Shown here: one piece after another, positions 1 through 64,000 of the stretch
How positions within the stretch are numbered: the first letter of the stretch is position 1
Layout of the letters: each line of letters opens with the position of its first letter
Source: Botryllus schlosseri
Lineage: Eukaryota
NCBI GenBank assembly: GCA_051294905.1
Contig: CM119385.1
Coordinates: forward strand, 8,990,001-9,054,000
DNA: 64,000 nt
Reading direction: 5' to 3'
The notes under the pieces: generated by a model
What the model was told of the DNA's origin: nothing
The model's input: the letters and a program-made list of their open reading frames with translations, nothing else
The model's database searches: none
Translations under genes and position numbers: made by a program

Positions 1-46
1 ACAACAACTGAAATTTGCTCTAGTGTTAGCCGTGGCTCTAACACTC

Positions 47-660
47 AGAGGTGGTCGAAGTAGTCAGCGTTCCAGTAGAAATAGGAGTAATTATGTGAAA
101 CTCTACTCTATTACAAGTATCAGAAGCGATTTCAAAACCACTCCGATTAGAAAAATAAATGTTCAAAAATACTCAAGCAAATATAGATTCAAAAAGAAAA
201 TTTGGCACAGGGGTCGCATAATTTTAGCAGTTAGTCGGCGGTGACTCCTTTGGAAATTGTAGGGTGTTGTGGCCTCGTGCCACCCTCTGAAAGTGGAAAT
301 TCGTTCACGGCACCCTATCACTTCAAATACCCTGGGTTACAGATTTGGGAAGCCTACGATACGTCACTGTGTTCAGCCCCGGATTCTGATGAGGTGACTA
401 TTATAGAAAAAAATGATCACCACTTTCGCCTATAGCCTACAAATAAGTGAAATTTTCGTAAACAATTTTAGTATATGACAATTTCGCTCATAAAAGTTAC
501 CCTATAACCTATCTCAAAACTATCTTCTCTATAAAAAGCAAGTTTTTTTTTCAAAATAACATTTCAAGTAGAAGTTGAAGTAATCTAAAATTACAATCAC
601 TTCAGTAAATAGTACAAGTAGACAAATCCTACTTGAGCACCCCGAAAACGCGGAAGTAGG
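47..660. mobile_element. Non-autonomous DNA element remnant(s), family rich in AGTAGAAGT/TACTCAAGT subterminal motifs
   Basis: CAGAGGTGGTCGAAGTAGTC start at 47 and AGTAGAAGT/CTACTTGAG clusters shared with about five other intronic loci; boundaries approximate. Confidence 0.5.
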
Positions 661-715
661 CCTATACCTTTACCATGACCACTGACCAGTTTTGAGCAAC
701 AAGGGTCATATAATG

Positions 716-1972
716 TCAGCCTACGACTGGTGGTGTAGGATATGTAGTCGGTAGATGTTGAGATATATAGTAGTTTTTAATGAGTATTTCGAACCTTGTC
801 CGCAGTTCCACCCTGTGTAACCCGCAACACACTGACATTCGAACGAATTCGGTCCATCAATACACGTCCCTCCGTTTCGACATGGGTCGGCAACGCAGTC
901 ATCAACATCTTTAAAAGTATAACGTAATACTTCCAATAGATATTTATCTTGAAATGATGTACGAAGAAAATTCGGCGGTGTACCCTTACCCACGCCGCAG
1001 GTTGCTCCGAGGAACCCTTCCGGACAATCGCATGTAAACCCGTCGACTTCATCAACACAAGTGCCTCCATTTTGGCATGGATTAGAACCACATTCATCAA
1101 TATCTATATAATGAAAATGTAGACTGAAGGCTAGAATCCTTCCTTCTGGTCACGAAAAAAGTATCTTACTGATTTCACAAAAGTCTCCTTCAAACCCATC
1201 CAAGCAGAAACATGCAACTTCTCCATGATCTACGTCTATGCAGTCTGCACCATTTTTGCATGGATCGTCATCACAAGACACTATCCCTTCTTCCTCGGGT
1301 TCAGGTTGTGAAACTTGGTATATTCACAAGTTTTATCTAGCCGACGAAGAACTTAACGAAATGCTATCTTACTTTTGTACTTTAACCTGAAACCTTGCAT
1401 GTTATCGGAATTATCCGACTTGAAAACCAGCTTTACGGGGCCTTTAGCGTTGATGATTCCTCCTGGAGCTACTTTGTGCACACCCTTCCCGCAATACCTA
1501 GAATTGATTGATATTATGATCGTAGGTTTGAGCAGTCGTGGTGTGTATGCTATTCATTCATACTTCGGATCTTGACCCATCGCAAAAACTTGTAAGTAGT
1601 CATATCTGCATCCCCGCGACTCTTCAACATCAAAATGAGTGAATTCCAGTTGTACCTCGTCGTCAGGGCCGGCCTTCATGATTTTTTTTTAAGTTTTTCA
1701 CTTGCTACAAGCTATCTACTACAAAAATACCTCGAAGCTCCAATCACAGTCGTAATTATTTGGATAACGATTTGGGAAGTTATGACTTTGCAAAACTCCT
1801 TCCCCGCGCAAAATTGATCCGCATTGTTCCACTTTTGCAGATATTGGCCCTAAATTTAGGTCATGATGTTTTAGGAAACAAGCAATCTTGTGACTCTCAG
1901 AAATGTAAACTAACATATCACCATCAGCGTAACTATCGTTCCAAATAGCTTCAACTCTTCAGATTTCGTCAT
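716..1972 (-). CDS. Secreted CUB + 3x EGF protein, about 264 aa, 8 predicted exons (1915-1972, 1731-1849, 1564-1673, 1373-1497, 1170-1313, 990-1103, 795-908, 716-726)
   Basis: GT-AG joins keep the frame: hydrophobic N-terminus MTKSEELKLFGTIVTLMVIW; CUB domain (CGSILRGEGVLQSHNFPNRYPNNYDCDW...CRYDYL...YCG...FKSDNSDNMQGFRLKY); three 6-Cys EGF repeats, two with calcium-binding-type starts (IDECGSNPCQNGGTC, VDDCVADPCRNGGTC). The last exon (VVG-stop) is uncertain; the gene could continue left of the window. Confidence 0.85.
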
Positions 1973-2564
1973 ACTTCACGACCAAGACATCCTCCAGCGC
2001 CCTCTGCGTTTCTCCCTTTTCTATCCCGTCGGCAGTAGTATATTGTAAGAATATCAAATTATTCAACGTTCAAAAATTCAATGAGAGTCATATCGCTCTG
2101 ACACGCAGAGTGAAAAATGTTTGGTGCCATTAGCTATATATTCTCTCGTTGGTATTTTACAAATTCATAAGTCACTCGACAACATCAAGTACCATTTTCA
2201 ATTATTATGGTGTTTGTGTTCGTTTCGGACGATCGCTCTTTCGATCAAGCAATGATGGCGATATATATGGGTTCTATATATCCCAAATTCGATATTACTA
2301 AGCTATTGATGGAAATGATTAAAGCTTAATTACAGATAAAATGCTTCATTTACTGATATACTGCACAATTCGCCTGTTAGTAGACCAGAGTGAACCTAGC
2401 TGCTTCCTGGTGATCTAGAAATGTTCAAGTGATTTTCGGTCTATATTCTGAAACCACTCGGCCGAGATGCTTAACGATACAGGTTTTGGTCCGGTTCATA
2501 AAAACATTTTTTATATACCTCTTTTTGACTTGCATATTTTTCTGCCTCGTGGTAATGTTTTATA

Positions 2565-2889
2565 TAGGCTTACCATATTTTGGAAATCTAAAAAGAGGAC
2601 ACTTTTTCAGGAAGCTCAGACATGCAAAACCGGAGAAGAATTCTCAAAAACCGGTAAATTTTCCCCACTTCGTGATCGGTTGACTAAAAAAAAAAAAAAA
2701 AGTCATCTTTTCGCTCAGAGCTAAGATCACCGTTTTTCACTCCGAAATACCCGCCGGAGCTTAACTTATGTGCTAATTTGCGGCATATCACTCGCAATTT
2801 CCTCTAAATCTGACCTAAATTTTCCAAAAAGAGGACAAAAGGGCGTCCTCCGAGGACACTTTCAAAAAAGAGGACGTATGGTAAGCCTA
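2565..2889. mobile_element. hAT-type MITE between the two divergent genes
   Basis: TIRs TAGGCTTACCATA...TATGGTAAGCCTA; flanks GTTTTATA / GTTTGATA (7/8 TSD); internal AAAAGAGGACA repeats. Confidence 0.8.
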
Positions 2890-2953
2890 GTTTGATATGC
2901 CTTTGCGAATACAAAAAAGAATATCCAGTAGATGGCGGAGCTGAGCACCCTTC

Positions 2954-2967
2954 GTATCGATGGTAAC
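2954..2967 (+). promoter_or_regulatory. Possible RFX X-box upstream of CCDC162
   Basis: GTATCGATGGTAAC matches GTTNCCATGGNAAC at 12/14 positions, about 220 bp before the ATG; motif match only. Confidence 0.25.
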
Positions 2968-3184
2968 CTAACCCACGCCTGGATGATCCTGACGTGAGTA
3001 ACGATGTAATTGCAGCAGATGTTATGTTGCTGTGCGGAAAATGCAATAGCCTTAATTGACAGGGTATTTCATGCTAACGAAATCGAAAATATCGACTAGT
3101 CCACTGATACACATTCTGCTATATTATTAACATCGACTGCTCGTCGATTCGTTTGGCTTTGGTAAACGTCAAACGTAATAAAAC

Positions 3185-6100
3185 ATGAAGAGACACAAGG
3201 TATCTAACACCAAAAAGCTGGTTAATCTTGAGAACAAGATCCAGTCAGAGTTGGTGGACCTGAAAACCGAAATTGAGGAAGCTGATATGCTTTTCGGTAA
3301 TTGGTCGAAACCAATCAGGTAGGATTGCGATAAGTATTATAGGTTTCTCGCAGGTGAACTACAAATGTATTTCAGCTCTGTGATGCTACCAAAGGACATC
3401 AATTACTTCAAAGAGGAGCGTGGTCGTATTGTCGCACATTTGCTGCAGGTCACTGATGCACCACAATTGAAAAACATCGCCGATGTAATGACCGAGGAGT
3501 TGGATGGCACATTTAAGAGTGATTTTACGGAGAATGGACTTCCACTTATACTCCATGGAGTGGGTGTTTCTTCTCTATTATGGCCAAGCGATAACAATCT
3601 TATTCCTGCAACAAAACTGCAGAATTTTACGCAAGATTAGGTGTATTTAGATTACTGATCTGTTTTTAATACGAAGTATCCAGTATCAATTCCATGATAC
3701 TCCTTTCATTCTTTGAGGTATTTACCTGGGATTCATCTTATATCAACATCTGCCAACCCAGTTTGTGCCAACAAAAGGAGATTGTGTGTAATCTAAAATT
3801 AGTACATTCAGCTTAATATCTGCTCGCCTGGATCACTCGAATATCTATGCTGGTGATGTCATATTCGGTGATAAAATTGTTGATATACAAAGTTTTTTTC
3901 AATTTTGTACTACTTGCTGATTATTACCCTTGACAAGTGTCAGCCGAAAATATTCAGGTCTATTCCAATACGAATATATCGGTCAATTGTGTAATGCAGT
4001 TCTGTATCTCCAAGCGTTTCTTCATGATATCACATTATTTTGGCAGGCAGCAGAGATAGTATTCAATTACACGCATTTCTAATACATAAGTTACATTTCA
4101 GTTTTTTGTGAAACGCGCGCAGTGTTTAGTACAATGCAAACACTCACACTTACTGCGGTGGAGACGATTTTGCCAGCACACAGCCGTCATCGAAAAAAAC
4201 TACAAAGTTTTCAAAAAAAGACTTGAGAGCATAAATCAGGAATATGATGATTGCAAGCAGAGAGCTCTGAGGTTGTCAAAATGTTATGACGAGTTTATAC
4301 GGAAACAGACAACGTCGATGGCATGGTAAGATATAATAGTTAATGATAAAATTATTCCCCATTTTGTCATATTGCATTGCTTAGTGAATATGTTTTTGAG
4401 CAGTATCAATAATAATACGGTAGGCCTAATAAGTAATCGTGAAGTCGCCCTTTATGACAGTTTTGGCGATAAAATCTAGAACAAAGATTTTAGGCTGATG
4501 CTCTGTTGTACATTGTTTATATAATCCAATAATTACATTGAATGGTGAAAACTCATGCTTAAAGATATAAACTATTCAATCGTGGTGCAGAATTGACAAA
4601 CGTATGTCTTACGCATGGGTAATGTGTAGCATTTTTTCTATGTACGATTGATCTATTTGTGCAAGTAATGGAACTGTAGAAGTTTGTTAATTATCATTTC
4701 AGAAGTGTTTCTTTTATATTCAGTGTTAAAAGTGAGGACATTGCGATATATTTGCGTTGGCTTGTGACCAGCTCATGTTCGATAAGAAAGCCCATGAGTT
4801 ATATTCGGATTTTGCAATGGGTTCCTGTAATCCATCGTAACATTCTTGGGAATCCATCTACCGGCAAGGTGAGTGATTAGATTTGTGTTCTCGAGTATTT
4901 AGTGGAATTGGTAACTGCTTTACTGAAAGGAATACAGATAGACTCATTCCATAGTAATTCAGCAAATTTTTTGACATTTGTAATGTATACCCTCAGAATT
5001 GTCCGATAACTAACAACGAATAGGCTACAAGATACGCAATGAAATGTAATCAAACCAATACACAAAGCTGAGTAAGGCAAATGAAATGTAATTTGTACGG
5101 CGTCAGCGATAAAGATGATTGTGATAAGGTGTGTAAAATTAAAAAGAAAGCAAAAGGAAAGAAGCTCCTGATGACTACAAATTACAAAATTTTGGTTCGC
5201 ATTTACATTTTTACTTGCTCAAAAACTGTTGGATTGCATTTGATGAACATTAGTGCGAAAAGTTTCTGGCCCCAGTAAATTTCTTCTTGCCGTATAAAAG
5301 TTACCCGCGATTGAAAAGATTCTTTCTGAGGGGGCTGTGCTGTTAGTCCCATATAATCCTTGGCTAAAGTAGCAAGCGTAGGAAATGGTTCAGCACAGGT
5401 TTCGGAAGAGTTTATTGGCTGTTCAGTGTTCATCCATTTTTGAAATATCAAGATTTAGACTATATTGTAATTTACCAAGTTTTCTGTTGCTACTGAAGTA
5501 TGGGAAATAGTTTAGCATGGCTGAATTATCTAGTTAACGAGGCACGCATAGCACACCTGTGTAAATAGGCCTGATTATTTTATGGTGTGCTTGTCAGGTC
5601 TCTATAACAGCGTACTCTAATTGAAATTGTAATTAGGCAAAATTTTTATCAAATAACAATTATAACTACACCAAATAAAAATGCTTCAATTACAATTACA
5701 TGAAAAACGTAATTAACTACATTCAGCTCAATTACAAATTACAATTGATCCAACTCTGATGTGCATATTCCGCTGGAAAAGGAAGGTACATAAGGCTTGT
5801 AAGGTTTTCTAAGTCTTGCATCACCCCTCCATAATATCCCGGTCATGCTGAGCGCCAATCGAGGACACCATGGATACCAGTGTTACTAATAGTGTCTTTG
5901 GTCTGACCCGTCCGGGGATCGAACCCACGGCCTACCGATCAAGAAGCCGGACGCTCCACCATTACGCTATCTTGTCGGTTTCCTAGAATTCTAAAGTTTT
6001 TAATATTTTGTATTGTTAATCTCCAATTTTAATATCAATTATGGTCAGTCGCAAGTATGGGTTTAACATTCAGTGAAATGTTGCTTTTGGTGATGAAATT

Positions 6101-9100
6101 AGCAGATCGGATGATATTTTCTTGTATGAACCTTTATACACATGTAATTGATTGACCTGACTTGGGAGCGGTAAAATTCTATTTGGAAGATTGTGATGCT
6201 GCACATGCTGTTAATTCGTCATTAAAATTAACGTTATCTGGCGGTAATAGCAGACCACAGAGTTTTCAAGTATTTAAATCAAAGTAAATATTCCTTATCA
6301 TGTTGGTAACGTAATACGCTTAATTTCATAAACCTGTCAAATGGTGTTCTGTTAAGATAAACCATCATTAATAACAAGTGACCAGCGTGGTAGCACCTTC
6401 CTATAGTATTCTTACGGTGATATATCATACGTCTGTGAGTATAATTTGAGATGAGAAATGTAATTTTCAGTCTTCAGGACGCAGCACGATTGGAAAAGAC
6501 TATACTGATGATGTCGCCAGGGTTTCGAGAAAATCTGAACTGGATTTTCACGGTGTGTATTTTTTCGCTGCGATATCACATTGGTCTCTAAATATACGCC
6601 GTTCAAGGATTCGTGTCCGACGAGCTGACTTCTTCGATACCGTTGCAAACGCTTGATCTGGCCGATTTTCGAGGTCATTTGGAGATACTGGCGAGAGAAT
6701 ATGAAATTGAGATAAAAAGCGAGTTGTCAAGCTCGGCTGACGAAATGGAGCTCTTTGGATCGATAATAAGGCAATTTAAACGGCTCTTCAATCTGCAGGA
6801 GGAGTGCATGACGTTTTATTACTACGACGCTGTTCCTGACGGTGAGCGTTTCGTCGAAATTTTCTTAATGCGATTGGAAGATGCATGGGTGTTTTGATTG
6901 TTCGTTGCTTGAAATGATTTCGGAATGGAAAATATTGTGAGATTCTTTAACATTTCGGGGATTGATTACTTTGATCGTCCAATTGGCATATGGTCAACAG
7001 GAAAGATCATCGCGCTATCAAACATGCCGGACCTGATTTGTGGAACAGTATTTCGCCGGCTATCCGACAGTCATCGAACCATGTCCACTAGGGCTGATCA
7101 AAAAAGCTTTTCTTCAGATTTCACTGGCTACGTAATACAATTGTTAGGTTGGCTAAAAAAAACGCTGCGCACCAAATTTGGCTCAATTCCAACTTGTAGA
7201 AAAGAAGTTCTTGCAGTAGAAAGTTTTGAATTTATTATTTAAAAAATTGAAAATAAAATTTCAAATTTTTTTGTCTACCCCATAAAATTGTTAGGCTATC
7301 AGTAGAGATGAGCCACACCGAATTCGGCTCAATTCCAACCACTAGAAGCGAGGTTATTGCAGTGGAAAAATTTCCAATTGCATGATTTTATAATAAATAA
7401 TGGAAGAGTTAGTCACCTTAAATACTGTTTTATTCAAATCCAAATTTTTCTACTGCAATAACTTCAAATGGTGGGAATTGAGCCAAATATGGTGTGCATT
7501 GTCTCTACAGACAGCCTAACAATTTTGTGGGGTCGGCAGAAAATTTCAATTTTTTTTAAATTTAGGTTTTATATAATAAATACAAAGCTTTCTACTGCAA
7601 GAACTTCGCTTCTACAAGTTGGAATTGAGCCAAATTTGGTGTGCTGCATTTTATCACGTAGGCAGTGAAATCTGAAGAAAAAGTTTTTTTTGAACAGTCC
7701 TAATGTCCACATTCAAGTCAAAATACAAGCAGTTTCTACTGAATCAATACTAGTCTGCCTTCAAGTTTACCGGCCCACGACCTGACATATCGATCTCGCC
7801 TTCCATCACATGCTGCCTCGTTTTGTCGCTTTTCTTTTTGTATGATCTTTTATTACTTTTCAGTCAGTGTGCATGCCTCCTCTTTACTTCGCCCAAGTCG
7901 TTTCGACACTTTCCTATTTTTTCATTGTACCGCAGTTTTAAGGTGTTTTGAATTGATGAAAATTCTTAATAAACTGAACTGAGCTGAACTGTGTACTGGG
8001 ACAAAGATATGTAAAATCTCTTGCTGATCCCAATATCTTTTGTGATATGGTGAGATTTGTAAGTCTTTTTGTCAACCAAGGTTGAATAGCCTAACTTACG
8101 ACGAATTTTGCGTTTTATATACCTAAATTAATTGGACCTGTTTGCTTGGTATATGCTTCACAAAGGTCAAGGCCTGGATTGCAGTTAGTATCGCTGTCCA
8201 TCTCAATCTATGCACTGTTTTGCATTATGATATTTTTGAAGTCATACACTGAAGCAGGTTTTTGTTTGCTCCCACACAATTGGCATAAAACGTTACAAAT
8301 GTCATCAATCGAACAAAATTGACTGTTATTGCTGCCACTCGTGGAAAGTATGTTTCAAATGTATAGCTCCATTTCAGACATCTCACTCTATTAAATGATG
8401 TTCTAACCTGTTTTTAATGCCGTGTGCGCTTTTTTTAGGTAACGAGCATTGGGGGATCGATGCGCCCACGCATTGCTTGTTGAAACCATGCAACTGGACC
8501 GAAGCTATTGTGATTCATCCGCGAAAAAACGCAACGCAGGAAAGGCAAATCAAATGCATTTCTCAGTGTGGTCGGCTTGACGAACTTCTCCTGCAATGTA
8601 ATAGGTAAAGAGAATTCTTCATAGTGTTAAAATTCTCTCATCAGGTACTGGTAGACATTGTCGGCTCCTTTTCCGCTGATTGAATGAGTGACGTTAGTGT
8701 TAATGTAAGCTTTCTTTGTGTCACAGCAGTTGGATTGGAGTCTGCTTGTCTGAAAATATTTTGAGTTCAATATCCATCTCTCTTATTCGTCTTTCATGTT
8801 TTGTGATATTTTTCATGCTGTTTTCAGCTTTTTGAAGATATCAGATCATTCGTTGATGGTGGAAAGGCTGAAACGTAACGGCTCGGATGCGCAGAAGCAA
8901 TATCATCCTAAAAGTATTCAGGTGGCGTCAAACAAGTGAGTTTCTAGTTTCGAAATTGATAAATTTGATTTGTCGTATCCTATGATGATTGAAACGGAAA
9001 TTGAAACAGAAATGGAACGCGCAGGACTGGAGATATGTGGAGAGCTTTCTACAAAAATCCAGAAATTCGTGAAGAATTGCAAGCCAGCAAGAAGAACGAA

Positions 9101-12100
9101 AAAGCAGGGTGAGTGTTTCTATGAATATTTTCTTCTCATATTCATTGTTATTTTTTAAATGCTCTTATCAGCTTGAATGAAAGAAATATCGCACTGATAT
9201 ATTCAATCGTAGATAATCATTGAATAATGGCCAATATGAATTGATCTATTCGAATAATAGACGTGTACCACTGCATAAATTCTATTCACGGCAGTATTAA
9301 TCTGAAGAGCTTCTTGGAGGTACAGAACTGCAATATACAATTGAATCGTACATTCATATTGGGATGAACCCGAATATTTTCTGCTGACACTCGTCAGGGG
9401 TAATCGTCAGCAACTAGTAGAGAATTGGAAAGAACATTGTATATCAACAATCGTATCACCAAGTAATGTAGTGTACCAATATAAGTGCCTCTGTGATTGT
9501 GGCTACGTAGGAAGAACGTCAAAGCGTCTACAGGAACGCATAAACCAGCATGTCCCCAGATTTATCAGAACACATGCATCAGGCTCGGTGAGAAGCTCAC
9601 CCTTAACTCATCCGCTTAAGCTTGATGCTGACAGATCAAAGGCCAATAATTCTGCCATCGGCAAACATCTATTAGACAATCCGATTTGTTCGAATAATTA
9701 TCGAAACGACATAGGCCTATTTCACGTCGTTAGGAGGGGCCGTTCACACTTCCATTTGTGTGCCTTGGAGTCGACTTTTATCAAAATACACCAACCAAAA
9801 CTCTGTCAACAAAAGGAGTTCGTGTACCACCTGATAATAGTACATTGAACGCTCTCTCGTTTGAAATTTCATGCTGGTGACGTCATATTTTGTGATACGA
9901 TTGTTGATATACAATGTTCTTTCCAATTCTCTACTAGTTGCTGACGATTACCCCCGACGAGTGTCAGCCGAAAATATTCGGGTTTCTTTCAATATGAATA
10001 TACCATTCAGTATTAATCGAATTCTGACAGGCGAATTTCAAATCTCTCAAATGAAATGTTACAAATATGCACAAGATCCCAATTCTCAGTACTGTGAACC
10101 CTGGCAAATGCTTTGATTGATTACAGGGCGTATAACAAAAGCGACGATTACGATTTCTCCAATGCGATGCAATCTCTCGGTTTAGACGAGAGTGAAGAAA
10201 CGTCAAGTATTGATCAGCATGTTGCTCAGGTTTGCTTTCTCACAAACTGAATGGTATATTATGCCTAATGTAAATTTCGGTGTGGTTCACCTGATTTTTC
10301 TGTGCCGCTTCTCAAACGTTGTTGCATAATAATGTGAATTACGAACATATTCTATAAACTGTTGTAAGTAGTTGTAATTTTCAACCTTCGTCGACTTGGA
10401 ATTAGAATCGGAAACCAAATCCTTGTTTAGACATTTTCGAAATGTAATTCCAGGGCGCTTACTTATCGTTTCTGCACCTTCGTGTGCTGAAACTACGCGA
10501 CATCAGAAGGCAGTGCCTCGCGTTGATGAATTACTTTCGAAGCGTCGAACGTACGATTACGATCTACGACGGTGGTTTGTCCATGGAGGACGAGCCTTTG
10601 GTTCCGGAAGGTAAGATACCAGGTATTGACATTATAATTGCTAGACCAGCATGCATGTTCATCATCATTAGAGCTGTTTTAAAAATGCAATTTCACTGAC
10701 ATAGGTATTAAAAATACTGCACTCTAAATATGGCTCGATTCCAACCAATAGCATAGCTCCAATTCCAATTTAAATAAGAGTATTTACAGGGGAAGATTTC
10801 GTAACTTTTGTTCAACTTAGAACACAGAAATTTGGAAAAAAAGGGTATTTTGAAGAGCCCAGCTGTCAAGATCTACTCCGCTGGTCCTGGTAGTAATTTC
10901 AATGACATTTCAGGAAATCAAAGTTCCAGAAGTCACAGCCGCAGCAAGAAATCCGACCACTCTCAGAAAAAAATGGAGGGAATCGGTAATCACAGCTACA
11001 TCAATGGCACGCCTCTCGACTACAAAGTGAGTAGCTATCAGGTTGTGGTTAATTTTGTGGAATTGCTGTGTATATGTGACAAGTTTTACTCACATGTGGT
11101 CAAAGTATTCAGTTTTGCTACTCACATAGAAATGGAAGAAACACTGTAAATTTCTACTCAATTTTATGTAGAAGTAACTATTTCCAACACTGATTCAAGT
11201 GGAAGTAGAAAAGGCCTGAAAAGTACTCAAGTAGGTAGTTTCAAAAAGTTGATTTGTCGAGGGGCCGCTACTTTTGAAATTTCAAGATGTATCTTCATGG
11301 CTAATGCCAAATGACTAATAACACCGCACGCACATTGGCAGAATCTTCCAAACTATATTCAGTTACCCCGATAAAGATGCTATTTCACTCGGCCGTCTTC
11401 ACGATTTCTCTCATAAATGTGATGCAAACTTATCCCAAGGCTAATCTCTACTAACCAAAATCCATGTTGTAATACGTTAGTAGTTTTTCAAAATAACTAT
11501 TCCAGTTAAAGTAGAAGTATTCTACAAATTGAACCACTCGACTGAGTAGGGCTAGTAGGCAAAACCTACATGAGTGCTCCTGAAAAATAGAAATACTTCG
11601 TTACCTGTGTCACCAGGGTAACTATGTGTGTGCGATGGGGTTTGGTCTGGTGACCGCCAGACTTTGTGAGAGAATTCGTTCATATCAGATGCAATAGTCT
11701 AATATATGCGGAAAATCTATATACCTGAGTAGCAATAGCATCTCTTCCAACAAGTTCACCCGAAAAGAGTGAGTGATGGGATCGCTTTTCCACTTTTTTG
11801 AGATCGCGTAATGGTAGACCATCAGGCTTCTTGATCGGTAGGTCGTGGGTTCAAGCCCCGGCTGGGTCAGACCAACGACCTGATTAGAAACACTGGTAAC
11901 CATGACTTCCCTGCTTGGTGCTCAGCATTACCGGGATAGCATGGAGAGGTGGTACAAGACTTAGAAAGCCTTACAAGGCTATCTCTGCACCTTCCTTGTC
12001 CAGCGTCATATGCACATCATGCACTCATGGTATGCATATGCGCAAATTATGTGTATGTCATATTATGAGCCGGTATATAAGCCTATTCTCCACAAATGAC

Positions 12101-15100
12101 ATGTTTCTTCAGCTCGGCGAGCTTGACTTCATGCGATTCGGAGGGATCGCGAACCACGACGATTTCTATCAAATGGACGGCAACAAAATCGGCGAATCCG
12201 GCGATGCGGGAACGCAAATTACAGCTTCGAGCGGATCTGGTATATCGGTGCCGCATGTTCAGGTGATTCCGGGTTATTAGTATATCATCAGATTATGCCA
12301 GTAATCGAGTTGAACGACTAGAAAATTTTCGCTATGATACTGAAACTGCCCAAATACAACTCTCTCTCTCTCTCTCTCTTTTTTGCATGATTCCCTTGCC
12401 ACCTTTAGAAGTGTTTGATTTGTGACATTCGTGTGCAGGATCAACGGGGCCTCTTTGTTATGTACGACCTTGCTGTGAAAGACTTTGAAGAAATCGAAAA
12501 GCAACTGTTACTCGTTGCGTCACATTTCATCAGTAAGCCGAAAAGTAGGTGGCGCTTTAACTTCTGAAAATGTTTTTCGTCACAGGAAAAATGGCAAGTA
12601 ATTGGTTTGACCTGTCGGTAATAGTTTGATCAATTGCCTTGTCTGTTGTTATTTTCTAGGGTTGGAGTTTTGGGTAATTTTGCAGAAACAAGGGCTGGGC
12701 AGTCAAAGTCCGATTCAGGACATTTTTCGCTACTCAAATCTTGCTGTCTGTGTCATGAATTTCAATTTTATCGAGATTGTAGCCGAATAAGGGACAGAGT
12801 CTTGATTTTGAGCGGATTCGCATCGAAATATGAGCGAATACTCAGCGCTGCTGGAAAGACAACTGATATATTATCATATTACCACAAGTCGGGACATTTA
12901 TTTGTCAATACGCATTCTTACAATAGGTCATTTATATAATTGATGTCTTGTTTTCATGCATAGGTATATTTACAAGTCAATGGAATTATGACATGAAAAT
13001 ACGGATTACTTCCAAGATTTTCTGTTCAATTCGAGCAAATTTGAATAATGTGGGATGATATATGATAGAGAAAGTAGGTGTGTTATACCGAGATCTCGTT
13101 AACGACAATTGCTTGTTTGAAGACCAAAAGAAAACTTCGGCTCAAAGTAACTCCAGTCGATCCACGTTTGATATCCTACATTATGCGAATCATCGCGTGG
13201 ATAGGTTTGCGGTTTTGCTGGACGCCTGGACTTGCCATGTGAATTTTCTTCACAGCAAAAGAGAGGTTAGTTTGCACTTGTTGACACGCTGAAGTTACTG
13301 TATGTCAAATATATTTGCTCAGGCGTCAACTAATTGAATCCTGACATTTTTCAAATAGGATTATGTTGAATACCGGTTATTATTAATAAACCACTTGCAA
13401 TGTTTACAGCAAATTCAATCCTTGTTTTTCAGTTGCTAGATTGTTATCTGGAGGCTTACGGAAACATTTTCGATCCCAAAGACAAACGTGCCATATCCCA
13501 AGTTGGTACCAATGCAGTATACCAACCTTTACGAATATATAAAAGAAGTTTTGTTTTTAGGTGATCACGGATGTTATCCACAAACAGCCACTATTCGACT
13601 TTACTCAAGATTACTTCATTGAGTCGTACAAATTGGAGTGCTCATGCCTTCAATTGAAAACGACGCTTACCAAGAGGGTATGTAAAAATGTTTGCTGAGA
13701 TGTTATGTTTCGGTAGCATTCGCAGCACCTCTGTGATTAATTTATGACAACGGAAAAGATAGAAAAATGTGGAAATAATGACTAAATAAATATATATAGA
13801 ACTACTAGGCGAAGACTCTGTTGAAATCGGTTAGGTGTCCTGTTGTATGTAACTTGGAAATTTCTGCAGGTGTTGAATTCTCAAATTGAAGACACAAGAG
13901 CTTACACCGAGGCTGTTTTGAAGAGGGAACAGGCTTTTGGATTGCCCTATCCTATCGAAACAACCCAAATGATATCGCTCAACCTACCCTGGTGAGATAG
14001 ATTTTATTTTTACAACAAAGACAATCAGATTAACCTAGCAGTGCTAGCTTCTTAAAATGAGATGCGTCTTAATCATGCAAGTAGAAAATATCGAATATCT
14101 GAATTACATCTCTTCACCACAAACATTATTGTACATTTTTTGTGCTCAGATTTAGTTTGTATCTCAATTGTATACGAGCTTTAGTCAATAGATGTTTCAA
14201 GTTAATTTAAACACCATATTATTGATAGGCATTAGACTAGCCGCCGCCATCATTAATCACATTCCCACGGAGCCATGGCGCAGAGGTGGCTGGAATCGGA
14301 GAACATGGCGCTCGACAATGGAGACTGATCTTGCGCAACGCGGGCTTTCGCTTGAAGACGCCCACGACCGCCCACGTTGGAGACGCTTAACACGAGCCCA
14401 AAACTGATTATCTTATGTTCTTTTTGTCTCCTGTTTTCTTTTGCCCTTTTTTATTTTATCTAATTGAAAAGTCGATATATATATATATATTAGACTAAAT
14501 AGTTGTGTCATCCATTTTAAGCTCATCTCTGCTCAACATGGATCTTCTTGAATTCCATCCAACATTGGGATTGGCAGCCGTACATCTCTCGGAAGCATTG
14601 AAGGAGGTTTCGGATGAAGTTATTCAAGTGTGTTCTCCGACCTGCGCCATTTCAATCCTAAATATCTCATTCTAACGCGCCGTGAATTCACATTTCTCAG
14701 AGTCGAACTTCGGGAGACTTGACAGGATCGCTGCGAGTGGAGAAATCGTTTCTGGAGTTGGCGATTCACGAATGGGAGGAAATGACAGATGTTGGATCCA
14801 GCTATTCGAAAGTTGTACAAAAGCAGGTGACTTGATACTATTTTGACATTAATCAGTGCTATTTCCAACATAATTGTGAAATGTTTGCTCTCCATTGAAA
14901 AAAGTTTTCAATCAAAAACCAAGCGTGCTAGAACAGGTCAATTCAATTACTCAATTCTGCATTGTTTCAGATGCTATCTGGACATTATTGCGATTCCCCT
15001 ATCTTGCTTGAGGATGCGATAACGTCCGCCTTGAAAAACTCGGAGTTAGGCGATACAGAATCAAAGTCCGAGAAAGAGAGTCGCGCAAAAACTTCTTGGA

Positions 15101-18100
15101 CGAGTGTTTTAGAGGGAGTCGTGCTACAACAGCGTTTGCGTGACGCGGCCTGGGAAACTGAGATACTTGCAAGGTCCGTGAATGACTGTATGAATTCAGA
15201 CCGCTTTTGGGAGTATGTGAATCTTTCTTGGCTTGACTCACGGTTGCACAATGGTGACCTTCGGTAGACGTCTGATAAATTTCAACCACGGGCCATAGTT
15301 AAGCATACGAAGCAAGCAATGGTACATACTAGATTGCTTGTGGCATTAGGTCATTTGTGCACCGAAGATTCTCAGTAACTTGGACCATGAAACCCAACGT
15401 TACTTGGATACAAAGCAAATTAGAAACCTTGATCTAAATATTTTTTGATTTTGTGATACGACCAAATCAAGGTTTCAATGCTTCCAGGATGGGAAAAAGT
15501 AAATATAACTATCATTATTACTGGAAATGGGTAGTATAATTTCAGTGCTTGAAAGAAACGTCGCTAGAACTCGAATCATTACACCTAATTCATGATTCTG
15601 ATTCCAGTACTCTATAATTTTGGCCATACTAGCGATTACCCTACGCTTTTATTCTGCCAATTGATTTCGATCATGTTACACTCCAATGATGTATGCAGTC
15701 TAAAAATGTCTCAAAATTTAATCATATGTGCTGGCTTGATTGTTTCATTATTTCCGTAGCTTACTTGAGCTATGAGTTTTTCCTGTATTGGTACTAAATA
15801 TCAGTACCGCTGTTTATTGGGATCCTGTGGCTTTTGTTGTGAGCTTGTATCGCGTTGATTTCGAGTGACATGTTTGTGTGTGTCATTTTCAGACTGTACA
15901 CCAGAACGTGTAAAGCCTTAGACTTTCCTGAAGGTCACATGTATCTGAGAATAATCCAGATGGAGGATGCGAGTGCGAAATTGACGCCCGATCTGTCAAA
16001 AGTCGGGATGGCACTTCTTTCTCCCAATGACGCTAACGTAGATCGGTAAGGAGAATAATTTTCGTGATTAGTCATGTGTAGCTGGGATCGGCAACCTTTT
16101 TTGCTCTACGGACCGCTTTCAAAATGAAATATTTTCGCGGACAGATCTTTAGAAAGCACGAATGTTCAACGTTGAGAATTGATTGAACCCCATACGCTGT
16201 AAGACTAGCAAAGGCGGTAACACATACTGATGTTTCAATTAAAGACATTAACTTTCAATTATTTTGAGTGATCTGGACCACTATGCAAAATTAGGCCCTT
16301 ACGGACTTTTTGCGGACCAGGACTAAGGGTTGCTGACCATTGACGTTATTGTGTCATCAGGTGGTGGCGCAATTCACTTGGAATTTCGAAATTTTCGATT
16401 AACTTTTTAAATTTAAACCCTTGTTAGCATGTTTGTTTCAACTCCACCTGTGGATTATACTAATATGAGTTTCGAGTTCTACCTCAGGCTTGCATTCTTT
16501 CTTAGATACTCTCCCGATTTCCTACCGCTAGCAATTCACGAACTGGATACTTCTCATTTGTCAAAGTTTTCATTCCATGACAGAAATTCACTTTTGAAGG
16601 TAAGTCAGTATCAGTTTATTAATATTTTCATCACTTCCAAACACCACAAAACTGCGATACAATGAAAAGATAAGAAGGTGACGAAACGACTTGGAGTAGT
16701 CTTTGAAATCAGACACCCACCTGGGTCGAGGCGAAGTAGAGACATGCACGACGAGACAACACGCAAAGACATGCTTCCTGCACTTCAACAAAGTAATGTA
16801 GTGTACGAATATAGGTGCCACTGTGATTGTGGCTACGTGGGAAGAACGTCAAGACGTCTGCAGGATCGCATAAACCAATATGTCCCCAGATTTATCAGAA
16901 CACGCTCAGTGAAAAGCTCACCCTTAACTCATCCACTTAAGATTGATGCTGATCGATCAAAGGCCATTAATTCTGCCATCGGCAAACATCTGTTGGATAA
17001 TCCGATTTGTGCGAATAATTATCGAGACGACCGATTTCGAATCGTAGGGCGAGGTCGCTCACAATTCCATTTGTGTGCCTTGGAATCAACTTTTATCAAA
17101 ATACACCAACCAAAACTCTGTCAACAAAAGGAGTTCGTGTACCACCTAAAAATAGTACATTGAACGCTCTCTCTTTCATGCTGGTGACGTCATATTTTGT
17201 GATACGATTGTTGATATACAATGTTCTTTCCAATTCTCTACTAGTTGCTGACGATTACCCCTGACGAGTGTCAGCCGAAAATATTCGGGTTCATTTCAAT
17301 ATGAATATACTGTTTAATTGAATAAATTTCTTGTATTTCAACTTGATTGCGGACATGCCCGACGACTATCCGATAGCTGGCGAGATACTGTTCCACAATT
17401 GGGGTCCGGAATACTTGATAGAGCAATGAATTATCTTGTATTCCGGCCTGATCATATGATAGTTGTTCTTTGTTGACGCGCGTGTGCCATACTTGTTCGC
17501 TTTTGACTCTGAGGTGAAGTAGTCGTTGTAATTTGAGGAACTGTGACTGCAATGGAACTGATACGTAAACTTGGCAATTACTAGCTTCATTCACATCTTA
17601 CCTTTTTTGAACTAATGCTGACCAATAGGGGCCGTAAACCGTCAATGCAAAGCGGGTTGTAACAGCTCGCAAGGTTATCAGTCACAAGCCAATTCCTAAT
17701 TTGCTGATTTGGACTGGTGTAATATTTATTATATGGAAATTCCAGTGTCTCAAATACCAAGTCTACATTTCAGAAGTTTTTCCGATTTACCATAAACGTG
17801 GCGTTATTCAGAGCAGGGATTATTGAATTTTCGAGCCTGCAAAACCAGTTTTTATGTGACCACTAAATGTGTAATGTCTGATTGCCTTTGCAGATTATTA
17901 ACACACCGAATGCTCTCGATAAAATTCGCATCTCTCTCGCGTGTCAACTCGCGCATAGAAATTCATTGGCGGTTGCCGTGAACCTGGTCGACACCTGCAT
18001 GCTGTGGGATGTGGTACCACCGTCTTCGCCTGATGTAAGAATTTTCGTGCAAAGTATTCTTTGAAGTTGTTGTGAGGGCACTCGTTGCATTGATCTCATT

Positions 18101-21100
18101 TTCGTTATTTGCCGTATTTGTGTAAAATTTTTGTTGTGACTTTGATTTTATGTGTCTGGATTCCATTCTAGAGTGAACTAATTGAAGCTCGCCCCAAATA
18201 TCTGTTTCTGTAGAAATATCTGGATTGACCTGTTCGATGACTTCATCGCTCTATCCACAGCCCTCCTTGGCTATTACTGTTGTCCTATGTTCCTTGCTGT
18301 AAGCATTGCAAATTGTTGTGTTTCACTTAGTACACGATAAGCCTGTTTGACTAAGAGTACAAGTTTCTTACTATTAACACTGGTTTATATTTATGTGTAC
18401 TCGGTTGAGTTTTATTGTAAGTAAATGAGATTTATAGGGGCTGGATTTTTCAAATTATTCCACCAATTAGAGGTTGCAGCTCAGTGGTTCCCAACCTTTT
18501 TCTATTCATCGCCCCCTATCAAGCTCGCCATATATTTATCGCCCCCCCCCCCCAACACATGAAATTTATACACCTAACTCTGATCACTGGTAAATTGACT
18601 ATAAAAGAAAGGGCAACTTTTTGCGGCGATCCCGGTATCTGTGGATAGTTTATGGCTAGTCGACCTTGACCTGGACGTTCTAACATTTTCTCCCTCTTCA
18701 TACGTTTTCGCTCTTAATCGCCCCCTTTGTTATTTTCACCCCCATGTTTATTAAAATCGGCCACATTGGGAACCACTGTTCTAGTTGAAATATGTCATAT
18801 TTTGATACTGGTATATCAGTATTGACTAAAAACCTTGTATAGGACGGGCTCTAGTAATCATATTGTCTATGCGTGTCCTAGATAAGTTACCGTAATTTTC
18901 CATGCATAATGCGCAAAATTTTCACGATTTTTTGTCCTAAAACAGGGGGTGCGTATTATGCATGGGAACAACACGCTTGAAAAAAATCTCCCTCGATAAA
19001 AAACTTGAAATCACACCTTTCTTCATGTTTGTTTCAAATCGCGCATCACGTTCAACCATCGTGCCCAGTAATTCATTTTATCAGTGTTACGCGCTGCCAA
19101 TTAGCGAGAAGCGTGTTACCAATTAACGAGCAGCACAGAACGAGGTCTCCTGCTAAGTTAGTTTGCCGTTTGTACGCGAGCAGAATTAGGTCATTGAGCA
19201 CGCACGCGCGCGGCAATCCTCGCTAATTCATTGCGTCAAAGACAGGCCTGAACAATCGCATATACAACAGGCCATGCACGCAAGATATAATCGCTTGCGT
19301 AATCAGTCGCATCTCTAAAAGACCTGGTGCGCACGACATAACCGCTGGCCTGGGCAATCGCATCTGTAGTAGGCCTCGTGCGCAAGATGTCGCGTCGCAG
19401 GCCTAAACTATCACGTCGCTAGCCTTGCAGGCTTTGGCTGCTATCTACCATCGTTTAGAGACGATGCCGTTAATTGCATAATGATTAGCGATGGTTATGT
19501 CATGATTGTTGAACAGTGACATCGCAAAACAGAACGTCATGTCGACATACGGTAGTATACTAAAAGACAACTATTCGTGTACTGCAAATGCAGGGTGCGT
19601 ACTATACATGGGTACAGGCTTTTTCCCAGAATTTACATGCTATTTTAAGGGTGCGTATTATACATGAGGGTGTACTATACTTGGGAAATTACGGTATGTT
19701 GATTATTGCAGGCTGCTAATATCCAAGAAGACGCTGGCAATGCGAAAATTTCTCATATGTTCGGACGATCTCTTACGGAGGATGCACCGTCAAACACTTT
19801 TCTTTATGGATCACCAGTTTCGAAACGGTACCTCCATCTTTTTCCGTTTCAACTTTTACATTTCTGCTGACAGTACTGTGCCAAAACGATGGTGACATCA
19901 ATCTGTATGCAGTCATTGGTAGGCTATCTGTAAATGATATTGGCTCTGAATTTCTGATTCTAACTGGCATAACTGCCTAAGGCCTAGGGCTCATTTCATG
20001 ACGGACTTTGTCATGTATTTCTTTTGTGAATTAGTGATTTGTGAACCAAACTTTTGTTTATTATTCGAGTATTTCGAGTACTAAGTGACTTCAGCTTGTT
20101 AGATATCGAACTTTATATGTGACTTGACTGTCAATGCCCTAGCAGCAAGGATCAGTTGAGGAACGATGAGTAACGCATAAAAACATCAGGATTGATTCAG
20201 AAATTATAATTCCATTGGATTTGATTAGATTCAGATCCGGGATAACTTTGACCACAATATCTACGGTACCCATCGCTAAATATTTTCTTTATAATTTGTA
20301 ATTTTATACAGCGTGCAGTGTGAATTTCAATTTCAGGGAGAAGTTACCATTTATTTCCATACAATTGGAGAAAATACCACCTCGCGATGCAATGGTAAAC
20401 GCCTTCATAAGAGCAAAGGAAACGTCGGGCCTGCTGCTGCAAAAGCAAGCCGAGGTTGTCAAGTTGAAATTCAAGCTGGTAGAGCAATTCTCCAGAGAGT
20501 GAGTCTTCCGAGTCATTTGTCAGCGCCCGCACCCTTGTTGTTGACTTCAGAAATGAAAGACACTCGAAACAAAGATGAGCACGAATTTGACATGTAGATT
20601 AATGATTATTTTGAAGTTTGATTTGGTTGTGGACTTAGGCATGAAATTTCTGATAATTTTCAATTTTCATGCAACTTTTGAACCAATTTCAATGATTACG
20701 AGATTCGTAATGGGCAGGGCTTTGGAGCCGGAGCCCGGAGCCCCGGAGCCGTGCATTTTCACCGGAGCTGGAGCCGGAGCTCTACATAAAATTCAGCCGG
20801 AGCCGGAGCTGGAGCCCGTTATTTAAGGAGTAGCTCCGGCTCCGACGTATTTCATAAGATGCTAGTATATATGCAACAACCACATCTACTGATTTATGAT
20901 AATTGAACAACAGGCCTGAATTTTAATGCTGTGCGCAGCAATGGCATAGAGTGAAGTGCGTTCTAGTGCAACTATGATGTTATCGACAATTGACAAGTAT
21001 TCATTATGACGTGACAAGCCGGCACGGCGGCACCTATGTCTTCGTTGCTACATCGGATGTTACTGACGGCTGACAGATTACAATAGGTAACTAACCTATG

Positions 21101-24100
21101 GGTAGATTAGTAATCTATATAGACCAGGAAGGGCCAACCTTTTCGGCTAAAGGGGCACATGCGATTGACGAACGAGTGCGCGGTCCACTAGCCGCGCCAA
21201 GCGGGTAAAATATACAAAGTTTATATATAAACTAGGTCAATAATATTATTACTTGAGTATATTGCGGGTTTACTGTATAGTATACCGACTGCTAGACTCA
21301 GTTTGCAAGGACACGACAATTCGGCGTCTGGCCACATCGATATCGAAGGTCTCTGATGATATGCGACGATCATTTTGTGCTTACATTTCACCGTCGGGCG
21401 CAAACGCGAAAAGACTTTCTCATGTAATTGCGAATACAGTTAGACTCAATCGCGTAAATTAGGCGTTTTTCATTTTCAGTAGGGGGTAGGCTATCAAGAA
21501 AGCAATCGTGTGACAATTAAACACGCGAAGCGTGAAGAAAAACTTCACCACTATTTTCGTTTATTGTAATCTACGACGATTTACCAAATATTTGACTGGA
21601 CCCTGGACCTGCCAATGTGTCGGAAATGATATTTTAGTCATCAACATCCCAAGCGTCGCAGCCAGACTTGTAATGTTTGTTTGGCATTGCAAGTTCACAA
21701 TTTGAGCAATTCATCTTCGAAATTATAATAGGAAATTACATCGCGGGCCACGCAAAACCCTCTCGCAGGAAACATTTGGCCCGCAGGTTGGCCACCCCTG
21801 ATATAGACAGGCCCATTCGATAATTTTAGAGCCGGAGCAGTAGTAGTAATGCGGCTCCGGAGCTGGAGCCGGAGCTAATGTATGATAGAAGAAAGCGCCG
21901 GAGCTGGAGCAGTTTAAATTTACGGCTGCTCCAAAGCCCTGGTAATGGGAGTAGGACAGGATTAAATACTGATTCTATGGGTTTGGATTCTTTGATTCAG
22001 ATTTGAATATCAAGCTTAGAACAGGATTGTAACATGTTAAATCTGTGATTTAGAATGCCACGGTTTGGATTTAGCTTCAGAATTAAGTTTTTTGAGTCAC
22101 CGTTTTTGAACACATCTATGGGGCTCAACCTTTGACTATTTTGAAGGATTATAACAAAATCCTTTACATTAATTTACATCAGGGTATCAGAGTTTTAAGA
22201 TAGCACGATTTTTGCGTTCTTGTTTTGAAATAAGATCCATGAATCAAAATAAGACTTGGTATCTCGTACAAAGATGTGTGCACTTGGCAATCTTCCTTTT
22301 TCAGCTTCTCGCATCAGACCGGTATGCACGCTATGAGATTACAGATTGTCACCTGCTACTCGGCGATAGCGAAACTACTCAAACGCATTCCCGCCGTCAA
22401 AGAAATGTTCTTCCTCGTCGGACGCCCGCACGAAAAAAAGCGAAAGCTTGTGAGTCCTCGAACAGACAGCTCTAAGTTGCATATTTATTACAATTATTCG
22501 ATAGGAGTATTTGGATGTATTAAGGTTAATCATGTACAATTTAGGCTGGGAGTAATAAGATACATGAGTGATTTGATTCTGAATCAGTTATCATGCGAAA
22601 GTTCAAATATACAAACCTTATATGCAACCACAAAGAATAAAATTCAATCGTTTGTAACCAGACGTTACTAGATTATCGATGCCTCAACGTTGTTTCCATT
22701 CAGGATGACGTTTCTGGGTTGGTGCCGGATCCGCGCACAATGCATCAGAGGCCACGTCGTGTGTTTTCGTCCGATGGCAAAGATATTCTCAATCTATGGT
22801 TCATCCCGCATTACACTGAGATTCTGTTCTCGTATCATCTGAAGGATCAGGAGGTCAGGTTACCGCAACGAAAATTCGAAATCGAACGTAATATTGACTT
22901 GCTCGTAATGTAATCTTCACCTACGTAGAAACTTGCTACCTTTACTTGTGCTCTATGTTAGTTGCGAGAAGGGCTAGGAACCAAGATTTGAATGCCGAAT
23001 TCTGAATCGAATATCAAGTCTAATGTTTCTAGATGAGTAGTGATAAGAGTGATATTGGATTTTTTCTGGTAACAATAATATACAACTTCCACACTAAGAG
23101 TTATTTTATCAACAAAAAGTATGATTTGGATACTCTCTTGGCACCGTGGAAACCTCAAAACCTCGATTGGTTGTAACTAAGCATCCAAAACATGTTTCAC
23201 AAGGTTATGCATGTTTGTGGAAACAACGCTCCTTTGAGTTAGTTATCGATGCGGGACATTGTCTCAAAGGGCTATGAAATAGTTATGGTTAGGAAGTACA
23301 ATGGCATGTAACTGCCATTGTTTTCCTTGAGGACGCAAAAAGAAGCCATTTTGAACTTTCATTATTACTGCTACGATGTCCTAATAAGGGCTACTCAAGT
23401 ACTCAAATAGAAGCTTGTTACTCGACTCGGGATCAAATCTCCTAGGAACTCAAATCCACCCCTAGCCAATAGCGCATGAACTGTCTGCATTTGCCGTGCG
23501 AAGAGAGTGATTTGTGAAAGAAGAGCTTTCCTCTCTCCTTTTCCGTCATGAAAATGTGTCATTTTAGGCTCAATGGAGTATGCTGAGACGTTGGCTTGAG
23601 ATTGCATCCTCGCTGCACGACATCATGCAGTATTTGCTGGGGCATGCGACTCTGGGAAACGTGGGTATGGGACCCGCCAAAGCACCGATATCTGCGGACT
23701 GGGGTGGCACTGAAGGTAACGAAGTGATATGATGCGTCAACATTACAGAGATTGTGACAAATATTCTGTCTCCGCCTACTATACAATTGATTTGGTTTGC
23801 AGTATGAATCCGTGAATTTATGTAAATATAAAGTGACTATGAATATACATTAGGCTCTTCAATGATATGACAAGAGTTTATAAACATATCTGAACGTCAT
23901 GTTATTATGTATCCTTGGTGTAGAAGTTGTCAAAGTAGTAAGGGCTGGTAAAATTACAAGTAACACCAGAAATTTCTGTTGAAATATAAGAAGTAGCAAT
24001 TTCCAAGACATGTCAAAACGACTTCTGCTGGAAGTAGAAAATTACAGGTCGAAAAAGTACTAAAGTTAGTTCAGTCGACGTTGCATACTTTTAGTAGTTG

Positions 24101-27100
24101 ATTCATGAAGGGAACATTTCGCTAAACTACTTTACAAAATCCGCAGCACTACATGGTATATAGCATTGCCTAAAACTGATAGGAGTGGTACAAGCAGGCA
24201 AAGCGTTTGTTACAGACTATAATGCAGGGCGAATGTCTTTGTGATGTTATACCTGTGTAATCTGACTCCAAAAGGTTACGTGTACTATTCACTGTTTATA
24301 TCTCTCTTCTTTCGACGAACCGGCATCCAACGGCAGTGAACGCCTCATTTCTAACGTACCACAGAGTCTGTCTTGTACGCACGTATTTCAAGATCACCCG
24401 GTCCACTTTCTTTGTTTCTGTCTCCACAACTTGTAATTTTATTGGGCCAATCGTACCAACGATATATGAACCGTTTCCAAATGTAATGTTAAATTATATC
24501 CCCTATACATTGTATCACACACACACATAGATATAGCAGAAATACAAGGTCGTACACGATGTGTGTTACATGTTACATGTATTCCTTCCTATCGATGTTC
24601 CATACGACACACATAGTATATCACACCACATGTTCTATCATGTTTCACTTCCTGGATAACATTTCAAGAAATGGAATGTAATCCATGGTATGATTATAAT
24701 TACCAATTACCAAGATATTTTATTATACTGACCACATCTGCATTGATGCAATAAATCCATCGCAGAAAACACATCTCTATCAGATTCACATACAACTAAA
24801 TAGGACCGTGCCTGTTTGATTGCATGTCTCATTGACTACTCTATGCTGCCTAAATTGCAGGCATCGGGTCTCAACTGACGGAAATCCAGAAGCAGTTAAA
24901 CCATCTCAAAACGGGCTCGACCCCGTACACTCGCCACCCGGACGAAGTCGCCGAATTCCTCAAACTCAAACGGGACACCATGTTCCTCGAATTTGAGCAC
25001 GGAGTTCTCAGCTACATTCAAAAGTATGATATTTTAGATTATTTCATTTATTAATATAGCATTACGGAAGCTGTTATAAATCATCACTTTTCAGATTTCA
25101 CTCGCGTAACTTAAATCCTGCGACGGACCGTAAAAGCATTGCTGCAAACGCGCATTTCGCGTTACAAGCTTTGAGTAGCCACGCTCATCTCAGTCTCTAT
25201 CAAACATTCGTGCACGTACCGGAAGCGACCAAGCACGTAGCGGATATTTCGAGAAGATTGTACCCTTGGTTAAGGTTTGAATATGCACGTTTATTGCAAC
25301 GTTGCTACGAGAAAACTTACCTGAAACTTTTAACTTTGACGGAATTTTCTTTTTGACAATATTATCTTGAAAAGAAATTGAAACTGTAGATCAGATATTT
25401 CCAGAGGTAGTATTTTGCTTAGTCGCGAAGATGCACCTTGCAATTTGTAAAGTAGCCACATTGATTAACTGCTACATGAGCACGATACAATTTTATAAAC
25501 GTCAACATAATTTTTTTTTGCCTTTGGAGAGACAGATATTAGGTTTAGATGTGGATTAAGGTCAAAGTTGGGGTTGAAGTATCCCAAGATTAGGGTTGGG
25601 GGTATTAGGGTTGGATGTGGGTTAGAGTTAAGGTTAGCGACAAAGTTGAGATTAGGGTCTCCCAGGATTAGGGTTGGGTAAGGGGGATATTAGGGGTGGG
25701 GGATGGGGTATTAGAGTTGGATGTAGGTTAGGGTTAGGGTCAAAGTTGAGGTTAGGGTTTCCCAATATTACGGTTGGGGGAGGGGGATATTAGGTTTAGG
25801 GGAGAGGGGGATATTAGGGTTGGGGAGGGAGGATATTAGGGTTGGGGATGGGGGTATTGGGGTTGGATGTGGGTTAGGGTCAAAGTTGCGGTTGGGGTAT
25901 CTCAAGATTAGGGATGGGGGATATTATGGTCGGGAGAGGGTGGGATATTAGGGTTAGATATTGTGTCCCTCACCCTAAACCTAATCTTGGGATACTCCAA
26001 CTCCAACTTTGACCCTAACCCACATCCAACCCTAATATCCCCCCTCCCCAACCTTAATCTTGGGATCCCCTAACCCCAACCCACATCCAACCCTAATATC
26101 CCTCCTTCCTCTTCCCTAATACCCCCCTCCCCCAACCGTAATCTAGGGATACCCTAACCCCAAATTTGACCATAACCCACATCCAACGCTAATATCTCCA
26201 TTCCCCCAACCCTAATATCTGTCTATTCAAATGCAAATAAAAAATATTTTGACGTTCACAAAATTATATCGTGTCCATGGGGAAACATTTACAGGTGTCA
26301 TGGGGAACACTGTTTCGATCTCGGGCGTATATCGAAGAAGTGCCTAATTTTCATACCTTAAATTTCTGCTCCCACTTAAAGTAGTATATATATGCCTTTG
26401 AAATTCTCCTACTTCTACTTGGGTACCAACGCTGACTACTCTGACTAGGTCAAGGTAGCCATATTGCAAATCTTATAGATTCGACTACAATAGAAACTTG
26501 AAGCATACGTGCATCAAAAGAATTAAGTACACTTTCGTTAACTCATGATCATCAGCATCGTGGCTCACGCCGCCCAATTTCTCTCCACTGCAGTTTTCAA
26601 GATACACACGACCGGTTTCCCTTGAAATATCGGCCTCACTGGAACAATGTCGAAGACTGCATGCATCTTTGCCTCGCGGCTTTGGAAGAAAACGATCGGC
26701 AGAGAATGAACGGAGAGCTTGTAGGCGCCGCCATGATCTATCAGGATGTTCTCAACGGAGGAACTAAGCAACTCGATTCAATTCACGGTATATATTCTAC
26801 TATTGGATTGATAATGCTGTAAATTAGTGTAAGGGTATTCATCGTTTCACATCATAAGTGAGATCTTATGATGGCGCATATGAGTATTTCATTGAAAAGT
26901 TACAGACAAGTGTACCTGTGTGATCAGCCTAGTTGACCTTTAAGGTCATATCGATCATTCCTATCTGATACCGAATGCTGTGCATGCATATTAACTGAGC
27001 CACCATTATTGCTGTCTGCTTGTTATGCATATCGAAGAATAAAGACTCTCTCTTTCTCTCTCTCGTATTGCAGCCTTTAATTTAATTGTAATTTTTTCGA

Positions 27101-30100
27101 CTGAATAACATCATGCCATAGGAGATATTTACAGGGACAAATCTTAACCTGTTGAATGACATAGCATCGTCCTGTGTTATGACACCATGAAAGCAGTGGA
27201 TTCCAGCTCATTTTTTAAAACTTACGTACTTAACAACTGTGAAACCCAAAAATCGATGTATCGCGTCAAATAATTTGTATTTTAGCGCCAATACTTTATT
27301 TCAGATCAATCTTCTGACGTGCAGGAAGGTCTTATCGCTTCCATTGCACTTTCAAAGAAGAAGATCAAGTCTGAGCAAAGTCTAACTCATGGGAAACATG
27401 AAGTAAGAATCAAATCAATATTGATCAATAGGGTCCATCAAACCACTAGGTGTCGCCAGACTTTGGGTTGTAACCGCAGTTGTTACGTACGCGATACCGT
27501 TGTCAGAAACCTGTAGGCTGCTTTCCAGACTGTAAATAATGGCTACAACGTGCTCTACTTGGACAGTGAGCTCGTTAAAGGATGAATTAAAACTTCGGAA
27601 CAACGGCGGTTAACACCCAAAGTCTGGCGACACCTAGTGTTTGATGGACCCTATTGGAAATAACTTCTGTGTGGGGGCTCCTTTCTCACTTGCCAAATAT
27701 TTAGTAGGATGACTTTGACAGTGGTAACACCCAATTGTAAATTGTGACTCCGACTCTGCCCCTGTTTCACAACTCGATTTTGAAGTGGAGATTCCCACGT
27801 CCTACTCCTTCAAACATTGGCATCTTTTAGACAAGTCCAACTCATAACGTAACGGATACTACTACACCCTGCAATTTGACTTTCCCGAGGATCGTTTTTG
27901 CGGTTTTCTGACAGATTACATCTTTTCATTATTTGTGATTGCAACACTGACATTGTGCTTTGTAGGAAACTGAAAATGGAGACGGGGATAAGGAAAAAGA
28001 TGTCAGCCCGCGTAATGAATACTTGGGTGAACCTCTATCAAAGATGACACAACCGATTGTGTCATACTCGTAAAGTTGCATTTAATTCTTTCCGTTTTCT
28101 GTTAATAACATCTTCTTATCAATGACAGTGTCGTTAAGACATACTTCATCCTCTCCAAGCAGCTGGAACAGGTGAAAAGGTACTGGAGCACGAGGAAACT
28201 ACCGCAACACGGAATTAGCACCATGCCTATTTCCATGTGAGTTGATCCATCGAATGAAGATATCATTATGGATTGTTCTGCCATAGTCTTATGGATTCGA
28301 CTAATGAAATGATTTGATTTGCAGTGATGCGGAGAGAACATACATCGCAGAGATTTACATACCTGTCTTGCAAATCTTGGCCAGAAAGATTGGAGTTGCC
28401 GATCGTTATGACAACCAGGCCTCCCTTGATGAGATGCCACCGTCCCCTCCCAATACTCCGGAAATCACACTGAAAGCAGGCCAGGTAACAATCCCCTTCT
28501 TACTAAATATCTCCTGAATTCAAACAAGGAGATTAGTAATGCAGATGATGTCTATGTTTTACATTTGAAATAAAATTGCATGTTGTAATGAGCCCGAATA
28601 TTTTCGGCTGACACTCGTCGGGTAATCGTCCGCAACTGGTAGAGAATTGGAAAAAAACATTGTATATCAACAATCGTATCACAAAATACGATAAAACCAG
28701 CATGAAATTTTGGATAATCGTGGCGAAGAGAGATTATAAGCTTGATGTACTATTATTACTACTGGTACCCGAACTCCTGTACCAACAATCAATACTAGTC
28801 AGCCCTCTAGTTAACGGGACCACGACCTGACATATCGATCTCGCCTTCCGTCGCATGCCACCTCTTTTTGTCGCTTGTCCTTCTGCATTATCTTCTTCTA
28901 CTTTTCATTTAGTGTGCAACTGAGCATGCTCCTTTTTTTACATCGCCTAGGCAGCGGTGGGTGTCTGATTTTGAAGACTAACTCAAGTCGTTTCTACACC
29001 TTCCTATCTTTCATTGTGTCGCAGTCTTGAGATGTTTTGAAAGGATGAAATTGTTAGCAATAAATTGAATTGAGTCTGAAAGCAGCACATTAAGCTTAAG
29101 CTATCACCACGATTATTTGAAATGTCATCCCGGTGACGTCATATTGTGTAATACGATTGTTGTTATACAACGTTCTTTCAAATGCTCCACTAGCTGCTGA
29201 CGATTACGCCTGATTCAGGTTCATATCAATATGAATTCAGTTGTATAGTGAAGTTCTGCACCTCCAAGAAGCTCTTCAAATATTTGAAATAAAGATAGGA
29301 CATGTGTCGACTGTCGATATCACTAATTTGTCAATGGATAATATTCAGTTGAATAAATACATTCCAAATTTGAATTGCATGACTCAATGAACAGAACACA
29401 TGGCAATAACTATCCAGCGTGCGTAGGTGGTCAGTGATGAAGTAAATCTACTTTTCAGAGTATTCAAGTGTTTACTTAAGTTTTAGCAGTAAATCTGAGG
29501 GGGCTATGAAATTGCAAAACTTATCTTCACGACTAATGATACTACTAATGAAGAGAATCTTCGAAAGTATATTTGGCTATCTCGATAAAAAGGTTGTTAG
29601 GCTTGGTTTTTATCACAATTTCACTCGTACGATCTTATCCCAAATGCACTATCTACATTTCAAAATCTTTAGAAGCGTCATGTGGTATTGGAAATAGTCT
29701 AAAATCACCACCACTTAAGTAAGTAAGTAAGCACACTCCACCCCTATCCTTTTGCTTTCTTCCTCAAGTGACCCTAACTCGAACTGTTTCCACTCCAGCT
29801 TTGTCGACTTCTGGAAGCGATCGAGCTGCAAATGCTTCGCGAGCTACGTCAGAAAATTCAACAGGAGACCGCACTGGTGCTGGCCGAAAGGTCTCGGGAG
29901 GAAACCGCACTGCCGACGGATTTGTGGAAAAGGGGCCAAATCAAGGAGACCCTGTCGATCGGAAGGCCGACTCTTGTTCAAGATTTCCTACACGAGTACG
30001 GCTTTGTGTGTAGCTTCTATTAAAACATTGTTCAAACGTTTCTCTTGCTGAAGGCTTCTTGGAGATTACGAAGAGAAAGGCAAAGTGATATCATTCAACG

Positions 30101-33100
30101 CAGATCACCTTAATCAATGTGTTTTCAATCTGGCTTCGGCTGCCATGAATAGGTGTGGAGATTTTTGTGAAACTTTATAATGATATTGTGTAAACATTTG
30201 AGGTATTCAAAAAAAGCTTGCACAAAAAGCGTTGCACAAGCACACTAATTTTGGCTCAATTCCAACCTATAGAAGCATTACTAGATAAGAAAACAGTTTT
30301 GGATTTATTGAAAATAAATATTAATTTTCAAAAATTTTATTGGCTACCCCATGAAATTGCTAGGCTGTCTCAAAAAACGAATCACAACAGATTTGGCTCA
30401 ATTCCAACCAGTAGAAGCAAAGTTATTTGTGTACAAAAAGTTTGAATTTGAAAAGAAAATAGTATTTTCGGTGGGTAAATTCTTTCATTATTTATTATGG
30501 GATCCACCCACCGTAGATACTATAGTTGGAAATCCAAAGAATTGAATATCAAACAGCAGAGGGGGTCAAGTAGTCACCGTTAGTGCTCAAGTAGAAGTAG
30601 CGGTAGTAGTACTGAAGTAGCAATTTTCAAGAAAGTAAAAAGTCACCCATTTTTGACCTGGTTTTGCTTGAAAAAAAAATACGAAAACTGTAAAGTCAAG
30701 TATAGGTAGTGTAAAATCATAAGCACTTGAGTAAGTAGGCAAAATCTACTTGAGTAATTTGAGAATGTAGAAGTACCTTTGGTAAACAGAAATTGGCAAA
30801 TCCAGCGAATTGATAAAAGATTGTGCTGCCTTCGTAGATACAGAAATCACTGTTTTACAATGGCGGTTGTCCGGTGTACTTTACAGGGAAAAGCACATCT
30901 ACGAGTTGTACTCTACCTTTTACGAAAACCTCCTGCGGCATCATCATCACCTCTTGTACCAGAAGGAGAGAGAAGTCGAGACGGTTCGTCTGGAACGCTC
31001 GGAAGCGACTGGTAGCCGAATTAACGCTCAGGTAAAATTTTTTATAGAAATCAATCTCATTTTTATGATTTTGACTCGAGTCAAGTCGAGTCATTTTCAA
31101 TTCAAGTCCGAGTCAACGTCAACTAGCCGAGGGTCGAGTCCAAGTCATTGTGTTCCCTGTTCACTTTTCAGTTCAGATCGTGGTCAACCTTTTATTTTCA
31201 CAACTCTGCTTGGGTGATATTGAATGCCTCGCATATATTGATATGCTCATTTTCCCACTCTAAAGAGTTTACGAATGATATAGTAACTTTACTATTACTC
31301 GAAGTGAAAATGAAATGGACGATATAGGCTGTCCTAGTCTCTAGTCATATGACTTGGTCAAGTCATGCGCAATGACTGGAGTACAGGTCGAGTCAATACA
31401 CAAATTAACTCGAGTCGATTCCTTTTTCGTATTTAAGGAAAATGACTCGAGTAAAGTCGAGTCACCAATTGGTATGAATTTTTGTATGTGTAAGATTTCT
31501 TTCCCATTAGTTTGTACTTTGCGCAACGTTCAAAGGTACAGTTTTTCTAGCTTCGCACTGTTGCGTCTGGTTTTCGTAACTGGTTTTCCAAAAGTTCGCG
31601 ATTGGCGTGAGTGATATAAATACTGATAATGGCACGTTTCTCGCTTAGTTTCAACTGGCTGACGACAATCGAGACTTAATTGTGGAAGTCACGGCTTTGC
31701 GAGCGGCTGTAACCGAAACCAAAGCACGCCAAGAGGAAAGAGAGGCTCTGATTCGGCAGAAAGCACGGGCTCAGTACCAGGTTTGTTCGCGTATATCGTA
31801 CCTGAATCGCTCCCGGTATCTCTCGATCTCTCCCTTCCAGGACTTGGTGAAAAATCTGTTCCAAGAGTGCCTCAGGATGAAGCAGAAGCTTGCGGAAAAT
31901 CAAATGTCGCTGTACGAAGATGTGGCGTCTCTGGTTGCGGAGAGTAAAAATGAATCGCTCAATATGTTGAAGGCGCTACGTCACGAGGCCAGCAACGTTT
32001 CGCCAGAAGACAGATTAAATAAGTTGACTGAGAAGGTGAATTTTTCTTGAAGAGGTTGAAGAATGATGAGAGACAGTAAGCAAACTGTTTTCGACATACT
32101 TGCAATGAGATTAGAGACTTGGTAATGTTGAATATCCAAACACTTCATTCCTTGGTAATAAAATAATCAGGCAATGTTTTTATTCGGTGAGAGAAAAAGA
32201 ATTTGTGAGAGCTTGAGTAGTGCTGACTATGCTCTTCCCAGGTACAGTACATGGTATATCAACTTATAATTTTTGAAATTTGCAATTTTTTCTTGAATAT
32301 CTGATGAATATCTCGATAAAATCGATATAGTCTGCCGATATGAAAATATGACATATTTCAATTAGAATTTCCAATTAGTATCTGTAATTTGAGAAATATA
32401 TTCCAAATATATTTCATAAAACTCCAGTTGACTTAGAATATGGTACTTCCACTTATGGTCCTGATAAATTAATCCAGCAGTGCTGAAGACATTCCCACTT
32501 AGAACAATTGTAGCAGTTAGATGTCATTGAACAGACCGATAACTATCAAGCGGAGTTAGCCAATACTGACATTTTTCTGGAAACCGATATCTGTTAGGCT
32601 CCACTGATAAAACCCAAAGTAGTTTAACGTTCATTAGGGTGATCAGTTTCAAATCAAATACGTTTATGGCGTTTGGCAATTAGTCACGGCAAAAAATATA
32701 ACGTCTTATCCCTATCTACTTCCAGGACGAAAAGATGAGATTACTTCAAGCCGAGAATGGGAAACTGAAGAAAACCATCAAAAAGCTCCAAGCCATCCAT
32801 CACTGGAGACGAGTAGCGATGAAATTCCGACACAGCCGTGACAATTCCGATCTTTTCGCTGAATTCATGGAGTGAGGCTTGGCACGCTATTCTATTTTGG
32901 TATTTAAGTTGGTCACCTGAAAGGAACCGCAAAAATTGATAACGTTTAAATGGAGATTGCCAGTGTCTTCGATTTGATATCTTGAAGAAGATTTAAGCAA
33001 TCATTTGTACGCTATTACCTATCTACGACAGTTTCATACCTGTATTGTACAATTCTTTATTAAATTAAAATTAACAATTCATGCGTCAGATGCAAAAAAG

Positions 33101-36100
33101 ATCTGGAGAGCACCGAGCTCACTTCCATGCAAGACAGGACTATTTTAGAGGAGCAATTGCAATGCGCTCGGAAAGCTGTTGAAAAGGCGAGTCTCGACCT
33201 GCACCAAGCATACAATCAACTCGAGCGCGAGCGAGAAGAACAAAAGGAGAGACTTTATCGAGAAGCGAAGCAGGAACAGAAAAGGTAAAAGCTTGTGTGT
33301 TGGGAATGGTACCATCTCGTCCCCGATGGACTGTTAATTCCTAATGATGCTTCCAATTTTGTGTTCAGTGCATGAAAACTTTTCTATCATTTTTTTTCTA
33401 TATATTTTCTACAAGGATTTTCACTGAAGATGAAGGAATTTTTTTCAGTTTCTACTTGGAATGAATACATCAACTTTAATGTTTTGTCATCACCGTTTAT
33501 CGTCATTATCATTGTCTTTTAGAAAACATTTGTCGGAGGTGCAGAAGAAGAACTTGCAGCGACTTGGTACTGAACTTGTAGAAAAAGACAAAAGGTTAAC
33601 CACCTTTTTGGCTGAAAAGGAGAAGATGGAAGTTGCAAGTGATGCGTGGCAATCAAAAACCCGCAGGTATGCTGGATACAAATTGCACTGTGACCGAGTG
33701 CTCCAAGTACGCTTAGCTAATATTATTAGAACTTGATATATGGAGTTTTCAGGTACTGATAGAGAGAGCACAATGAGCTCCTTATCACATACGATCACAC
33801 CAATGTAACATATTGTGTGGAATAATTACATGAGTCGCAGGAAAAGTGCTACTTGTAGTAGAATGTAAGGTGGAAATTTCGAAATCTAGCTGCAACAAAC
33901 AAGTGATTTCAACTAGCTGAACATTCAAATCTGTCTTTAGTTTGTTCTCGTGGACTGCCGAACAAAAACCATTGATTAGCAGAGGTGAATAGTTAAATAG
34001 GTGGATTTTGGGTTACAATAACTTTCGATTTTATAAATTCCATGTAAAAATTTCAAATTTGAGTTTGCTTCTCACCATACTAGAAAAATGTAATTAAAGA
34101 TCTTGTTTCGGAATCCTGCGCCAAAATCTGCTACTCACGACCACTCTAAATACAATATCCAAATCCACGTACAGACTTGCTCATGATATTGGGTTGTTTC
34201 ATGCCAAATGAAATAAGTTGAAGCGAGCCCTAATCTCCGCTTTGTGCATTACTCAACATGCCTGATATCACACAGAGAAAAACTAAATGTGATATCCTTG
34301 TTCTTCTGTATATTTTTTCCTTCTAAAGAATTTAATAGTTAATAATGTGTGCGGCATGTCAAAAAACAATGCAGATACTTCATCAAAGCACCTTGACGGT
34401 GTTGATGAAAGTAATCTTTCGTCCTTCCTTACTTACTGTCTAATTGATCGTAATTTCTTGCTACAGAGATGTGCAAAAATACCAGCAACAATTGATGGTC
34501 GATAGATCCTTGAAGCTTGAAGCATTTAACCGAATTGACGATCTGCAAGCTCATATTTGGGACTTTGAGCATGTGAATGCAACGCCACAAACCCCAGGTC
34601 GAATCGCAAGCTCGGGAATAGGTGAGTTGTCCCACACCAAATCTACCAATGGATATAGGCTACTACTTTCTGTGTGATTATCTCTTACTACTATCTCTCT
34701 CTCTAGTAGTTTCCCTAAACGCATGAGCGATCTCGTCTTCTTGTTGTTGTGATTGTGCGACGTGCGTGTATGTATGTATTGGCACCCACGTCTTGTGAGT
34801 TGTTGGAGCAATAGGGATTAGGCTAGTCGATACAACTGTTCTTTTGTATTTCTGTTTAAACATTTATTACGGTATTTAACCTATGAATAAATGCAAAGTT
34901 GCACATGATCAAACTTAATACAACAGTATCGTGGCTTCTCATGAGGACACCAATCTGATTGAAATCAGCATCGTGGCCGCCTCCCGAGCATCATTGAATG
35001 CCATTGAAGTTGTCTCCTGGGACGATGTAAAGCGCAGTACGGCATACGATCCTGTTCTCAGTGAGTTAAAAAATCACATCATATCAGGATTCCCAGACAA
35101 ATCGGACAAACTGCCTTTTCAACTACAATCATATTGGCGGTACCGCGACGACCTTTCGATCGTAGACGATGTTGTCATGTATAATGACCGGATTGTCGTT
35201 CCCCCGCCGCTGCGAGGGGTTATCTGTGAAATCTTACACTCGGCACACCAAGGGACTGCTGCCATGTCACAGAGGGCGCAGGCCACAGTATTTTGGCCTG
35301 GGATGACTGAGTGTATAGCACGTACACGAGCACGTTGTGACAACTGCAGTAAAATGGCACCGAGTCAAGCATACATGCCTCCGGCCGAGCCATTCATACC
35401 GACCTACCCTTTCCAAGCTGTTGCCGCTGATTATTGCACCGCTGCAGGCCACCACTATTTAGTCGTTGTTGACCGCTTCAGCAACTGGCCAGAGATATTC
35501 CATGTGAAGCACGGTGGGCAAACGTCTGGAGCCCTCGGACTCCAAGATGCATTACGAAGTTACTTCGGCACGTTTGGTGTGGCCGAAGAACTTAGCAGTG
35601 ACGGGGGACCCGAGTTTGCTGCCCACAGCACTCGGGAATTTTTTCGAAAATGGGGGGTGCGCCACAGGCTGTCGTCAGCCTACCACTCCAGGTCAAATGG
35701 CCGCGCGGAGGCTGCGGTGAAATCGATGAAACGACTCCTTCTCGGCAACATTTCGCAGGATGGCAGCATCCGGACCGATGCAATTACTCGGGCATTGCTA
35801 CAGTTTCGCAATTGCCCCGACCCTGCGAATGGACTCTCCCCTGTAGAAATAGTATTTGGCAGGACTTTGAAAGATGCGTTGCCGATCAAAGCATGGGTTC
35901 CAGTTTTCACACAGCGCAACATCAGGCCATTATGGAGGAATCTCTGGCAGAGGCGCGAGCAAACGTTACGTACCAGATTTGCGAAGCAGCTGGAATCTCT
36001 GTCGTTGAACACTAAGCCATTATCACCACTTCTTGAAGGTGATGTCTGTCGCATTCAAAACCAAAACGGTCGTTATCCCCTTCGCTGGGACAGAACCGGC

Positions 36101-37436
36101 ACTGTGGTTCAGTGCCGAGACCATGACCAGTACCTCGTGAAAGTGGACGGTTCCGGCAGATTGACGCTACGTAACAGGAAATTTCTACGCAAGATTGAGC
36201 CGTACTTCCTGAACCAAAAGCACACATATTTTCAGCCAACGGTGTCGTCTCCCGGCACAGCTACGTCACCTCAAGTCGTTTCGCCACCCGCTCTAAGTGG
36301 ACAGTCGAATGAGGTAGACCCTGGCTTGCTGAGATCCACCGAATCGAGTGCAGAAGATCATCTACCAGCTGAAGTACCGATCGACGACACTAGTGTACCC
36401 GCACCGTCTAACAATAGACGCCAGCGCTCAGGCAGAAATGTTACCCCGCCAGTATGGCACAAGGACTACGTTATTGGGGCACAAATTTTATGTTGATTCC
36501 CGCTTCAATCGCCATTAGAGTATTTGGTTGGACGTTCTCTACTCGCTGTATTTTGAACTCCTCACTCAATGCTCGTTGATTTCGTTAGGAGTTGGGGGGG
36601 ATGTGTGATTATCTCTTACTACTATCTCTCTCTCTAGTAGTTTCCCTAAACGCATGAGCGATCTCGTCTTCTTGTTGTTGTGATTGTGCAACGTGCGTGC
36701 ATGTATGTGTTAGCACCCACGTCTTGTGAGTTGGTGGAGCAATAGGGATTAGGCTAGTCGATGCAACTGTTCTTTTGTATTTCAGTTTGATCATTTATTA
36801 CGGTATTTAACCTATGAATAAATGCAAAGTTGCACACTTTCCAAAGATATAATCGACTGTAGCTTATAAAGATGTTTGTTTTGATGATTTATTTCTAGAT
36901 ATTTACTTTACATCATTTAAGTCATTAAAATGAATTGACTTTAAGAACTGGAGATAGGTGGTAAATTGATTTATCACTAACAATAATGACTTATTTATAT
37001 GATTTAATTACTTAAATCGTAAGCACAAAGTATTTATTAACCTAAAGGTCACAGCCTAAGCTGACCAGAATGACCACCAAATCATTTTTTCAAAGTTGAA
37101 TCATATATGACTTGGTCATAGTTTAAATCAAAATGATCCTTCATTCATGATTATATTTGCTATCCAGGATCTGTCAGTGGTTATGAGAGCTTTGCCGTTA
37201 GCCGAGCGATGAGACCTTCCAGCTGTTTTCCATCATACAAACGAAACGGCATTGATGAACCTAAGGGCCTGTTGACTAAAAGACCAAGCACTGTGAGTAT
37301 AGGTGTATCTGTATAGTTTTTTGTATGAAGGTTGCTTGCTATTCATCCTGGTTTATAACAGTCGTCAGCAAGATTTCGCACTAGGAGTTCCAGAAGGAAT
37401 GTTCATGGATTGTCGGAGGATGGCAAGTCGGTTTAG
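3185..37436 (+). CDS. CCDC162: CCDC162 / DUF4549-family large coiled-coil protein, multi-exon
   Basis: Phase-consistent exons, e.g. 3185-3318 (MKRHKVSNTKKLVNLENKIQSELVDLKTEIEE), 3376-3559 (SVMLPKDINYFKEERG...LPLILH), 4102-4325 (LLRWRRFCQHTAVIE), 4724-4868 (EDIAIYLRWLV), about 10455-10610 (GAYLSFLHLR...NYFRSVERT), about 23570-23716 (ISADWGGTEG), coiled-coil exons at 31-34.6 kb and a putative last exon 37362-37436. Family recognised from recalled motifs, not a database search; not every exon was traced. Confidence 0.8.
3760..4024 (+). mobile_element. Degenerate Penelope-like 3' end / terminal repeat with decayed hammerhead
   Basis: Aligns by eye to 17115-17310; core reads TTGACAA instead of CTGACGA, followed by GTGTCAGCCGAAAATATTC. 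Confidence 0.75.
5230..5390 (-). pseudogene. hAT transposase C-terminal dimerisation-domain relic with two frameshifts
   Basis: Minus-strand frames join to FPTLATLAKDYMGLTAQP / SERIFSIAGNFYTARRNLLGPETF / ALMFIKCN, fitting the hATC pattern yP.La.lA..yl...atS..sER.FS.ag......R..L......Lmf...N. Confidence 0.75.
5612..5757. mobile_element. MITE end with AATTAC/GTAATT subterminal repeats
   Basis: Ends GATCCAACTCTG (reverse complement CAGAGTTGGATC) with repeated CAATTACA motifs. Confidence 0.45.
5757..5975 (-). mobile_element. tRNA-headed SINE, copy 1
   Basis: Reverse complement aligns along its length to 11800-12018, including A/B-box-like head and GCTCAGCAT core. Confidence 0.8.
7089..7702. mobile_element. 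hAT-type foldback element with long modular imperfect TIRs
   Basis: Termini TAGGGCTGATCAAAAA...TTTTGAACAGTCCTA; perfect 8-bp TSD ATGTCCAC (7081-7088, 7703-7710); GGCTCAATTCCAAC twice per arm at about 145-bp spacing. Confidence 0.9.
7745..7990 (+). mobile_element. Retroposon 3' end (L2/CR1-like or SINE tail)
   Basis: Shares CAATACTAGTC...CCACGACCTGACATATCGATCTCGCCTTCC with 28786-29075; ends AATAAACTGAACTGAGCTGAACTG (polyA signal plus microsatellite tail). Confidence 0.6.
9296..10005 (+). mobile_element. 5'-truncated Penelope-like element with inverted 5' terminal repeat
   Basis: 9296-9460 is the reverse complement of the 3' terminal repeat (including hammerhead); then GIY-YIG C-terminus (9464-9848) and a direct terminal repeat to about 10005. 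Confidence 0.9.
9471..9848 (+). pseudogene. GIY-YIG endonuclease C-terminal fragment of a Penelope-like element
   Basis: VYQYKCLCDCGYVGRTSKRLQERINQHVP...SAIGKHLLDNPIC...LESTFIKIHQPKLC; no RT upstream. Confidence 0.9.
11095..11620. mobile_element. AGTAGAAGT-family non-autonomous DNA element
   Basis: GTAGAAGT, AAAAGTACTCAAGTAG and AGTAGGCAAAACCTAC motifs shared with 30555-30780 and 540-660. Confidence 0.55.
11800..12018 (+). mobile_element. tRNA-headed SINE, copy 2
   Basis: A-box-like GCGTAATGGTAG, B-box-like GGTTCAAGCCC, then GGTCAGACC and core TTCCCTGCTTGGTGCTCAGCATTA; second copy at 5757-5975. Confidence 0.8.
14260..14410 (+). mobile_element. RTE-type LINE 3' coding remnant
   Basis: Translates RRGGWNRRTWRSTMETDLAQRGLSLEDAHDRPRWRRL, resembling the RGRP..TW...dl...gl...dA.DR..Wr C-terminus of RTE-clade RTs. 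Confidence 0.65.
16080..16345. mobile_element. Degenerate hAT/Charlie-like MITE
   Basis: GGGATCGGCAACCTTTT...GGGTTGCTGACC ends with internal CGGACC motifs; TSD not resolved. Confidence 0.5.
16763..17310 (+). mobile_element. 5'-truncated Penelope-like element (GIY-YIG C-terminus plus terminal repeat)
   Basis: KDMLPALQQSNVVYEYRCHCDCGYVGRTSRRLQDRINQY...LKIVH-stop at 17163, then a 3' repeat nearly identical to 9849-10005. Confidence 0.9.
17257..17290 (+). ncRNA. Minimal type I hammerhead ribozyme, intact core
   Basis: Stem I ACCC/GGGU, core CUGACGA (17261-17267), G-C stem II, GAA-A, palindromic stem-loop III A-AUAU-U, cleavage site C17286. Same layout as minimal hammerheads known from Penelope-like elements. 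Confidence 0.8.
17310..17595 (-). mobile_element. L2/CR1-type LINE 3' coding remnant
   Basis: Minus-strand YFTSESKANKYGTRAST...CSIKYSGPQLWNSI matches the yF....h.y.TR....si.y.Gp.lWN.l RT C-terminus of CR1/L2-group LINEs. Confidence 0.75.
18482..18778. mobile_element. hAT/Charlie-like MITE
   Basis: TIRs CAGTGGTTCCCAA...TTGGGAACCACTG; internal ATCGCCCCC repeats; TSD degenerate (5/8). Confidence 0.8.
18890..19694. mobile_element. Tc1/mariner (pogo/Tc2-like) non-autonomous element
   Basis: TA-flanked termini CCGTAATTT...AAATTACGG; subterminal GGGTGCGTA(T/C)TAT repeats. Confidence 0.8.
20715..21941. mobile_element. hAT MITE with GGAGCC repeats (host of a nested insertion)
   Basis: TIRs CAGGGCTTTGGAGC...GCTCCAAAGCCCTG; perfect 8-bp TSD GTAATGGG (20707-20714, 21942-21949). 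Confidence 0.92.
21125..21800. mobile_element. hAT/Charlie-like MITE nested in 20715-21941
   Basis: TIRs CAGGAAGGGCCAACC...GGTTGGCCACCCCTG; perfect 8-bp TSD ATATAGAC (21117-21124, 21801-21808). Confidence 0.92.
23925..24110. mobile_element. AGTAGAAGT-family fragment
   Basis: GGAAGTAGAAAATTACAGGTCGAAAAAGTACT motif block as at 11200. Confidence 0.45.
25475..26280. repeat. Foldback element with TTAGGG-rich modular arms
   Basis: Outer arms CATG..CACGATAYAATTTT..AACGTCAA..AGACAGATATTAGG are inverted copies; inside, G-rich modules (GGTCAAAGTTG..TTAGGG..GGATATTAGGGTTGG) on the left mirror C-rich modules on the right; centre about 25960-25975. Confidence 0.85.
27426..27656. mobile_element. Small MITE with about 50-bp near-perfect TIRs
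   Basis: CAATAGGGTCCATCAAAC(C)ACTAGGTGTCGCCAGACTTTGGG and its reverse complement at 27606-27656; superfamily unresolved. Confidence 0.85.
28590..29290. mobile_element. Inverted pair of Penelope-like termini interrupted by another retroposon end
   Basis: 28590-28780 is a minus copy (hammerhead to GIY-YIG stop region); 29120-29290 a plus copy with the hammerhead core deleted; 28786-29075 matches 7745-7990. Confidence 0.75.
30195..30490. mobile_element. Single arm of the 7089-7702 foldback family
   Basis: Two TTTGGCTCAATTCCAACC..TAGAAGCA modules about 145 bp apart. Confidence 0.7.
30555..30780. mobile_element. AGTAGAAGT-family element end
   Basis: CAGAGGGGGTCAAGTAGTC start and CTCAAGTAGAAGTAG repeats. 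Confidence 0.6.
31050..31470. mobile_element. GACTCGAGTC-repeat non-autonomous element, partial
   Basis: TCAATCTCA..TTTTGACTCGAGTCAAGTCGAGTCATTTTCAATT shared with 51060-51120. Confidence 0.7.
34671..34905 (+). repeat. 5' LTR
   Basis: Direct repeat of 36602-36836; AATAAA at 34886-34891. Confidence 0.95.
34906..34926 (+). promoter_or_regulatory. Non-tRNA primer-binding site (putative self-priming)
   Basis: TGATCAAACT directly abuts the LTR, lacks the TGG expected for tRNA CCA pairing, and is the exact reverse complement of AGTTTGATCA in the 3' LTR (36784-36793). Confidence 0.7.
34931..36496 (+). CDS. Ty3/gypsy pol C-terminal fragment: tether plus complete integrase (521 codons, no ATG at the start)
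   Basis: HHCC (LHSAHQG...CDNC), DDE (AADYC, SDGGPEF, RAEAAVKSMK), GPY/F-like block (GRYPLRW..G.V...YLVK) and RSGR...P.W.KDYV tail; no chromodomain. Confidence 0.9.
   Translation: MASHEDTNLIEISIVAASRASLNAIEVVSWDDVKRSTAYDPVLSELKNHIISGFPDKSDKLPFQLQSYWRYRDDLSIVDDVVMYNDRIVVPPPLRGVICEILHSAHQGTAAMSQRAQATVFWPGMTECIARTRARCDNCSKMAPSQAYMPPAEPFIPTYPFQAVAADYCTAAGHHYLVVVDRFSNWPEIFHVKHGGQTSGALGLQDALRSYFGTFGVAEELSSDGGPEFAAHSTREFFRKWGVRHRLSSAYHSRSNGRAEAAVKSMKRLLLGNISQDGSIRTDAITRALLQFRNCPDPANGLSPVEIVFGRTLKDALPIKAWVPVFTQRNIRPLWRNLWQRREQTLRTRFAKQLESLSLNTKPLSPLLEGDVCRIQNQNGRYPLRWDRTGTVVQCRDHDQYLVKVDGSGRLTLRNRKFLRKIEPYFLNQKHTYFQPTVSSPGTATSPQVVSPPALSGQSNEVDPGLLRSTESSAEDHLPAEVPIDDTSVPAPSNNRRQRSGRNVTPPVWHKDYVIGAQILC
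36602..36836 (+). repeat. 3' LTR
   Basis: Follows the PPT; ends TGCACA then TSD CTTTC; contains Inr-like TCAGTT at 36782-36787. Confidence 0.95.
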
Positions 37437-38219
37437 ATGAGATTTTCATCTTCGCAAGAGCTATTCCTCTGGAAAGTAACCCGATATATGCTGCTCGTTG
37501 GAGGCAGAGATTTAATGTCATTGTGACGCATGCTATACATGAATATTATTTTTCTTTCACATCTGTATATTGTAGTGTACTGCATGTGCTTTATTGTTTA
37601 TTAGAAAATGATTGTTTCAACGTTTACCTTACCAAACAAACTTCATATTTTGTGACTTTACCTATCAAACCTTCACGCTCACTGTATTTGACATCTTTGA
37701 ATGTGGTAATAAGTATAAAATTGGTTTGAATTGTACATTCATGGTTGATCGCCGTACTTGTGTCAGCTTCGAACTCCTGAGTATCGAGGCACATGTTCAG
37801 AAGGTGGAGGACGGCATGTCAGTTCATCAAAACATATTGTGGCAGAACTGAGGAAAAAAGCATAGGATCGAATCCGTTCACCGGCAACATCATTGGAATT
37901 ATCGTTCGGAGAGATTATACGAACGTATATATATTATAGAAATAGTATAGAATACTATACTTAATTACTTATGTTCGGCTGTAAACGACTATGATCTATC
38001 TATTTGTTGAGTTGAGAATTTGTATCTTTCAGTTTTTCAAAGTAGTCTCTTTGGCGCCACCCATTTTCGAAATATATCGTAACTCGTAAGATTGTTTGCG
38101 GAGAATGTAGTATTCTAGCGGAAATCGAAGTGGGGGTTGGCTTTGACTTGCCAAGGTTTGGCAATAAAGGAAGGTGGCTGCATGGATTTGAGAAGGATTT
38201 TAGTTTACCTGCAATCATA

Positions 38220-38262
38220 ATGGAACGTCTGCGTACACTGGTGAACCGTCTTCTAGGCAGAA
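38220..38262 (+). CDS. Candidate first coding exon A of the P4-ATPase (MERLRTLVNRLLGR)
   Basis: ATG then strong phase-1 donor A|GTGAGT, frame-compatible with the exon at 40216. Confidence 0.5.
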
Positions 38263-39161
38263 GTGAGTGACATTTATTTCATATTTTCATCGCCGGTACA
38301 GTACGACTGTCGCATAGCTTAGCCCAGATTGCAAACAGTGGTTGTTTTGATGGTTTGGCAGTAAGTTGTGTGTTACAGAAGAGTTTCTTGCATAGAATAA
38401 TTACGTAATTGAACGGAAAGTTGCGCGTGACGTTGCCACCAATTCCACTCTAGGATAGTATCGGCATCGTGATTCTTCATTCACGATGTATAACAAGGAG
38501 ACTTGAGACATCTTCCGATGACACCAACAGGGGCAGGCGGCTCCATCTATCAAATTCGGTACCGGTACTGCCGAATGCAAGACACTGTAACATGTATATA
38601 TAGCTTTAGTAACCTCAGACTTTCTGATTTTGAGTTAATTTTAGATCAAAATATTTATTCTCAGATTGAATATGGTATAGTTTGAGTTTATGTCCAACAT
38701 ACTTTCATATCATCAACAATTACACTAAACTCTAACAGATTTGGTGTGTTCGTTTTTATGTGCGTGTGCAGTTTTCAAAATACCCTTGAAGTATCACTAA
38801 TTTGATTCTAGAATATTTCCTGTTATTGATGCCTGTAAATCGCGATTGTAATCTCGCAAGGACCCTAATCGCTTGTAAACAGTAGTATAGTTAATTGATG
38901 GATTGAAAATATGACTTATTTCTTATAAGTTTATTCATCATTTCCTATACACTCTCATTCATCTCCTTGTTGTTTATCAGCTCTCAGTTGCTTTGTCTGG
39001 ATTCACGAGTATCATCCCACCATTTGGGCAGCATAGTATAATGCCGATGCAGGCTATACGTAGACATTGTGCATGCTGTATGCCAGAGTGGAATTGGAGG
39101 CAACGTCACGCAGAACTTTCTGTTGAAATACTTGATTATTCTATGCAGAAAAGCTCTCATC

Positions 39162-39207
39162 ATGCGGGATTTATTTGAAAAAATGAACCGAGATTCTATA
39201 GGGGGCG
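39162..39207 (+). CDS. Candidate alternative first coding exon B of the P4-ATPase (MRDLFEKMNRDSIGG)
   Basis: ATG then phase-1 donor G|GTATGA, frame-compatible with 40216; upstream acceptor ATGCAG at 39148. Confidence 0.35.
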
Positions 39208-40215
39208 GTATGAGGCTTTTCATTGGGAACAAGTTCTATGGAATCGTCCAGTGTTGTTCAGTATGATTATGAAGTTGATTAAGCGGTTATTGGCGAGCCA
39301 CCTTTACATCGTTTGGCAAAAATTCTATGTTCCTATTATGATGACACAAAACCGATTAATGTCAGCATTCTTCATGTCGATATGTCTTTGAACGGTCGCA
39401 GGTAGATCAAACGCTAGTGATATTTAACTTTGACATGACATGATCATTAGCCTACTTGTCGGCAGTATAGGCTACCCGAAACTGGGAGTAAGAGATATTT
39501 CTCAAATGCTTTGATATCAACGGAACCTTTGTAACATTGTAAAATATCCTACCTGTAGTTGTGGCATGCCATCAGACATCAGACCAGGGAAGTTGATTGC
39601 AGCTAGCTTGGAGAATATTAGACCTGCAACCTTCATGAAATGATCCATTGGTTGCGGGCATGATGTATATAGCCTATGCCTTTTATATTTAGTCAAATCT
39701 CATGAATGGTAATACTTCTGCGCTATTGTTATGTGATATGCCACAAGGTAGTAACCCAGTAAGGCATGTTATCACAGTGTGTGACTGCGTATGGGTGTGG
39801 CATCTCAAGCCGCAAAGTTGGCTCATTAAATACGGCCATTATTAATGATGTGTCTTCGTCCATGCTAGGAAATTGGCCCGCGAGCATGTTTGAGAGACCT
39901 GGTCTATGTGTAGCCTACTGTGCCGATAGCCCACTATCATAGACAATCATACCCAAATAATGCACTGTCCGATGTTTACGTGTACTGTTGCAACAATAGT
40001 TTAACCAGAGTGGAATCGTGTTTTCTTTCACTTGACTGTATTTTATTTTGTCCTGCTGCTTGTTTTATTATGTCATCCCTTCGCAGAGAATTAACCTTTT
40101 TTGCCACCCAGAGACATGCTTTTAAAGATTTTCCATGTATAGGAAATGTGAGGTCTCAAAATTATCTTGAACTTCTGTGATTGCTTATTTTGTAACGTGA
40201 TAAACTTGTTAATAG

Positions 40216-43200
40216 GAGAAACAGAGGCAGATGGACATAATTCACCAGTTCGGAGAACCATACACATAAACAGCGAGTATCAAGAAAAGAAATTCTGTGG
40301 TAATGAAATCAGGTAATGAATGTACGAATCTCGTTATACTTTTGATGTAAGATGTAAGCAATGCATGGTTTGCTTTCAAGACACCGCAGACAATTTCAGT
40401 TCCTGGTTCTCAATACAGCAGACATTGCAACTTTAATGAAATTCACACCCTATGTTAGAGTCAAGAACATTTTTGCCTAACAACTGTGACATCCCAAACC
40501 CCGACACATTCGCCTGTTTTTAGCACCGGGAAATACAATTTTATCACATTCCTTCCTCGCTTCCTGTTTGAACAGTTCCGGCGTGCTGCGAATATATTCT
40601 TTTTAATGATCGTTATTCTTCAGGTAAGATTTTGAATCATCTGATGTCAAGCGATTTAGATGGAATTAGAACACTTGTATGATAGATGATAAATTGGCAG
40701 TTCATTAGAGAACATGGATCGGAAGCGCATTTAGTCAAGTACTTGAAATAATTTGAGCTCGTCAATTCTGAAATTTGCATTTGGTACATGTAATCATTCA
40801 CTTTGCTGTTCAAGTTCATTGACTAGTATCAGATCAGATATCCATAGGCCAACGTTCGTTTGATTATTCTTTTAGCGGGGGACAGGGACAATCATTACAT
40901 TAGGATTAGAATCGATAGGCTATTATAGGCATTCTATCCGCAATAGTTGCCGTAGTCCCGATCACTCTTGGCATTACACTTACTTTCTATTATTGAAATA
41001 ACAATTATCGTTAAGAATACATCGCAATTGAAGATTTGCACACCAATTTGGTATTGCTTCCATTAGTATTTGCTGGGTGCGTCTGGTATCATTCGGCATT
41101 ATTCTATCCTTGCGGCATGTGGCTGGTTGTTGAATGATTCATCCACAGACGGCCATATCCGACCAGAATAAGCTTTGAGTAACTCATTTCCTTTGTGTTG
41201 AGAGCTGGTAATGTCCTTGCTGCTTAGCAAGCGATATGATTGAATCTCCTGAAAATTTCAGTTACTAATTTCAATGAAGTGCATTACACATTCAGGCAGT
41301 ATGCCCCCTTGTTTTTGTTAATGCAGCGTCAAATAGCACAAAAAAATAATTTGGTGGATGTATATTACAGCAAATTCCTGGGGTATCGCCGACAGGAAAA
41401 TACACGACGATTGTTCCGCTTATTTTTATTTTACTGGTTGCTGCTATAAAAGAAATAGTCGAAGATTATGTGAGTTTGCTGCCTGCGCATGTTTGCATCC
41501 GTACGTGATTTATTAAGCTTTGCATTAAACAGAAAAGGCATCGGGCTGACGATGCCGTCAATAACCGCAAGGTTTTAATTTTCCGCGATGGGAACTGGAG
41601 AGCTATTAAATGGACAAAGGTAAGTTGGAGGTCGCACGCCTGTGTCGATGGGTCTGTGAATAGGTTGTTTTTCGTTTAGGTGGTGGTGGGGGATATCGTC
41701 AAAGTTATCAACGGACAATTTTTCCCCGCCGATCTCATCCTGGTGTCGTCAAGCGAGCCTCAAGCGATGTGCTACGTCGAGACCTCGAATTTGGACGGGG
41801 AAACCAATCTGAAGATCCGGCAGGTAATGTTGAAGTTGACTTCATTTGCGCCACTGCATTGAAATATTGGAATAGTGTGTCAACTGAGGTAGTCAGCAAT
41901 GAATATTCTACTTTTTGCGAGCACAGAAGTAGGATGCTGCTTACTTACACTCAAGTGGTTATGATTTTAGACGTCTACTGTACTTGAACAATTAACAGTT
42001 ATTTGGGCAAAACTAGGCCAAGAGTTCTTACTGTTTTGCTTGGTTGAATTTCTACTTTTACTGTAGTAGAAATTTACGACATTACTTCCGCTGTGACTAT
42101 GACTACTTTTACGAACTCTGGTGTTGTATAAGTCAGCACCCTTTGCTCCATAATTCGATTTCGATATATGAGTAGTGATTATAGCATAATGAATTGTACT
42201 GTCTGGTTCTCTCTCTTCCGCCGCAGTTATTGGTGTTCTCTGATCCTACAAATCGTGAAGATGTGTGCAGAGGTTTTCAAAACACTGATGTGGTCCAATT
42301 TATTTCGGATTTTCACCGTTAATCTGTTCAATCCCATCTAAATCGCTCTTACACTATACTGCATCCTTTCAGATTTATGTTTTCTACCTATTACCCATAA
42401 ATAATAATTCATTCTCTCATTTTATATTCGTCATTAATATTCTTGCGGTTTATCTTTGATATCTTGTAATGGACAGCTATCTTTTATATTCTTTAGTCAT
42501 GGCACGATCGGTAATTAGTCACATGGAACTTGTCCTTTAGGTGTTTCCCAATTCTTGGCGTCAATTGAGATAGTATGAGAATATCGGTTAATATTCAAGT
42601 CGAAGTTTTGAAAATTACTTGACGTGTCGCTATAACATTGTTCATCCTCACCCGGAAACTCATGATATGTATTCCTCCGGCTTGCCATTGTAATTTCATA
42701 ACAACATATGTTTCAATCTCATAAACGATTACAAAGCCAGGTCTGCTGGCCTGCTGTAATATACTTGCTTTATAGTAGGCTATGTGTTTTCCGTGTAGCA
42801 GCATTAGTCATCTGTATACTGCTGTAGTATCAAAGAAATTATGACATGAGCAGGACACTTTCCGACTAGTTTAATGCCTTTGTAATATTCGTGATTTGTG
42901 TTATTTAACTGCCAGCTACTGTATTGTCGAGGCAACACTTTAAAATTTTCATTACTCTATGTGATCAATGGGCAGTTGTCAGTTGTGAATTTCACTCGTA
43001 GAATATGGTTATTGATTTTTTAATATCCGTGTGCATATTACATGTGGCCATACCATGTCCTGTCTTTCATTGTGTCGTCGCTTGAATGGTAAGTCTATGC
43101 CAACAAGGTATCTCGATCAAGCCGCCCTTCTGCTCTATCGTTGTATTGTGACGAGTATATTATAACCTTTATTTTCCAGTCAATTCAAAAGTCTCCGGTA

Positions 43201-46200
43201 AGGGTTGCAACATTCTATCAACAACCGTTACTAAATTTTGTTTTTGAATTGCTTTCAGGCATTAATTTGGGAAATGTTTTTGTCCTCAAATCTGTTTTAC
43301 TGTAATGTGTGCATTGATTCATTGCACAAGGCTAATTTACGGTCTCAAGTAATCTTTGATTGACTAATGGAAATCCTGTGGATGAACTATGGTGATTTAT
43401 TTTGATTCTTTAGTCATGTTACTTTCAATCAAACATGGATGCAATTTGGATTAAGATCCTGATTCATGATTTGCGTTCCCTGACATGGTGCGGAGCGATA
43501 ACAGTATTCATTCGGAATTTTTCCAGGGTCTTGTCGAAACTGCCAACCTACAGTCGGTAGCTCAATTGGAGGATTTCAAAGGCACAATTGAATGTGACGT
43601 ACCTAATCGTCATCTGTATGAATTCAAGGGCAATATCGCTATCGGAAGTGAGAGGTTGGTTTGGATCTTTGGCATTTTTCACGGGTCTTTCTCGGTTGAT
43701 TTATGTGAAATAAGAATATAATATACGATTGCATATTGAATTGCGTAAAAAATTTGAATGAATATTAGGGCAAGTTTTGGCAACTTTTTTTACAGCTTCC
43801 GGCAGCTGCCTAAATACTCAGTTATGTGGTATGGCGTTTTAAGCTGTTTGGAGGATTCTTATTTTGCAACTTTTCTCCATTTTTTATATTTTTCATGAAA
43901 CTTTTTTCAACTTTTTCCTATTTTTCATGCAAATATTTGCAACTTTTTCTATTTTTCATACGACCAACTTTTTACTGGAAATATTTGGCACCATATGTAA
44001 GTAGATCGCTGAATTATTCCACTGTTGGTCAAATTTGAGGTCCTTTCTGGTTAGACATACATTCAGGCTAGATCGCCGAAAATTGTATTTTCGCAGGTCG
44101 ATTTTTTTAGGCTGTTCATTTTGCTGAAGTCGACAACACTCAGTTTTGCTACAGTGCCTCGGATATGGATCGGTTCTAGTGTCTCATAACAGTCATAACC
44201 CAATAATTTCAAGGATCTTGTCCATAAATGAAACTTTGTAGTGCAACTCTTGTGACAAATGAATGCAACTTTCCACGGATTTGACTGCAACAGAAACTAG
44301 CTCGCATTGATCATGATTATAATGATGAACGAATGATGATTACAATCAGTGACATCATATTTGGTGATATAGCTGTTAATTTACAAAGTTCTTTCGAACT
44401 CGTTACTAGTGGGTGACGATTATACACTGATGAGTGTCAGCTGAAAATATATATATATGTTTTTATTTCAATATGAGTAATTGTGTGTGAAGTTCCATAC
44501 CTCCAAGAGCCAATTCAAGGCCATAATAGCTGTAACCACTTGAAGTTTTATATCTGCGTTGCTTCTTTTGCAATTTCTGGAATATCCGAACTCATCAAAA
44601 CGAACTCCATATTCTTATTCTGTTTCATTGAAATATCATCAAGTCTCTGAATCAACATTTGCGTCAGACCAATGTACCGATGTTATCAGGAGTGGTCATA
44701 ATTTTTATCAACACCATTACATTGTAGGGCTATCCCGGTGGGTAGCGATCAAATTCTACTGCGCGGTGCCATGCTGCGGAACACACAATGGGTATTCGGA
44801 ATCGTGGTCTATACCGGGCACGAAAGCAAGCTGATGATGAACGCAAACCGCGCCCCACTCAAAATGTCCAACGTGGACCGTACTACAAATATGCAGGTGG
44901 GAGCGTTGTTTTAGAATGCCAGTAGCATTTCAAGTTAATGATGTCATTGTTAGACCATGACGCTATGCATAGTTCAGTTTTTATTGCCAAGTGTCCTTGA
45001 AAGATCATTGAAAGATCATTGTGGTGAATCGATCTTGATAATTTTCTCAAGAGCATTCGATATATGATAGGCAATACGCAATTACTCCTTTTCTGGAGTG
45101 GTGTCATTTTAGCAAATGCGGTCTTCATCGTGATAACGGTTCGTTCCAAATAGTTGAATATCTTGAAATCACATTTTTCAATCTCAAGAACTGCCATGTA
45201 TTTAGAGAATGAATTGTGGTGTATAATAGCCAATATTCGACTACCATTGTGGTTAAGTCAGTATGTTATAATTGTAAAAAAGTACACTGCTTTCGCAAAG
45301 CTCTTTGATGATGATATGAACAGATTCAATTTCCTGATTTGATCAAATTTATGATCGTATCATTTTGATTTGTAATTTTTTCTGTGTCGTCTGTGTGATT
45401 GTTTATGATCATTTTTTTCAGATTTGGTTTTTACTAATCATACTTATCGTTATCTCTCTCATATCTGCAATTGGAAGCGAAGTATACAAAAATACGTCTC
45501 TTAAAAGCGCTTGGTACCTGCCAAACAGCGGCGGTAAGTCGTGGAATTTTGGGCAGCAATTCCTGCAAATCTAAAGAATTTTAACCACTTTCAGGGTCAG
45601 AGGCGAGACATTTTTTCTTTGAACTGTTGACTTTCATTATTCTATACAACAATCTCGTACCTATTTCACTTCTGGTGACGTTGGAGGTGGTGAAATTCGT
45701 TCAGGCCATCTTCATCAACTGTGTAAGTGGCACGGCGTGTGTGTGTGTTATTCTGTGTTCGATGACTAGTGTAATCTGTCGTAGGATATCGAGATGTACG
45801 ATCCTGAATCGGACACGCCCGCCATGGCCAGGACTTCGAATTTGAACGAAGAATTGGGGCAAATCAAGTATATCTTTTCTGACAAAACCGGTACGCTGAC
45901 AAGGAACGTGATGATTTTTCGGAAGTGCTCTATAGCCGGAGTCAAATACGGGTAATTACTTGACGTGTGATATATCCTTTGCGTTTTCTCGACACAGCGT
46001 TTTTGTTACGATACTTTTTGTGTTGGTGTCGCATTTGTTTCAAAACACCTTCATCTCCAGCCGCGACCCCGCGACGCGAGGTACTTGCGTTGATGATGTG
46101 TACGACTCGGACGAAGAGTTGGAGTAAGTTTCCGTCGCGCATGCGCTGTTTCTTGGATGTAATTCTCTAGAGATGTGAAAACGTGTGTGCTCTTGTTAAT

Positions 46201-49200
46201 TGTACTTGTGAAGTCTGAAGCGCGAGTACATGCAACGCAATCGTGTTGGAATTTACTCGGTAGATGGGGTTCGTCACGCTGTATCTAACATGGTTTGGCA
46301 CAAGGGTCGGGAGTGTATGTGCTCTGGAATTTTAGTTTTTTGATGTTTTGTGACTCTTTTACAAGGGTGGATACTTTATAAATTTTTACTGAATTTTGAA
46401 ATCTTATGAAGGTCACTGAGCGTTAGAGAGAATTTGCATTTACTCTTACTCCCGACTCGTTTCAATCGAAATAGAGAATCCTTCTTTGACAAATCGCAGA
46501 ATGTGTCCCGCCATTGGCTGTGACTGAACCGTGAGCCCCGGTCTTCACAGATTTGTATGATATGTAGTAATGATTACCGCTCAATGATGGTATCATTAAT
46601 TTAATATCATAACGCGCCGTGGTTTGGTTCACTTTTTTCATGCTACCAGACACCACTCGCAAACTTCTGCATTTCTTTCAATTTCAACTTCAGCGTCTAT
46701 AGTTCAATATTACTACTTCAATGCGGCGATAATTTCCTATATGCCTCATGTTAATCTGATGTAAAATGAAAAGTGAAATTTATGCTAATAGTAATAGCTA
46801 TAAATCGGATGGTTTCTTGAATCTAGCATGTGCTCATTGTGCTGTTGGTTGAATACGTTTTAGAGATCCCTGTGGGCTGCATGTTTCTCTAGTGCTAGTT
46901 CACTGCATATGTCCTGCTGAATGTGGTTGTACGCCAAATAAATCAACTAACCCATCATCTTGTTGTTAATGGTAGACTTGACATGTAGCGTGGATTGTAG
47001 CAGTAACTTTGATAACTTTTCAGTTGTGTTGACACATATCTATACACAAGTTATAATGACTAAGGGTTTCCAAGTTTGCATGCGTGACAATAAATATTTG
47101 GACATGCGCACATAAATGCGATTTATTGTTGACCATAAACATAAAAACACATGTAGTAAACAGCAATTCTCTGTCAGGAAATTGAGCAGTCCCATTTCTC
47201 AAACTGTTACAACTAGTCTGCGGCACTTGACTTGATAGGATACCCAACCAGTGTTAATGATTATCTTGTATGCAATTTAACATGATATTTCATTAACTTG
47301 ATGGGTTCATCTGGATGGTTGATGATTTGTGATTTCAACAACAACATCTTATCTTCTGGGCAATCCTTGAAATTGTGGTCTAGCTTGATTTGAAATCAAA
47401 TCTTCTCAATAATTGGTAATATTATGATTGGATCATAAGATGATATCCCCAATCCATCGTAATTTTTCTTATAAATCTCGTTTGATGATGATGTGAGAAC
47501 ATTAAATTATTCATCAATCTGCTTTCTGAATCAATTGTACTAAATCATTAATTTTCGCAGTGTGAAACGTTGGTCATTCGTAATTCATTTCCATACCCTG
47601 CGAGTGTACGTTGCAAAAATTTCATGATCGAGTCAATTTAAAAAAAAGTGTGGACGATGCATGTTATCATATCATTGTACAAGTCATGTGTGTACGTGCT
47701 CGTCTGTATGCATTGTGAAAGAAGCTGTCATCTTATTAGATGAGTAGATGGTTACCAGATCTACTCGTGTGCCTGCTTTTGTCCGTCATACTTTTGTTTA
47801 CTGCAAGTTGAAGTCACTTGAATATTTGGATTAGAGCCCTATCCTATCCCTATAATAAATATTGAATCAATACTGATCTAACTGATATAACACAATTTTT
47901 TCTATAATGCCTACAATTGTTGTGAATATCAAAATTTGCTATTGCTATATTTCAACTCTGTTCACAGGTTAAGGACCATTGGGTTGGGCTAGCTAGAGCA
48001 CACTGTCATAATTATCTAATCTATCAATTCAGATTTTCTTTGTCTGCGACCATGAGTTCGTAATGTGAAATATCGGGATTGACTACTATGTGTTGAAAAG
48101 AGTAAAAATGTTATTTAACAATAACATGGCATAAATAGATCAACTAAACGTTGTCAGACTATTTTATGTGTGATTCTGCGTTTAAATATGGACCATAAAT
48201 ACCGAGCTAGTGCTATGAACCCACTCATGAACTGCTCAATTTTTTTCATTGATACAGAAGAGACGATGAAGGAGATCTATCGTTCAGCGATCCTAATTTA
48301 TTGGACATAATGCGTAGCGGGAAGGTAATGTCGAATGTTTTCTGGGTTGTTTTACTACTTCTTCTCTAATCCAATATTATTTTTCAGAATGGTTCAGAAG
48401 ATATCAGAGAATTTCTCACTTTGATGTCTGTTTGTCATACCGTTGTACCCGAAAGAGATCGAAGGCCCGACACGCCTCGGGTCGGTGTCAGGTGTGTTTG
48501 GTGATACTTCGCTCCTAATCGAGACATTGGATTGTACAGAGTTTTATGAAAGTTGTACGTCTGCCATTGTATCATATCCATATTTCGATTCAGTGGAAAT
48601 CTGTGCGTTTTTCGGTGAAGCTTATTTCATTTCGTCTGTAGATACCAGATTTGTGGCCCAGTATTGAAGAGTGCTTTCGTGACTAAATCTTTTAAGCATA
48701 TCGTCATATCAAAGTTATCTGCACACAATAGAAAGAATGTAACGAATTCAAATGAACACAAAATGTGGCGCAGTTTGTATCCCGACATTGGAAATTTGTT
48801 TCAAATCACAAACCATCTTGCAATATATGTGTTATGTCTACCGGCGTTTTGATTTTTGGCGGGTATTTCAGAAAACTAGCTACCGTATTTAATCATTGTT
48901 AATGGGCAGTGTTTACTTTCATCGCAACATCGATTGCAAGGATACATTTTGGGTGCCTCTTTATTAAGAGTTCTCGGCACGCTAAATATATTCAAATAAA
49001 TTCAGAAGTGAGTCCAATATGGAGCAAAGTTTGACGTAACAATCATAATTACGGACCATGAAATTTAGATTGTGACAAATGCAGCAACAAACTCTGAAGT
49101 ATGCTGTATAATAATATCAATGCTTAAGGTAACAACATAAGCAAACTAAACTAATTGTAAAGATTCTTTTTTCTGTACATTAGCTGGGATTGATTAACTG

Positions 49201-52200
49201 GATAGTTCTTTATTCCAACACTGTCCAATCCAACAAGAACCTACCTCTCGCAATGTCAGTTACAGTGAACATGTTATCATTATAGAGATTTTCAGTCAAT
49301 TATTGTCCAATCGATGAAGTATATGCAGAGAAATTGTATGAAATGTTTTCATTTCCTTCATTAGATATCAATCATCGTCGCCAGACGAACACGCGTTGGT
49401 CTGCGCCGCCCAGAAACTGGGTTACATTTTCACCGAGCGTACGCCTCAAACGGTAACGATCGACGCGGTAAGACTTTCACTCCTTTTCTCGTCTGTAAAT
49501 TCTCTCACCTCATTGCCGTATTCGTAGGACGGAACCCCGCAGACTTACGGGGTGCTGAACGTTCTGGAATTTACGAGTTCGCGGAAAAGAATGTCGGTGG
49601 TGGTGCGATGCCCGAATGGCGCGATACGACTTTTGTGCAAGGGGGCGGATAATGTGATATTCGAGAGGCTGTCTCCCGACTCGGCCCATTCAGGTACGGC
49701 TCGATTGATGTGCGGCTGAGATTGCTTTTTATTCGGCGATGGCTCATCGTTGCTGTATTACACTGAGTATGAACTTGTATTTGTCATTAAAAGCCTAATT
49801 TTAAGCCCTTTCAAACTTGTCATTGTGATTTTGTGGTAGATTCGAGATTTTGATTTGAATTGAATGTTGAATTCTGAATTTGAAGCTTGAAAGCAAAGGC
49901 TGGTTTTGACTTGAAATTAGGCAGGTCAATTATGCCTTTGTGCATTTGACTCACTTTCAGAGCTCAAAATTCATTCATTCGGTTGACAATGTTGACAATG
50001 ACAACAAACGCCTCGACATTGATGGGCTGATACTGTGTTCATTAATGGCATTACATGTCCCTGGTCTTGTGTGACAAAGAACAGGAGCCAGAGCTCGGCA
50101 TTTTGCTCAAACAAGCTACCTACAGATAAATCTGGTCTCGTGTCGAATTTGACTGTATTGACTTGACACCGTCTAGTTAGCAGAGGATCGGGTCCTGATC
50201 AATGCTCAATCTTTTATTACCCTTGTAAAGCAGCATCTTTGGTGTAATTGATCGGGAATGTGTGAATCTACATTGTTTCATGAATTATAGATACTACTAC
50301 CCGTCACCTAGAGGAGTATGCGTGTGAAGGGCTGCGCACGCTCTGCTTTGCGTACGCGGACATATCCGAAGAATTTTACAAGGTGAGTTTTTCAACGTGT
50401 CTATAGTGTTTGATCGCTGATCAGAAATATGTCAAATTGATAAAGGATTTTGGTCACAGAGATGTTATGGTTGTTTTTAGCCTACTCCCGGTTCTGCTTG
50501 AAAAATTTTTAGGTGAATGTATCTACTTTTTGTAACGTGGATTTTGAAAATTAGATAGTAGTTTTGTCATTAGAACCCTGTGAAAAAGACTCTGAATCGG
50601 GATAACTGGATGTATTTCTTTGAAAATTTTACCTTGTACACTGTCATTAGTCATTTTGTATTAGTCGAGAAGATGTATCACGCAGTTCCTAAAGAAGCCG
50701 ACACCTATTGACTGCAAAAAGTATATGAACTCTCGACCTAATCAACTTGTTAAAACTGCTTGAGTACGTCTCCGGCCTCTTCTTTGCACTTCCACTTATA
50801 GTGGTTTTGATATGTCTCGTGAATCGTCACTTCTACTTCTCTGTGAGTAGCAACCAGGGTTGTCATGACTCGAGTCGCAATTTTTTTACTGACTTAACTC
50901 GAGTCAATTTGTGTATTGACTCGACTTGTACTCGAGTCATTGCGCGTGACTCGACAAATTCCATCCATATCACCTATTCAAGTCTTTTATATCAGGAGCG
51001 ATGACTGAATTAAGTTTCTAGCAGGGTTGTAACCAAGTCACATAGGCTCCGAGTCACAAGTCAATCTCACTTTTATAGTTTTGACTCGAGTCAAGTCGAG
51101 TCATTTTCAATTCTCACCGAGTCAAGTCCGAGTCATCGTGCAGAGGTTCGAGTCCGAGTCATAGTATTATGACTCGAGTCCAAGTCATTCTGTTGACTGC
51201 TCAGTTTCCAGTGAAAATCTTGTTAAACCCACTTTTATAACTCTGTTTGGTGATATCAAATGATTTGCATTATAAGATACTAATTTTCCTCACTTTCAGC
51301 AGTTTCTGGTCGCATTTCCAAGTACTAGCACCAATAGACGAAGTGCTAATAGGGTAGGGCTAATAGGTAACGTTACTATTCTTTGAAATTACCATGAAAT
51401 GTCGGTCTCGGCCGTCTGAGTCTCGAGTCATATGACTTGGTTCGAGTCATGTGCAATGACTCGAGTCCAAGTCGAGTCAATACACAGATTGACTCGAGTC
51501 GAGTCATTTCCGTATTTTGAGAAAATGAGTCGAGTCATCAGAAAATCGTGACTGGTTTCTAGTTTATAGTGGGAAATAAGTTTATAGTGGGAATAAATGA
51601 GAAATTAAATAAATAAATGAATTTGAGGCCTTCAATTCCACCCAAAAATTTAATATAAATGAGTTTAACCAAACTCGATACCGAACAGTAGACACGGACT
51701 CCACTCGCTTCTCCCCGACTTGGACTCGGACTTGACTCGGTGGCGAATTGAAAATGACTCCACTTCGCTCGAGTCTAAACTATAAAAGTTAAATTGACTT
51801 GTGACTGGGAATCTTGTGACTGTTTAGTCTACGTCAATGTCTTCTTTTGCATACTGCCGGAAATCTGTAACGATTTACTTTTCTCCAGGAATGGAAGGAG
51901 GTCTGTTACAAGGCCAGCGTGGCTATCGAGGACCGAGACCAGCGGTTGGAGTCGGCGTACGAAAAGATAGAAAGAAACCTTCACCTGCTCGGTGCGTCAG
52001 CCATCGAGGACCGGCTGCAGGACGGCGTCCCGGAGACCATTTCGATGCTGTCCAGGGCCGAGATCAAGATCTGGGTGCTGACCGGGGACAAGCAGGAGAC
52101 CGCCATCAATATCGGATACTCGTGTAAATTGCTGGTGGACGACATGGTGCTCGTGGTTTTGAACGAAACATGTCTCGACGTGGGTATATAGCTGTGCGCT

Positions 52201-55200
52201 CATTAATTTGATGCTGTTTATCCGTCAAACTAGAGCTATTGTGCCCAACAAACGGTTGCGCGGTCCCGTTTTTCTACCTTTTGTCACACATAGTTGGTCA
52301 AATATCCTTGTGAAAATGCTGAATTAAATTTTTTTTATTCAGCAATCAATGCCATAATTCAGGTAGAGTAAAAGTTGATTGTTTCTTTAGTCTGTAGGTG
52401 CCCAAGAGGTAAAATAGTCACTGACGCACTGTTGTAAATGTCTGTGATCATAGCTATATTCAGTTGAGTAGTTCAGCATGTGTAGGCGACGCCAAAAAAA
52501 TTAATATAGTAGGCGGCATTTTGCGCCTGCGCAACCGGACCAAATGCTTTCTATCGTCAGGACGTGAGATCTAAAATTCGAGAAGAAACCGGTAAGATCG
52601 GCGTCGACCGAATGAAGAAAGACAACAACATCGGCCTTATCGTAACCGGCAGCACGTTGAAGCACGCGCTCTCCTGCAACCTGCAAAGCGAATTCTTGGA
52701 TTTGGCGATGTCTTGCAGAGCGGTTATTTGCTGCCGTGTCTCGCCGATGCAGAAAGCGGAAGTTGTTGAACTGGTGGGTGATCTGTTTGTATTTCTCAAG
52801 CACCTTGAATTGGTCCGCTAAAAATGCTGCTTTTTCAGTTTTGTGATGTAGTTCTGGAATTTGGGAACGCATGTTTTCCAAGATATGAACTTGAATTTTT
52901 CTTTAATTTCGATCGGTGTTGTTGACCACTATAATTCTGAACCATCACTCGAGTTGCAAAGTATATAACTTTTCACGAACTGGTAATGAACTCTCGCAGA
53001 CCAGAGGTTACTGGCCACTATGATAGAACGCCGACTTGCTCTGCGTGTCAAATTTTCTCGCATAGACGATGCCCCGAAAGTATTTTGGGTGCGATTATCC
53101 ATTTATCGTTCAACCAGGTCAAAAAGAGATGCGGAGCCATCACTCTTGCCATTGGCGACGGCGCAAACGATGTCAGCATGATCCAGGCCGCCCACGTCGG
53201 GGTCGGAATCAGCGGGCAAGAAGGCTTGCAGGCCGCCAACTCGTCCGATTATTCAATCGCACAGGTATTGGGGTGGAGGGGGTAGATTATTCGGGAAAGT
53301 TATACAAGTTTTTTTTTTCTTGCGTTGCAGTTCCGCTTTTTGAGGAAGTTACTTCTCGTGCACGGAGCGTGGAATTATAACCGCCTCGCCAAGTGCATTC
53401 TTTTTTCCTTCTATAAAAACATATGCCTGTATTTAATCGAGGTGAGTGATGTTGACTCTTTTCAATTTGTTCCCAATTTCCGACTAAAAATCTATTCTGA
53501 CGCTCTGCTGAATTTTTCGTAATGGTCACCTCATTGTAGCGTCATTTCAGCGATCGCGTTTTGATCAATGATATTTGTATCTGAACTCCGTACTTCCCAA
53601 ACATTGAGTCGACTGTTGTGGGTTTCTGCCGAGATGAGTCTCAAAACTTGGTATGGTATGTCACAACTGCACAGTTTCATGGTTGTCGCTTGGCAATCGA
53701 GGTAGTAATTTTGTTTCCGAATTTGAGCATTAGCTGATCCGCTGTATACCGCATGACAAATTGACGGGAAGCTGATGTTCGTCTGTATTGATTTTAACGA
53801 TGTTTCATAACGTAATCGGTCATGGGTTTGGCACGGTCTCAGTTAATTGTGATGTCTAGCACTGTGACAAGTTTCAAGGTTGGCATTCACTCAGTAGGGT
53901 AGTAATTTCGTTATGGAAGTAGAGCATTTTCATTTACCACGACCCGTCTAATTTACGACGTTTTATTCAAGTTCTGGTTTGCGTTTTTGAACGGCTTCTC
54001 GGGGCAGATCCTTTTCGAACGATGGACCATCGCTCTCTACAACGTGGTGAGTTACATTGGTCTGAAAGAAAATCGACTTTCGAAGCCACGAAGATGACGT
54101 TAACTCATTTTCATTCGTTCAGATCTTCACAGCCTTGCCTCCGTTCAGCCTGGGTATTTTCGAACGCACCTGCAGCAGCGAAAACATGATGAAGTATCCC
54201 ATGCTGTATTCAATCTCGCAAAAGGCGGTGAAGTATAACGCGCGCGTGTTTTGGAAAATGTTCGCCAATTCCGTCGTGCATTCGCTGATGCTGTATTTTT
54301 TCGCCAGCCTCATGGTCATGCAAGGTTAGTAGTTTAGCGTAGATTCTTGCCGATAATAGATGTGTTGATGGTACTAATTACCTATTCAAGGTATCAGAAT
54401 TTAATCTTTGTAATATTGATGTTATGCAAGAGTGAAGCAGCAAATAGAAGCCTTATTACAAAACATAAACAGACATGATCTGTAAAGACATACTTCGGGG
54501 TACTCGAATAAGTTTTGCGAAGTAGCACCACTTGCTCAAGTAGTTTTGTTTATCAACTTGACAGTTTTCGACTCAAATCCACAATTTACACTTAATCTTT
54601 TGAAAAAAGGTAGGAAGTAGTTGAGGGATTGGCTTGTGTCACTTTGAGTAAAATTAATTGGGCGAAATGGGGGTATTTTTTTTGTTTATTTATTTGTATT
54701 GTGGTAGCGAATTAATGTTCGAAAATTATTCTTTTAGTGTAGTCGTCAATCATTTTGCGTTGTCGCAAAGATACATCAAGTAATTTCAAAAGCAATGATA
54801 TCACTAAATGTATGCTACACCTTGACGAAATCTACTTTTCAACACTGCTTAGTACTTTTCGGATCTTTAGACGAATTGATACCTTCACCAGCATTTGGAG
54901 TTTGAAATCTTACTTTATTTATCAGACATTTCGTTCATCGAAGGCTGGGTCGGAGGCTATTTATTCCAGGGAAATTTTGTGTACACTGTGAGTACGGCCG
55001 CGGCGCCATCGATAGTGGATCGCGCTAATCTCGATTATTTTTCTCTCAGTACGTCGTCGTTACTGTCTGCTTAAAGGCGGGCTTGGAGTCGAGCACTTGG
55101 ACGTTGGTAAGTGTTAATGAAACTTTGATGAGTGTATCGCAGTTAGCGTGGGGCCTGATTCGATCTGAGTTGGGTATTAACCTTCAAGTTGACTACCACT

Positions 55201-58200
55201 CTTTATAACTTTGTAACGGTGTCAATGACAAAGCTCAAACGTGTATCTCTTTGTAGCCAATTGCACGACTGTGTAGATTTCCGGCAGCTATGAGATGAAC
55301 AAATATATAGTCTGCAAATTTGAAATGCCTGTGTGACAAGGCGTTACTTTCTCCTTTGCTTTCAGTTTACGCATCTTGCCGTCTGGGGCAGTATAGTTTC
55401 GTGGTTCGCCTTCTTCGGGATCTACTCGCACATATGGCCTGCCATTCCCATCGCGAGCGAAATGCTGGGCCAGGCCGACATGGTGTTCAGGTCGGCCATC
55501 TTCTGGATGGGGCTCTTCCTCATTCCGTGCGTCGTTCTGTCAAGGGACCTGCTGTGGAAAGTGTGCGTGTTTTGTTTCCGGCGAATTTCTGCTGGTTATT
55601 AATCCTAACTTTCCGTGTCTAGTCTACGTCGCACGGTGAAGAAGTCTATCGTCGAGGAAGTTCAAGAGCTTGAGCGGCAAGCCGGATCTAACCGGGGGAA
55701 TATCCTGGACCAAGCCCGATATAGGTAATTACTGTGTTTTCTGTGTCGTGTCGTAGCCGTCATTTGCCTGTGTTTTGAAGGTGGCTGTTGTGAATATTTG
55801 GAAATTACGACTGTTAAACAGGTGAAGGTATTACCGCGGGACAATCCGTAGTATGGCATGCCCTGATCGAGTTTGGATTGCCTCAAATTTGCGATGCCTT
55901 CTGCCAGGCTGATATCGTGTTATTTATCTAGCTCAGTGGTTCTTAACCTTTAGTAGCCTTGGTAACCCTTGCGCTGATCTGCGAACCTTCGGGGAACACC
56001 AAATTTTAAGTGAGTCACAAAAAAACAAAAATCGGCCACGAAATGTCCTATAGAATATACAGAATACGGGTGCACAAAATGATCTGTGCATCGGGAAAAG
56101 GTATAAAAGAACAAAGCCATTAAAATGTGATTTTAACACAAAATGAAAACAGGATAATGAATAATAATTATTGCTATTCCGTTTCAAAGTCCAGTGTTTG
56201 TAATGCGAGGCTACTCATAGTGAGTTGAGTGTGTGTATTAACCTCCAGCGGCACTCGTAAGACTGACTCAGGAAACTCTTGAGTTCCCAAGAACCGCAGT
56301 TAAAAACCACTGATCTACCTGTAAGAATTTAGAAATTATCGGTGGTGTACCGTAGTATAATGGTTGGGTGGCATCTTGCATGAAATCTTTTTTGTTAAAT
56401 CTGAATTCTTTTCTTATTTAGTTTTCAAGTGGCCGAAAATTGATTGATTATAGAGTAGATGGGACAGGGAAGTTATCTTTGCAATACCGGTTCAAATATG
56501 CGAAGTGATCAGACCCCAACTCGGACTTGCGTTACTCTATCCCCTGTGCTTAGCCGTCGAGTTTGCATTGACGATCATTTGAAATTTGTTCTATCACTCT
56601 TCCAGTTGACCTTGCCAGCTGGTGGGACGGATATCATTGCACTTTATTTTCTTGATTAGTTGTATTGTGTGGCTCTATATCAGTGCCGGTATTATTCGTC
56701 ATTTTGTGTTTATCAATGTTAATCACCGTCTCTTGCTTTTGTATGTCTGTAACAGTGGTTCCCAAACTTTTCGAGAAAATACACGAAATGGTCCCTCGGC
56801 AATATTTTTAATTGACTCGGGGTACCTTACAACACAAAACAACACCTTGGATTTTATGGTTTACATTGGGGTTGTTCTAAAATAACTTTTTTTCCGGACC
56901 CGGGGATTCGCTGATTAAATTGTTAGGTTGCCTAAAACAATGCTGACAACCCTAGTGTACATGTAATGGTTGTAGCTGATTTTATGCGGCCAGCTTGGCT
57001 ATGTTTGGTTGCGTTTTTGACAACGTAAGCCTAATATCGTTGCTCACATTCAACGGAATCAAATTCACATACAACCCTCAAAAACGCTAGTCCTTGACCC
57101 CCATCTGGTGATCAACCTAACCTCTAGGTGACGAAGCCTTCAACCTTACTTATCTTTATGGCTTATTTTGTCACTGCCCTTGATACATCCCATTCACGAA
57201 CGCGCCGAAATAGCGACCAACTAGTTTAGAAAAATCAGTGGGCAATTATTGTGTATTTAGAGTTTAGCATTCAATTCCGTCGATATTATCGATCATCTCG
57301 ATCAGATTTATTGGTAAAACGAATGTGCTCTAAATTTTAGGGCAAATATTTATACAGCAGTAGAAGCGGAGTTATGTGAGTTTTTCGTTGATAAATCGCG
57401 GATTATCCACCGATCAAGGATAATCTGAGGATTATGATCGAAAAACTCACATAACTCCGCTTCTACTGGTCGGAATTGACTCAAATTTGTTTTGCAGCGT
57501 CTTTGAAGACAGCCCAACAATTTCATGAGGTTGGCAGAAAAATTTGGAAATTTTTTTTTCAATTTTCCATAATAAATTAAAAATTTTAATTGGATCTGCG
57601 GAGTCCTATACTTGTTAGAATCGAACCAAATTTGGTGTGCAGCGTTTTTTATGGTAACCTGACAATTTAATCAGTGAATGGCTGGAATCCGGGAAAAAAG
57701 TTATTTTTGAACAGCCCTGCTGTCTATGTCTCGCAGTTAAGACTTCACAATTTTTAAGCTTTTTGGATTCAGGCGGTTCGTAGGTTTGTTGAAGCATGGT
57801 GTTTTTTTGTGAAGGTAATGATTGTTGGATTTGTCGCTACTCGAAAGATATTGGTATCCCTCGCACATTCCAGACCAAAAAAAATATACGGATCCTTATC
57901 AACACAGCATTATTTCCCTCCGCTGATCGCATTTGCACAGCGCGAGGCACAGATATCAAAGACTTGACTATTTGGGGCCAGTTGTTTAGGGGCCTCGACA
58001 TATCAATATGGAGGGCAAGAAATGTAGTGAATTTCAATTTAAATAATTTGAAGCGCGACTAAAATTTATTTTCTAATAAATGAAAATGCACCAAAATACC
58101 TTATGTTGAGTAACGAAATAATTTTGGGGCACGTTCGTGTTTAGTTCAGACAATCTGTCTTCTGGAAATTTTTACATTCTAGGAATCCGAAATTCAAAAA

Positions 58201-59425
58201 ATTTCTAGATTGTGTTAATTTGCTTCTCGGCCCTGAAAAATTGTCCCGCGGACCCCAGTTTGGGAACCGCTGCTCTATACTATGTAGAAGTTTATCAACT
58301 TTTTAGATGCTATACTTGCTCTTGAGTTATTGCTGGTACGTACAGTGTCGTACACTCTCACATTGTGTTACATAATTTTATCATCGTTCGTGATTGTTGT
58401 TAGTGTTTAGCTGGAGTTTTCGTTGAATTTTTATAGCGACCGGTTCGGTTATTGGTGTGCAATTTCGTCATCTCCGTATTGCAATTGTTTACGATTTCGC
58501 CGTGTATCAACCAGTTATTTTATCGCCGTCGAAATTCCGGCTTTTCCTTGATTTCAAATTATGGGGTCTCCCAACGTTGTATTGTAAGATGAATAAATTA
58601 GCAATGACGATCAAATAGCGTTTTTTTATGCTAGAATATATACAGCCTATTGCAGTTTTTGTTTTTTGCTGATGATCTTGTATAATGTGAGCATAGCCAG
58701 AACAGAATACTTTTGTGCCGCATTCCCCCTCATGTTGCGTTGCATCTCTGACATTCTTTCCTATCTGGAAAACTTGCCTTGTTGATACCAGAGGTGATCA
58801 GTGTAGAGAAGAACTGATTTTTCAGGAGTACTCAATTAGACCCCGTCTACTCGCTCTGTTCACTCATCTGGCTTTGCTTCTAGACTGCTTCCTCTGCTAC
58901 TGGGACAATGTGTTAGGCGAAATTACTTATTTTGGATATTGGAAAATAGAATGTGGTTTTGGATATGTTTGCATCATTATCACGGGTGAAATTATGCTTT
59001 AATTCCTTGTGTGTCCAAAAACTACCAATCTGAGACACCCGATAAGTCTTCTTATAGTGTACTACCACTTTGCTTCAGAGAATACTTCTATATTCTTGGG
59101 AATCGCTACCTATACCAATGACTTCTTTGACCAAGTCTGATCTTTCCTACCTGAACCCGTTCCCCCGCGCGACTCGTGACGAAACCATCCGTTTCCGTTC
59201 AGCTTTTCGGAAAAGGCCCACCTGCTTCGCAACATGCTGAGCTTCGTCGGCAGGAGCCCGCAGACCAGCGTTGAATCGCACGAGATGCCGCGTACGTCGC
59301 GAGACGACCCGGGCGACGGCGCCAAGCATCACGGCTTCGCCTTTTCGCAGGAAGAGAGCGGCGTGATATCGCAGTCGCAGCTGATACGGAGCTACGACTC
59401 TACTGCCGATAAACCACCGGGCTGA
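40216..59425 (+). CDS. ATP8A1: P4-type phospholipid-transporting ATPase, ATP8A subfamily (first exon uncertain)
   Basis: Spliced exons give [37 protein letters not shown] (41680-41823), PISL (45595-45723), DKTGTLT (45785-45951), [41 protein letters not shown]-terminal TM exons and a last exon 59203-59425 with the GFAFSQEE regulatory motif. Likely an invertebrate co-orthologue of ATP8A1/ATP8A2. Confidence 0.95.
41900..42120. mobile_element. AGTAGAAGT-family element end (reverse)
   Basis: Ends GACTACTTTTACGAACTCTG; CTACTT/ACTCAAGT motifs reverse-match 30555-30780. Confidence 0.55.
44348..44520 (+). mobile_element. Penelope-like terminal-repeat remnant
   Basis: TGACGATTATACACTGATGAGTGTCAGCTGAAAATAT; core CUGAUGA kept but stem I and cleavage site lost. 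Confidence 0.7.
50855..51830. mobile_element. GACTCGAGTC-repeat element with long inverted arms, plus a short partial copy
   Basis: AGTCACAAGTCAATCTCACTTTTATAGTTTTGACTCGAG (51052-51090) is mirrored by CTCGAGTCTAAACTATAAAAGTTAAATTGACTTGTGACT (51769-51807). Confidence 0.75.
53590..53940 (+). repeat. About two units of a 200-bp dispersed tandem repeat
   Basis: GTAGTAATTT(T/C)GTT recurs at about 200-bp spacing; ATTGATTTTAACGATGTT...ATCGGTCATG shared with 61040-61560. Confidence 0.65.
54490..54660. mobile_element. AGTAGAAGT-family fragment
   Basis: GAAGTAGCACCACTTGCTCAAGTAG and GTAGGAAGTAG motifs. Confidence 0.4.
55934..56312. mobile_element. hAT/Charlie-like MITE
   Basis: TIRs CAGTGGTTCTTAAC...GTTAAAAACCACTG; TSD ATCTAGCT / ATCTACCT (7/8). 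Confidence 0.85.
56753..58272. mobile_element. hAT/Charlie-like element with internal insertions
   Basis: Ends CAGTGGTTCCCAAACT...AGTTTGGGAACCGCTG; TSD only 5/8, so pairing of the two ends is tentative. Confidence 0.55.
57350..57720. mobile_element. Foldback-family centre plus right arm
   Basis: 30-bp inverted repeat CAGTAGAAGCGGAGTTATGTGAGTTTTTCG around a 50-nt centre; ends TTTTTGAACAGCCCT like 7702. Confidence 0.75.
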
Positions 59426-59599
59426 TGCTTTGTTGTGTCGTTCTGTTACTTCTTTTTCTTCGCAGATATTCGGTGTTGAGATGTAGCCGCTTTGTTGTTT
59501 ATGTTCGTTCGCGCATAAATCTCTATATATATATACGTTATATATTTGCATTCTGACGTAGGTAACTGTGCGTTTTTGTTCCTTACATGCTGTTAATGA

Positions 59600-59830
59600 A
59601 GTTGAATAGTATATTCCAATTGATATAAACCCAATATTTTCAGTTGACTCATCTTCATGGCTAATCGGCAGCAGCTAGTAAAGAATTGAATAAAATATGG
59701 CTTCACAGTGTGAAAATTCGAATGATCGCCGTCTGTTGACCTCGACTGTCGGCCGAAAATATTCCGGTTTATTTCAATAATTTCTATTCAATTGCACATT
59801 ACAGTTCTATACCTTCAAAGGTCTGTTGGA
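59600..59830. mobile_element. Inverted pair of degenerate Penelope-like termini just downstream of the ATP8A stop
   Basis: Minus copy about 59600-59700 and plus copy about 59735-59830 (GGCCGAAAATATTCCGG). Confidence 0.6.
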
Positions 59831-60289
59831 GAAATAATCTCGCCTTACTTTTCGCGATAACTCTTCGCGGCATCGTCATGTTACGGCCGTTGTCCTGGTT
59901 CGCTAGGTTGCGTAATAGGTTAATTGCGCCTGATATAGGCCTATGTTGCAGCTGTGGTGTTGAGTTATATGCATTCTTAGGAAAATGCGTTTTACGCAGG
60001 TATTGCACCAATGCAGATGACAGTTGTTAGTAACCTAAGGTTAGGTACATTCTTCGGAAATTTCCTTTTGTTCAAGTGTTGTTATTATGCAGATGACAGT
60101 TTGTAAGCCACATTATTCGGTTCGTTGCCTTTACACGGATTATGAGATATCTTTACGTGTAATGCAAGAGGAAGTATGTTTGTAGGAAAATCAATCTGGT
60201 AGTTTACTGCGCTGGACGGTGTTTGGGCCTGCGTTATTGAGAGGCGGGAGTGATTTCGTTGAATTGTTCTGGACTGTGTGGGGATCAGC

Positions 60290-60490
60290 TTCTTGGAGCT
60301 ACAAAACTTCAATATACCATTGAATAGTATATTCATATTGAAATGAACCCGAATATTTTCGGCTGACACTCGCGCTGCGATTGTTGATATAGGCCTACGA
60401 TGTACTTTTGAATGCTCTACTAGTTGCTGACGAGTGTCAGCCGAAAATATTCGGGTTCATTTCTATATGACTTTAGTATTCAATTGTATA
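60290..60490. mobile_element. Inverted pair of Penelope-like termini
   Basis: GAACCCGAATATTTTCGGCTGACACTCG (60345-60372) faces CTGACGAGTGTCAGCCGAAAATATTCGGGTTC (60428-60459). Confidence 0.8.
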
Positions 60491-60611
60491 GGGATCGTAC
60501 GTTATCGGTTATGGTCGTGGCGTTGATTGAGCAACGGTGTTTGCTGTCGATCCATGTCATTTATTTAGAGTGGAATTTATGGAACATGCTTAGGCTACTT
60601 AAGGGTTACCA

Positions 60612-60960
60612 CAGTGGCGGCTCGTCCTATAGGGCAACTGGGGCATTGCCCCACCTAAAATTCTGTTCAATAACAATTTAACCATTTATAGACGCACAGC
60701 AATCAATATATACCGAGATCACAGCGAAACCCGCGTTCTTCTTGTGCTTTCGCTAACAAATGCCCATGCCCATACATAGCGAATTCTCTACTGTGTTTTC
60801 GCTTTGTGAATGCCTAGCCGGGGCTTGCCCCGGTAGCGCTCATAACAAGCTTTCACTATCTATTCTCTCAAAGCCGCGCACAATAAAGAAACGGTGATTT
60901 ACTCTCTCCTATTCGTAAAATGGCCGAGCAAGTGGGGCAACTATGCCTGGTCGCCCCTAA
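60612..60960. mobile_element. MITE remnant
   Basis: CAGTGGCGGCTCGTCC start with GGGGCA..GCCCC motifs at both ends; right TIR not resolved. Confidence 0.45.
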
Positions 60961-61039
60961 GGTGTGATGTAACAATCGTATCTATATCTGAACTCGGTTA
61001 CCGTGATATGCGTTGAGTCGACCTTTGCTGGTATATGTC

Positions 61040-61560
61040 GATTTTGACGGTGTTTCGCACCGTGATAATTCTTGAAACTTGGTATGATATGTCGTGAAGG
61101 TAGTATTTAGCACTGCTCCAGGTTTCAGGCTTGCTACTTAAAGATAAGGGTAGTCATTTCGTTTCCGAAGTTCAGTGTGTGCTGATCTATCATGTACATT
61201 GTACAGCAAACAGATTTTACTCAAAAGCCGGTATTGGTCTCCATTGATTTTGACGATGTTCCATACCGCGATCGGTCATGACATTTGGCACAGTAAGTCT
61301 TAATGTTAGTATCGACCGCTGTAACAAGTTTTAAGTTTGCCATTGAACTATGTGGGTGGTAATTTCGTTTCCAAAGTCGAGTGAGAGCTGACTCTTCATT
61401 TATCGCTAACAGATTTACGCAAAAGCCGTTATTGGTCTCTATTGATTTTAACGATGTTCCATACCTAGATCTCACGTAAAAGCCGGTGTCTGTCTGTGCT
61501 AATCTAGTCTCCGTTCCATAACGAGATCGGTGATGATATTTCCAATGGTATATCTCGATG
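61040..61560 (+). repeat. About 2.5 units of the 200-bp tandem repeat
   Basis: ATTTCGTTTCC at 61156/61362 and TTGGTCTC at 61234/61432. Confidence 0.7.
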
Positions 61561-62199
61561 ATCGCATGAAACAGCTAACTAAGATTCTCGGTTTGCATTC
61601 AAATATTCACATAATTTTATGTTCGCCAATGTGCATTTCACTGTGAAATTGTGGCCTTCAAACCATTTGCTTACAATCCCCTGTCAAATGCGATAGCTAT
61701 TTCATTTTCGATGTCGGCTAACAGCTGATCATTCGATCAGCCTATTCCTCGATCTATTTACTCAAAGTTCGGTGTTCGTCTGTTTGTATTGATTTTGACA
61801 GTGTACCATGCCGGAATGGGTTGAGATTGCGAATGCTACTTCTCTCGATAATTTCATGTAACAGTATGCTAAGTTTACGGCTTTCATTCATGTATTTATT
61901 GATTAATATATTTTCCAACGGCGATTTCGCAGCAGTCTTATAGACAGTAAGCCGTATGTGTTGCGTCACAATCTCCAGTTTCAACGCCAAAATGTACTAT
62001 GTTGTTCCGAGACCGAAGTTCCGAGGCTGCTGTCCTTAGTTCTTCAAATACCATTCAAATTGATGTTCTGGATTCAATATGACAGGCCCAATCTATGAGA
62101 TAACAATTGCGTAAGTGTCCGAAGTCGTTGACCTTTCCAGTTAGGCTTACGCAATCTCTCGAGTTCTAGTCATTGGAATTAGTCAGGTCAAGTCAAGAA

Positions 62200-62526
62200 T
62201 TCTCGGATTATCCTTGATCGGTTGATAATCCGCGATTTATCAACGAAAAACTCACATAACTCCGCTTCTACTGGTCGGAATTGACTCAAATTTGTTTTGC
62301 AACGTCTTTGAAGACAGCTCAATAATTTCATGGGGTTGGCAGAAAAATTTGGAAAATTTTATTTTCATTTTTCCATAATAAATTAAAAATTTTAATTGGA
62401 TCTGCGGAGTCCTATACTTGTTAGAATCGAACCAAATTTGGTGTGCAGCGTTCTTTAGGGTAACCTGACAATTTAATCAGTGAATGGCTGGAATCCGGGA
62501 AAAAAGGTTATTTTTGAACAGCGCTA
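62200..62526. mobile_element. Foldback-family arm nearly identical to 57437-57720
   Basis: About 290 bp colinear match with few differences by eye; the centre segment is in the opposite orientation. Confidence 0.8.
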
Positions 62527-62705
62527 ACCCTACCATGAAATCATGACGCATGCTACTAAGGATGACCTGATAATTGATTCGTGGCATAGGGACGATTCTT
62601 AGTTCACGTACATCATGTAAAATAATCCTTTGATTAAAAAAAAATGAATAAAACATTTGTTACCACACTTCAAGTCACGGCTCACCGGTAAACCTCTCGC
62701 GGCAC

Positions 62706-64000
62706 CAGGGCCGTAACAGCACTTCGCCAGGCCCCCCCCAAAACTTTGGTCTTGGGCCCCCCATATGATGATAAACCGAACTTCTGGGGGGCTTCGCCCC
62801 CCAGACACCCCTCACGCTGTATGCTGTACGCCGTTAACCGCTACTTATCATCTTTCATGGGGCTCCGTTGACTGGGTACGCTTTTCTCGCCTAAACGCGC
62901 GAAGCGCGAAAAATTCTGTAATTCGTGATTGAATCGGTAAATATGATCGGGAATTGCATACGTATTGCTATCAATTTTTACCCTCTGTCTGCTCACCTAA
63001 TCAGATTTACAGGTAGAGCTGAGTGAGGCGTGTTTGAATAGGTAGGACCCCTCAATAATAATTAAACATCTTCGGGCGTATACCCATTGACAGAAACGAA
63101 ACAGCACTTCGTCAGACCCCTAAAAAATCTTGGGTCTTGGGCTCCCATAGGGTGATAAACCGACCCCCAATGACGTTCGCTTTGCCACGAAATTAGTCGT
63201 ACTGTTTAGTGAGCCAGCGCCAAGCGCGAAAATTTTCGATAATTCATGATAAAATCGGTCAATAAGATCGGGAATTGCATATATATTGCTATCAATTTCT
63301 TGTCCTCTCTGCTCACGTAATCAGATTTACCGGCAGAGCTGAGTGAGGTGTCTTGGAAACTGTAGGGCCCGTTGGTATGACTCCGTAGCATAATGTTATT
63401 TCGTGACTTCCTGTCTGCTATATCAAAAAATATAGAATCGCCCAAACGTAGGCTACTAAACTAAAAGACACACACGATTTCAAATTGGTATTTCTTCACT
63501 GGTATATAATTTTCCCCTGCGGGATGGTATTTGTCTTGTGTGGTTCAGATTGCCAAGACAGGAACATTCGGCGTCAGTCATTTAGGCGCTTTTGGACAAT
63601 TAAACCTACATGTATTTTGTATATATAACGAAGTTTTCGGTCAGCATAAGGACGGTCCTTTTCGGCCAAGGTTTTCTCACTGCCGATCGTTCTAGCACAT
63701 TTCTTGGAGTCGCATGTCACATGGCCTGAAACTTTATATGTCTTGGTATATCGTGGCGCGATAATGACCAACGCAAATACGCCCATTTCGATAATCTTTT
63801 TTTTTTGCTTATTTTTTTGGGGGGGGCAAGAGTACTCCAAAATCAAGATATGTGGCAACTTGGATTCGCGCGCAGCGGAAAAAATTTTGAAAAAGTTGCA
63901 TAAATTTTCAAAAAATACTCTATAATTTATGCTAATCCACGAAATAATTTTGGGCCCCCTTCGAGCTCGGGCCTCCCCCCAATTGGGGGGTTTGGGGTGC
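62706..64000. mobile_element. GC-patchy non-autonomous DNA element with an internal degenerate duplication, probably running off the window
   Basis: CAGGGCCGTAAC start, GGGGGCTTCGCCCCCC hairpin; CAGCACTTCG...GGTCTTGGG (62718/63101) and ATCGGGAATTGCATA (62946/63268) duplicated. Confidence 0.5.

What the first reader, a model, noticed from the sequence alone, without database searches (positions are those of the whole stretch)
34851..34926. Putative tRNA-independent, self-primed reverse transcription in a non-chromoviral gypsy element
Seen: the base after the 5' LTR starts TGATCAAACT, not TGG. It is the exact reverse complement of AGTTTGATCA in the 3' LTR (36784-36793, LTR positions 183-192), with further pairing TTGTATT/AATACAA. 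The A of that 10-mer is the +1 of an Inr-like TCAGTT, so an LTR-initiated RNA would begin with the 10 nt that pair to the PBS, 3' end flush with the LTR boundary. Established: Tf1 of S. pombe and related chromoviruses prime this way with their first 11 nt. Inference: this integrase has no chromodomain and looks Mag-like (5-bp TSD, RSGR..P.W.KDYV tail), so self-priming may occur in a separate animal gypsy lineage. Caveat: the perfect match is in the 3' LTR; this copy's 5' LTR pairs only 7/10.
Basis: partly seen in the sequence, partly recalled or inferred. Interest (0 to 1): 0.85.

Follow-up and report, generated by a model that had tools for sequence, protein, structure and literature searches.

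The report
Self-primed gypsy retrotransposon lineage in animals
A dead, internally deleted gypsy-type retrotransposon carries, right after its left repeat, a short sequence that pairs with its own repeat rather than with a tRNA; dozens of intact relatives from marine animals show the same design, so this lineage probably starts its DNA copying with a piece of its own RNA.

Summary
The 10 bases after the 5' LTR (34906-34915) are the exact reverse complement of 3' LTR 36784-36793, and 0 of 1597 other positions in the element match that well.

The window copy is defective. One internal deletion leaves only an open integrase ORF. The site in the 5' LTR differs at 3 of 10 positions.

Comparison with 80 related loci from metagenome contigs decides the question.
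- In 6 of 7 families whose LTR ends are fixed by two LTR copies, the first 10-14 bases after the LTR pair with a stretch inside the family's own LTR.
- 35 of 80 loci have a perfect hairpin of 10 bp or more at that junction, with 29 different sequences.
- Compensatory changes occur within families.
- The pairing starts at a pyrimidine-A-G motif in 15 of 30 families.
- Neither the window integrase nor any relative shows a chromodomain.

The best reading is Tf1-type self-priming in a chromodomain-less gypsy lineage of animals.

Not tested: the transcription start, placement relative to Tf1/sushi and Mag, and host tRNAs. The "Mag-like" label and the extra 7-bp pairing are not supported.

The parts
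34666..34670 (.). Left copy of the 5-bp target-site duplication (CTTTC)
   Evidence: Identical 5-mer on both sides of the element.
34671..34905 (+). 5' LTR, 235 bp, TG..CA ends
   Evidence: Aligns with the 3' LTR at 226 of 235 positions.
34853..34862 (+). 5' LTR copy of the self-primer site. It is degenerate and complementary to the PBS at 7 of 10 positions.
   Evidence: The window's own 5' leader does not fold into the primer/PBS pairing.
34886..34891 (+). AATAAA in the 5' LTR, between the primer site and the LTR end
   Evidence: Read directly from the sequence.
34906..34915 (+). Primer-binding site, TGATCAAACT. It is the first base after the LTR, does not start with TGG, and is the exact reverse complement of 36784-36793.
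   Evidence: 0 of 1597 internal positions match an LTR as well.
34931..36496 (+). pol remnant: a 521-codon ORF encoding the RNase H/integrase linker and the whole integrase. The zinc-binding domain is about 35198-35362 and the catalytic core about 35453-35689. gag, protease, RT and RNase H are missing through one internal deletion. The remnant has no stops or frameshifts.
   Evidence: Full-length relatives encode 1589-1652 aa in the order RT, RNase H, IN.
36587..36601 (+). Polypurine tract directly before the 3' LTR
   Evidence: Read. Relatives have the same G-run before their 3' LTR.
36602..36836 (+). 3' LTR, 235 bp
36782..36787 (+). Initiator-like TCAGTT. Its A (36784) is the first paired base of the primer site.
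   Evidence: Read. The duplex boundary is pyrimidine|AG in 15 of 30 families against a 3% background. The start site itself was not mapped.
36784..36793 (+). Self-primer site AGTTTGATCA (LTR positions 183-192), 43 nt before the LTR end. It pairs 10 of 10 with the PBS.
36817..36822 (+). AATAAA in the 3' LTR
   Evidence: Read.
36837..36841 (.). Right copy of the target-site duplication (CTTTC)

Best explanation
The element is a defective copy of a Ty3/gypsy LTR retrotransposon. One internal deletion has left only the integrase. Its lineage primes minus-strand DNA synthesis with its own RNA, in the manner of Tf1 of fission yeast.

Inferred sequence of events:
1. Transcription starts inside the LTR, at the A of a pyrimidine-A-G initiator-like motif.
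2. The first 10-16 nt of the RNA fold back over the remaining 27-71 nt of the LTR and pair with the bases directly after the LTR.
3. A cut after this stretch (made by RNase H in Tf1) leaves a 3' end flush with the LTR boundary.
4. Reverse transcriptase extends that end to make a short strong-stop DNA.

What is shown and what is inferred:
- Shown here: the complementarity, its exact anchoring at the LTR end, its conservation with different sequences in many relatives, compensatory changes, and the sharp pyrimidine|AG boundary.
- Inferred: the transcription start, the cleavage, and the priming itself.

The window copy cannot work as it stands. Its 5' LTR site has lost 3 of 10 pairs, and most of gag-pol is gone.
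For: 1. Window: a 10 of 10 match anchored at the first base after the LTR, with 0 of 1597 control positions as good.
2. Families with LTR ends fixed independently by two LTR copies: 6 of 7 show the same feature.
   - WIN has 10 bp, L007 has 10, L028 has 10, and L047/L048 have 10.
   - The L031 group has 14.
   - L013 has 8 contiguous pairs, or 10 counting one G.U.
   - Control positions as good: 0 of 5047 for L028, 0 of 4834 for L031, 0 of 4801 for L047, 3 of 4759 for L007 and 50 of 4673 for L013.
3. Unbiased hairpin scan of all 80 loci (487 kb):
   - 41 of 115 perfect hairpins (stem 10 or more, loop 25-110) have the inner triplet CAT/ATG, against a 2% background.
   - 37 of these, in 35 loci, lie between the end of pol and the gag ATG.
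   - They carry 29 different primer/PBS sequences.
4. Covariation:
   - The L031 family has two variants that differ by a matching change in the PBS and in both LTRs.
   - In an alignment of 6 loci, 66 of 66 cells pair and 6 of 11 pairs have changes on both sides. Slid controls pair at 24-53%.
5. The duplex 5' boundary is pyrimidine|AG in 15 of 30 families against a 3% background. Pairing does not continue upstream: own pairs average -2.45 kcal/mol against -2.0 for mismatched pairs.
6. In 8 of 8 relatives folded, the minimum-energy structure pairs the 5' end with the PBS.
7. No TGG follows the LTR in these families. So many different PBS sequences cannot all match host tRNAs.
8. In a neighbour-joining tree of integrases, the self-type loci form one large group that contains the window element. 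L055 and L056, which have a TGG-type PBS, fall outside it.
9. The Tf1 mechanism (first 11 nt pair with the PBS, RNase H cuts between nt 11 and 12) is described in PMC7175516 and PMC4600332. I read passages of both.
Against: - No transcript 5' end, no cDNA intermediate and no host tRNA set could be examined.
- The window's own 5' LTR pairs only 7 of 10, and its leader does not fold into the duplex (z = -0.45).
- Overall folding energy is unexceptional in 3 of the 8 relatives (z from -0.65 to -1.09 for L007, L047 and L028). Only the specific pairing stands out there.
- L075 and L006 hold the junction but show no such match.
- L055 and L056 have TGG-type sites.
- For about 24 of the 80 loci I could not tell whether the junction lies on the contig.
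- The 6 loci in the covariation alignment were chosen because they have perfect hairpins, so the '100% paired' figure is partly circular. The double changes are not.
- The tree has no support values.
- An AATAAA or ATTAAA lies in the loop of only 12 of 41 hairpins, so the extent of R is unclear.
Confidence: 0.8

Rival explanations
1. The stem between the LTR-internal site and the first leader bases is a 5'-specific RNA structure with another role. Candidates are masking the poly(A) signal in the 5' LTR, packaging, dimerisation or control of translation. Reverse transcription would then be primed by something else.
For: The window and 12 of 41 hairpins have AATAAA or ATTAAA inside the loop. The stem can form only at the 5' end of the RNA, because its 3' arm lies outside the LTR. 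No priming event was observed.
Against: - Such a role would not need the 3' arm to begin exactly at the LTR boundary. It does in every family with independently defined LTR ends that has the match.
- No alternative TGG-type site follows the stem in those families.
- Most loops lack a poly(A) signal: 29 of 41.
- The position is exactly where every LTR element has its PBS.
Confidence: 0.1
2. The site binds a host tRNA fragment or another small host RNA. The precedent is internal tRNA-half priming in some copia-type elements. On this view the match to the LTR is secondary.
For: Half-tRNA priming exists in Ty1/copia lineages (PMC6317226, passages). No tRNA set of the host was available, so a direct screen was impossible.
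Against: - At least 29 different PBS sequences in related elements each match their own LTR.
- Within-family changes are compensated in the LTR. A host RNA cannot track each family.
- The site starts TGA, TGT or TGC, not TGG.
- ARAGORN finds no tRNA in the window and only two doubtful ones in 15 loci.
- Rfam finds no family at the site.
Confidence: 0.04
3. The match is chance, or a by-product of the rearrangement that deleted the interior of this one copy.
For: The deletion lies close behind the site. The perfect match is to the 3' LTR only.
Against: 0 of 1597 control positions match as well. Intact, undeleted relatives have the same feature at the same place.
Confidence: 0.01

Closest known systems
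Tf1, Tf2 and Tj1 of fission yeasts and the Tf1/sushi group of chromoviruses (self-primed reverse transcription)
   Same: - The bases directly after the 5' LTR are complementary to a stretch inside the LTR that is thought to be the 5' end of the mRNA.
- The duplex is about 11 bp. The window has 10, or 11 with the last LTR base, and relatives have 10-16.
- There is no TGG-type PBS.
- The geometry leaves a 3' end flush with the LTR boundary.

The Tf1 details come from passages of PMC7175516 and PMC4600332.
   Different: - There is no chromodomain in the window integrase, in 4 of 4 full-length relatives, or in 240 of 240 listed protein hits.
- Named hosts are animals: Hydra, Mytilus, Diadema and Actinostola.
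- The cleavage and the transcription start are unproven here.
- Phylogenetic distance from Tf1/sushi was not measured.
Mag lineage of animal Ty3/gypsy elements (Mag, SURL, Steamer and Steamer-like elements)
   Same: - Animal hosts, including marine invertebrates.
- Elements of about 5 kb with short LTRs.
- A single gag-pol ORF and a 5-bp target duplication.
- No chromodomain.
- High similarity across phyla.
   Different: - Steamer and its relatives have a 12-bp tRNA-Leu PBS starting TGG directly after the LTR, and their LTRs start TGTAACA (PMC8905726, passage).
- MchSLE1 is reported with a tRNA-Asn PBS (PMC11046912, passages).
- The Steamer motif is at no LTR/leader junction in the 80 loci.
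- Membership of the window element in Mag could not be tested.
Predicted self-primers in plants: the Tcn1 clade (chromoviruses) and the TAR lineage of Ty1/copia
   Same: They were identified by the same criterion used here: at least 10 bp, starting 0-5 bp after the 5' LTR, complementary to the 5' LTR (PMC6317226, methods passage).
   Different: They belong to other superfamilies or clades and to plant hosts. [quoted passage not shown]
Half-tRNA priming (some Ty1/copia lineages)
   Same: The PBS does not start with TGG.
   Different: The PBS sequence is conserved among elements because it matches one tRNA (PMC6317226, passages). Here it differs in every family and matches the element's own LTR.

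Membership tests
Ty3/gypsy (Metaviridae) LTR retrotransposon | LTRs with a target duplication, a PPT before the 3' LTR, and an integrase with an HHCC zinc domain and a DDE core | tested here: met
   Ty3 Gag-Pol and foamy-virus integrase are the best solved relatives.
Ty3/gypsy (Metaviridae) LTR retrotransposon | Domain order RT, RNase H, IN | tested here: inconclusive
   The window copy lacks RT and RNase H. 4 of 4 full-length relatives have RT, then RNase H, then IN.
Self-primed LTR retrotransposons (Tf1 mechanism) | No tRNA-type (TGG) PBS next to the 5' LTR | tested here: met
   The site starts TGA. The same holds in 6 of 7 families with defined LTR ends.
Self-primed LTR retrotransposons (Tf1 mechanism) | About 10-11 nt starting directly after the 5' LTR are complementary to a sequence inside the LTR | tested here: met
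   10 of 10 against the 3' LTR and 7 of 10 against the 5' LTR. 0 of 1597 controls match as well.
Self-primed LTR retrotransposons (Tf1 mechanism) | The complementarity is conserved among relatives although the sequences differ (covariation) | tested here: met
   29 different pairs in 35 loci. There are compensatory changes.
Self-primed LTR retrotransposons (Tf1 mechanism) | The complementary stretch is the 5' end of the mRNA | not testable with these tools
   The evidence is indirect only: the duplex boundary is pyrimidine|AG in 15 of 30 families, and pairing does not extend upstream. No transcript data were available.
Self-primed LTR retrotransposons (Tf1 mechanism) | RNase H cleavage releases the primer, and strong-stop DNA carries the element's own RNA | not testable with these tools
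   This is biochemical evidence, and none is available here.
Chromoviruses / Tf1-sushi group | Chromodomain at the C-terminus of the integrase | tested here: not met
   No chromodomain at E up to 1 in the window ORF. None in 4 of 4 full-length relatives at E up to 0.01. None among the precomputed Pfam hits of 240 listed relatives.
Chromoviruses / Tf1-sushi group | Placement inside the group in an RT/IN tree that includes reference elements | not testable with these tools
   No tool returns Tf1 or sushi sequences by name. The window integrase scores the same against Ty3 and foamy-virus integrase (46.9 bits each), which gives no sign of special closeness to the Ty3 branch.
Mag lineage (Mag, SURL, Steamer) | Placement with Mag, SURL or Steamer in an RT/RNase H tree | not testable with these tools
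   No named reference sequences were available. The only informative source name among relatives is 'K02A2.6-like [Hydra vulgaris]'.
Mag lineage (Mag, SURL, Steamer) | A tRNA-type PBS (TGG...) directly after the LTR, as described for Steamer-like elements | tested here: not met
   The window site starts TGA. The Steamer PBS motif is at no junction in the 80 loci. The motif was taken from a passage of PMC8905726.

The most novel reading that the evidence does not exclude
A large gypsy clade without chromodomains, spread across several animal phyla (cnidarians, bivalves and sea urchins among the named hosts), gave up tRNA priming for Tf1-type self-priming. It did so independently of the Tf1/sushi chromoviruses. 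The primer is defined by the transcription start at a pyrimidine-A-G initiator. Its nearest assessable outgroup, L055 and L056, still has a TGG-type PBS. That would make self-priming a repeatedly evolved solution rather than a peculiarity of one lineage. It would also supply some 30 natural primer/PBS pairs as a comparative data set.
Probability: 0.45. Interest if true: 0.7.

Novelty: new member of a known kind. Interest (0 to 1): 0.6.

Why it matters
Self-priming of reverse transcription has been demonstrated experimentally only for Tf1. In the papers I could read it is treated as a trait of the Tf1/sushi chromoviruses, with further predictions for the Tcn1 clade and the plant TAR copia lineage (PMC6317226, PMC4600332, PMC7175516, PMC6934838; passages of each).

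A second, chromodomain-less animal lineage with the same design would have three consequences:
- The mechanism would be either older or more easily evolved than thought.
- There would be many natural covarying primer/PBS pairs from which to read the rules of the duplex: its length, its fixed ...CA end, and its boundary at the start site.
- Annotation pipelines that look only for tRNA-type PBS would be shown to mis-score such elements.

In practice, the PBS/LTR match gives a sequence-only prediction of the transcription start of each family. Public transcript data can test that prediction.

Tried and rejected
- **Copies of the same family.** The window holds no other copy of the LTR or the element. 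The best protein hits are only 58-61% identical. The test therefore had to use related families, not the window's own family.
The closer relatives P0001-P0003 and P0006 could not be looked at as DNA.
- **tRNA screen.** ARAGORN finds none in the window. It finds two doubtful genes in 15 loci. This is no usable tRNA set, so the screen was left undone.
- **Rfam.** Nothing at the site; one sub-threshold snoRNA-like match at 37179-37228. There is no tRNA-like match for the TGG-type sites of L055 and L056. Their tRNA nature therefore rests on the TGG start and on my recollection of tRNA 3' ends.
Rejected as a conserved feature.
- **Poly(A) masking as the main role.** Judged less likely. See the rival explanations.
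- **Clade naming.**
  - The papers found with 'K02A2.6' (listing only) say nothing about the clade.
  - The search for Jule and the Mag family (listing only) gave nothing on priming.
  - The mollusc survey lists many unnamed gypsy clades (PMC6238403, passages). 'Mag-like' therefore cannot be assumed.
- **Prior description of self-priming in Mag or other non-chromoviral animal gypsy elements.** None was found with the term sets. I read passages of these papers: PMC3601003, PMC6934838, PMC6317226, PMC5006619, PMC2864245, PMC4600332 and PMC7175516.
  - Not held, so not seen: PMC1369541, PMC230564 and PMC1563812.
  - Known to me only from reference lists: Butler 2001, Tubio 2005, Volff 2001, Arriagada 2014 and Metzger 2018.
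  - Supplements are closed. Additional files 1 and 5 of PMC6317226, and the element tables of the mollusc and LTR papers, may bear on prior art.
- **Other ORFs of the window.** No Pfam match.
- I did not use the third protein search, the representative search, structure prediction or fold search, because none of them returns named reference elements or transcript data. The host species was not identified.
Full report
**What is in the window**

The finding lies in a 2166-bp LTR element at 34671-36836 on the + strand.
- Its two LTRs are 235 bp each, with TG..CA ends, and differ at 9 of 235 positions.
- The element is flanked by the 5-bp duplication CTTTC.
- A purine run ending in G7A sits directly before the 3' LTR.
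- Between the LTRs there are only 1696 bp, holding one 521-codon ORF (34931-36496).
- Pfam finds the integrase zinc-binding domain and the integrase core in that ORF and nothing else. There is no chromodomain at E up to 1.
- The best solved relatives are foamy-virus integrase and Ty3 Gag-Pol, at 46.9 bits each.
- Full-length relatives encode 1589-1652 aa in the order RT, RNase H, IN.

This copy has therefore lost gag, protease, RT and RNase H through one internal deletion. The integrase remnant has no stop or frameshift. The window holds no second copy of the element and no tRNA gene.

**Checking the observation**

The first ten bases after the 5' LTR (34906-34915) are the exact reverse complement of 36784-36793 in the 3' LTR, which is LTR positions 183-192. 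With the last LTR base and the T that follows the site, the duplex is 11 bp. The A that begins the site is the third base of TCAGTT. The 5' LTR copy of the site matches at 7 of 10 positions.

As a control I anchored the same test at each of the 1597 other internal positions of the element. None matches an LTR over 10 bases; the longest is 9.

Its energy lies at the 7% tail of mismatched LTR/leader pairs, and relatives show no pairing beyond the main duplex. I treat it as chance.

**Relatives**

The protein search gave nothing closer than 58-61% identity. I therefore used an alignment of the integrase with 14 hits to fetch 80 related loci from metagenome contigs. They are 37-53% identical to the window integrase. 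Named members of the wider group come from Hydra vulgaris, Mytilus, Diadema antillarum and Actinostola.

**Test 1: LTR ends defined independently**

Self-comparison and inspection of the repeat ends gave 13 elements in 7 families whose 5' LTR end is fixed by a second LTR copy.

| Family | Match anchored at the first base after the LTR | Control positions as good |
|---|---|---|
| Window | 10 bases | 0 of 1597 |
| L007 | 10 | 3 of 4759 |
| L028 | 10 | 0 of 5047 |
| L047/L048 | 10, after placing the LTR end where the two copies stop being alike | 0 of 4801 |
| L031 group (6 loci) | 14 (13 of 14 in L050) | 0 of 4834 |
| L013 | 8 contiguous, 10 with one G.U | 50 of 4673 |
| L075 | no match | not applicable |

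L075 is the most distant family, at 38% identity. I left L014, L024 and L032 out of this set because their repeats touch contig ends or are not LTR boundaries.

**Test 2: unbiased hairpin scan**

I scanned all 80 loci (487 kb) for perfect inverted repeats with a stem of 10 or more and a loop of 25-110.
- There are 115 such hairpins. In 41 of them, in 36 loci, the inner triplet is CAT/ATG, against a trinucleotide background of 2%.
- 37 of the 41, in 35 loci, lie between the end of pol and the gag ATG. That is 86-646 nt after the pol frame, where a pol frame lies upstream on the contig. The next ATG of a long downstream frame, where one was found, is 11-177 nt away in all but L040 (1465) and L057 (710).
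- The other four are inside the integrase gene (L006), at the pol end (L016), outside the element (L045), and a partial second copy (L032).
- The 35 loci carry 29 different primer/PBS sequences. Loops are 27-71 nt.

A relaxed scan adds L013, L022, L026, L038, L050 and L052. It found 101 hits against 19 in shuffles, so it is noisier. By eye, L029 has 9 bp, L059 has 8 bp, and L004 is cut by the contig start. Five loci (L010, L019, L027, L065, L070) have the same hairpin at the expected place relative to the integrase match, with a PBS that starts TA or TC.

**Evidence against, and gaps**
- L055 and L056 begin with TGG and look like tRNA-type sites. Rfam does not confirm this.
- L006 and L075 show nothing.
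- For the remaining loci, about 24, the junction is absent or I could not tell.

**Covariation**

Within the L031 family, two variants differ by one base in the PBS and by the matching base in both LTRs.

Six loci with a 47-nt loop were aligned as contiguous natural stretches.
- All 66 cells of the 11-pair helix are paired.
- 6 of the 11 pairs have changes on both sides.
- 0 of 500 shuffles reach the observed covariation score.
- Slid registers pair at 24-53%.

These loci were chosen for having the hairpin, so the percentage paired is partly circular. The double changes are not.

**Boundary of the duplex**

The first paired base of the LTR site is the A of pyrimidine-A-G in 15 of 30 families. 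The background is 3%, and the binomial P is about 1e-15. In several further families the A lies one base before the duplex.

Pairing does not continue upstream. Own pairs average -2.45 kcal/mol and mismatched pairs -2.0. This sharp boundary at an initiator-like motif is what one expects if the site is the very 5' end of the RNA. No start site was mapped.

**Folding**

RNAs taken from the first base of the site to 15 nt past the PBS fold with the 5' end paired to the PBS in 8 of 8 relatives.
- Five of them have z-scores from -2.1 to -4.1.
- Three of them have z-scores from -0.65 to -1.09.
- The window's own 5' leader does not form the pairing (z = -0.45).

**Tree**

I built a neighbour-joining tree from one tblastn segment per locus. 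It has 62 loci plus the window and 394 columns, is midpoint-rooted and has no support values.
- All self-type loci fall in one large group.
- The window element is sister to L001-L003 in that group.
- L055 and L056 and the most distant loci fall outside it.

**Mechanism**

The anatomy is that of Tf1. [quoted passage not shown]

In this lineage the 5' stretch would pair with the bases directly after the LTR. Once cut, its 3' end would sit flush with the LTR boundary. Extension would copy the 27-71 nt of the loop as strong-stop DNA.

The complementarity, anchoring, conservation and covariation are shown. The start site, the cut and the priming are inferred.

**Comparison with what is known**

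In the papers I could read, self-priming is assigned to three groups:
- the Tf1/sushi chromoviruses, from fungi to vertebrates;
- the related Tcn1 clade;
- by prediction, the plant TAR copia lineage (PMC6317226, PMC4600332 and PMC6934838, passages).

PMC3601003 says only that some chromoviruses use hairpin priming.

The present lineage has no chromodomain in the window ORF, in 4 of 4 full-length relatives, or in 240 of 240 listed hits.

Steamer-like elements of the Mag C-clade have a tRNA-Leu PBS (PMC8905726, passage). MchSLE1 has a tRNA-Asn PBS (PMC11046912, passages). The Steamer motif is at no junction in the 80 loci.

Whether the window lineage belongs to Mag or to one of the many unnamed animal gypsy clades could not be tested (PMC6238403, passages). 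Nor could its position relative to Tf1/sushi, because no tool returns named reference elements.

**Novelty**

Searches with the term sets found no description of self-priming in Mag or other chromodomain-less animal gypsy elements. The library lacks the key subscription papers, and supplements were closed, so an earlier description cannot be excluded.

I file the finding as a new member of a known kind: a known mechanism in a lineage not known for it.

**State of this copy**

The window copy is old, with 3.8% LTR divergence, and non-autonomous. It is impaired in the very site at issue. 3 of the 9 LTR differences fall in the 10-nt site of the 5' LTR (P = 0.005 for such clustering). Its value is as a pointer to the lineage, not as a working example.

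Noticed in passing
window 34853-34862 compared with 36784-36793: 3 of the 9 differences between the two LTRs fall inside the 10-nt primer site of the 5' LTR (binomial P = 0.005). Together they turn that copy of the site into a perfect 10-nt palindrome. I have no explanation. Possibilities are a short conversion patch from a variant family, or mutation driven by a quasi-palindrome.
   Followed up: partly
window 34444-34670: The element sits in the same orientation about 45 nt after a GTGAGT that follows a 60-codon open stretch (34444-34623). This looks like an exon end and an intron of a host gene. The LTRs carry AATAAA in that orientation. There is no Pfam match for the stretch, and the host gene was not identified.
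   Followed up: partly
L031, L035, L040, L043, L045, L050 (WLWD01 contigs) and L034: This is one family of about 5.3 kb with 175-bp LTRs that end TA..TA rather than TG..CA. L031 has an intact 1589-aa ORF. LTR pairs are 97-100% identical, and several copies have different 5-bp target duplications. The family looks recently active in its unnamed host.
   Followed up: partly
proteins P0173, P0212, P0213 and others: The RT-to-IN region of the L031 family is 65-70% identical to proteins of a mussel, a sea anemone and a sea urchin. That is unusually high across phyla. It recalls the horizontal transfer reported for Steamer-like elements. I know that report only from reference lists and did not read it.
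   Followed up: no
L055 about 70-90 and L056 about 90-125: Two relatives outside the self-type group have a site directly before gag that starts TGG. In L056 it continues into a short stem-loop. These look like tRNA-type PBS. They would mark the ancestral state next to the self-priming group. Rfam gives no tRNA match.
   Followed up: partly
many 5.0-5.5 kb loci, for example L003, L023, L038, L041, L058, L064: The contig ends repeat each other exactly over 61-212 nt, and the LTR lies in the middle of the contig. These are circularly permuted assemblies of multi-copy elements, not transcripts. None starts at the predicted first base of the RNA.
   Followed up: yes
window 16678-17163 (+): A 161-codon ORF with cysteine- and histidine-rich stretches and no Pfam match. 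From memory it resembles the endonuclease end of a Penelope-like element. This is unverified.
   Followed up: partly
window 25627-25866: A G-rich tandem array with nested periods of 22, 46 and 100 bp.
   Followed up: no
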